64,000 nt of DNA. It comes from Eledone cirrhosa. Its lineage: Eukaryota. Location: positions 169,942,001 to 170,006,000 of the forward strand of contig OZ024743.1 in the NCBI GenBank assembly GCA_964016885.1, in the 5' to 3' direction. Both the position numbers and the translations under genes were made by a program. The notes below the pieces were generated by a model, which was given only the letters and a program-made list of their open reading frames with translations, was not told where the DNA came from and ran no database searches. Positions 1-64,000 of the stretch are shown piece after piece. The stretch's first letter is position 1. Each line of letters opens with the position of its first letter.

Positions 1-1600
<1,600 letters not shown>

Positions 1601-1699
1601 AAAATATATATATACACATACAATATATATATATACACATACAATATATATATATACATATAATATAAGATCAAAAGATGGTTAAAGGAGTTCAATATA

Positions 1700-1763
1700 T
1701 TTTATTATGCGCATTTCAAAAACAAACATCATCAAACAATAATATTGTTTTCATCAGATAAAA
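1700..1763 (-). ncRNA. Hammerhead ribozyme inside a fold-back pLTR remnant (1660-1885)
   Basis: UUUUAU CUGAUGA AAACAA...UUUUU GAAA UGCGCA UA AUAAAA; 1660-1722 is inverted at 1825-1885. Confidence 0.7.
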
Positions 1764-1971
1764 CAGGAGAACATGATATGAAGGCTAAAAAAACACTTGT
1801 TGATAGTGCAGTTTTAAATCAACAATTTTTGAAATGCGCATAATAAAATATATTGAACTCCTTTAACCATCTTTTGATCTTATATTATGCATACTCCAGT
1901 CCCACAAACTGTAGAGTGCTTCTTATCCGATATCTGCATTGCTTTATTGTACTACAATAAAACTCACCTCC

Positions 1972-2003
<32 letters not shown>

Positions 2004-2314
2004 TATATATACATATATATATATATGTATATACTCCTCCCAACCACCCCCATCCACCACCACCCGCCCATCCCCATACGCCCATCACTCTCCACCCCTC
2101 CCTCGACCCACACCCCTACCCAATCTCCACCCTCCACCTCACCCCTCACCACACCCTCCCCCCACAGACCCAAACCCCAGCACTTGTTGTCACCATACCC
2201 CCTGACCTCCCCTTCTCCGCACCTGATCGCTCACTGCTTAGTAGAGGCCTTCGCTTCATACCCCACACTCCGCACAGCGACGAGTTCCGCACCCGAACGG
2301 AAGTCCAGCGATTC

Positions 2315-4345
2315 GTGCGACGCACGAAGCTACAGGCACATTTCGGCCGAACGCCACCGGCTCCGGACGCCCCAGACCCGTTTCTCGCCCTGGGCCGACG
2401 ACCATCTTCTTGGACGCCGGCCCCAGGGCAATTTAGCACCCTGGACGAGTTCGTCGATGCCAGCCGTAGCACAGTAAATCGTTTCGACTTCCGCCACCGT
2501 TCCAAACAGTATAATATCTCACGGGGCGAACTCCTCGCTCTCCTCTCCCTCCGTAGCCGAGATGACATCGTCATCAAACCGGCGGACAAGGGAGGTGCCG
2601 TGGTGGTGTGGCGCGCGGACCTCTACACGGCCGAAGCCCTCAGGCAGCTCTGTAACCCCCTCTTCTACCGCCCTCTACCCTCTGATCCCACCCCCCTCTA
2701 CCAACAACAAGTCTCCTCCACCATCCAAGACCTTATCGCCCCCCCCCCCCGCTTCCCACCTCATCGTCCGCACCCCCACCATCTACTTCCTCCCCAAACT
2801 CCACAAACCCGACAACCCCGGTCGCCCCATCGTCTCCGCTTGCAACTGCCCCACCGAACTCATCTCCGCCTATCTCGACTCCCTCCTTGCCCCCCTTGTC
2901 ACCACCCTCCCCTCCCACATCTCCGACACCAACCACGCCCTGCGCCTTTTCGACTCCTTCACCTACCCACCCGGCCCACAGCCCTTCCTCTTCACCCTAG
3001 ACATCAAGTCCCTCTATACCGTCATCCCCCACGCCGACGGCCTACGCGCCCTCAAACACTACCTCGACCTTCGCCCCTCCCCCATTCCCTACACCCCCAC
3101 CCTCCTTCGCCTCGCCGAGCTGGTCCTCACCCTCAATCGTTTCTCCTTCTCGGGTGAGTTTTACCAACAGGTCACGGGGGTAGCCATGGGTACAAGAATG
3201 GGCCCGAACTATGCAAACCTTTTCGTTGGCCATGTTGAAGCCCAAATCTTTGCCCAGTACACCTGCCCCACGCCCGAACTGTACGGTCGTTACATTGACG
3301 ACTGTATCGGAGCCACGACCCTCACCCGAGAACAGCTCGACTCCTTTCTCTCCTTCTTCTGCTCCTTCCACCCCTCCCTCCACTTCAGCACCTCTATCTC
3401 CACCACCCACGTCCACTTCTTAGACATCTCCGTCGCCTTCGACCCCTCCCACCACTCCCTCGTCACCTCCGCCTTCTTCAAACCCACCGACTCCCACTCT
3501 TACCTCGACTTCACCTCTTCCCACCCCACCCACACTAAACACTCCATTCCCTACTCCCAACTCCTCAGGATCCGCCGCCTCTGTAGCCGAGATACTGACT
3601 TCGAGTCCCAGGCCCTTTCCCTAGTCAGCCATTTCATCCGCAGAGGTTACCCCCCTCTCTCGTCCACACCGCTCTCACCCGCGCCCGTGCTGTCCACCGC
3701 TCCACCACCCTCACCCCACGTCACCGCACACCCACCCACCGACTCCCCTTCCCCATCACCTACCACATCTCCACCTTACCTCTCCACTGCACCATCCGCC
3801 GCCTCTTCCGACGCCTCCAGTCCGACCCCTCCACCTCCCACATCTTCCCAACCCCACCACTCCCCTCCTTCAAACGCGCACGCAATCTCCGCACCCTCCT
3901 CGTCCACAGCTCCCTACCCCCCAAACCACGCTCTTTCCTCTACCCCGATTCCTTTCCCTGTTCTAGGCCCCGCTGCAACACCTGTCCCCACATCACCAAC
4001 ACCACCACCTTCCAGGGTCCCAACGGCCACTCTCTCTCTGTCCGGCATGCTTTCCGCTGCACCTCCTCCAACCTAGTCTACGGACTTCGTCGGACTTATG
4101 TCGGACAGACGGGACGTCGCCTGGCGGACCGATTCACTGAGCACCTCCGGGATATTCGTCTCGGTGGTAGTTCCCCCATCGCCCGCCACTTTGGTGCCCC
4201 TGGACATTCCGCACGCCATCTCACAGTCTGTGGCCTACTCCAATGCCACGGAACACCCGCCAATCTCCTTAGAGTCGAACAAAGAACCATCTTCATCTTA
4301 CAGACCCACACTCCCCCCGGCCTAAACTCCCCACCCTTATTCCTT
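2315..4345 (+). pseudogene. Disrupted PLE RT-GIY-YIG ORF
   Basis: Motifs are split between ORFs 2315..3157, 2562..4076 and a third segment. Confidence 0.85.
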
Positions 4346-5832
4346 TAGCCTTCGACCGCCCCCCTCCCCCACACATATCCCCCACTAACACCACTAATAC
4401 ACCCCTCCTTTTCACCGCCCACCCCACAACTAACAATACTAACACCTCCACTCCACCCCTCATCCGACCACCCTTCCCCAACTAACATACTAACATCCCT
4501 CCCTTCTTCTCCCCCCCTCCTTATCACACGCACCCACCCACCGGCACATATATACACGCGCTCACACTAAACACACACCCTACTACCACCACTAACCCTC
4601 ACCCCCACACCTCCATCCCACCACCCCGCAACTAACCTCACTAACACCCCCTGACCCCAAGCACACGAACACACGCACCCACTTACACCACCCACCCCAC
4701 ACGCAACTAACATCACTAACACCCCCAACCCCACGCACACGTACCCACACACCCTCGTACACCACCAACTCTACACACCCTACCACCACTAACCCACACT
4801 CACACCTGCATTCAACCCTTTCCCCACCTCCCGTATACTAACACCCACTAACACCCCCTTCATCAAACTACACACACACCAGTACACCATACTCCCTCCA
4901 TAGAACTACACACACCCTTCTCTCCCCGCTCCACCCACACCCTCGCTCCACACTCACCCTCGCTCCACACTCACTCATCCCACTAACACCTCTACTAATA
5001 CACACACACACCCTCCTCACTCCAACTTTCACACCTACCCATCCTCGCCCCTTTACTATTCCACCCGACTGCTGCTATGCCCTCTGACCACCTCCCAGCA
5101 CAAACAGACACACAGCACTCCCACCGCTTGACCACTTCCTGTTGCGCGCGCACCCCACATCTCTCCTCTTCCGACCATGGAATACTCGTATGTGGAACTT
5201 GACCACCGCGGAATCTGCTAACATCATAGGAATTTACCAACATTTCAACCATCCTCTTACGGAATCACCTATATAACTCACCCACACACACACCCCCAAA
5301 AAATGTTTTTCTCCCACACGCCACCTACACCCACAACACGCTTAAACCCCACACACACGTGCTTTCCACCACATATTTACACCCTCAGCCTCCTGATTCC
5401 TCTCCCCCCACCCCTCTATCCACACACGCACAGACACTCCGACCTACAACCCTCCCCACACATACCTCTTCCTGAACATGCAACCCCGTTGTTCCCCCAA
5501 TCCTTACTTTCACATACACACACACACACGTACACCTACACACACACACACGTACACCTACACACACACACCACCTTCAGCCCTCCCCGCTCAGACACCC
5601 CGTATCCCTCTCCCCACTCCACCCGCCACCACCCCTACACGCCCCACACCCTTCCACCACCTGTTTTACCCCTTTTTAATTTCAGTTTATTTTGATCATG
5701 CTTTTATATTTATTTTTATTTCAATCCTTTTATTTTTATTTTTATTTTTAATTTCATTCGCACCGTTTCCTTTCGCTATATGTCTCTCCACCACTCCCCT
5801 ACACACCCTTTGAACTCTGTTCCCACACACTT

Positions 5833-5870
5833 CTCACCTGAGGAAGGGCTTATGCCCAAAACGTCGTTCC
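5833..5870 (+). ncRNA. Degenerate minimal HHR in the PLE 3' pLTR
   Basis: CUGAGGA A GGGC-UUAU-GCCC AAAA CGUCG; G12 changed to A, so probably inactive. Confidence 0.6.
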
Positions 5871-5954
5871 CCACCACCACCCACACTCCAGAGCGTGAAA
5901 TTAATAAACATTCGTTGTATTGCCTCTCTGTTTTGTTCCTGTTCAAATGTTTCC

Positions 5955-6041
<87 letters not shown>

Positions 6042-6045
<4 letters not shown>

Positions 6046-7185
6046 AAGAACACAAGAGCGTCTACAACATCAAAAGATTTTTATTGGCTTACAATGTTTC
6101 TTCCTTACGTAACCGTAGGATTCGTCAGAGCTATAAAAGGGGGTTTGATTGGTGTTATTGACTCTACCAACCAAACATTCAAGAACAAAGAGTAAAGAGC
6201 AAAAGTAGGGGACGATAAGTCTAATTTTGGTGCGGGAGGGTGGGGTGTGGGTCCTTGTTTACTAGCTGCGGACATATTAATTCCTGGGAGTCGGGTGGTT
6301 AGCTGAACCATAGATGGGGTGGCGTCGATAGTATGGTGCAGAGGGTGCGCAGAGGCTACACAAACACAAAGGGCATACAATATATATATATAGCGGAGGA
6401 GAAAATACATGAGGTAATTAGAAATGGAAAAAGAGTAATAATAATAATCTATAATTAATAGTGTATAATAAGGCATGGGGAAGATTACACTATAATAAGG
6501 TATAAAAGTAAGAATAAGGTAAAATATAAAGAAGGATAAAAGTGGAAATAATAAAGATAAAAAATAAAGATGTAAAAATATATAGAGAATATATAAAGAA
6601 ATATAAGCGAATATTTGGAGGGGAAAACACAATGTAAAAAAAACGATTTTTTTTCAAATAATAATAAAAAATATAATAATTATGGGGGGAGAATATAAGA
6701 TGATAATAGTTATGTCAAGTTTATACATCTTAATAATAAATAATCTGTGTATCAGAATTGCAGAACCTTCAATTCACTTACGGGTACAAGCCACGTGGCA
6801 TGGTCCATTGTTTATCTGTGCGATCATGTGCGTTTGTTTTTGACACCACAGCAGATGCACAAGTTCGTAAATTCCAATGCAGATAGAAATCTATTTTTGC
6901 TCACCCGGACATTGACGGAGGATCCAATATTCCTAGTTCAATATGTGTTTGGTGTTATTTTGGTCGCACAAATCAATCACTTGGTTCAATATTATGGAGT
7001 ATGGTTTTCTTGTCTTCGTAACAGTGTCAGTGGTTGGATATCTGGAAATCACAAGGATCACAGTACTCCGGTTTGGTGTGATTAGCGGTCATCCAGCTAT
7101 GTTGTTGGTGGTTGGATTCAATTCTGTTAGCCCGAACGTAGAACTTTGGTGTCGATAGGACATTAACGAGGCAGGGTGAGATCGC
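6042..7185 (-). mobile_element. 3' remnant of a PLE-like element (decayed GIY-YIG-like segment, UTR, HHR)
   Basis: HHR near the 3' end next to (TA)n; IGSSVNVR-like relic near 6900-6930. Confidence 0.45.
6087..6131 (-). ncRNA. Minimal hammerhead ribozyme
   Basis: GCU CUGACGA A UCCUACG-GUUA-CGUAAGGA A GAAA CAUUG UA AGC. Confidence 0.75.
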
Positions 7186-7915
<730 letters not shown>

Positions 7916-8195
7916 GAATGAAGTTAATATGTCCAAGGATACTAGGTACCCCTAGAAATATATAGGTTGTCTATGATTCAAGGTTGTTCAATGGTATTAA
8001 TTTGATACACCAGAACTTTAATATTAAGATAAGCAGAACAAGTAAAATTCAACCAATTTTTTAAAATACATTAAAAAATATAATGATCAGTTTCGCTTTG
8101 TAAAACCTCATAAATCCACTAGGAGAGGTAAATATTTATATTATATTTATTAATGTATTTTAAAAAATTGGTTGAATTTTACTTGTTCTGCTTAT

Positions 8196-8830
<635 letters not shown>

Positions 8831-9484
8831 GGAACGATCGACTTTCGTCAAATCGGACCGAGGAAACAATGTTTCCGTTGGTCTTTCCAATTGCTAATAC
8901 TATCTATCGGTCGCAACTCCAGGTAGAAGGAGCAACGTGAAATAAAGTGTTTTGCTCAAGGACATAACGCATCGCCCGGTCCAGGAATTGATCTCCCAAC
9001 CTCACGATTGCGAATCCAGTTCTCTAACCACTCAGCCACACGCCTTCACTTTACGATCGACTTTCGTCAAATCGGACCGAGGGAACAATGTTTCCGTTGG
9101 TCTTTCCAATTGCTAATACTATCTATCGGTCGCAACTCCAGGTAGAAGGGGCAACGTGAAATAAAGTGTCTTGCTCAAGGACATAACGCATCGCCTGGTC
9201 CAGGAATCGAACTCACAACCTTACGATTGCGAATCCAATTCTCTAACCACTCAGCCACACGTCTTCACTTGGCGTGCGGCTGAGTGATTAGAGAATTGGA
9301 TTCGCAATCGTAAGGTTGTGAGTTCGATTCCTGGACCAGGCGATGCGTTATGTCCTTGAGCAAGACACTTTATTTCACGTTGCCCCTTCTACCTGGAGTT
9401 GCGACCGATAGATAGTATTAGCAATTGGAAAGACCAACGGAAACATTGTTCCCTCGGTCCGATTTGACGAAAGTCGATCGTTCC
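8831..9484. mobile_element. tRNA-derived SINE: two tandem minus copies (8831-9051, 9052-9270) plus one inverted copy (9271-9484)
   Basis: Head GGCGTGTGGCTGAGTGGTTAGAG (A box)...GAGTTCGATTCC (B box); GTCCTTGAGCAAGACACTT core; both outer ends abut (TA)n. Confidence 0.85.
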
Positions 9485-9499
9485 TATATATATATATAC

Positions 9500-9570
<71 letters not shown>

Positions 9571-9575
<5 letters not shown>

Positions 9576-10212
9576 ATATATATGAGGAAACACAAATACC
9601 AACATATCTGTATTTATATTGCAAAAGAAAATTTAGCCAGAATGAAGTATACTAATTATAATATTACAATTTGTCCATATCGATTTAAAATAATAAATCA
9701 ACAAAGACGAACTGTATTGCCAAGTGGCCATGATGTTTAGACACATTTAAATTTCAAAATCAAACCTGTTCCGTAGATAAGTTTAAACTTTAAAATCCAA
9801 ATATGTTTCGAGATGAAAAAGTGTAAGGAATATCATGTCCTGCTCTCTTCAGTAAACATCCAGGGACAAATTGATATGCTTCACTTCTAAATAATTTAAA
9901 AGACTGTGTAACGCACATGGTTCACAGTTTCTAGCTAGCCTCATAACCGTACTGCTAGAAATAACAGCCGTATATATGAGGCTACGTTCAGCTCGACCTA
10001 AGGAGCAATTATATTAAGTGTAATGAATTCTTTTACAATGAAATTAGCTCAAATAAAGAAATATTTCTGAGCCGTGTATAAGCTAATATATATGATGAAA
10101 CACAAATACCAACATATCTGTATTTATATTGCAAAAGAAAATTTAGCCAGAATGAAGTATACTAATTATAATATTACAGTTTGTCCATATAAATACAGAT
10201 ATGTTGGTATTT
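9571..10212 (-). mobile_element. Non-coding family C: ~510-bp unit, partial repeat and short inverted end
   Basis: 9575 repeats at 10085; 10188-10212 is inverted; homologue at 46598-47345; HHR-like motif at 9781-9857. Confidence 0.65.
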
Positions 10213-13200
10213 GATTTCATTTAAAACCTCTCGCTAACTACCCCATTTTCTTTGCTTTTCTAAAATAACAATCTTGTTTGTAAAATTTTGGCCGAAAAAT
10301 GCTAGGATTTATAAAATGGCCGCATTGTCCCTCTTATCCTTTACCCCCCGTCCCCACTATATCGTGTTACGCGCTGGCTAGCTCACCCTTTCAATCACTC
10401 CCTTCTCTCTCCAAATATAAATAAACCTGTTGCGAGGTACAAATCTCAGAATTTGTCAACGCTTAAAAATGGTCAGACCTCGTCCCTGCGAAGTATAATG
10501 TAAATGCCATTTTTCTTATCTCTCTCCAGCCTATCGGTCCATTCATTCATATTGTTCTAAATAATCTTCTCTTTGCTATCGGTCCATTCATTCATATATC
10601 CGTATTATCGCCCAAAATCCAATCTTTGCTCTCTGTCAATGCTATTCTATAATTCTGTCTGGTTGTTTCTAAATAATCTTCTTGTATTTTAAAACCCCAT
10701 TATTCGCTTATTATTACTGTTATATGCTTCTCCAATTATGCCCCCCAAAATTCGAAGATTTCATTTAAAACCTCTCGCTAACTACCCCATTTGTTCTAAA
10801 TAATCTTCTCTTTGCTAACTACCCCATACCGCTCCCTCCCGCCCCCACCCTCCACCTTATTATTTGGACCAATCACAAGTCAACGGCCTATGCTATCACT
10901 TCTGGCTGCTTTTCAATATGATGGATGGACTAAGGAATTTGTGGAGAGTCTGAAGAATCTGGACACTCGATGACAATGCCAAAGATAACGACAAATTCAC
11001 CTCATGCTGCCGGACGAAAGGGCAAGGCCCCCTCCTCTTTGTTTCGGCCGCGGATGGCCAACATAACCCCAACCCCATCCTCCTCCCCCATCCCTGCGCT
11101 CCATCCTCCAAACACAATCCAAAACTTCAGAGTTGGTACCATAAATGTAGGCACCTTAAAAGGCCGCTCTAATGAGGTTGTAGAAATGCTTGAAAGTAAG
11201 GAATTGATGTTTGCTGTATCCAAGAGAACAGGTGGAAGGGCGGGTCTGCTAGATTCATTGTGGGTAAAAAACGTTGCTATAAGCTTTTCTGGGTGGGAAA
11301 TGACAATGGGATAGGTGGGGTAGGAATCATGTTAGCAGAAAAATGGGTGGATAAGATAATAGATGTAAATAAAGTAAATGACAGAATAATTAAAATAAGA
11401 CTTGTTCTAAATAGAACTACTGTGACAGTAATATCTGCATACGCGCCCCAATCCGGACTGCCTAGCGCTATAAAAGACAGATTCGATGAGACACTGATGC
11501 TCACTACCTCCCAAATAACCGACAGTGACTATATAATTATTGCTGGCGACCTAAATGGCCACGTTGGTCAACATTGTGACGGCTATGACGGAATCCACGG
11601 AGGCTATGGGTTTGGTACTAGAAACGAGGAAGGCTCCAGAATCCGGGAATTCTGTGATGCAAATAACCTAACTATCTGTAACACTAACTTCAAAAAACGA
11701 GACAATCACTTGATCACCTACAGATCAGGGGAACATACCAGCCAGGTAGATTATATCCTTACCAGAAGACGTGACAGAGTGTCTGTTGTAAACACTAAAT
11801 CCCTCCCCCATGAAGAATGCACCTCCCAACATAGAGTGATAATTAGCGACCTCATAGTCAGGACGAGACGTACTCGACAGCAGAAGAGGACTACCCTCAA
11901 GTGAAAAATATGGAAGCTAAAGGACCCGACAGCCAGAAATAAATTTAAAAGCATATTACTTGATGCTTTCGACAGTAAGGAAGAGCAATTAGAGTCGTAC
12001 AATATAGAGGAACAGTGGAAATTCCTGAAAGCTAACCTGCTGATGGCGGCAGACGAAGTCTGTGGCTGGAGCAGGCCTGTAGGCAGGAGGAGAATAACAT
12101 GGTGGTGGAACAGTAAGGTGGAGGAGTCAATTAAGGCCAAAAAGCAGGCTTGGAAAGTATGGCGGGATGGGGGAAGTAGAGAAGACTATCAAATGGCCAG
12201 GAGGTAAGCTAGGAGCCAAGTGTACTTCGCAAGAAGGGAAGCAGAGGAAAGAAAGTTCAAGCATGTTCTACAACGCGAGGACCAAAAACGTGAGGTGTTC
12301 AGGATTGCTAGGCAATGTGTCAAGGAAAACCGTGATATTGTCGGGGAGAAGTGTGTACTTAATGATGATTGCGTTCTTGCCATCACTGACGCTGATAAGA
12401 AGGTAGCTTGGAAGTGTCACTACGAAAGGCTACTAAATGAGGAGAATAAATGGGAGAAAGACAGTCTCCCCCACATCGACCCAATAGAGGGACCAGCAGT
12501 GTTAGTCGAAGGTAGTATAATAAGTAAGTCAATCAAAGATATGAAGACGGGTAAGGCGGCTGGGCCTTCGGAAATAGTTGCTGAGATGCTGAAAGCCTCT
12601 GGAACGGTGGGACACACCATGGTCACCCGGATAGTAAACCAAGTCATACAAAATGGGGTTGTTCCGAAGGACTGGCGTAGCAGCATCATCATTAACTGCT
12701 ACAAGAGTAAAGGAGACACCCTAGATAGGAGTAACTATAGAGGCATTAAATTAATCGACCAGATCATGAAGGTGACGGAAAAAGTAATAGCGCAACTAAT
12801 CAGAGAGAGAATCGATCTAGATGAAATGCAGTTCGGGTTTGTGCCAGGCAAAAGTACCACAGACGCTCTTTTCATTGTACGACAACTACAGGAGAAGTGC
12901 CTAGCTAAAAGTAAACCCCTATACTTAGCTTTCGTCGACTTGGAGAAACCCTTCGACAGAATCCCCCGTTCCATTATCTGGTGGGCTCTTAGAAAACTAG
13001 GTGTTGATGAATGGTTTGTGAGAGCTATACAAGCCATGTATAAAGAAACAGTCAGCAAGGTAAGAATTAACAACGAATATAGTGAAGAGTTTAGCGTAAA
13101 AGTTGGTGTTCATCAGGGCTCCGTCCTTAGCCCCCTACTATTTATTATTACCCTTCAGGCTATAACAGAGGAGTTCAAGACCAGCTTCCCATGGGAACTC

Positions 13201-13250
13201 CTATATGCAGATGATCTAACGCTCATGGCTGAACTAGAGAAGAAATTTGA
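10213..13250 (+). mobile_element. RTE-clade LINE (APE + RT), 3'-truncated and disrupted
   Basis: GTINVGTLKG; SAYAPQ; AGDLNGHVG; QVDYIL; NYRGIKL; QFGFVPGKST; FVDLEK.FD; GVHQGSVLSPLLF; LLYADD; stops at ~11904 and ~12207. Confidence 0.9.
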
Positions 13251-13457
13251 CAATATATAAACAACCATCTGGTTGTGGAACCAACCAACCAACCGGAAAT
13301 TTAGAAATTCCTAAATTTATAAATTTATTATAATAAATTGAAGTGAAAGCAACTGGTGCGTGTGTTTCTTATTGGCAACATGACCCAAAGTATAACAATA
13401 TCGGTTTCAACACACATTTTCAGATAAAGAATCTTGCTAAACAAATTCAGAAACGAA
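13251..13457 (+). mobile_element. 3' terminal fragment of the fingers-insertion PLE family
   Basis: Matches 60827-60926; ATGACCC..AAGTATAACAATAT motif shared with 16002 and 33177. Confidence 0.65.
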
Positions 13458-13479
13458 ATATATATATATACATATATAA

Positions 13480-14762
13480 TTAATACAATAACAGAGAAAG
13501 CTTTAAGCTAAACTCCGACTGGTAACCATCTCACTCAACAAACATTATGATATACGTTAGTATAATCCCAATTTTGCGTTTGGGGTGCTAACTATATGTA
13601 TTTTGTGGAAAGCCACTTGTATTATTTTATATGAGATATAATTAAAATTAAAATATATCTCTCTTTCCAAACAATTGTTTCATTATAAGTTTTCTACAAG
13701 TTGGGAGAATGTTTCCAGTTTATGTAGAAGCCTGACATATTTTCCTGTAAGAATATATGTAGGTGGGCACTTATAAATCATCAGTGGATGCCCATTAAAC
13801 TTTGATATAAGAAAACATTTCTTACCGCAGTTATTTTTCGTGTCACGCATCGGATGACCGCCAAATTTGAAATTCCAGCAGTCTTTAGACTGAAGAAATA
13901 TCATAGCGTCACGAAGCGGAAAAGGGAGACAATCGCGAGTCACAAGAAAAGTAAAATAATATACACGTGGGTTAATTAGTTTTTTCAAAAACATTATCAA
14001 TCCTGCGTGTTAAGAACTCAATTAATTAAAAAAAAAATAAATGTATGCATGTATTAATTACACACGCATATAGATATTTTCTTAGGCTAAAAACAGAGAA
14101 GTGATACCTAAATAACAAACAATATCTCATAACAGTAATAAATACGGAAAGTTACGTTTAAAAGGCATCTGGAAATATAAATCTCTGGCCAAATTAAGAG
14201 TAAAATATTTAATACACGTGGGTTAATTAGTTTTTTGAAAAACATTATCAATCCTGCGTGTTAAGAACTCAATTAATTTTTTAAAAATAAATGTATGCAT
14301 GTATTAATTACACACGCATATAGATATTTTTTTAGGCTAAAAACAGAGAAGTGATACCTAAATAACAAACAATATCTCATAACAGTAATAAATACGGAAA
14401 GTTACGTTTAAAAGGCATCTGGAAATATAAATCTCTGGCCAAATTAAGAGTAAAATATTTAATACACGTGGGTTAATTAGTTTTTTGAAAAACATTATCA
14501 ATCCTGCGTGTTAAGAACTCAATTAATTTTTAAAAAATAAATGTATGCATGTATTAATTACACACGCACATAGATATTTTTTTAGGCTAAAAACAGAGAA
14601 GTGATACCTACATAACAAACAATATCTCATAACAGTAATAAATACGGAAAGTTACGTTTAAAAGGCATCTGGAAATATAAATCTCTGGCCAAATTAAGAG
14701 TAAAATATTTAATACACGTGGGTTAATTAGTTTTTTGAAAAACATTATCAATCCTGCGTGTT
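13480..14762 (-). mobile_element. Family B non-coding element with HHR (13666-13788) and a ~251-bp tandem array
   Basis: Homologous to 771-1600; ACACGTGG recurs at ~13963, 14214, 14464 and 14715. Confidence 0.7.
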
Positions 14763-14774
14763 ATATACATTATA

Positions 14775-16081
14775 TACATATCAACCGCATGCAGTTCTCT
14801 GGCTACAACCAAAGAGACAGAGTCAGAGTATACGAAGGAGCCATGGAAAAGTATAAGACCCTCATAAAACTGGACATGAAAGGAATTTGCCCATTATACA
14901 GGAGCAAATCATGGAATAGCTTAGATAGGGCTAGACAAGATAGGGAAAGCCACCTCATGGTACGACAACCAGAGATACCAGAGTGTCATGTTTGTGGACG
15001 CCACCCCTGGGGAGAAATTAGCTAACCAGTGTAGAAAGGCCCTGAGAAAGACCCACTTAAAAATAAAGGTGTTAGAAAAGCCAGGAACCACCATAAAATC
15101 CCTGATCAGCAAAACCTACCCTTTTAAGAAAACCCACTGTACCAATAGGAAATGTATCATATGTAAGGTGAACCCCCGGATAAACTGTAAAACTAGAAAC
15201 GTAGTCTATAGCATAAGATGTACAGAGGGTACTTGCAGAAACATGACAAAACATACATAGGTGAGACACATCGTAGCATAGGTGAAAGGATAGACCAACA
15301 CTGGTGGGAACTAGAAGGACGAAAAAACGGGTCAGTACTATACGAACATGCTAGACAACAACATGACGGTAACATAGACAACATAGAAATTAGAATAATA
15401 TCTAAACATAGAAATGACCCAACAGATAGGCAAATCAGAGAGGCCAGTGAAATAGAAATTAGAAGACCAAGGCTACACAGAAAGGATGAATGGAATAACA
15501 ACAACACCCAAACAAACAACACTGACCTAAGAGAAGTATAAATAAGTAAATAAAATAAAATAAATAAATAAATACATACACAAGCACAATAACAACAAGC
15601 ACATAAACACACACTAGTCACCCATCACACAGCAAACAAAACACTATACACACACGCAAACGCATTCGCAAAGAAGACAAAATAAAATAAACAAACAAGC
15701 AAATAAATAAATCAATATATAGACAGACTGAATAAAAATGGCGTAGACATACAATACAACAGGAGGAAAATATAACACCACTGACAATGTTGCAGATGTG
15801 CAACGAAAGATTTATGATAGACTATATATATGTGTTTGTGTCTATATTGTATCTGTATTATTTTTGACCGTCGGTCAGTCAATGGCAACATTCAGGACCG
15901 AGTAAGTTGGATTACCGATATAAAAGACACAGAAGCTAGAAGCGAAAACCAACCAAACAGTGAGTGTGTTCTGTTATTAATTCTGGCAATATTACACAAA
16001 TATGACCCTCCCCAAGTATAACAATATTTGTTTCGACACACGATTTCATATAAAAAACCTCGCAAAACTAATTCATCGCCG

Positions 16082-16082
<1 letters not shown>
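14775..16082 (+). mobile_element. 5'-truncated PLE (fingers-insertion family): thumb, GIY-YIG and pLTR
   Basis: RMQFSGY; CKTRNVVYSIRC..YIGETHRSIGERIDQH; degenerate HHR at 15778-15820 (CUGACAA). Confidence 0.85.
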
Positions 16083-16139
<57 letters not shown>

Positions 16140-16141
<2 letters not shown>

Positions 16142-17735
16142 CGTTGGAGCCTCAAAAACAAAAACAAAAGTAACAACATACGCACACACATATACAACAC
16201 ACATCCCCAAAACAACAGACACACAGACACAAACAACAATAACAACAACACACACATCAACAATAATAACATACTCAGAAACAACAACAGACACGTAGAC
16301 ACAAACAACAATAACAACGCACACAACAATAATAACACACACGTAGACAACAACAACACACATCAACAACAGCACACATCAACAACAACAATAACAACAC
16401 ACATTCAATGCCTCTCACCACCACCACAATCTTAACAAACACACAGACACAGAAAACAGGTAATGGCAGTAGCACAGAAATAAGGGAAGGTATTAGGATT
16501 GAAAGGAGAAGGGAGACTATGGACAGAGAAAATAACCAAGACACACAAAATAGAGTAGATAATAACAATGAGCCAGAGGAAAGAGACAGGAGTAATAATG
16601 AGAACATAGAAACAACCATGAGGCTGTTGGTGGAAATAGAAATAGAAACAACACAACTTACAATAACAATAGCACTAGTACACATAAAGCAGCAGCCTGG
16701 AACTCTACTTTTTATAATCCCTCCGATAAGTCGTTCGACCTGCGACGAGTCCACGCCACGACTTTAGCTTTTAACAAACGCACGCAATTGCTGTCGCAGG
16801 TCGATGAACAAACAGAAGCACAATTTAGTATAGCTAGATCTAAACTTAGAAATATTATAGAACAGTATAGCAAGAAGCATAATAGAATGGAGGCCCAGCA
16901 ACTGGGAGAAAAATCTGCAAATGGCTTGTGTAAGCTCATGCAGTGCTCGCGTAATGGAGACAAGTCTGGCAGAATGTCGGTTGATAAGTCTGGCAGAATG
17001 TCGGTTGACAGTCTGCCAAACTACATCCAGGCAATGCAACCCACATCACTAACACAAGAGAAGTAACACCACAAGAGCATGAGGATAGAGAAAAAGCCCT
17101 CAATGCCCATATGGTGATGTGGACAAATATAATGCAGTCCAACAAGAGGACTGCCAACAACTTCCAGGCCTGGAACAATGACGTGCCAGCGTTGTATGGG
17201 CTTCGAAAAGACCATAAAACGGGCAGTGACCCTGTCACGGGACCACCAACACGGCCAGTCTGTGGAGCTAACATTGCTAGACACTACAGACTGTCCTACT
17301 TCCTCTCCCTGATCATACGCCCCATCATTGAAATGTCCCCAGATGTATGTGACAGCACAGAGGACCTCTTCAGCAGAATCGGTGAGATTAACCGATCTAG
17401 GGACCTAACAAACTCCATAATAGGTAGTATGGATGTTGTGTCCCTGTATCCATCTATTGACATGGATTTTGCTGTGGAGAAATGCGTAGAAATGATCAGT
17501 GAGAGCAATGTTGAGTTCCGTGGGATTGATACCAGTGAGCTGGGACTCCTACTTAAACTTACCTATAGTAATAATTATCTAGACACATATGACCTTAACA
17601 ACCTGTACCCTACAAGACCAGCAAGAGGCAGACCACCTACCATTACCTCAATGGCCAAGAAAACCCACACAGATAGATGGAACAGGTGGACCAGAGCCAT
17701 ACGGGCCCCCCGAAAACCACGATGAACTAAAGAAA
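16140..17735 (+). mobile_element. 5' part of the fingers-insertion PLE (low-complexity N-terminus and RT motifs 1-A)
   Basis: LYGLRKDHK..PTRPVCGA; GSMDVVSLYPSI; near-identical to 58530-59225. Confidence 0.8.
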
Positions 17736-18614
17736 AATTCTCCTCCCCATGTAGGACAGGTACAATTATTTGGTCCGTTTTGCAGGGAACCACAGGATGC
17801 TATATAGCAAGTTTTAAAGAGCACCAAGATGCTCTCAAATTGTTTGACCCTTGTTATATGGTCTATATCCTCATTGATGCATTTCATTGGTGTCTCTACC
17901 TGTCCTTCGGAAGCAGTCTCGGCTTTTCTAGATTTGACCAAAATGCATGAATGTTTTAAAGTTCTCCTCTCCTTTACTGCCATTACCTCTGCCGGACGCT
18001 TAAGTTGGCCTAGTTTTTCTCTCTTGTAATAATTTTTTCCGCCTGGGCCAAACGTTCCTTTTTTTCAATAAGGTCAAAATCATACAGCGTTTGATTTTTC
18101 CTACTGTTGCTGTAAAAGTACTCTTTTTATTGCTGCTGTTTTTGATGTTGCCGTTTTACGGATTTTCATAGTCTATGTTGTTGGTGTTCTTGCTGTTGTT
18201 GTTTGGGTTGCTGTCATTGTTGTTAGTGTGGTTGTCACATTTGTATTTTCACTGTTGTTGGTGTTAATGTTGGTGTTATTGTTGCTGCTGTTGTTGATGT
18301 TTTCATTTGTGTTTTCACTATTGTTGGTGTAGTTGTTGCTGTTGGCAATACTGGCCAATGTGGTGTCGGTGTTCATATTTGTTGTGGGAGGGGTCATGTT
18401 ATTTATCTCAACGTCCGTGCCACGGTCACATGACAGCTGGCTGGACATTGGCGAATGTGGTACGTCTATGCAAATTTGAATATTTGGGCTGAATTTCCAA
18501 ATATTATGGAGGTGTCTTAACACGGCCTTACAAAGAGTTAGTGACAAAAATATAAGGATGACTACAATGAAAACACTTGAAAATTGACAAAACTTACGGA
18601 GAGATATTCACATC

Positions 18615-18960
18615 TGGGTTTACCGAACATTTATTATAATGCTCGGTTTGTTTGTAACTCACTCGATATGCAAATTAGGCTGATGACAGTGCTGATGACA
18701 GTACTGATGACGGTGCTGATGACAGCTAATAAACTAGAAACTAGTGCATCGTTCCTTTGTCAGTGTTGAACAAATAGTGCAGCGATGGTTGCCGAGCACT
18801 GTACGGCTAATAATTCGGGCTGTTTGTTTACAAACAAACCGAGCATTATAATAAATGTTTGGTAAACCCATACGTACATATATATATGTGTGCATGTATA
18901 TATATATATCCATACTACTGTACGTCTGTATACATATATGTATGTACAAATACGTACTTA
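18615..18960. mobile_element. Family A copy with fold-back ends and a degenerate HHR (18711-18751, +)
   Basis: 18617-18657 is inverted at 18826-18867; CGGUG CUGAUGA..GAAA CUAGUG CAUCG. Confidence 0.65.
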
Positions 18961-19029
18961 CATATATATATATGTAGATATATATATATATATATTTGTA
19001 GATATTTAAATATATATATATATATATTT

Positions 19030-19094
<65 letters not shown>

Positions 19095-19134
19095 GATATA
19101 TATATACATGTAGGTATATATATATAGAGATATA

Positions 19135-19176
<42 letters not shown>

Positions 19177-19303
19177 GATATATATATACATGTAGGTATA
19201 TATATATAGAGATATATATATGTATATATGTAGATATATGTATATATATGTAGATATATATACATGTAGATATGTATATACATGTAGATATGTATATATA
19301 TAT

Positions 19304-19337
<34 letters not shown>

Positions 19338-19378
19338 GTATATATATGTATATATATATATATATATGTATATATATG

Positions 19379-19447
<69 letters not shown>

Positions 19448-19462
19448 GTATATATATATATG

Positions 19463-19515
<53 letters not shown>

Positions 19516-19542
19516 GTATATATATATATATGTATATATATG

Positions 19543-19596
<54 letters not shown>

Positions 19597-19608
19597 TGTA
19601 TATATATG

Positions 19609-19688
<80 letters not shown>
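18960..19688. repeat. (TA)n microsatellite
   Basis: Visible directly. Confidence 0.97.
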
Positions 19689-19689
<1 letters not shown>

Positions 19690-19955
19690 TAAAACATGTC
19701 TATAGAATCACAAGATCAAATATATACATTTCCTCTCCCAATTAGCGTAATTAACTATATAAAAAATCGAATAGACCAGGTTATAAGAATGAGGCTTCTA
19801 TGAAGAAATCTCCAACAAATAATCGAAACTAGCCCTTCGCGTCGGCCGCAACGGAATATTTATCGAATGTTTCGACAGCGTAATCGCCCAGATACAGTCA
19901 ATTAAACAGAATTAGGTGTAAAATAAACTAGGAGATAATAGAATACATTTATATA

Positions 19956-20040
19956 CCTCTACCATGGTTTCGTCCGCATTTTGAGATTTCCAATAATTAT
20001 GTAATAATTATATAACTCGAGCATCGGATTCATCAGGAGA
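19956..20040 (-). ncRNA. Hammerhead ribozyme with enlarged loop 2 (family D)
   Basis: UCUC CUGAUGA AUCCG...CGGAC GAAA CCAUGG UA GAGG; palindromic stem III. Confidence 0.75.
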
Positions 20041-20637
20041 TTTGCTCTGATCTAGACACTAAATTTTCCAAAGTGATCGCGCCAAGAATTCATTCAAAAT
20101 GGCTAAGAATCGTGATGTAGTATATATATGTATAAAATTAAATTAAATTAAATCTATGTGTTGCAACTGAGATTAAATTAAATTAAATTAAATTAAATTA
20201 AATTAAATTAAATTAAATTAAATCTATGTGTTGCATTGAGCTTAAAAGTGAACAGTATGATATAATGCTCTGATTTTTTGATTTTAATTTATTAATGCTT
20301 CATTGAGCTTAAAAGTGAACAGTTGCAACACATATATGTATCCTTGATTTAATTTAATTTAATTTTATGTATGTGATAACCTCTATATTTAATAATCTCC
20401 CTTTCGGTTGAGATTAAGTTTGGCGATATATGGCTGCGCTCTCTAGCAGCATGCCTACCCGCCGTAAGCGACCAATCACACGCTTTCTCTCTGGCTGGTA
20501 CACAGCTACATAGCGATCTTAGCCATTTTTGAATCTAAGTTTGGCGCGGTCGGTCTGAGAAATTAAATGTCTATTTCTGAGTTTGTCTCCTGATGATTCA
20601 TGACTCAAAGCATATCCATATTATTTGGATGCCCTAA

Positions 20638-20824
20638 GAGGGCGGTGGATTGGCAGTATCGGTAGAGGGTCGGACGCCATGCTTTCTAGCATAGTTACGT
20701 CCCTTTACAGTCTGAGTTCAAATCCCGCCGAGGTTAACTTTGCCTTTCATCCTTACGGGGTCGATAAAATAAAGTACCAGTAATGTACTGGATATTTGCT
20801 GGCCTTGTGCCAAAAGTAGAAACA
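20638..20824 (+). mobile_element. tRNA-derived SINE with 18-bp TSD
   Basis: GAGTTCAAATCCC B box; TTTGCCTTTCATCCTTACGGGGTCGATAAAAT core; TSD ATTATTTGGATG(C/T)CCTAA at 20620-20637 and 20825-20842. Confidence 0.9.
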
Positions 20825-21152
20825 ATTATTTGGATGTCCTAAACAAGGAAGAAACTCTGGTAGAGATATAATTACGGTATGTGCGCATTTCTTCTAAGTT
20901 TAATTTTACTACTAATTACGTGCGGTTGACGATATATTTGATCGGATTCTGCATGCTGCCGAAGTGTTTGATAAATAGTGAACGGGGTTACCGCGAACTA
21001 GCTGCGATCAATTATTTGTCGGAGATTTCCCCGTTAGAAAATTTATTCTTAAAGCTTGCTAGATTTGATTATGTATATGGTTAATTATGCTGATTAGAAG
21101 AAGAAATAGTATATATTTTAATATCTGATTGATTCTATAGACATGAGTTATG

Positions 21153-21161
21153 ATATATATG

Positions 21162-21210
<49 letters not shown>

Positions 21211-21217
21211 GTATATG

Positions 21218-21265
<48 letters not shown>

Positions 21266-21287
21266 CATGTATATATATATATACATG

Positions 21288-21336
<49 letters not shown>

Positions 21337-21351
21337 GTATATATATATATG

Positions 21352-21420
<69 letters not shown>

Positions 21421-21523
21421 GTATATATATGTATATATATATATATGTATGTATATATATATATGTATATATATATATGTATATATATATGTATATATAT
21501 ATGTATATATATATATGTATATA

Positions 21524-21580
<57 letters not shown>

Positions 21581-21647
21581 ATATATATGTATATATATAT
21601 ATGTATATATATGTATATATATATGTATATATATATGTATATATATG

Positions 21648-21678
<31 letters not shown>

Positions 21679-21689
21679 GTATATATATG

Positions 21690-21722
<33 letters not shown>

Positions 21723-21733
21723 GTATATATATG

Positions 21734-21768
<35 letters not shown>

Positions 21769-21781
21769 GTATATATATATG

Positions 21782-21828
<47 letters not shown>

Positions 21829-21855
21829 GTATATATATATATGTATATATATATG

Positions 21856-21890
<35 letters not shown>

Positions 21891-21903
21891 GTATATATAT
21901 ATG

Positions 21904-21954
<51 letters not shown>

Positions 21955-21997
21955 GTATATATATATATGTATATATATATATGTATATATATATATG

Positions 21998-22028
<31 letters not shown>

Positions 22029-22061
22029 GTATATATATGTATATATATATATATATGTATA

Positions 22062-22104
<43 letters not shown>

Positions 22105-22177
22105 GTATATATATATGTATGTATATATATGTATATATATATATGTATATATATATGTATATATATATATGTATATA

Positions 22178-22258
<81 letters not shown>
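21153..22258. repeat. ~1.1-kb (TA)n/(TATG) microsatellite
   Basis: Visible directly. Confidence 0.98.
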
Positions 22259-22261
<3 letters not shown>

Positions 22262-22552
22262 AAAAAGTATGACCCCGACGGCAGAGCTCAAGCCGTTTCG
22301 GCGGCTATTTCTGGACTATGTCCAGAAATAGCCGTCAATACGGCTTGAGCTCTGTGGTCGGGGTCATACTTTTTCCTATTTCCCACTCTATTACCCTAAG
22401 CATTGAGTACTCTGGTGCCTTATGGTCCATCTGGTTCCTTACCACAATTCCTTTGTTATATATATATTGTGTTTCCTTATTTCGAAGATTGTGTTTCGTT
22501 ATTTCGTGGGCCGAGGTTCCGATTCTCGATAATTTATTTGTATATATATATA

Positions 22553-22603
<51 letters not shown>

Positions 22604-23589
22604 ATAATAATCAATTTGAAGACTAAAATCCAAAGAGGGCTCGATAAGGATAAATATATATCAAATATATAAGAACCGTAGAGCAAATATTTATTAAAAT
22701 AACAGATTAAGTATATGTTTTGTTTATTCCTTTACTTATTTGCATAGGTAAGTATATATTACCCGTATTTTTTGTGAAGGTACGTATACCTTCTCGTACG
22801 TATATTTGATTGTTATGGCGTATAATTTTATATTCCTGGTACATAGGGTTTGGCTATGTGTATACGGGAGTTTTGCGTCTGTGTGAGTATGCAGGTTCGT
22901 ACGTATGGTGGGTGTGTGTATATGTGTACTTCTTGTTTTAGTTGACTTACGTCTCCGAACATTCGTGTATTTATATGTAGGTATGTGTGTGCGCTTGTTA
23001 TATACGTATTTATTTATTCTTATACGTTTATATAATTATTTATTTATTTGTATACACGCATACACACACACACATATTTATATGTGCGTGGTTTTGTATA
23101 CCTATGGTAAGGTTTTGCGTATGCTTGTGTATGTACGTATTTGTTTGCGTGTATGTATTTATTTATTTCTATTACTTCTGTATTGTATTTATTTACTTTG
23201 TTCTTAACTCTGTAGCGGAGATTCATTTGGTCTCCTAGTTAGAACTTTAGTCTACGACTTCTGCTATACCATTTACGTGGTTTTGTCTTGGCGTGCTATT
23301 GTTCTCCACGCTCCACATATGACGTATTATCTTTGTTTTTTCGTTCATTGCCAGAGAACGTCTCTATGCACCACCTAAGAGAACATTAGTCTACGACCTC
23401 TTTTATACCATAAACGTGGTTCTGTCTTTGCGCGTAATTGTTTTTCACCGCTCCTATTAATGACGTATTCGTGTTTTCCCGTTCTTTGCCAGCGAACGTT
23501 TCCACGAACCAAAGTATCGTCTTCCTGTCTTCCTCCGGTTGCAACGTTTTCTGAAATATCCAGTTCTGCGTTTACAGATTGACTTTGTT

Positions 23590-23640
23590 AGTTTCAGAAG
23601 ATCCCGTTAAGGGTGAAAGCAGCGATTATTTGCTTAAACT
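23590..23640 (+). ncRNA. HHR with variant core CAGAAGA (5' pLTR)
   Basis: AGUUU CAGAAGA U CCC-GUUAA-GGG U GAAA GCAG..UUGC UU AAACU. Confidence 0.65.
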
Positions 23641-23794
23641 TTAATCTGCTATTTTAATAAATATTTGCTCTACGGTTCTTATATATTTGATATATATTTA
23701 TCTTTATCGAGCCCTCTTTGGATTTTAGTCTTCAAATTGATTATTATTACTATTTGGCTCCCTCGGTTGAGCATTCGACTGACTTATATTCATC

Positions 23795-25924
23795 GTGCAG
23801 AAACAACATCTGAATATTTCTACAAAGAACATACCCGTACCAAGCAGGAAAACATACCTAAAACTCCTGATACAGAAAACAGACGCGTTCATTAAAAGGT
23901 TGCGTTGGCGTGCCTTTTATTTCGATAATCCGCCAAAAGCAGACAACAAACAGGATAAATTTGGATTTAAAACCTATAATAACCCCCCGTGGAACCCAGC
24001 ATTGCTAGCCTTCGAAAATGATGTCTTGGAACTCATTCTGAGTATCACATTTCGGAATAAGAGCAATTCCTTCCAGCAAGACCTGAAGAATAGAATTCGT
24101 TCTATTAAGGATTCTAACGCCGTGCACGTCCATTCCGACAAGACTGGCAACCTATATCAAGTGGAGCGCAGTACTTACCATCAACTACTACATAATGCTG
24201 TAACTAAGGATTACCGTAAAACTAATCGGTGCGTCATCAATCAAATCAACGATGCTGGGTTTAAAATCACATCTAATCTCAACATCCTGGACCGGACCGA
24301 ACCTCTGGACCCTATTTCTCCCCACTTTACCCTGAAGGATCACAAATCCAATTTTCCGAACAACCCCTCTATTTGGCTTATTAACCCTATGAAGTCCGAT
24401 TTAGGTATACTTAGTAAAACGATTCTTGATAGAATTATACCTGAAATTAGAAGTTTGGCCCCTCTTGCACTGTGGAACAATTCTTTCGCGGTGATTGATT
24501 GGTTCAACGGCATATGTAACAAGGAACATTGCCGTTTTATCCAATTCGACATCAACAATTACTACTCCTCCATCACTTTACCAGTTTTCCTTAGAGCTAT
24601 CAATTTCGCTAAAACACTCACAGTGGTTAAGGATTTCGAAGTTGATGTCATCCTCAATGCCCGAAAGTCGGTGATTAATTTCGATGACTCTATTTGGATT
24701 AAAAAATCCAATAGTACCCCATTCGACGTGAGTATGGGCGCCAGTGACTCTGCGGAGGTTACTGATCTTATTGGCCTTTTCCTTCTTTTCTCTATCAAGG
24801 ACGAATTCCCCAACGCGGGCGGTGGTTTGTACCGTGACGATGGTCTTTTGACCATGACTAAGTGCGGACCTCGTGCTTGCGACAGGTTCAGAAAAGAACT
24901 CACAGCCTTCTTTAAAGGCTTCAACCTCTCTATACAGGTTGAGGCCAATCTCTCGGTCGTTAATTACCTCGACGTTACCCTCAATTTATTGAATGGGTTG
25001 TATTACCCGTATAGAAAGCCGAATGATACGCTTAATTACATAAGTAAGCATTCAAACCATCCTGCCAGCATAACCAAGAACCTGGTAAGAAACGTTTCGT
25101 TGAGGCTTTCCCGTCTTTCCACCAACGAGCGTATTTTCAACGACCATTCCACTTATTACAATGAAGCTCTTGCTCGAAGTGGATTTGTCGATAAGGTAGC
25201 ATATACAGAGTAGGAAAATAGACCTAGAAGAAATAGATCCCGTCGCATTTGTTGGTATAACCCACCATATAATATGGAGGTGGCCACACCATTAGCTAAG
25301 ATCTTTCTTTCCCTTATTACGAAGCATTTTCCCCCTACACATAAATATAGTAACATTTTTAATAGAAATACTATTAAAATTTCTTACTCTACGACTCCTA
25401 ACCTTGCACATAACATCACAGCTTCAAATTTAGCTAAACTACCTAGCCGTAGGAACACGTGCAACCCTGTAGTTAGTACTAACTGTAATTGTAGGAATCG
25501 GGCTGATTGCCCCCTATCCGGGAAATGCCTCTCTAGTAACATTGTCTACAAATGTAAGGTCGTAACACCCACGTCCCATAGGGCCTACATAGGGTTAACC
25601 GCCAATAGTTTCAAGCAGCGTCTTTACATGCATACCCATTCTTTTCGTTACCCTCTAAGAAGGAATATGACGTCACTTTCAGCTTATATCTGGAGTCTAA
25701 AAGACAACCACACCCAATATAAGTTACACTGGGAGATCCTAGCTAGGGCTAGATCGTATAACGGAAATAAAAGACCATGTGACCTCTGCGCCGCTGAGGC
25801 CCTGGAAATACTCTACGCCACAGACCACATCTTAAACAAAAAATCTGAGGCAATTTCGGCTTGTAAACATAAATTGCACAAAACTTTCCTGTATTACAGC
25901 CCCACGTTATATCCTAACGGATAG
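23795..25924 (+). pseudogene. PLE RT + GIY-YIG polyprotein (~709 codons) with one in-frame TAG at 25211-25213
   Basis: SDKTGNLY; TLKDHK; QFDINNYY; FDVSMGASDSAEV; GLYRDDGL; CNCRNRADCPL (CxCx5C); NIVY..YIGLTANSFKQR; ORFs 23795 and 25274 share a frame. Confidence 0.9.
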
Positions 25925-26845
25925 TACGATATATACGTGGATAATTTACGTCTTGATGTGGGAGCTAAGTATATGTTTTGTTTATTCCTTTACTTATTTG
26001 CATAGGTAAGTATATATTACCCGTATGTTTTGTGAAGGTACGTATACCTTCTCGTACGTATATTTGATTGTTATGGCGTATAATTTTATATTCCTGGTAC
26101 ATAGGGTTTGGCTATGTGTATACGGGAGTTTTGCGTCTGTGTGAGTATGCAGGTTCGTACGTATGGTGGGTGTGTGTATATGTGTACTTCTTGTTTTAGT
26201 TGACTTACGTCTCCGAACATTCGTGTATTTATATGTAGGTATGTGTGTGCGCTTGTTATATACGTATTTATTTATTCTTATACGTTTATATAATTATTTA
26301 TTTATTTGTATACACGCATACACACACACACATTTATATGTGCGTGGTTTTGTATACCTATGGTAAGGTTTTGCGTATGCTTGTGTATGTACGTATTTGT
26401 TTGCGTGTATGTATTTATTTATTTCTATTATTTCTGTATTGTATTTATTTACTTTGTTCTTAACTCTGTAGCGGAGATTCATTTGGTCTCCTAGTTAGAA
26501 CTTTAGTCTACGACTTCTGCTATACCATTTACGTGGTTTTGTCTTGGCGTGCTATTGTTCTCCACGCTCCACATATGACGTATTATCTTCGTTTTTTCGT
26601 TCATTGCCAGAGAACGTCTCTATGCACCACCTAAGAGAACATTAGTCTACGACCTCTTTTATACCATAAACGTGGTTCTGTCTTTGCGCGTAATTGTTTT
26701 TCACCGCTCCTATTAATGACGTATTCGTGTTTTCCCGTTCTTTGCCAGCGAACGTTTCCACGAACCAAAGTATCATCTTCCTGTCTTCCTCCGGTTGCAA
26801 CGTTTTCTGAAATATCCAGTTCTGCGTTTACAGATTGACTTTGTT

Positions 26846-26896
26846 AGTTTCAGAAGATCCCGTTAAGGGTGAAAGCAGCGATTCTTTGCTTAAACT
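26846..26896 (+). ncRNA. HHR with variant core CAGAAGA (3' pLTR)
   Basis: Same motif as 23590-23640. Confidence 0.65.
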
Positions 26897-27094
26897 TTAA
26901 CCTGTTATTTTAATAAATATATATATATATATTAGAATTGGAGCTCTGAAATAGCAATATATATATGGATGTATATATATAATGTATTTTGCAATACACT
27001 TTATGCTTAATTAAAAGCATTTTGAAGACCGTAAGCTATTGTTTTAAAGTAGTGACAAATTCACTTACTTTGATCTCAGCAAACAGGGGAGATA

Positions 27095-27138
27095 AGCCGA
27101 CAAGTCTTGTTTCGCTTTGGTTGAAGCTTATCAAGGCT
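27095..27138 (-). ncRNA. HHR, U3-A8 variant (unit 1)
   Basis: AGCC UUGAUAA GCUU-CAACCA-AAGC GAAA CAA-GAC-UUG UC GGCU. Confidence 0.85.
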
Positions 27139-27412
27139 AACTACCCCTCCTGTCTACCGAGATCACTGATGTTATATTCTTATAGAAATCTAGTAAATAA
27201 TCAGGAGCTGATTATGCAGAGCGGTTGTTGGTCAGGCAGAAATTAAAAATTAGAATTGGAGCTCTGAAATAGCAATATATATATGGATGTATATATATAA
27301 TGTATTTTGCAATACACTTCATGCTTAATTAAAAGCATTTTGAAGACCGTAAGCTATTGTTTTAAAGTAGTGACAAATTCACTTACTTTGATTTCAGCAA
27401 ACAGGGGAGATA

Positions 27413-27456
27413 AGCCGACAAGTCTTGTTTCGCTTTGGTTGAAGCTTATCAAGCCT
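27413..27456 (-). ncRNA. HHR, U3-A8 variant (unit 2; one stem I mismatch)
   Basis: As unit 1, but GGCT reads GCCT at 27453-27456. Confidence 0.75.
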
Positions 27457-27728
27457 AACTACCCCTCCTGTCTACCGAGATCACTGATGTTATATTCTTT
27501 TAGAAATCTAGTAAATAATCAGGAGCTGATTATGCAGAGCGGTTGTTGGTCAGGCAGAAATAAAAAATTAGAATTGGAGTTCTGAAATAGCAATATATAT
27601 ATGGATGTATATATAATGTATTTTGCAATACACTTTATGCTTAATTAAAAGCATTTTGAAGACCGTAAGCTATTGTTTTAAAGTAGTGACAAATTCACTT
27701 ACTTTGATTTCAGCAAACAGGGGAGATA

Positions 27729-27772
27729 AGCCGACAAGTCTTGTTTCGCTTTGGTTGAAGCTTATCAAGGCT
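27729..27772 (-). ncRNA. HHR, U3-A8 variant (unit 3)
   Basis: Identical to the unit 1 motif. Confidence 0.85.
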
Positions 27773-28029
27773 AACTACCCCTCCTGTCTACCGAGATCAC
27801 TGATGTTATATTCTTTTAGAAATCTAGTAAATAATCAGGAGCTGATTATGCAGAGCGGTTGTTGGTCAGGCAGAAATTAAAAATTAGAATTGGAGCTCTG
27901 AAATAGCAATATATATATGGATGTATATATAATGTATTTTCAGAGCTCCAATTCTAATTTTTAATTTCTGCCTGACCAACAACCGCTCTGCATAATCAGC
28001 TCCTGATTATTTACTAGATTTATTAATAA

Positions 28030-30745
28030 TAATAATAATGTCCGTTTACAATTGTTTCGCTACTCCATATAATGTTTCTGGATCAAATGATTATAGATCA
28101 TTATTAATCTGGTTCATTATTAATCTGATTCAGAGGGCGGTGGATTGGCAGTATCGGTGGAGGGTCGGACGCCATGCTTTCCAGCATAGTTACGTCCCTT
28201 TACGATCTGAGTTCAAATCCCGCTGAGGTTGACTTTGCCTTTCATCCTTACGGAGTCGATAAAATAAAGTACCAGTAATACACTGGGTATTTGCTGGCCT
28301 TGTGCCTAAAGTAAAAACAATTATTAATCTGGTTCAGTTGAAAATAATTAACTTAGCTAAAAATAGAGCAGCTCATCGGAACTTCAAAACGAATATAAAT
28401 TAAAATAAGGAAAGAATGTTACATGAATGTAATGTTCCATATATTGGTATTTCACTATGGTGTCCTGGGTATATCTATTGTCTGCCATGGTTGAACAGTA
28501 TTCTTCTTTCGAGGCTGCATTGTGTGAGATCTGCCTATGCGTAACAAGATGGCCGCCAATGGACATATTTACCTTACTAATTAGAGGGTGGTTTCAGGGG
28601 AGGTAACTCCTCGAGAAATTAGAAATTGTGGGTAGTTTATAATTAAGAAGTGCTAATTTTTTAAATTTTTTAATTGAGAGACAATATAAGGGAGGTAACT
28701 TATAATTATCTAAGTTAGCTATAACTATTTAATTTATTAGCTACAAGAAAAAATGGGGCTAGATGACTATGTTGGGTCAAATATTCTGTTGGCAAAGGAA
28801 TTAGCCCTTCGATGTTGACAGCTAATAGTTACCTCCGTCTATCCTTAATCGGTAGAGGTCGTGATAGAGTTATGTAATATGCTTCGGTAAGACAGAGGTC
28901 ACAAGAGTTTCTTCGTCCATTGAACGGTTGGGCCCTAGCCAAGATATCCCATGTTAGTGAGTGTTCAATATTGGTTAATTTAAGGTTTTTAATGAAGCTA
29001 GTTGGAGATGTCGAACATCTGTTGTTAGGGTCTCGGAAGGAAAAGGAGTGCTCGTTATAGCGTACCTTAAAAGGGTTAGAGGTAGAGCCGATATAGGAGC
29101 TGGTATGCGAAGCAGTTTTAACTGTGCACCTATAAACTATATTGGGTGTCAGGTAATGTCCATTTAGTGGGCATGCAGTTGCAGTTACTTCTGCGGTTAG
29201 TGAGAGTAGGGTTGTTTAAACTAAGCGGTTGGTCAGTGCTAGAAGCATAGATGGGGGAGGTGTGCTACTAGAGTAAGTATTGGTGTAGTGGCGTGGTGTA
29301 TTTGATGGGGGTGGTGGTACCGCGGTGTGGGAGTTATACTGTCTTAGCTTATGATGGTTACTGAATGCGATGTGGCTAGCTAGGTTAGGTGTTGTGGAGA
29401 ATGTGATTTTAATGTTGTTTTTATTAAAGAGTTTGTAGTATCTATGGTTGGGGGGGGGTGTTTAGATAGGATAGAGAAGAAGCGTTTAGGGATACTAGTG
29501 GCTAGATTAGATGAGAATGGGGGGGGGGTTAAGCCACGTGATATTTCTAGGCCTATTCTTTCTAGGGATTCTAGTGGAGTTGGTAGGGGCCTTCATAGGG
29601 TTATTATTACCTGGGCATTTGTTATTTGTCATCCCATTGTTCATTCCTATTCTAGGGTTGATTTTTAGTTTGTTACTTGGAGTGGGAAGGAGGCTAGTGC
29701 CACCATTAAGGTTCCCTGTATAGGTGCTGTTACTGCTAAAATTCCGGCGAATCTGGCTATATGCTAAGGTATTTCTAGTTCTAGTGTTAAGTTTATTATG
29801 GTTGTGGTGAAGTGCTGTGTTATGGCATTTAGGTATGTAGTAAATGGACTGTTCATAACCAGATTCAGAGAGAGCCTTATTATAATATGCTGCATGGTTT
29901 ATAAATATCTCCTCATTTGCTGATAGCATGGAGATCCTATACGAGATAGATTTGATTACTGCTCTGATGACTGCCGGTGGGTGGTTACGGTGTGGGCTAA
30001 TATATGTAAGTATTTCACCTGGTTTATGATAAGGGTAATATAGGTTATTGTTAAGATCTAGGGTAACGTCTAGGAAGTTTACTACTTTATGGTTCGGCTC
30101 GGTGGTGATAGAGAGACCGTTATTTTTGAAGAATCTATGTAATTGTTTTTTGAGCAAGGTAACTATTAGCTGTCAACATCGAAGGGCTAATTCCTTCGCC
30201 AACAGAATATTTGACCCAACATAGTCATCTAGCCCCATTTTTACTTGTAGCTGATAAGTTTTAATAGTTATAGCTAACTTAGATAATTATAAGTTACCTC
30301 CCTTACATTGTCTCTCAATAAAAAAATAAAAAATTAGCACTTCTTAACTATAAACTACCCACAATTTCTAATTTCTCGAGGAGTTACTTCCCCTGAAACC
30401 ACCCTCAAATTAGTAAGGTAAATATGTCCATTGGCGGCCATCTTATTACACATAGGCAGATCTCACACAGTGCAGCCTCAACAGAAGAATGCTGCTCAAC
30501 TATGGCAGACATTAGATATACCCAGGACACCATAGTGAAATACCAATATATGGAACATTACATTCATGTAACATTCTTTCCTTATTTTAATTTATATTCG
30601 TTTTGAAGTTCCGATGAGCTGCTCTATTTTTACCTAAGTTAATTATTTTCAACTGAACCAGATCAATAATGATCTATAATCATTTGATCCAGAAACATTA
30701 TATGGAGTAGAGAAACAATTGTAAACGGACATTATTATTATTATT
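28030..30745 (-). mobile_element. Truncated Hydra-like PLE with ~600-bp inverted pLTR copies
   Basis: 28030-28833 is inverted at 30157-30745; internal VVNFLDVTLDL..YYPYHKP, ITWLNPP and decayed CPL..NIVY..YIGST on the minus strand. Confidence 0.8.
28133..28319 (+). mobile_element. tRNA-derived SINE (same family as 20638) with 17-bp TSD
   Basis: TSD ATTATTAATCTG(A/G)TTCA; absent from the inverted arm near 30660. Confidence 0.9.
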
Positions 30746-31044
30746 ATTAATATTATTATTATTATTATTCTCTACATTCCTTACATCAAACTAAAATATG
30801 TTCACAATCTTTTAATAATGTCTTCCTTGTGAAATTTGTGGTCTTGTTTTGCTTAACTAATGAATATTTCCAGCTCTGTGCACCTAATCTCTGCATGAAC
30901 CCAGCCACCTAGCTGCCTTCCACTGCATATTGCACATTGAGCACATGCCTTTACGCTTTGGCTTCTAACTAATTCACCAATCTCTCTTCTCCTCTCCTAT
31001 CTCCATCTCTCTCTTTAAGATTGGTTACTCTTGAACTGTATATG

Positions 31045-31090
<46 letters not shown>

Positions 31091-31133
31091 GGAATACTGT
31101 TGGCTTCTTGCTGCAATAATTTCTATACTTTTC

Positions 31134-31172
<39 letters not shown>

Positions 31173-31244
31173 GATATATATGTATATATGTAGATATATA
31201 TATATGTAGATTTATATATGTCGATGTGTATATCTATATATATA

Positions 31245-31353
31245 GGCATGGTCAGTCGACCAGACACTGCCCACAACAGGACAACCCGTCTAACCCATGC
31301 TAGCGTGGAAGAACGGACGTAAAACGGTGATGATGATGATGATGATGATGATG
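31245..31353 (+). mobile_element. RTE 3' end with (GAT)n tail
   Basis: AACCCATGCTAGCGTGGAA..GACGTAAAA..(GAT)n, as in the other RTE ends. Confidence 0.7.
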
Positions 31354-31384
31354 ATATATATGTAGATGTGTATATATATATATA

Positions 31385-33197
31385 CATGGTCGCACATGCA
31401 ATAGGGGCTAGTATCAAAACTACCCTAAAGGGCCACATATTCAAGTTCAACGAGAATATCTACACCCAAAATGAGGGAGCAGCCATTGGCATAGCTGGTG
31501 ACGTTGCTAACCTTTTTATGGTATGGTGGGAAAGGAGATTCAAAGATCTCCTTGATGAGAGCTCCATAGACCTCATCATGTACTCTCGTTACGTAGACGA
31601 CATCAATATAGTAATAAGGACATCCCCTCAAGAGAGCACTAACAAGTTTGATTTAGAACGTAGCACAATGGAAAGCATCCAGCAGATAGCTAATTCCATA
31701 CACCAGAGTATAACTGTAACTATCGACTACCCTTCCAAACACCCTAACAATAGACTACATGTATTAGACACGGAACTCTGGATTAACACTATAGACGAGA
31801 GAGCCCAAATTCTCCACTCACACTATGCTAAACCCATGGCCTCCAAATACCTGATACTCAAAAACTCAACAATGTCCAGTAGTGCTAAGTTTAATATTCT
31901 GATCGCAGATTTGGTACGAGTGATGAAGAACGTGTCCCGCATGTGCGACCCAACAGGAATGGAAAGACACATCCAACACATCATCAACCGCATGCAGTTC
32001 TCCAAAGAGACAGAATCAGAGTATACGAAGGAGCCACGGAGAAGTATAAGACCCTCATAGAACTGGACATGAAAGGAATTTGCCCATTATACAGGAGCAA
32101 ATCATGGAATAGCTTAGATAGGACTGGACATAAGATAGGGAAAGCCACCAGCCAGAGATATCAGAGTGTCATGTTTGTGGACGCTACCCCTGGAGGGAAA
32201 TTAGCTAACCAGTGTAGAAAGGCCCTGAGAAAGACCCACGGTGGTAGAAAAGCCAGGAACCACCATAAAATCCCTGATCATCAAAACCTACCCTTTTAAG
32301 AAAACCCACTGTACTAATAGGAAAGGTATCATATGTAAAGTAAACCCCCAGATAAACTGTAAATCTAGAAACGTAGTCTATAGCATAAGATGTACAGAGG
32401 GTACTTGCAGAAACATGACAACAACATACATAGGCGAGACAGCTCGTAGCATAGTTGAAAGGATAGACCAACACTGGGGGGAACTAAAAGGACGAAAAAC
32501 CGGTTCAGTACTATACGAACATGCCAGACAACAACACAACGGTAACATAGACAACATAGAAGTTAGAATAATATCTAAACATAGAAATGACCCAGCAGAT
32601 AGGCAAATCAGAGAGGCCAGCGAAATAGAACTTTAGCCAAGGCTAAACAGAAAAAATGAATGGAATAACAACACCCAAACAATCAACACTGACCTAAGAG
32701 AAGTATAAATAAATAAATAAATACATACACAAGCACAATAACAACAAACACATATAAACACACACTAGTAAACTAAGATAAAATACATTAACCAATACAC
32801 AGTCACCCAAACAAGAACACACATCAAACAAAACACTATACACACACGCAAACGCATGCGCAGAGAAGACAAAAAAATAAACAAATAAATAAATAAATAA
32901 ACAGACTAAATAAAGATGGCGTATGCATACAATGCAACAGGAGGAAACATAATAGCACCACTGACGATGTTGCAGATGTGCAACGAAAGAACTTTGATAG
33001 ACAATGTATATGTGTTTGTTTCTATATTGTATCTGTATTTTTGACTGTTGGTCAGTCAATGGTAACATTGAGGACCGAATAAATTAAATTAACCGATATA
33101 AAAGACACAGACACGAAAACCAACCAAACAGTGAGTGTGTTCTGTTATTAATTCTGGCAATATTATTACACAAATATGACCCTCCCCAAGTATAACT
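31385..33197 (+). mobile_element. 5'-truncated fingers-insertion PLE (RT B'-E, thumb, GIY-YIG, pLTR with HHR at 32955-33000)
   Basis: EGAAIG..AGDVANLFM; YSRYVDD; NVVYSIRC..YIGETARS; CUGACGA U GUUGCA-GAUG-UGCAAC GAAA GAAC UU. Confidence 0.88.
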
Positions 33198-33289
33198 ATA
33201 TATATATACATATAACTTTGATACGTTTCGGCCAGTATTGACCCAGGCCATGTCTAACTTAGTAGCACCACCTGGCGAAGTATTACAAA

Positions 33290-36040
33290 TCAGTGCTTGG
33301 GCACCATGGCCTACTCGAGCAGAGAGTTATTGTTTACGGAGGCATATCCGGGTGTAGGAGGATTATCCGGGATTTCTTAAAGGAATTTATCCAAAGACTT
33401 CTTGAACTTGATGGGGTCTGTCTCTGCTTTGATGTGTTTTGGTGTAATGTTAAAGAGTGCAGGGCCAATTGAGGTGAAATAATTGTGCCGTATTGTTGTT
33501 ATGTGATGCGAGTGGGATTTTTGTCGTGGGCGGATAGCACGGGGCCCAAGCCTTGGGTGTACACTAAAGGTGATGCCAACATCATTTGGGCTAAGCTGAT
33601 GGAATATTTTCCACATCATACAGATAATCTAGCGCTCACGGCGACGTTGAAGAGAATAAAGTTTGAGCTTTTCTAATCGACCCCAATAGTCAAGGCCTGT
33701 CATGCCAACTATCTTTTCTGTAATTGACCTTTGGGGTGCTTCAACTTTCATGATACTTTGTTTCATGTGGGGTCGGGCAAATGTGGAGAAGAGAAGGACA
33801 ACAGTGTGGATATCTCTCGACTGGAAAGTTCTGAGAATCCAGGAACACATTCTGTGGCCATATCAACTTAGCTGTTTATATGAGTAGCCCAGCTTATTTT
33901 GTTGTCCACAATTACTCCCAGGTCTCCGATGTTTTTGGAAGCCACTAGAATTTCACCCGTAGGAAGAGACTATGGTAGTTTCAAGGCATCCTTTTTTCCA
34001 AAGTGGATTAGTTCAAATTTATCCTCATTCAACAGCATATTATTCATCTCTGCCCATTGGATAAAAGCCAGTAGGGCTGACTGAAGGCAAGTCCGGTCAC
34101 CCACCTCATTGATGAACCTTTGAACCTTGAAATCATCTGCGAAGATTCTGATGTTGCTGTGTTTGATGATGTCAGTAATGTCATTAATGTAGATGACGAA
34201 AAGAAGTGGGCCCAACACAGTGCCTTGCGGGATGCCACTGCTGACTTTGGCTGGGCTTAATTTCACTCCATCGACTACAACATGTTGGGCTCTGTCTGTC
34301 AGGAAACATTTGATCCACTGTAGTAACCTTCCAGAGCCACCAACATTGGATAGCTTTTTCAGTAGAATCTTATGATCAACTCAGTCAAAGGCCTTGTTGA
34401 AATCAAGGTAGATGACATCAGTGTTGGAGCCCTCTCCCAAGGCTCTCAAAACATAGTCAAAGTGATGCAGGAGCTGTGTTAGGCAGTCTCTTCCATTACG
34501 GAATCCATGTTGGTTGGAGTTCAGCAGGCCGTTGCTTTCAAGAAAGTGGGTTATTCGTGATCTCACCACCCTCTCAAATACCTTGATAATATGAGAGGTG
34601 AGTGATATCGGACGGTAGTTCACTGCAAGGGTCTTATTTCCCTTTTTGATGACTGGGACAACGGACTGGGACAGAAAGTTTTCAGGAATATAGCCAGTGT
34701 CCAGTGAGTTCCTCCACAGATTAGCAAGAGGAGTTGCAAGTTGGTGTCGACACACCTTCAGGACACAAGCAGGGAACCTGTCGGGGCCAACTGCTGAATT
34801 GTGTTTAATTTCGTTTATTGCTGCTAAGACATCAGGGGCGCCAAACGTTATGTCTGATATAGTGTGTTGGGGGTTAATATCACTGATACGGCCCAGATCA
34901 ACCATATCAGGGTTGCTGAAAACAGAGCAGTATTGTTTCTGAAGTATCTCGCCCATGGTTTTGGCATTATCCTGGAGTGTGCCATTTTCATCAACTAAGG
35001 GGCCAACAGTGGAGACGGTGACCTTGTGTTTTTTAGTGAATGAGAAGAACATTTTGGGGGTTGAGTTTGATTTTCTCAATGGCCTACCTCTCTTCAGCTA
35101 TTGTCTGGTTATTGATGATGGTCATCATGCATTGCTGGAGGTTATATTTTTTTGACTCAGCAGGGTGATAGCCATTGAATGTATGTGTTGCTGTTGGCAG
35201 TATTTTAGTGAATTAATTTTTTTTGTTTGTTCTTTTTATTTTTCTGATAATTGTTTTTCTGTTTTTGGGGATACTGCACTTGGTTTTTTTCACAGGTTTT
35301 GGTGGGGTGTGTTTTGTACATATATTTGTGACAGTGTCTACAAAGATCTGCCAAGATGTTTTGATGTTGGTGGAAGTGTGTGTGTGTGTGTAAAAGACCA
35401 GTCGACATGTGATAGTTTGTTCATAATTACATCCCAGTTGGTATTGTGGAGATCCATGTTATCAAATGGGTGGGCTGGAGAGAGGACCCTGGGATTAGCT
35501 TTCAGCTGGTGGAATCTCAGGTTACAAAGAACCATGTCATGGTCTGAGAGAAGGGTTTTTTCCACTGTAATATTATGAATAGTGTTAGTGTGGTTACTAA
35601 ACACTAGATCTTGAATGTTCTTCTGATGCCTCGTTGGTGCAAGGACAAGTTGGGACAAGAAAAACTCATTCATGAAGCCAAGAAGTGACTCAACAGCCTC
35701 TTTGTCAGTGGTTGAGGCTGTGGAGCCTGGTTTCAAACTACATGTAGACCAATCGACACAGGGTAGATTAAAGTCTCCCATCAAAAGTATGTTGCTAGAA
35801 TGGCACTGTTTAATAAAGCATTTAATACTGTTGAGGCATTCTTTGAAACAGATTATGGGTGTTTGTGGCGGCCTATAGAGCCCAACTAATGTCAGGTCAT
35901 TGGCTTTATTGTGCACAGTGACTGATTCACAGTATCCATTAGAGAATGTTGTGTTGCTATCTGCCGTAAAGGAATCATGCAGGAAAATGGCAGTTCCACT
36001 CTTCCTTCTGCCAACACGATCCGCATGGATGGTTGTGAAA
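33290..36040 (-). mobile_element. CR1-group LINE ORF2 (APE + RT), disrupted
   Basis: LYRPP; MGDFNLP; LSDH; NYRPISLTSHIIKVFE; QHGFR; YLDFNKAFD; SGIPQGTVLGPLLF; FADD; LYSLQRRRER. Confidence 0.88.
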
Positions 36041-36059
36041 TATATATATATACATATCT

Positions 36060-36312
36060 ATCTATCTAAGGCGGGTAAAATTCCCGAGATCCATGGACGA
36101 GTTTTTTCCAGCGGTCTCTGTCCCTCATTATCGCTGCCATATCCTGCATCTCCAACAGACAAGTGTCTGTCCTTAGGGCATCAACATATGTTAACCTTGG
36201 TCTTCCTCTTCTAGTGTGTCCATGTAGGGGCTCCCAAAGGAGCACTGAGTGCAATGTCAACTCTGAATGTCGGTGAGCATGTCCAGCCAACCTCAGTCTC
36301 CTCTGTGTCACT
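36060..36312 (-). mobile_element. 3' fragment of an RTE-group LINE (second family)
   Basis: RRLRLAGHAHRH..LLWEP.HG..RRGRP..TYVD. Confidence 0.7.
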
Positions 36313-36338
36313 TCGTAGATATATACATATACATATGT

Positions 36339-36397
<59 letters not shown>

Positions 36398-36403
<6 letters not shown>

Positions 36404-37519
36404 CGAAACATAAGTCAATTGCATGAACTCATAATCCTTTATTTACTGCTATATATATTTCGAGGATAGCCATTGAATGGCTATGACCTCATCAGGCAGT
36501 TAGTCACTTCTTAGATATGCCAGCTCTGTGTGTATAGTGTTGATGGTATCAGAGCATTGGGACATATGAGCTTGTTAGGAATACTTTGATGTTGTCAGCA
36601 GGAATAGTCTTGATTCTCATTGGTCAGTTTGTAGATGGTAGTAGGTTGGTAACCACGCGGTACATGTGGTGGGGCTTAAGAAGTCATGTAATTGCAGAGA
36701 CCCATCGCAATGAATGCATGACCAAAAACGTAGTCTACAGGTGTAAGGTCACAACCCCTAACTCGGAGCACCACTACATAGGATCCACAGCGATGAGCTT
36801 CAAAGCTCGGTGGTATAACCATCGCCATTCCTTTAACAGAATAGATAAGAGGAAATGTACGGCCCTTTCTGAATTGATCAGGAAGCTCAAACTTGAAAAG
36901 ACCCCGCACTCTCTGGTCTGGTCCGAGGTTAGAAAGGTTCCCCAGACAGAGGCGGGTCTGGTATTTGCAACCTCTTTCTTAGTGAGACACTCGAGATTCT
37001 TCATGGCGGAACCAAGCTATTAAACAGAAGGGCCGACTTATTCGGTGCCTGCGGACACCTAAGGACGGGAACTTTCCTCAAGCTATATGGATAAACCCCG
37101 TTTACGCCCCGCCCCCCCCCCCCCCGGTAGGTCCCCTACACCCCGTACCAATAACCAATGGACAACAACAACCACCCATGGTTTGCGGTCCCTATGGTGG
37201 ATGGTCCACCGGATCCTCTACTGGTTAGGAGTCATCTAAACTACATTTCATTGAACCTGATTTTATATATATATGTATATATGTATCATGTGTATATATA
37301 TATGTATTTTATGTGTATGTATGCGTATTTTATATATGTGTGCGTATCTGTATGTATATATTTTATATATATATGTGTGTGTATATGTGTGTGTATTTTA
37401 TATATATATATATATGTATGTTTTACGTGTGTATATATTTTGTGTGTGTGTGTATATATATATTTTTTATATTTTTGTATGTATATATTTTATATATATG
37501 TATGTTGTGTGTATATATA

Positions 37520-37557
<38 letters not shown>

Positions 37558-38290
37558 ATACTTGTGCGTACATGCATTCATGCATATATATATATATACA
37601 CACACCTGTAGGGATTTGTGTGTGTAGATGTGTGAGTGTTTGAGGGGGTAGGTGTGAGTGTATGTACAAGTCAACCAGCATAAACCTTTTATTTCTAAAT
37701 TTTCTAAACTATCTAAGTATTGGACTCTAACCATTATATTAAGTATTACCACCCCACTTTTTGTATGTGTGGAGGTGGGTGTGAGTGTAGTGCAAGCCAA
37801 CCTACATAAGTCTTTTTATTTGTAAATTTTCTACTTCAACCATAAATTTCAGTAGCACCACTCCACATAAATTGCTCAATTTAAGAATGACCTGTAGTAT
37901 CTATTTCATACTATTAACCTTATTAGAAAATATATCTGACCAAGAATGCCTTTTGTGAAAATCAGTCATATGGAACTATTGTCATCTTGCCAGACGGTTT
38001 GAACCTTACAGACCACCTGCCTCTTTGAGGTCAAATACCAACCTACTACCATCTACAAACTGACCAATGAGAATCAAGACTATTCCTGCTGACAACATCA
38101 AAGTATTCCTAACAAGCTCATATGTCCCAAGGCTCTGATACCATCAACACTATACTCACAGAGCTGGCATATCTAAGAACTGACTAACTGCCTGATGAGG
38201 TCATAGCCATTCAATGGCTATCATCGAAATATATATAGCAGTAAATAAAGGATTATGAGTTCATGCAATTGACTTATGTTTCGTCACTAT
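36398..38290 (+). mobile_element. Truncated Hydra-like PLE (GIY-YIG fragment) with inverted pLTR ends
   Basis: CMTKNVVYRCKV..YIGSTAMSFKARWYNH; 36398-36650 is inverted at 38036-38290. Confidence 0.8.
38187..38242 (+). ncRNA. Hammerhead ribozyme (inverted twin at 36445-36500)
   Basis: ACUGC CUGAUGA GGUC AUAGCCAUU-C-AAUGGCUAU CAUC GAAA UAUAUA UA GCAGU. Confidence 0.8.
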
Positions 38291-38407
38291 TATAACTCCG
38301 GAACATATATCTTCGTTGAGTGCTCCCTATCTGCATACTGAAGTACTGGATTTTACCAACACTTACTTTCTTGCTTATATATATATATATATGTATATAT
38401 ATATACA

Positions 38408-39225
38408 TGAAAGGCAGGTGATATGATGCCTGCATTCGAACAGCAATGCTGCATGGCAGTGAGACCTGGGCATTGTGTGCAGAGGATATACGCAGACTAG
38501 AGAGGAACGAAGCTTGCATGCTCCGCTGGATGTGTAATAGTAATATACGTGAACGGCTAAGCATAAACGAACTAAGGAAAAAATTAGAAATAAGAGGGAT
38601 CAGATGTTGTTTATTAGAGAGAAGGCTACGTTGGTATGGTCACGTGATGCGCATGAAAGACGACAGCTGTATAACAAAGTGCAGGGCAATAAAGATAGAC
38701 GGTAGCCACGGAGTAGGCAGACCCAGAAAAACCTGGGACGACATGATAAATTCCGACCTCACACGCTTACACCTCTCCAAGACAATGTCACTGGACCGAG
38801 ACCTTTGGCGGTACTCAGTAATAGAGAATAGCCGCCTTACCTAAATACAAAGTAAAACCTACTACAGTCAGTAGGCATCTCTAACAAAACACACCCCCGT
38901 CCCACCCCATCCACACCGCCCCTTTCAATGTAAAGTTATGTTGGTGCCACAACATCCAGGCCGAAACAAATGAGATCGTGTAGGTGTCATGACAAAAAAC
39001 ACACAGTCCACGCTGTAATGTGGCCGTGTAGGCAACACGGTAAAAACCTCCCAGCCCCACACCGTAAATGGGGTTGGTGTTAGGAAGGGCATCCAGCTGT
39101 AGAAAACCCGCCAGACAGTCCTATGCGAGCAAGACAATCACTCTTGCCTCAAGTGGGAAAACCCCCGTCCAAACCCATGTAAGCGTGGAACAAGGACGTT
39201 AAACGTTGATGATGATGATGATGAT
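38408..39225 (+). mobile_element. RTE LINE 3' fragment with (GAT)n tail
   Basis: MLHGSETW..RRLRWYGHVMR..GRPRKTW; 3' UTR shared with 54065-54450 and 58130-58487. Confidence 0.88.
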
Positions 39226-39291
39226 ACATATATATATATATATATATATATAGTAATAATAATAAAATTGAAGACTAAAATACACACACAC

Positions 39292-39371
<80 letters not shown>

Positions 39372-39887
39372 ATATATACAGTATATAAGCAAAAGGGATA
39401 TTTAATTTGTTGGTAATTCAACAAATATATATAATTATCGAAGCACTCGACACAAGTTTTCTGGAGTATAATATCAATGATATTAATAAATGGAAACTAT
39501 ATTTATAAAACCATATTTATTCAATTATATATATTTCAAGGGTACTAAAACTTTGGTACGCTCTCATCAGATAAAATACAAAGTTTGTTGGATGAAAATA
39601 TTTGAATCTACAAATTGTTCTTCTCTTACAATTTGAACTACGTCTTTTTCTTAAATATTTATGTAAAATGTAAAATCAACAACCTTCGTAACTCATATTA
39701 GAAATGTAAACAATAAATACGTGCGTTTTATTTCTATAAAATCACTAATACTTATACTTGCGCACTTATTAATCTATATAGATATTTATATACTTACAAC
39801 CTGTTGTAATATAATAAGATAAAATGTACTTACAACCATAATTTTTCATATAATCTAATTGATTATATATATAATATTATAACTCAT

Positions 39888-39982
39888 AATTGTTTCTACT
39901 TTTGACACAAGGCCACCAATTATCCCAGTGCATTACTGGTACTTTATTTTGTCGACCCCGTAAGGATGAAAGGCATAGCTAA
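39888..39982 (-). mobile_element. SINE 3' fragment
   Basis: Reverse complement of the 20740-20825 portion. Confidence 0.7.
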
Positions 39983-40280
39983 ATATTTTTTAAAATTCTG
40001 GAATCATATTCCACCATTCCTACCAACTGTTAATTCTGTTAAATTCACATAAATACATCTTTTCTTTCCTTCTCTTTCTTCTTCCTACACATACATATAT
40101 ATATCCTAATAATTATTTAAATCTAGCTAGCGTCTAAAAATATACCTCAAACTCATTTCCATACTCATCTTAATAATTTGAAATATTTGACTTTTCTTCT
40201 CTTTCCCTTCTTTCCTTTACTATCCAGGAAAATACGATCTCCTTCCTGGATATGTCAATATTTATGAAACAAACTTTGTA

Positions 40281-40336
40281 TTTTATCTGATGAGAGCGTA
40301 CCAAAGTTTGGTACCCTTGAAATATATATAATAGAA
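40281..40336 (+). ncRNA. Hammerhead ribozyme (inverted twin at 39521-39576)
   Basis: UUUUAU CUGAUGA GAGCGUACC-AAAGUUU-GGUACCCUU GAAA UAUAUA UA AUAGAA. Confidence 0.8.
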
Positions 40337-40519
40337 TAAATATGGTTTTATAAATATAGTTTCCATTTATTAATATCATTGAGACCCTCCATCTCAACTC
40401 TACTTTTGAAAAGCAGAAGAACTGCGAAACCGGTAAAGGAATCAAATAAATATATATATATTTTTTAAAATAAGACTCCAGTTGCATTTTCTATTTCATC
40501 TTTTTTCCTTATATATATA

Positions 40520-40965
40520 TATCATCATCATCACCATTTAGCATAGGTTAGACGGGTTGTCCTGTTGTGGGCAGTATCTGGTCGGCTGACACTGCTCATA
40601 CAGGAACTGATTTGTGGCTTGATTTCTACAGCTGGATGCCCTTCCTAACACCAACCTCATTTACAGTGAGTGCTGGGTGCTTTTTCCGTGGCGCCTACAC
40701 GTCCACTTTACAGTGTAGGTTGGGTGCTTTTTTGCCGTGGCACCTCCACGACTACCTTGCAGTGGGAGGGTGTGGTGGCATATTGTCTATATGCTTCAGC
40801 TTGTACCCATGGGAGGTCGGGTACTCTGTATTACTGCGTGACGCCAGAGGTCACGGTCGTGTGTCATCGCCTTTGAGAGGTGTAATTGGGTAAGATAGGC
40901 TTTTATCACGTCATCCCAGGTCTTCTTGGGTCTCCCCACTCCGCGGTTTCCATTGACTTCTAGTC
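40520..40965 (-). mobile_element. RTE LINE 3' UTR fragment
   Basis: GRPKKTWDDV; CTACAGCTGGATGCCCTTCC motif; (CAT)n tail. Confidence 0.75.
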
Positions 40966-41046
40966 AATGGAACACAATTGTATACCTAATAATCCACAAT
41001 TGTACAGCTTTCACAATTGTGGATTATTAGGTTCACGCTTTTGAGA

Positions 41047-41116
<70 letters not shown>

Positions 41117-41322
41117 CACACTCTCAAAAGCGTGAACCTAATAATCCACCATTTGTACTGCTTCTCTGTTTTTGTTCCTGTCTAAGATTTAACTATATAT
41201 ATATATTTGTATGTAGATATATATATATATATGTGTGTATATGTATATAAGTGTGTTTATATATATATATATGTATGTGTATATATATATGTATGTTTGT
41301 GTGTGTGTGTGTATATATATAT

Positions 41323-41829
41323 ATGAAAAATGGTAAGGCTGCTGGACCATCGGGAATAGTTGCTGAGATGCTGAAGGCATCAGGGGACACAGGCACTAAG
41401 CTGGTTGCACGCATCATCAATCAGGCTATATATGGTGGTGTCATACCCAAAGACTGGTGCAGCAGTATTCTCATAAATTGCTACAAAGGTAAAGGGGATG
41501 CTCTGGAGAGGAGCAATTATAGAGGTATGAAACTGGTGGATCAGGTTATGAAAGTGGCAGAAAGGATATTAGCACAACTAATTAGAGAAAGGGTCAAACT
41601 TGATGAGATGCAGTTTGGTTTTGTGCCTGGCAAGAGTACAACAGATGCCCTCTTCTTGGTGAGACAATTGCAAGAGAGGTTCTTAGAGAAAAATAAGCCA
41701 CTATACTTAGCCTTTGTTGACCTAGAGAAGGCCTTTGATAGGGTACCCTGATCTGTCATCTGGTGGTCCCTAAGGAAACTAGGTGTTGAGGAATGGCTTG
41801 TGAGGACAGTGCAAACTTTGTACAGAGGT
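41323..41829 (+). mobile_element. RTE RT fragment
   Basis: GKAAGPSGIVAEML..NYRGMKL..FVDLEKAFDRVP. Confidence 0.88.
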
Positions 41830-41870
41830 TACTATTTCTCACTCTCCTGCAATTGTTATTGTTATGACTA

Positions 41871-42052
41871 TCTATATAGTACTAAAACTCTGATCTTGAT
41901 TGTTTGCTTGCTTGCTTGCACACACTTTCTCTCTCTATATATATGTTCATATTTGTGTATATAGAGGTTGTCCCCCCCAAAAATGTATACCCGCTTTGAT
42001 TGCCTATACATGCATTATTTGTTAGGATGGTGTATACATTTTTAGCGACCCC

Positions 42053-42105
<53 letters not shown>

Positions 42106-44694
42106 TGTCCCCGAAAAATGTATACACACTTTGATTACCTGTACAAGCAATATATATATTAGAATGGTGTATACATTTTTAGGGACCCCGGTATATATAT
42201 ATATATGGTGTCCCCTAAAAATGAATACACACTTTGATTATCTGTACAGGCAATATATATATTAGAATGGTGTATACATTTTTAGGGACCCCAGTATATA
42301 TATATATGGTGTCCCCGAAAAATGTATACACACTTTGATTACCTGTACAGGCAATATATATATTAGAATGGTGTATACATTTTTAGGGACCCCGGTATAT
42401 ATATATATATATGGTGTCCCCTAAAAATGTATACACACTTTGATTACCTGTACAGGCAATATATATATTAGAATGATGTATAAATTTTAAGGGACCCCGG
42501 TATATATATATATATATGGTGTCCCCGAAAAATGTATACACACTTTGATTATCTGTACAGGCAATATATATATTAGAATGGTGTATACATTTTTAAGGAC
42601 CCCGGTATATATATATATATATATATATCTATGGTGTCCCCGAAAAATGTATACACACTTTGATTACCTGTACAGGCAATATATATATTACAATGATGTA
42701 TACATTTTTAGGAACCCCGGTATATATCTATATATATATATGGTGTCCCCAAAAAATGTATACACACTTTGATTACCTGTACAGGCAATATATATATGGT
42801 GTCCGCGAAAAATGTATACACACTTTGATTATCTGTACAGGCAATATATATATTAGAATGGTGTATACATTTTTAGTGACACCGGTATATATATATATGG
42901 TGACCCCGAAAAATGTATACACACTTTGATTACCTGTACAGGCAATATATATATTAGAATGGTGTATACATTTTTAGGGACCCCGGTATATATATATATA
43001 TATGGTGTCCCCGAAAAATGTATACACACTTTGATTATCTGTACAGGCAATATATATATTAGAATGGTGTATACATTTTTAGGGACCCCGGTATATATAT
43101 ATATATGGTGTCACCGAAAAATGTATACACACTTTAATTACCTGTACAGGCAATATATATATATTAGAATGGTGAATACATTTTTAGGGACACCGGTATA
43201 TATATATATGATGTCCCCGAAAAATGTATACACACTTTGATTACCTGTACAGGCAATATATATATTAGAATGGTGTATACATTTTTAGGGACACCGGTAT
43301 ATATATATATGATGTCCCCGAAAAATGTATACACACTTTGATTACCTGTACCGGCAATATATATATTAGAATGGTTAAATACATTTTTAGGGACACCGGT
43401 ATATATATATATATATGGTGTCCCGGAAAAATGTATACACACTTTGATTACCTGTACAGGCAATATATATATTAGAATGATGTATACATTTTTAGGGACC
43501 CCGGTATATATATATATATGGTGTCCCCGAAAAATGTATACACACTTTCATTACCTGTACAGGCAATATATATATTAGAATGGTGTATACATTTTTAGGG
43601 ACCCCGGTATATATATATATGTATATATGGTTTCCCCGAAAAATGTATACACACTTTGATTACCTGTACAGGCAATATATATATTAGAATGGTGGATACA
43701 TTTTTAGGGACACCGGTATATATATATATGGTGTCCCCGAAAAATGTATACACACTTTGATTACCTGTACAGGCAATATATATATTAGAATGGTGTATAC
43801 ATTTTTAGGGATACCGGTATATATATATATATATATATGGTGTCCCGGAAAAATGTATACACAATTTGATTACCTGTACAGGCAATATATATATTAGAAT
43901 GGTGTATACATTTTTAGGGACACCAGTATATATATATGGTGTCCCTGAAAAATGTATACACACTTTGATTACCTGTACAGGCAATATATATATTAGAATG
44001 GTGTATACATTTTTATATAATACTAAAAGTCTGTGATTGATTGTTTGCTTGCTTATCTGTAATGTAATACATCCAAAAGGGCGCATAATGGGAAAATAGT
44101 TTGAAAGGAAGTTGACCCTGAAATGGGAATACAAATGGAACAAAACAAATTTCGCGTAAATCGGACCGCGGGTTCCCGACATATGGGATTTTTTCCTGGT
44201 GCCTTCATAAACAAAGTAGACAAAGAGAGAAAAAGATAGAGAGAAAGAGATAGTGGTTGTGAGAGAGTAGATTGAAAGAGAGACAGAAAGAGGGAGAGGA
44301 GACAGAGAATGAAAATGGAAGAGAATGGTGGTGCTGTTGTGTGTACATATATATATATGTATATATGTATGTACACACATATATATATATATATATGTGA
44401 GTGTGTGTGAATATATATATCTATATGTGTGTGATTATGACCAGTGGATGTAGATCACAGACATCCACATTTATATATATATACACACACATACATATAT
44501 ATGTATATGTTTACACACACAGACATATATATATATGCATACACTCACGTATATATATAGGCCTTCCAGTTTCATTTCGCATTATATACATGTCTGTGTA
44601 TATTTTTATTATTTAAAAATTATTTTTAAGTGAACACGATTTTTAAAAAAATATTTTAAAGTGAACATGACCCAACGGGTCACGGGTGGTCTAG
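41871..44694 (+). mobile_element. Putative non-autonomous Helitron
   Basis: A|TCTATATAGTACTAAAA 5' end (second similar start at ~44012); 3' hairpin TGACCC-AAC-GGGTCA followed by CTAG|T at 44691-44695. Confidence 0.55.
41965..44012. repeat. Tandem array of ~20 ~100-bp palindromic MITE-like units separated by short TA runs
   Basis: Unit GGTGTCCCCGAAAAATGTATACAC...GTGTATACATTTTTAGGGACCCC has terminal inverted repeats. Confidence 0.9.
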
Positions 44695-44699
44695 TTACT

Positions 44700-46500
44700 A
44701 TTATAGCTGTTATTTCTATACTCAGAGTTATTGTTTATATTAGTACTACCGTTATTATTGTTGTTGTTGTCCGTATAGGGTTAATCTTTTTGTAGATGGC
44801 AAATTTTGGTGGTGGCTGCAGGATTGTTGTTCTTGTTCACTGATTAAAGTGTTCCCATAAATATTTACTGTGTGGTCATTGGTAAATTTTTCCGGTAGTT
44901 CTACATCAGTCATACGGATACAAATATTGTTATACTTAGGGAGGGTCATATTTGTGTAATATTGCCAGAATTAATAACAGAACACACTCACTGTTTGGTT
45001 AACGCTATAGACGAGAGAGCCCAAATTCTCCACTCACACTATGCTAAACCCATGGCCTCCAAATACCTGATACTCAAAAACTCAGCAATGTCCAGTAGTG
45101 CTAAGTTTAATATTCTGATCGCAGATTTGGTACGAGTGATGAAGAACGTGTCCCGCATGTGCGACCCAACAGAAATGGAAAGACACATCCAACACTTCAT
45201 CAACCGCATGCAGTTCTCTGGCTACAACCAAAGAGACAGAATCAGAGTATACGAAGGAGCCACGGAGAAGTATAAGACCCTCATAGAACTGGACATGAAA
45301 GGAATTTGCCCATTATACAGGAGCAAATCATGGAATAGGTTAGATAGGACTAGACATAAGATAGGGAAAGCCACCTCATGGTACGACAACCAGAGATACC
45401 AGAGTGTCATGTTTGTGGACGCTACCCCTGGAGGGAAATTAGCTAACCAGTGTAGAAAGGCCCTGAGAAAGACCCACTTAAAGATTAAGGTGGTAGAAAA
45501 GCCAGGAACCACCATAAAATCCCTGATCAGCAAAACCTTTAAGAAAAACCACTCTACTAATAGGGAATGTATCATATGTAGAGTAAACCCCCAGATAAAC
45601 TGTAAAGCTAGTCTATAGCATAAGATGTACTGAGGTTACTTGCAGAAACATCAACAGATATAGGCGAGACAGCTCGTAGCATAGGTGAAAGTATAGACCA
45701 ACACTGGGGGGGGGGGGGGGGGGACTAAAAGGACGAAAAAACGGTTCAGTACTATACGAACATGCCAGACAACAACACAACGGTAACATAGACAACATAG
45801 AAGTTAGAATAATATCTAAACATAGAAATGACCCAGCAGATAGACAAATCAGAGAGGCCAGCGAAATAGAACTTAGAAGGCCAAGGCTAAACAGAAAAAA
45901 TGAATGGAATAACAACACCCAAACAAACAACACTGACCTAAGAAAAGTATAAAGAGATAGATAGATAAATAAATAAATAGATGAATACATACACAAGCAC
46001 AATAACAACAAACACATATAAACACACACTAGTAAACTAAGATAGAATACATTAACCAATACACAGTCACCCAAACAAGAACACACATCAAACAAAACAC
46101 TATACACAAACGCATGTGCAGAGAAGACAAAAAATAAATAAATAAATAAACAGACTAAATAAAGATGGCGTAAACATACAATGCAACAGGAGGAAACATA
46201 ATAGCAACACTGACGATGTTGCAGATGTGCAACGTAAGAACTTTGATAGACTATATATATGTGTTGTTTCTATATTGTATCTGTATTTTTTACCGTTGGT
46301 CAGTCAATGGCAACATTGAGGACCAAATAAATTAATTAACCGGTATAAAAGACACAGAAGTGAAAACCAACCAAACAGTGAGTGTGTTCTGTTATTAATT
46401 CTGGCAATATTACACAAATATAACCTTCCCAAGTATAACAATATTTGTTTCGACACACGATTTCATATAAAAAACCTCGCAAAACTAATTCATCGCCATT
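44700..46500 (+). mobile_element. Truncated fingers-insertion PLE with inverted 5' segment
   Basis: 45001-45910 is thumb/GIY-YIG; 44920-45000 is the reverse complement of 46366-46447; degenerate HHR at 46204-46250. Confidence 0.85.
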
Positions 46501-46535
46501 ATATATATATATATATTTATATATATTTATATGTA

Positions 46536-46597
<62 letters not shown>

Positions 46598-46600
<3 letters not shown>

Positions 46601-47336
46601 AAGTGTAATGAATTCTTTTACAATGAAATTTGCTCAAAGAAAGAAATATTTCTGAGCCGTGTAAAACATTTAAATATAAATTAATATATATGATGAAACA
46701 CAAATACCAACATATCTGTATTTATATTGCAAAAGAAAATTTAGTAAGCTAGAATGAAGTATACTAATTATAATATTACAGTCTGTCCATATCGATTTAA
46801 AATAATAAATCAACAAAGACAAATTGTATTGCCAAGTGGCCGTGATGTTTAGACGCATTTTAATTTCAAAATCAAACCTGTTCCATAGATAAGTTTAAAC
46901 TTTAAAATCCAAATATGTTTCGAGACAAAAACATGTAAGGATATCATGTCCTGCTCTCTTCAGTAAACATCCAGGAACAATTTGATATGCTTCACTTCCA
47001 AATAATTTAAAAGACTGTGTAACGCACATGGTTTACAGTTTCGAGCTAGCCTCATAACCGTACTGCTAGAAATAACAGCCATATATATGAGGCTACTTTC
47101 AGCTCAACCTAAGGAGCAATAATATTAAGTGTAATGAATTCTTTTACAATGAAATTAGCTCAAAGAAAGAAATATTTCTGAGCCGTGTAAAACATTTAAA
47201 TATAAATTAATATATATGATGAAACACAAATACCAACATATCTGTATTTATATTGCAAAAGAAAATATAGTAAGTTTGCAATATAAATACAGATATGTTG
47301 GTATTTGTGTTTCATCATATATATTAATTTATATTT

Positions 47337-47345
<9 letters not shown>
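46598..47345 (-). mobile_element. Family C non-coding element (~526-bp period, inverted end) with HHR-like motif at 46893-46968
   Basis: GUUUA CUGAAGA GAGCAGGACAUG..CAUGUUUUUGUCUC GAAA C..G UU UAAAC; 47275-47345 is inverted. Confidence 0.65.
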
Positions 47346-47367
<22 letters not shown>

Positions 47368-47423
47368 TAATTATATAAGGGGAATCACCCCTTATATAAT
47401 TAATAAAAAGATAAAATCGAAAG

Positions 47424-47580
47424 GTTTCAGAAGATCCTGTTAAGGGTGAAAGCAGCGATTCTTTGCTTAAACTGTAATCCGTTATTTTAATAAATATTTG
47501 CTCTACGGTTCTTATATATCTGATATATATTTGTCCTTATCGAGCCCTCTTTGGATTGTAGTCTACAAATTTATTATTAT

Positions 47581-47585
<5 letters not shown>
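47424..47585 (+). mobile_element. pLTR end fragment of the 22600-26920 PLE family, including the CAGAAGA HHR
   Basis: Matches 23591-23751. Confidence 0.8.
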
Positions 47586-47661
<76 letters not shown>

Positions 47662-47757
47662 TAGATGTATGATAAGTTATTCCGGGTTGAATCGGAAGAA
47701 ACCACAGTAAGTAAGGTACTCAATACATAGCAGAGTATAAAAGTTTTAATATAGAAG

Positions 47758-47808
47758 AGCTTCTACAGGACGAGTACTGTTTCATTTGTGAGAAATCATC
47801 AGGGAGCT
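47758..47808 (-). ncRNA. Hammerhead ribozyme in a pLTR-like remnant (47676-48200)
   Basis: AGCUCC CUGAUGA UUU-CUCAC-AAAU GAAA CAG-UACUCGUC-CUG UA GAAGCU. Confidence 0.75.
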
Positions 47809-48307
47809 GGCTGTCTAAGTAAGTAGTGGTATTTATATCTTTTCTTTTCTGGTGGTAGGAAAGGGTGGGGATTGGGATGGGTGGAGGTCATTGGTTGAAG
47901 GATTTAAAGAAAAGGGAGTTCATTAAAAGCTAATTCTTTAAATCTATAGTATTAACAAAGGCAGAAAGTATACTGTAAAAAAAAATCAAATTTGGAATAC
48001 CGATCCTAGTTTATCACTTAGACTAACAATGCCTGTAAGACAGGTGTCTACAGGATGGGTGGGGTTCAATGGTTTAAAGAAAAGGGAAATTCTTTAGAAG
48101 CTAATTCTTTAAGGCTGAAATAAGGGTGACAAAAGCAGAAAGGATTCCATCAACAGAATCAAGTGTTGGGGTGATTCCCCTTATTGTGAACTTTCTCTCA
48201 ATATATATTCCTGTTATCCACAAGCTCATTCACAAGTGCCCACTTACACATGTAGACACACATATACGCACGCACACACAGGCAGGCACACACACAACAA
48301 GCATACA

Positions 48308-48487
48308 TAATTGTTTCTACATTTGGCACAAGGCCAGCAATTACCCAGTGCATTACTGGTACTTTATTTTATCGACCCTGTAAAGATGAAAGGCAAAGTT
48401 AACCTCGGCAGGAATTGAACTCAGACTGTAAAGACTGTAACTCTATTCTGCAAAGCATGGCGTCCGACCTTCTACCGATACTGCCAC
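48308..48487 (-). mobile_element. tRNA-derived SINE
   Basis: Reverse complement of the 20638-20824 family. Confidence 0.85.
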
Positions 48488-48582
48488 AAACATACATAAT
48501 GAAACATACACACATACATATATATATACAAATATATACACATATACATACATACATGTACATGTGTACATACATACGCACG

Positions 48583-48633
<51 letters not shown>

Positions 48634-48839
48634 ACAGGGAGAAAGAGACGATTATTAGGAAGAAAAATTTTTTTTTTCCCTTTTTATTTCTTTCTCTCTT
48701 TTTTCTGCATACACACATTCATACGTATACATATATACACACGTACGCACATTAGGCTGCAAATTAGGCTAATCAGCCGTTAATATGCATAAGGAAAGTA
48801 TATACTTTCAGACGTTCAATCATCTGGCAGGAAGGTATA

Positions 48840-48880
48840 CGGTGCTGACGATAGCTAATAAGCTTGAAACTAGTACATCG
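48840..48880 (+). ncRNA. Minimal HHR, family A copy
   Basis: CGGUG CUGACGA UAGCU-AAUA-AGCUU GAAA CUAG UA CAUCG. Confidence 0.85.
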
Positions 48881-49024
48881 TTGCTTCGTCAGTGTTGAAC
48901 ATAAGGGCATTATAATAAGTGCTCAGTAAATCTATACGTACATATATATATATGTGTGTGCATGTATGTATGTATATACATACTACTGTACATCTGTATA
49001 CATATATGTATGTACGTATGCATA

Positions 49025-49079
<55 letters not shown>

Positions 49080-49470
49080 CAAAAACAGGGAGGCAATACA
49101 AATATGAGTTTATTAGGTATATATATATATATATATTAGACAGTGAGGTATTTTTACAAAATGAAAAATAACCGAGGTGTCCTACACGAGTGAAAGTAAA
49201 AAGAAAAAAAGATGAAATCGAAAATGCAACTGTAGTTTTATTTTAAAAATAATATATATATTTATTTGGTTTCTTTACCAGTTTTGCAGTTCTTCTGCTT
49301 TTCAAGAGTAGTGTTAAGATGGAGGGTCTGTGCTTTTTCACAGACCCTACATCTAACTCTACTTTTGAAAAGCAGAAGAACTGCGAAATCGGTAAAGGAA
49401 CCAAATAAATATATATATTTTTTTAAAAATAAGACTCCAGTTGCATTTTCGATTTCATCTTTTTTTCTTA

Positions 49471-49593
<123 letters not shown>

Positions 49594-49599
49594 ATATAC

Positions 49600-49637
<38 letters not shown>

Positions 49638-49885
49638 GTATACATATATATATATATATACATACACATATACAACCACACATATATATATATATAGTGT
49701 GTGAAACTAAAAACCATATCATTTGTACTGCCTCTCTGTTTTCTGTTCATATAATAAACTACATATATATATAGATATATATATACATACACATACATAC
49801 ATACACATAAACACACATATATATATATATATACACATATATATTTATACACATAGACACACACACACACATATGTATATATATA

Positions 49886-49933
<48 letters not shown>

Positions 49934-50006
49934 CATATACATAGGTACAGATACATGCATACAATACAAATAGACACATACACACACACACATATATATA
50001 TATATA

Positions 50007-51915
50007 TCATCATCATCATCATTTTATGTCCGCTTTTCCCTGCTTGCAAGGGTGGGACATGTCTTATTCAGAACAGCTTCTCTCGACTTGTCACAGTAAC
50101 TCGTCATCTCCACCGTGAGCTTCAGCGATCTGAGGTCTGTTCTCACCACCTCCGCCCATGTTTTTCGTGGTCTACCTCTACGACGTCTTCCTTCAGCTGG
50201 CATTTCCTGGCACTTCTTCACCCATCGGTCACCCTCCATGCGCATCACATGTCCGTACCACCTCAGTCTCCTCTCTTGCACACTACATTCTATCCCTCTC
50301 AGACACAGTTTCTCTCTCAACACATCCATGCTGGTTCGTTCACGCACATTGACATTGCACATCCAACAGAGCATGCTTGCCTCATTTCTTTCCAGCCATC
50401 GCATATCCTCTGCATTTGTTGCCCATGTCTCACTACCATGCAACATCGCGCTCCTCACACAGGCATCATATAACCGGCCTTTCGTACGCAGGGAGAAGCC
50501 CGTTCTTCGTCAGCAGAGGTAGCAGCTCCCTAAACTTCTTCCAACCCGTCCTTATTCTAGATACTATGGCCTCGGAACACCCCCCGCCCATGCTAATCTG
50601 ATCTCCTAGGTACCGGAAGCTATCCACCACTTCTATAGCACCCGCCTGCATTTGAAAAATGTGTCTATCAATGCGACTTCTACTGTCTAATTTCCCTGTA
50701 CATCTACTGCATACGTATTTCTCCCTACCTGTTAGTTTACCTGCTATTCCACTACATCTCTTGTGTACCCAGGATCTGTATTGTGTGCATTTTATAGAAT
50801 TTATGCCAGTTCCTTTTCTGCATATCGAACGTGGCCATTTCCCTGACGGAATCAAAGTGTTGTCCTCTTTTCTACTCATCAACACTTTTGTCTTAGCAAA
50901 AGTCCTCTTGCTTCCAGCTGCTGTTTCCATAGCCAGAATTTATTCTCTAGCTCCTCTACTGATTCTGCTATAAGAACCAGATCGTCAGCATAGAGAAGTT
51001 CCCATGGACAGCCAGTCTTAAACTCCTCTATTATGGCTTGGAGGACTATAATCAACAAGAGCGGGCCGAGGACCGAACCTTGATGTACTCCTACTTTTAT
51101 CGGGAATTCCTCATTCAACTCCATTCCTACCCTGACTTTACTGACAGCACCTCTGTACAAAGTTTGCACTGTCCTTACAAGCCATTCCTCAACACCTAGT
51201 TTCCTTAGGGACCACCAGATGACAGATCGGGGTACCCTATCAAAGGCCTTCTCGAGGTCAACAAAGGCTAAGTATAGTGGCTTATTCTTCTCTAAGAACC
51301 TCTCTTGTAATTGTCTCACCAAGAATAAGGCATCTGTTGTACTTTTCCCAGGCACAAAACCAAACTGCACCTCATATAGTTTGACCCTTTCTCTAATCAG
51401 TTGCGCTAATATTCTCTCTGCCACTTTCATAACCTGATCCATCAGCTTTATGCCCCTCAATTGCTCGGCTCTAGAGCATCCACTTTACCTTTGTAGCAAT
51501 TTATGAGAATACTGCTGCACCAGTCTTTGGGTATAACACCACCATATATAGCTTGATTGATGATGCGTGCAACCAATTTAGTGCCTACGTCCCCTGATGC
51601 CTTCAACATCTCAGCAACTATCCACAACGGTCCAGCAACCTTACCATTCTTCATTTCCTTAATTGCCTCTTGTACCCTATATTCGACAATCTCAATAGCT
51701 GGTCCCTCTGTCGGGTCTACTGAGGGTAATTTCTCTCTCTCCCATTTGTTCTCCACATTCATCAGTCTCTCATAATGACATTTCCAGGCCTCCTTTTTCT
51801 GATCATTCGTGACACTAAGTACACCGGCATCATCCCGGACACATTTATCTCCAACAACATCCTGATTTGCATTGACACACTGCCTTGCAATGTGGAACAT
51901 CGCACGCTTCTGATC
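50007..51915 (-). mobile_element. RTE LINE RT and C-terminus, frameshifted, with (GAT)n tail
   Basis: GVHQGSVLGPLL; LLYADD; Cys-rich insert ICRKGTGINSIKC..WVHKRCSG; RRLRWYGHV. Confidence 0.9.
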
Positions 51916-51919
51916 TTCA

Positions 51920-53605
51920 ACGATACTGACCATCACGTCGATTTCACCATCGAACACCCAGGAGAAGACGGGTCACTCGCCCTCCTCGACTTCCGTATCA
52001 ACATCTCGGAAGAAGGAGACATAAACACCACCTTCTACCGCAAAGCAGCGTGCAAGGACTTATTTGTGCATTATAACTCAGCCCTCCCCAACAACGCTAA
52101 GAGAGGCTATGTCCTAAATGAACTGACACGGATCACTAACAGATGCAGCGACCCGATGGGTGGTCTCACCCATACCACGCAATTCCGTAATCTACTCAGA
52201 TCTAATGGTTATCCCAAGCGACTGATTAACGGAATTAGAGACCCCAGACCCAATAGACAGACACCCACTAGAAAATTAAATAATAGCAGCTGCTTCTTTA
52301 AAATCCCCCACCTGAGTGAATATACCACGAACGCCATCCGCAGGGCCATACGGACGGAGGGACTTGACATACATTTGGCCCACACAGGACCTTCGCTGCG
52401 AAGATGCCTCTCCAACAAACCCGACGAGTCAGATGGGACGTGTTCCCTCAGCAACTGCCCGATACGGGGGGCAGATTGCCTACGCACCTATGTCGTATAT
52501 AAGATTCAATGCGATAAATGTAACAAGTTTTACATAGGTAGCACCATCCGACCCCTACATGTTCGTATCACGGAACATATCAACACCAACGCATCTTCCT
52601 TCCGTAAACACATCCTTAAATGCGGAAACCCACAGGGTAGACCCTTGGTCACAGTCCTAGCGACTGAACCCAGCATCGGATCCTTAAGGATAAAGGAAGC
52701 ACTTGTTATTAAGAACCTCAGACCCCCACTTAACAACCGGGCTGAGAGAAATGAGCTGACATGGCTAACTTAACCATAGTGACCATTCACAGCCTACGGC
52801 CTGCTATCTTCACACACACGCACGTATATGCATACCCATACGCATACACACACACCTATATTTATACACGCACACATGTTTTTACAACCTACCACCTTTC
52901 ACACCCTTTGATTTCCAGCTTCTACAGCCCACTATCTTTCACACACAAACGCACTCACACACATACACACACAGTTACACACACATGTATACCCATACGC
53001 TTACACACACATATCTATATTTATACACGCACACATGTTTTACAACCTACCACCTTTCACACCCTTTGATTTCCAGCTTCTACAGCCCACTATCTTTCAC
53101 ACACACACACACTCACACATATACACACTTACACTTATACACACACAGTTACACACACATATATATTTACACACACATATCTTACGGCTTTCACACGCTA
53201 GCGCACCCTCTTGATTTAACCCATTTGGTCAGTAGCTTTTGCCACAGCCTATCACGCGCACGCGCATTCTTTCCCTCGTTTAAATTTTAAATAATTTTCT
53301 CCCCATAACGGCATTCCTGTCTTAACGACATCACAACTTTCTCCGCTTGGCCTGTTCCCCCCCCCCCCCTTTTGGAACTTTCCCCCGTTGATGGGCGTGA
53401 GCCCGAACTATTGGGATTAAATCTCTACTACGGTAACCTTTGTTTTGTTTTCATCTTTGTCTCTCTCAATTTTCACTTTCACCTGTTTTTTTTCCTATCT
53501 ATCTTTCACTTCCTACCTCGAGATTTCCCTCTGCATTGTTGTGGCTTTCTTAAATACGTATTTTACACATTTCACAATGCTTCAAGCAAACTTTAACACC
53601 CTCTT
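51920..53605 (+). mobile_element. 5'-truncated PLE of a fourth family (possibly Nematis-like)
   Basis: FTIEHP..LALLDFRI..FYRK; CSLSNCPI..CLRTYVVYKIQCDKCNKFYIGSTIRPLHVRITEH; decayed HHR at 53382-53415. Confidence 0.85.
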
Positions 53606-53622
53606 ATATATATATATATATT

Positions 53623-53668
<46 letters not shown>

Positions 53669-53682
53669 TATATATATATAAT

Positions 53683-53714
<32 letters not shown>

Positions 53715-54064
53715 GTATATATATATATATAATATATATAATAGAATAATCGAGTATCGGAAAATCAGCTCACGAATTTACGATAAACAAATCCGACATG
53801 AGTGGCAGAGGGCTCAATAATTCAGATAAATCAGAGCTATAACTATCGTTAAGATACCAACACACAAAGATTATGCCTAAAATCACCCGTGCAGCCGAAA
53901 AATAACGACCAGGAAGATTCGGGTCACTCAGATAAAATATCAATAAATCAATAATTTATATGAATGTAAAAACTTACCCGGACCCACTAGAAAGGTGGTA
54001 AATCTAGCTTCTTGGGTTTCTGCATATATATATATGTTATATATAGTATATATATATATAATAT

Positions 54065-54450
54065 ATCATCATCATCATCATCATCATCGTTTAACGTCCA
54101 TGTTCCACGCTTGCATGGGTTTGGACGGGAGTTTTTCCACTTGAGGCAAGAGTGGTTGTCTTGCTCGCATAGGACTGTCTGGCGGGTTTTCTACAGCTGG
54201 ATGCCCTTCCTAACACCAACCACATTTACAGTGTGGGACTGGGAGGTTTTTACCGTGTTGCCTACACGGCCACATTACAGCGTGGACTGGGTGTTTTTTT
54301 TTTGTCGTGACACCTACACGATCTCATTTGTTTCGGCCTGGATGTTGTGGCACCAACATAACTTTACATTGAAAGGGGCGGTGTGGATGGGGTGGGGGTG
54401 GTGGGACGGGGGGGTGTTTTGTTAGAGATGCCTACTGACTGTAGTAGGTT
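54065..54450 (-). mobile_element. RTE 3' UTR fragment
   Basis: Reverse complement of 38855-39225. Confidence 0.85.
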
Positions 54451-54471
54451 TCATATATATATATATATATA

Positions 54472-54519
<48 letters not shown>

Positions 54520-54622
54520 TATATAATATATATATATAATATATATATATATATATAATATATATATATAATATATATATATAATATATATATATATAAT
54601 ATATATATAGGAACCAGTAGGA

Positions 54623-54714
54623 CCCCGACAGCTGAGCTCAAGCCGTTTCGACGGCTAATTCTGGACTAAATGAAAATTTATCCTGGTATTTAAATAGCCG
54701 ATCTTCTCAAGGGG
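54623..54714 (-). ncRNA. HHR, U3-A8 variant, in the PLE pLTR
   Basis: CCCC UUGAGAA GAUCGGCUA...UAGCCGUC GAAA CGGCU..AGCUG UC GGGG. Confidence 0.8.
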
Positions 54715-55809
54715 TAATTCCATATATGGTCAAAGTGATTGTCAAAAATCAGTAGTAATTCTGTGGTTGCAAATTAGTAGGGGAGATGGTGGCTAAACCT
54801 GCCAGTAGGAGAAAGAGGGGAGGGGGTGGAGTAGACCCAATCAAGCGTTGGTAGTGCCTGCTACAGCTGGGCATGAGGTCAAAGAAGATACAGGGGAGGG
54901 GGAGGGGGAGGAAGTCGGAACGGTAGGTAGAACAATGGGGGGTAGAAATATATAGAAAAGCAAATAAGTGTAAAGAAAAAAGTAAAGTAAATTAAATTCT
55001 ACGACCTAGGTGTCAGGCTATTGTTAGGCTAGAATAAAATAAAGAAAGAAAGAAAGAAGTAAATAAATAAATAAATAAATAAATAACGAAAAAAGTGAAA
55101 GAACTAGGTGGGACGGAATAGGCAAGGACCCTTTTAAGAGGTATAAGTACGTAAATGATACGGTGACGGGTCAACAAAAGGGGCCAAAATACTAAAGAGA
55201 CTACCACGAAATACACAATAAAGGTTTCCATCCCGGGCCAGCAACGACCCAGTGCAGCAAAGTGAACTTGTACGAGATAGTAATTCTGAGTCCCGAGAAA
55301 AATATATACTAATGCTAACTCTAAATGCTAAAAGATCTAAGACAAGCTACATGAAAGTTCGTACGAAATAAAGGTAGAAAACGGAGAAATAAATTCAGAA
55401 TCCACCCCGCCCAGAAGAAAAGCGAAGCAAGAGATGCTGAAACGAAAAAATAAGGCATAAGTGCCACTAAGAAATATAGAGGGCACAGAGAATAGTGGGA
55501 GCGGTCGGAAAAAGGGGGCAAGTATCCGGGGTCTAAGCCAACTGCTATAAAGGGCGGAGTCCGCCAAATCTATCATAGACTAGGGGAGGGGGTGATGGGG
55601 GTACTAAGGCTACGTGGGGCCAAAGGGCAGCCTCGGGTGGGCGAGAAAAGACGCCGACAAAGGAGAAGAGCTGGGGTAGAAGGACAAAGGAGAGAGGGGG
55701 GAAGGAAATAAAGGAAGCGATAAAAGAATACAAAGAAGATCTTACGTCTTCCTTGGCAAGCAGGGGTTACCCATTGCAAAATCGGCAAGTGGGGTGTTAT
55801 AGCCCTAGT

Positions 55810-57627
55810 CTACCCCCCCGGGTCATTATGGGGTTTGAGGGCGAGGTAAGTCCTACGCAATCTATGTTTACATGCAGTAACCAGTTCATCTTTCTTGTTT
55901 AGGAGTTGGTCCGTCGAAAACAGCATTTGTAAAGTTTCCTCCGAGCATAAATTGCACGGACGGCGTCCTCCCGTGTAAGAATTGGCTCTGGACAGTAATC
56001 TCCAAGTGAGATCATAGGTGATGTTGTTGTCCTTGAGGTCCCATATGTGGCCCGAAAGTGTAGTGGCGTGACGCCGGGCCGGGTTTCGGAAGGTATGTCT
56101 ATGTTGGTATAGCCGGGTCTTGAAGTCACATGCGGTAAGTCCTATATAGGCTTTGTTGGAGGTATCCGTCCTCACGTTGCACTGGTAGATCACATTACGG
56201 TCTCTGCATCTATTGTCGAGTGGGCAAATAGATCTATCCGGGCAGTTACACCTCCTGGTCGGTTCTCCACTGCTATTTCGGTTATTTCTGCCATCGGGGT
56301 TGAGTTTTTTGTTGTTAGAGGAGACGATGTTTTGTGCGAAGTTTGGTGTAGTGCTGTAAGAGAGTTTGATGGTATTTTTGTTAATTATGTTGTGGTAGCG
56401 GTGTTGTAATGGGAAGTGTTTTTCAATGAGCCTAAAGAATAGTTTCCCGATGGGAGTAGTCACCTCTGCGTTGTGGGGAGGATTGAACCATGTTACATTG
56501 CGTGAGCGGCGGTGTCTCCTGTTGGTTCCGCTAATGGGAGCTGGACAGTAGGATATTTCCTCCCGGAAACCACTCCGCTTGAGGGCCTGGTTGTAATAAG
56601 GCGCATGTTCATCGAATATCCGCTCATTAGCTGACAAACGGGATATGCGGAGGGAGATGTTTTTGACCAGGTTGTTTGTGATGTTCCTAGGATGGTTTGA
56701 TCGGCGGTGGATGTAGTGCAGATTGTCATTAGGTTTCCTGTATGGGTAGTACAGGTCGTTTTCGAGGTCGAGGGTCACGTCCAGGAAGTTTACTCGGGTC
56801 AGGGACGTTTGTAGGGTTATTTTAAATCCCCAGTCGCGGAAGAATCTGATTAATTGTTTCCGGACCCGATCTGTACTACTGGGGTTGTACCCTTTAAGGG
56901 TAAGGAGCCCATCATCACGGTACAATCCACCACCGAATGCAGGAAACATATCAGTGAGTTTGGCTATTAGGAATAATCCTATAAGATCAGTGACCTCCGC
57001 CGAATCCGTGGCGCCCATGCTGACGTCGAAGGGTGAGTCGGGAGCTCTTTTTATCCATTTAGAGTCGTCAAAGAGTAAGACTGTCTTCCTGGCGTGGAGG
57101 ATGATTTTTCTTTCCTGGTCGGTGATGGGCACGAGTGTTTCGGCGAAGTCCAAGGCGGCAGTAAGTAGCGGTAAGGTGATTGAAGCATAGTAGCTCTCTA
57201 TGTCGAACTGTATGAATTTAGTTTCTCGTTTATCCTCCATATTGCTGAACCAGGAGATTACTTCCTGGGTGTTGATCCATAGGCTAAGTCGGGTGTGTTG
57301 CTTGACTTTTGGTATCACGCGGTCTAGGATTTTTTTGCTGATTCTCCCTATGTCGGACTTCGTTGGGTTAATAAGCCTGATAGAGGGTTTACGGTCAAAA
57401 TCGGATTTATGGTCCTTCAGTGTGAAGTATGGTGTCCGTGGGTCTAGAGGTTCCGTGCGGTCGGCGACCCCGAGGCTGGAGGTGATTTGTTGTCCATCTC
57501 GATTTATGTCCTCGATGCAAGAGTGGTTGGCCTTTTTATAGGTGGAGTTTAGGCTGCTCCTGATCAGTGTGTGGTATCTGTCAGGGTTGACAAAGTATAG
57601 GTTCCCAGTTTTATCCGAATGCACCAT
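55810..57627 (-). CDS. PLE reverse transcriptase + GIY-YIG endonuclease (605 aa, N-terminus missing)
   Basis: SDKTGNLY; QFDIESYY; FDVSMGATDSAEV; GLYRDDGL; CNCPDRSICPL; NVIY..YIGLTACDFKTRLYQH; CNLC. Confidence 0.88.
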   Translation of the reverse strand: MVHSDKTGNLYFVNPDRYHTLIRSSLNSTYKKANHSCIEDINRDGQQITSSLGVADRTEPLDPRTPYFTLKDHKSDFDRKPSIRLINPTKSDIGRISKKILDRVIPKVKQHTRLSLWINTQEVISWFSNMEDKRETKFIQFDIESYYASITLPLLTAALDFAETLVPITDQERKIILHARKTVLLFDDSKWIKRAPDSPFDVSMGATDSAEVTDLIGLFLIAKLTDMFPAFGGGLYRDDGLLTLKGYNPSSTDRVRKQLIRFFRDWGFKITLQTSLTRVNFLDVTLDLENDLYYPYRKPNDNLHYIHRRSNHPRNITNNLVKNISLRISRLSANERIFDEHAPYYNQALKRSGFREEISYCPAPISGTNRRHRRSRNVTWFNPPHNAEVTTPIGKLFFRLIEKHFPLQHRYHNIINKNTIKLSYSTTPNFAQNIVSSNNKKLNPDGRNNRNSSGEPTRRCNCPDRSICPLDNRCRDRNVIYQCNVRTDTSNKAYIGLTACDFKTRLYQHRHTFRNPARRHATTLSGHIWDLKDNNITYDLTWRLLSRANSYTGGRRPCNLCSEETLQMLFSTDQLLNKKDELVTACKHRLRRTYLALKPHNDPGG

Positions 57628-57742
57628 GATGTCATTTGTGTTATCATACTCTGTTAAGTTGCTACGGAGTTTTTGTAGGAATCGGTTGTGATATATATAT
57701 ATATATATACGTTATTCCGGGTTGAATCGGAGGTAACCACAG

Positions 57743-57750
57743 ATATATAT

Positions 57751-57787
<37 letters not shown>

Positions 57788-57792
57788 TTATG

Positions 57793-57841
<49 letters not shown>

Positions 57842-57850
57842 GTATATATG

Positions 57851-57903
<53 letters not shown>

Positions 57904-57928
57904 GTATATATATATATATATGTATATA

Positions 57929-57969
<41 letters not shown>

Positions 57970-57988
57970 GTATATATATATATATATC

Positions 57989-58023
<35 letters not shown>

Positions 58024-58025
58024 GT

Positions 58026-58102
<77 letters not shown>

Positions 58103-58129
58103 GTATATATATATATATGTATATATATA
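57743..58129. repeat. (TA)n microsatellite
   Basis: Visible directly. Confidence 0.97.
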
Positions 58130-58487
58130 TCATCATCATCATCAACGTTTAACGTCTGTGTTCCACGCTTGCATGGGTTTGGACGGGGGTTTTCCTACTT
58201 GAGGCAAGAGTGATTATCTTACTCGCATAGGACTATCTGGCGGGTTTTCTACAGCTGGATGCCCTTCCTAAAATCAACCACATTTACAGTGTGGGGCTGG
58301 GAGGTTTTTACCGTGTTGCCTACACGGCCACATTACAGCGTGAACTGTGTTTTTTGACGTGACACTACACGATCTCATTTGTTTCGGCACCAACATAAAC
58401 TTTACATTGAAAGGGGCGGTGTGGATGGGGTGGGGGGTGGGACGGGGGTGTATTTTGTTAGAGATGCCTACTGACTGTAGTAGGTTT
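58130..58487 (-). mobile_element. RTE 3' UTR fragment
   Basis: Matches 54080-54450. Confidence 0.85.
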
Positions 58488-60928
58488 AGTGATGTGGGGT
58501 TGCATTGCCTGGATGTAGTTTGGCAAGGCAACCCCACATCACTAACACAAGAGAGGTAACACCACAGGAGCATGAGGATAGAGAAAAAGCCCTCAATGCC
58601 CATATGGTGATGTGGACGAATATAATGAAGCCCAACAAAAGGACTGCCAACAACTTCCAGGCCTGGAACAATGACGTGCCGGCGTTGTATGGGCTTCGAA
58701 AAGACCATAAAACGGGCTGTGACCCTGTCGCGGGACCACCAACACGGCCAGTCTGTGGAGCTAACATTGCTAGTAACTACAGACTGTCCTACTTCCTCTC
58801 CCTGATCATACGCCCCATCATTGAGATGTCCCCAGATGTATGTGACAGCACGGAGGACCTCCTCAGCAGAATCGGCGTGAGTAACCGATCTGGGGACCTA
58901 ACAAACTGCATAATAGGCAGTATGGATGTTGTGTCCCTGTATCCATATATTGACGTGGATTTTGCTGTGGAGAAATGCGTAGAAATGATCAGCGAGAGCA
59001 AGGTTGAGTTCCGTGGGATTGATACCAGTGAGCTGGGACTTCTACTTAAGCTTACCCATAGTAATAATTACCTAGACACTTATGACCTTAGCAACCTGTG
59101 CCCTACAAGACCAGCAAGAGGCAGACCACCTACCATTACCTCAATGGCCAAGAAAACCCACACAGATAGATGGAACGGGTGGACCAGAGCCACACGGACA
59201 CCCGAAAACCACGATGAATTGAAGAAAATGATTGCACATGCGGTAGGGGCCAGCATAAAATTAACCCTTAAGGAACATATGTTCAAATTTAATGGAAAAA
59301 CATATGCCCAAGAGGAAGGAGCAGCCATTGGTGTTAGCATTGCAGGCGACATAGCTAACTTATTCATGGTATGGTGGGACAGTAGACTTAAAATTAAACT
59401 TAAAGAACAATTAGAAGACAGCTTAACCCTGATAATGTACTCCCGCTACGTAGATGATATAAACATCGTAGTTAAGACACCCCCACTATAGAACAGTCAG
59501 GAACTAGAGAAAAACACAATGGAAAGCATCCAGCAAATAGCAAACTCCATCCACCAGAGCATTAGAGTTACTATAGACTACCCAAGTAGACACCCCAACC
59601 ATCGATTACCTGTACTAGACACAGAGCTCTGGTTAGATACCATTAACAACCAAAAACAAATCCTCCATTCCCATTATGCCAAACCCATGACTTCCAAACA
59701 TATGATCCACCGAAACTCGGCCATTTCGGACCATACCAAAATCAACATACTGATTGCGGATTTGGTACGGGTGATGAGAAATGTGTCCCGCATGTGCAAC
59801 CCCGAAGAACTAGAGAGACACATACAACACTTCATCCACCGTATGCAGTTCTCTGGCTACAATCAGAGAGATAGAATCAGAGTGTATAGAGGAGCCAGAA
59901 CCAAATGGGAAAAAATGGTAAATAATGACATAAATGGGACCTGCCCCTTGTATAGGAGCAAATTTTGGAATAGAATAGAAAGAACTAGGAACAAGGCCAA
60001 TAGAATAAACTCATGGTATGATAGCAATAAATACCAGAGTGTAATGTTCATCAATACAACCCCTAGAGGCGAACTAGCCTACAAATTTAGAAGGGCCCTA
60101 AATAAACATAAACTCATTATTAAGATAGTAGAAAGACCAGGTACCTCCGTAAAAACACTTATTAGGAAGACATACCCGTTCCAAAGACCCTCATGTATAG
60201 ATAAGAAATGTATAACCTGTAAAATAAGCCCCCATATTAACTGTAAAACTAGAAATGTAGTGTATAGCATAAGATGTACTGAAGGACAATGTAGAAACAA
60301 AAATATAGTGTACATAGGTGAGACAGCTCGTAGTATAGGGGAACGGATAAATGAACACTGGCGAGACCTTCAAGATAATAAAGAATCATCTGTACTCTAC
60401 CAACATGCTAAGATAGAACACAAGGGTAAATTAGAGAACATAGAAATAAAAATAGAATCCACACACAGAAAAGATGCAATGTTTAGGCAAATTACAGAGG
60501 CAGTAAGCATAAAAGAATTACAACCAAAATTAAATAGAAAATATGAGTGGAACAGCAACATCACAACTTACAATTAAGGACAAAATGAAAACACACACAC
60601 ACATAGAACAAACAACCAACCAACAACATGTAAATAAATAAACAAATAGATAAATGAACACAAACACACAGAGACACCCGGATGTGGCGCATGCGCAAAC
60701 TGAGCACTCAACACACACACAGAAACAAAATGGCGTAGGACAGAAGAAAGGAAAGGCACAGAAACAAAGAAAGGAACCCCCAGTCACTGAGGAGGTCACA
60801 GAGTGTGTGACGAAAGGACTATGACTATATATAAACAACTATCTGGTTGTGGAACCAACCAACCAGAAATTTATAAGTTTGTAGATTTGTAAATTTATAA
60901 ATATATAATAAATTGAAGTGAAAGCACT
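58487..60928 (+). mobile_element. PLE (fingers-insertion family): RT + GIY-YIG with one in-frame TAG (59489-59491) and pLTR
   Basis: LYGLRKDHK; GSMDVVSLYP; EGAAIGVSIAGDIANLFM; YSRYVDD; CIDKKCITC..CKTRNVVYSIRC..YIGETARSIGERINEH; ORFs 58505 and 59519 share a frame. Confidence 0.9.
60782..60826 (+). ncRNA. Minimal hammerhead ribozyme
   Basis: AGUCA CUGAGGA G GUCACA-GAGUG-UGUGAC GAAA G-GA-C UA UGACU. Confidence 0.8.
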
Positions 60929-61311
60929 GAAAGTGGATATTATTGGATTATCGACAAGGAAGAATAATATCAAGCGATCCATGTTTACACTTCGAGTCAA
61001 AATCTTAAACTGGCCCTTACCACGTGTTGATATTACACATCACAGCGGCTTCGTTTCAGTGGCGTGGATAGGTATTCGACAACTAGAAATAGCAGTCAAT
61101 TCCCTTCAACAGAGTTAGCTCTACAATTAAGGAGCAGTATTTATATATCTATTTCTAGTTGTCGAATACCTATTCACGCCACTGAAACGAAGCCGCTGTG
61201 ATGTGTAATATCAACACGTGGTAACGGCGAGTTTAAGATTTTGACTCGAAGTGTAAACATGGATCGCTTGATATTATTCTTCCTTGTCGATAATTCAATA
61301 ATATCCACTTT
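60929..61311. repeat. ~164-bp inverted repeat with ~56-bp spacer
   Basis: 60929-61092 is the reverse complement of 61149-61311. Confidence 0.9.
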
Positions 61312-61651
61312 CCGTGACTTACCATCTGATTAATTGGTGAAATATATTTCTTTAATGAAATATATACAGGGAAGATTAATCATTAAAAGGTATATATTTT
61401 TGAAGTTCTAGTTAACTTTATTTATTTGTTACCTACTAGCCATGCGTGGTTACACGCTTGTAAAAATTATCTCCTGTGATTTTTCATGTTTATATTTATT
61501 TATATATATGTTGATCAATTCCTAGTTATTATAAAATGCTCGTACCTACAAAGTCCTAGAGCTTATTTTCCGGGCGATATGGCGCATTCCGTTAAGGAAT
61601 GACACCCACAATTTCGATTCTGATTGAATTCTTTTAATCTATCTTAATTTT

Positions 61652-61724
<73 letters not shown>

Positions 61725-61727
<3 letters not shown>

Positions 61728-62577
61728 GGTCCATGTCAGTCAAAAATTTTTCCTGAGTTCAGTTTTTTTTCGTTGCTATGGCAATGCGGCCCGACTATCG
61801 GTCGCTGTATTTGATTTGCAAAACTGTCTAAACGTAATGTTATAACTCTGGGGTAATATACTCCATTGAGTGCTTAGCTGCACACGGAATTTGCATTCAT
61901 TAACTTGACTGCTGCCATTCATTAACGTTGATGCTGTACTAAAATTTGTATTATTAACTCCTAGAATTAACGATTAACTGATTAATTTAATTAGACAATT
62001 CTATTGATTGATTAATTATTTATGTTTGTTTGATAACTTCTAGTTGAGTGCTTAATTCGGTTTGTCTAAAGGAATTTTATTCCTTTGTCCCAAATTTTGA
62101 ATTGACCGCCAAAACCTCCCTTTGGGAAAACCAAATGTCTCTAGCGAAGTTAACTGCTAGAAAATACACCCGTTGAGGAATAGAACGAAAAACTTGTTGA
62201 CGAAGTAAACTCCTTTGTTCTGTCGTCAAAAGCCATTAACTTGCAAGTGGAATTTGTAGATCTCGGATTTACAGAAACCTAGCGGAGATGTTGTATGTTA
62301 TATGTGATGTATATTGTATGCTATACGTTATGTGTTGTATTTGATGTCTACGTGACGGTCCAGGTCAGTCAAACATTTTTCCTGAGTTCAGTTTTTTTCG
62401 TCACTATGGCAATGCGGCCCGACTATCGGTCGCTGTATTTGATTTGCAAAGCTGTCTAAACGTAATATTATAACTGTGGGGTAATATTCTCCATCGAGTG
62501 CTTAGCTGCACACCGAATCTGCATTCATTAGCTTGGCTGCTGCCAAAAGCTTCGTTGATGCTGTACTAACATTTGTA
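61725..62577. repeat. Non-coding element with ~225-bp direct terminal repeats (~630-bp period) between TA tracts
   Basis: 61725-61950 matches 62355-62577. Confidence 0.75.
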
Positions 62578-62640
62578 TATATATATATATATATATATAT
62601 TTCGTTTCTGAATTGGCAACATGACCCTCCCAAAGTATAA

Positions 62641-62702
<62 letters not shown>

Positions 62703-62838
62703 GTATTTATTTTTACCCCCTAACCTTATGTTATGCATCAGTGTGTATATTTTTCCCGTTATTTTATTTTATTTCAGCCTCGCTTTCAATTGTAATAGCC
62801 TTTGTTTTTATTTTCATATCTTACGTCCATATTAAATT

Positions 62839-62909
62839 TTCATTCTGATGAGCGTTTTCAGACGTCTCTGTTGAACTCGCCTGTCTTCATGAAACCTTTG
62901 GTAAATGGA
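62839..62909 (+). ncRNA. HHR-like motif
   Basis: UUCAUU CUGAUGA ...39 nt... GAAA CC-UUU-GG UA AAUGGA; stem II closure imperfect. Confidence 0.55.
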
Positions 62910-62941
62910 ATAATTGTCTTATGTTGTTTATTACATAATTA

Positions 62942-63052
<111 letters not shown>

Positions 63053-63374
63053 ATATATAACAGTGTTGTAGTTTGCTTGAAACTTTGTTGAATAGGAAAT
63101 ATAAATTTAAATAATTTTAAAAGCCATACAATGTATCAGAAAATTAAAGGTGCCAGATAATAATAGAATTTTACCTTAGCAAATTTAATTATCCCAAATA
63201 TTTTAGCAGCAGCAGTGGTCATGGTGGGGCCAGCTGTGATCGCATTGGTAGGAAAACCTTGGGTGGTAGAAATATTGATGATAATGGATATACTAATGTC
63301 ATAGTGGAATTATTGATGATGGTGGCTTTCATTACAGATGGTTAACACTTATTTGTAGACTCATTTACATATCA

Positions 63375-64000
63375 TGATCATCATCGCCGTCGTTATTTTT
63401 ACGTCAATTTTTCTATGTTAGCATGGGTTAGACAGGTTGTCCTATTGTGCGCAATGCCAGGTCAGGTGACCATGTCTTGCGAATACAGAACTGATTTTGG
63501 CACGGTTTCTACAGCTGGATACCCTTCCTAACACCAACCTCATTTACAGTGAGTACTGGGTGCTTTTTTTGTTGTGTCACCAACATAACCACGTTACTGT
63601 GTGGACTGGGTGCTTTTGTCGTGACATCTACACGACCACTTTACAGTGTGGGCTGGGGGCTTCACTAGATGCATACTTCATACTACCCTCGTGGGAAATG
63701 TATAGAGGAGTGGAGTGGTGCATACAGTATATATGCTTAAACTTCAGCCTGTGCCTGTGGGGAGTCGGGTCTTATGTATCACTGCATAACACCAGAGATC
63801 TTGGCCCTGTGTCATCGCCTTTGAGAGATGTAACTGAGCAATGTCAGCTTTCATCACCTCATCCCAAGTCTTCACGGGTCTCCTCACTCCAAGGCTCCCA
63901 CCGATTTTGAATGTTCTGCACCTTTTTATGCAGCTGTCATCCTTCATATTAATCACATGTCCACACCAATGCAATCTCTTTGCCTGCACGACCACATAAC
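63375..64000 (-). mobile_element. RTE LINE 3' fragment
   Basis: KRLHWCGHVINMKDDSCIKRC..RPVKTWDEV plus the shared 3' UTR. Confidence 0.85.

What the first reader, a model, noticed from the sequence alone, without database searches (positions are those of the whole stretch)
54623..54714. Autonomous PLE carries the same rare U3-A8 hammerhead core: candidate helper lineage
Seen: the pLTR of the PLE with an open 605-aa ORF folds as CCCC UUGAGAA [stem II with long insert] GAAA [stem III] GUC GGGG. Its stems share no obvious sequence with the 317-bp unit, yet both have the U3-A8 pair, a true stem III and GUC. Inference: either the retrozyme derives from or is mobilised by Hydra-like PLEs, or the covariant arose twice.
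Basis: partly seen in the sequence, partly recalled or inferred. Interest (0 to 1): 0.75.

Follow-up and report, generated by a model that had tools for sequence, protein, structure and literature searches.

The report
Recurrent swapped hammerhead, not helper tag
A young Penelope-type jumping gene ends in an RNA motif predicted to cut itself, with a U-A instead of the usual C-G core pair; that swap is already published and turns up in several unrelated jumping elements of this genome, so it does not show that this gene is the one that moves the nearby 318-base repeat.

Summary
The motif is real: a type I hammerhead fold with a U3-A8 core at 54714-54623 (minus strand), 17 nt from the (TA)n end of a Hydra-clade Penelope-like element (PLE); 36 of 37 family copies read keep it. 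This copy is 5'-truncated (the 605-aa ORF starts at an internal Met); intact 717-aa tandem copies lie elsewhere. The helper inference fails. U3-A8 is published for PLEs. In a 1.43-Mb sample of this genome it occurs in six families, including a Neptune-type PLE whose motif also lies in this window. The other Hydra families linked here carry C3-G8, and a protein tree rejects one U3-A8 clade. The 318-bp family itself mixes U3-A8 and C3-G8, shares no sequence with this PLE, ends at other distances from the cut site and lacks the strict hairpin found beside Hydra end sites. Best reading: a compensatory swap that arose repeatedly; the retrozyme has PLE-type insertion ends, but its helper is unidentified. 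Cleavage is untested. The scan noted this ribozyme type, the retrozymes and the hairpin before on other DNA of this genome.

The parts
54623..54714 (-). Type I hammerhead motif of Hydra family A: stem I CCCC/GGGG, core U3 U4 G5 A6 G7 A8 A9 (54710-54704), long stem II, GAAA, stem III, predicted cut after GUC at 54627
54610..54626 (-). 17 nt from the predicted cut site to the fixed proximal 3' end of the family; pairs back as an extension of stem I
54453..54609 (.). (TA)n target microsatellite
54715..55809 (-). 3' untranslated region / pLTR of family A (about 1.1 kb from the stop codon to the hammerhead)
55810..57690 (-). 5'-truncated RT + GIY-YIG ORF of a Hydra-clade PLE (aa about 92-717 of 717; DKT, CxCX5C linker, no CCHH)
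26931..27940 (-). 3.2 tandem copies of the 318-bp retrozyme, each with a compact U3-A8 hammerhead (UUGAUAA); array ends in (TA)n about 166 nt after the cut site; inverted arm follows at 27941-28020
22601..26920 (+). Hydra family B PLE (54% protein identity to A over 476 aa) with a C3-G8 hammerhead (CAGAAGA) in both pLTRs: counter-example inside the window
49361..49410 (+). U3-A8 hammerhead of the Neptune-type family X3 (further copies at 40402 + and 49309 -): a third U3-A8 family inside the window
22260..22460 (.). Tiny foldback insertion of sister family A2, broken inside hammerhead loop II

Best explanation
This is the end-repeat hammerhead motif of a young Hydra-clade Penelope-like retrotransposon, predicted to cut its own RNA after GUC, and its U3-A8 core pair is a compensatory swap that likely arose several times in this genome, so it does not identify this family as helper of the 318-bp retrozyme. 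Steps: (shown) the family exists as head-to-tail 3.53-kb units with an intact 717-aa RT-endonuclease ORF and near-identical dispersed copies; (shown) copies end in (TA)n at two fixed places, 17 and 97 nt after the cut site, one for each arm of inverted insertions, each 6-8 nt before an RCTC...GAGY hairpin; (inferred from the anole PLE in vitro work) the protein nicks TA repeats and starts reverse transcription internally at these two sites on a longer-than-unit RNA; (predicted, untested) the hammerhead cuts multimeric transcripts to unit length, with U3-A8 working as C3-G8 does. The retrozyme is likely copied by some PLE protein in the same way (fixed paired ends, (TA)n, inversions), but which family does it is open.
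For: Family fixation: 36 of 37 A copies UUGAGAA; sister A2 (ORF 84-91% identical) UUGACAA. Recurrence: in 137 x 10 kb evenly spaced stretches plus the window, 139 C3-G8 and 23 U3-A8 hits of score 12 or more against 0 and 1.5 in shuffles (7 of the 23 look spurious: a satellite and two AT-rich hits), plus 11 genuine lower-scoring U3-A8 hits; six families. X3's U3-A8 motif lies 1.0-1.4 kb behind an ORF with DKG, CX4CxxC linker and CCHH endonuclease, 23% identical to A. Hydra families B, L298/L306-type, L188 and L137 carry C3-G8; all 26 Hydra rows in Craig et al. File S2 read CUGANGA. Tree of 9 proteins: 2 changes needed, one U3-A8 clade rejected, p-AU 2.2e-46. Inside the 310-318-bp retrozyme family (63-82% identical to the window unit) the 3-8 pair is U-A in 7 loci and C-G in 3; on 8 aligned rows it is UA:5, CG:2, one gap, with 9 of 13 pairs changing on both sides. 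No homology 318-bp unit vs family A: best 24.7 bits against a shuffled 95th percentile of 25.6; z = 0.0. End positions differ: A +17/+97, 318-bp about +130-141/+166. U3-A8 in PLEs: PMC4209133; in nature and active in vitro: PMC3088659.
Against: Lack of homology does not exclude mobilisation in trans, and both elements are young and target (TA)n. The 318-bp family keeps a short GCT-ATTTCAG-AGC(A) hairpin right behind its proximal end that resembles the Hydra hairpin (a relaxed motif that admits it matches 15% of random TA sites). The published Hydra set was found with a C3-G8-based descriptor, so it could not have shown U3-A8. The sample is 0.05% of the genome and the tree has only 9 rows, no reference PLEs, and pieces joined across frameshifts; the L306 link is looser (432 nt). 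One gain plus reversions, or ribozyme exchange between families, would also give the pattern. No cleavage or RNA evidence was obtained.
Confidence: 0.8

Rival explanations
1. The 318-bp retrozyme is copied in trans by a Hydra-clade protein (family A or another), recognised through a shortened form of the Hydra start hairpin; the shared U3-A8 is incidental.
For: Both insert into (TA)n with paired fixed ends. GCT-ATTTCAG-AGC(A) is conserved in relatives down to 63% identity and lies 1-13 nt behind the proximal junction. Both families are active at the same time (98-100% identical copies). Two other retrozymes (592 bp, 525 bp) carry the strict Hydra hairpin at one of two ends each.
Against: The strict RYTC...GARY motif is absent at 6 of 6 candidate positions in the 318/310-bp units; the relaxed form has a 15% background; the distance between the paired ends is about 25-36 nt against 80-95 nt in Hydra families; the non-Hydra X3 and 58493 families also target (TA)n.
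Confidence: 0.3
2. One reading: the retrozyme descends from family A's pLTR or is specifically mobilised by family A, and U3-A8 is the inherited mark.
For: Shared U3-A8, G10.1-C11.1, GUC triplet and a real stem III; retrozymes derived from PLE pLTRs are reported in Xenopus (10.64898/2026.07.22.740005).
Against: No sequence homology; different hammerhead build (4-bp stem II with 6-nt loop against 8-9 bp with 37-nt insert); C3-G8 relatives inside the retrozyme family; U3-A8 also in a Neptune-type PLE.
Confidence: 0.07
3. The motif folds but is slow or silent in vivo; it is kept as a structural part of the pLTR (protein binding or priming), not as a nuclease.
For: In the anole PLE the hammerhead needed protein and was dispensable for insertion in vitro (PMC11167929). 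Only 2 of 59 family end-arms in the sample begin within 5 nt of the cut site, whereas 34 begin at -45 to -30. A competing hairpin that hides GAAA has probability 0.24. Hydra family B thrives with a U4-to-A core.
Against: All core positions are kept between A and A2 while N7, 10.2 and loop II vary; the compensated 3-8 pair argues for selection on catalysis; the active fold is the predicted ground state.
Confidence: 0.25

Closest known systems
Hydra clade of C-terminal EN+ PLEs (Craig et al. 2021, PMC8557442; section 11, passages, supplement parts 1-2 read)
   Same: DKT, RWR for RWK, CxCX5C linker, no CCHH, CxxC and CxH motifs, (TA)n target, hammerhead in the pLTR near the 3' end.
   Different: All 26 Hydra rows of File S2 are C3-G8 with short stem II; this one is U3-A8 with a 54-nt stem II region; the unit is 3.5 kb against under 3 kb.
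U3-A8 minimal hammerheads of Schistosoma mansoni Cercyon PLEs (Cervera and De la Pena 2014, PMC4209133; parts 1-2 of 4 read)
   Same: Same core covariation in a PLE pLTR, G10.1-C11.1, long helix II, palindromic loop 3; about 1,300 hits reported there.
   Different: Those lack a stable helix III; this motif has 6 bp and is predicted to fold as a monomer; other PLE family and host.
Animal non-LTR retrozymes (Cervera and de la Pena 2020, PMC7229834, passages; Li et al. 2026, 10.64898/2026.07.22.740005, parts 1-3 of 5)
   Same: The 318-bp unit is a tandem non-coding repeat with one type I hammerhead per unit; PLEs are the proposed helpers or parents.
   Different: No parent pLTR was found for this unit among the six PLE families compared; the family mixes U3-A8 and C3-G8.
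Poseidon PAc of the green anole (Frangieh et al. 2024, PMC11167929; passages)
   Same: Two internal start sites that give the uneven ends of inverted insertions; AT-rich target.
   Different: Other clade; the start sites here are inferred from genomic ends only and lie before an RCTC...GAGY hairpin.

Membership tests
Type I hammerhead ribozyme | Three helices around the core N3 U G A N N8 A ... GAAA ... UH with 3-8 pairing | tested here: met
Type I hammerhead ribozyme | Core conserved across diverged copies while stems and loops vary | tested here: met
   A, older A and A2 keep the core; N7, 10.2, loop II and a stem III G-U/G-C vary
Type I hammerhead ribozyme | Self-cleavage after N17 | not testable with these tools
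   needs an in vitro assay
Hydra-clade PLE | DKT in place of DKG; RWK-type motif | tested here: met
   SDKTGN, RLRWR (criteria)
Hydra-clade PLE | CxCX5C linker, C-terminal GIY-YIG without CCHH, CxxC and CxH motifs | tested here: met
   CNCPDRSIC, YIG, CNLC, CKH; Pfam gave no hit for this protein
Hydra-clade PLE | Insertion into (TA)n; tandem or inverted pLTR structure | tested here: met
Hydra-clade PLE | Placement with reference Hydra proteins in an RT tree | not tested
   the tree holds only families of this genome
Autonomous PLE copy (this window) | Complete ORF with upstream pLTR | tested here: not met
   5'-truncated at unit position 447; intact 717-aa ORFs in L091 and L093
Helper or parent of the 318-bp retrozyme | Sequence homology between pLTR and retrozyme unit | tested here: not met
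Helper or parent of the 318-bp retrozyme | Same 3' end signal (strict Hydra hairpin, end spacing) | tested here: inconclusive
   strict motif absent and spacing different; a relaxed look-alike is present with 15% background
Helper or parent of the 318-bp retrozyme | U3-A8 restricted to this PLE lineage and the retrozyme | tested here: not met
Neptune-type PLE (family X3) | DKG, CX2-5CxxC linker, CCHH endonuclease | tested here: met
   EADKG, CGRSNCGTC, C..C..H..H in L291; Neptune versus Nematis was not resolved

The most novel reading that the evidence does not exclude
Helper choice in this genome can be read from the RNA hairpin beside the two start sites, not from the ribozyme core: Hydra proteins start copying a few bases before an RCTC...GAGY hairpin, the 592-bp and 525-bp retrozymes borrow that signal, and the 318-bp retrozyme uses a shrunken form of it, while U3-A8 cores evolve again and again in parallel. 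This would give the first sequence-level code pairing animal retrozymes with their Penelope helpers.
Probability: 0.3. Interest if true: 0.6.

Novelty: new member of a known kind. Interest (0 to 1): 0.28.

Why it matters
As found, it adds a Hydra-clade and a Neptune-type example to a known ribozyme variant and warns against using the 3-8 pair as a lineage marker: descriptors fixed on CUGANGA miss about one in six hammerheads of this genome. What could matter more is the by-product: young intact Hydra elements, several young retrozymes and mapped paired end sites make the open question of which PLE moves which retrozyme testable in vitro.

Tried and rejected
Rfam scan: no hammerhead among the 150 of 266 rows shown, all AT-repeat noise. 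Pfam: no family for the Hydra proteins; the homolog search gave 2049 hits, the 120 listed at 38-54% identity and almost all unnamed. blastn, nhmmer and local alignment of five retrozyme units against six PLE non-coding regions: the only scores above shuffles are TA/TG-repeat stretches. A profile of the 318-bp family found only retrozyme-type copies in the loci held, no PLE pLTR. The 592-bp retrozyme's hammerhead resembles A2's by eye (core plus GTCGGC) but scores z = -0.4. An apparent link of the X3 motif to a 58493-type ORF in L215 was a nested insertion and was dropped; the true link is in L291-L294. Most of 12 loci of Hydra family E were interrupted behind the ORF; 2 gave a hammerhead. No RNA holder listed; three runs of unknown kind were laid and say nothing on expression. 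Lunse et al. 2016 (PMC5785218) is not held, so variants listed there were not seen. I did not build a covariance model; a descriptor scan of a 1.43-Mb sample stood in for it. Literature searches; the words octopus and cephalopod were my untested guess at the host. Supplements of the bioRxiv preprint and of PMC4209133 were not read and may list U3-A8 retrozymes.

Full report
Observation. The minus strand at 54714-54623 matches the description base for base: CCCC, UUGAGAA, a G-C-closed stem II with a long insert, GAAA, a 6-bp stem III capped by a palindromic loop, GUC, GGGG. The three-stem form is the minimum-energy fold, though its energy is ordinary against shuffles, z = -1.02; pair probabilities are 0.98 for stem I and mostly about 0.75 for stems II and III, with a competing GAAA-hiding hairpin at 0.24. 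Seventeen bases after the predicted cut the element ends in (TA)n.

The element. The ORF at 55810-57711 has DKT, a CxCX5C linker, a GIY-YIG domain without CCHH and the CxxC and CxH motifs that define the Hydra clade in Craig et al. 2021. The family is young: of 40 scored matches among 839 candidates, 14 are 100% identical, and head-to-tail arrays of period 3528-3537 hold intact 717-aa ORFs in L091 and L093. So the family is autonomous, this copy is not. U3-A8 is fixed: 36 of 37 copies read, and the sister family A2 has UUGACAA.

Is U3-A8 a Hydra mark? No. All 26 Hydra rows in the supplement of Craig et al. read CUGANGA, though their descriptor was built on that core. I scanned 137 evenly spaced 10-kb stretches plus the window with a descriptor free at positions 3 and 8: 139 C3-G8 and 23 U3-A8 hits at score 12 or more, against 0 and 1.5 in shuffles. 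Seven of the 23 are a satellite or AT-rich noise; 11 genuine U3-A8 hits score lower. They fall into six families: A, the 318-bp unit, a 592-bp tandem unit, X3, X4 and a single copy in L152. X3 proved to be the pLTR of a PLE with DKG, CX4CxxC linker and CCHH endonuclease, Neptune-type and 23% identical to A; three copies of its motif lie in this window. The other Hydra families that I could link to a hammerhead (B, L298, L306, L188, L137) carry C3-G8. A tree of nine proteins needs two changes of the label and rejects one U3-A8 clade, p-AU 2.2e-46; it is small, has no reference sequences and includes pieces joined across frameshifts.

The 318-bp unit. It is a young family too (1283 candidates, the best 40 at 98-99% or more); 70 of 70 unit reads have UUGAUAA, overlapping loci counted more than once. 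It has older relatives at 63-82% identity, and among them the 3-8 pair is U-A in seven loci and C-G in three, including a 310-bp tandem array. On eight aligned rows the pair is UA:5, CG:2, and 9 of 13 hammerhead pairs change on both sides (the structure was taken from one row, so the controls lean in its favour). The swap therefore happened inside the retrozyme lineage. Against family A the unit scores no better than shuffles.

Ends. Junctions with (TA)n cluster at two places per family, one for each arm of inverted insertions: A and sisters +17 (49 of 125) and +97 (71); B +25 and +116; X3 +76 (15 of 54) and +141 (38); 318-bp about +130-141 (13 of 33) and +166 (19) (loci partly chosen by search). 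This is the pattern explained by two internal start sites in the anole PLE and makes PLE mobilisation of the retrozyme likely, as proposed in PMC7229834 and the 2026 preprint. Following a lead from earlier notes, I found an RYTC...GARY hairpin 2-8 nt behind 12 of 12 end sites of Hydra or Hydra-like families (motif derived from them, so circular; two of the families were not linked to an ORF), at one of two ends in the 592-bp and in the 525-bp retrozyme, and at none of 6 candidate positions in the 318/310-bp units, nor in X3, the 58493 family or a 422-bp retrozyme; background 78 of 1560. The 318-bp family does keep GCT-ATTTCAG-AGC(A) behind its proximal end, but a motif loose enough to admit it matches 454 of 3018 random sites. 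A Hydra helper is thus neither shown nor excluded; nothing singles out family A.

Mechanism. Shown: structure, family fixation, paired ends, hairpins. Inferred: transcription through tandem units, nicking of (TA)n and internal priming at +17 and +97 by the 717-aa protein. Predicted: cleavage after GUC. U3-A8 ribozymes are active in vitro and occur in nature, and about 1,300 U3-A8 motifs were reported for Schistosoma PLEs. Against a major role in vivo: only 2 of 59 end-arms of A and sisters in the sample begin within 5 nt of the cut site, while 34 begin at -45 to -30, inside loop II (arms of one insertion are not independent); summed contig depth in one public run is six times higher over the last 105 bases than over the next bin. 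A transcript start or an RT stop in the long stem II would explain this; untested.

Verdict. Real motif, known variant, new member. The helper claim does not follow from the shared pair. I found no paper on U3-A8 in Hydra PLEs or in retrozymes in six searches, with Lunse et al. 2016 and some supplements unseen. Earlier notes of this scan reached similar readings on other DNA of this genome; they are leads, not support.

Noticed in passing
window 22260-22460; L261-L290; sample loci: Most end-fragments of families A, A2 and a third sister are tiny foldbacks that break 30-45 nt upstream of the cut site, inside hammerhead loop II (34 of 59 arms), so they lack the core. A transcript start or a reverse-transcription stop there is possible.
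   Followed up: partly
window 23594-23645 and 26850-26900 (+): Hydra family B has a family-fixed CAGAAGA core (U4 replaced by A) with a U-U pair at the base of stem II, in dozens of copies; activity unknown.
   Followed up: partly
L203:1089, L115, L142, L212: 592-bp tandem retrozyme with U3-A8, long stem II and ends at +77/+247; its distal hairpin resembles that of Hydra B, making it a better candidate passenger of Hydra PLEs than the 318-bp unit.
   Followed up: partly
L186, L161, L101: 525-bp tandem unit with C3-G8 and a compensated GTTC...GAAC form of the Hydra hairpin at +58.
   Followed up: partly
L193:1157 (+), L181 (-), L152 (-): Two more U3-A8 hammerhead families (X4 with a 9-bp stem III; a single copy in L152); parent elements not identified.
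   Followed up: no
window 53380-53420 (+): Hammerhead-like motif with UUGAUGG (U3, G8, G9) behind the PLE ORF 51730-52773; a second copy in L174 has GAAA intact.
   Followed up: no
window 421 (-), 48845 (+); L218: 422-bp tandem retrozyme-like family with C3-G8 and a loop 2 like that of the 310-318-bp family.
   Followed up: no
window 1757 (-), 20036 (-), 36495 (-), 38192 (+), 40287 (+), 60787 (+): At least six further C3-G8 hammerhead motifs of five families in the same 64 kb.
   Followed up: partly
window 26917-26931: The 318-bp array sits tail-to-tail in the (TA)n at the 3' end of Hydra B: nesting through the shared target, not evidence of kinship.
   Followed up: yes
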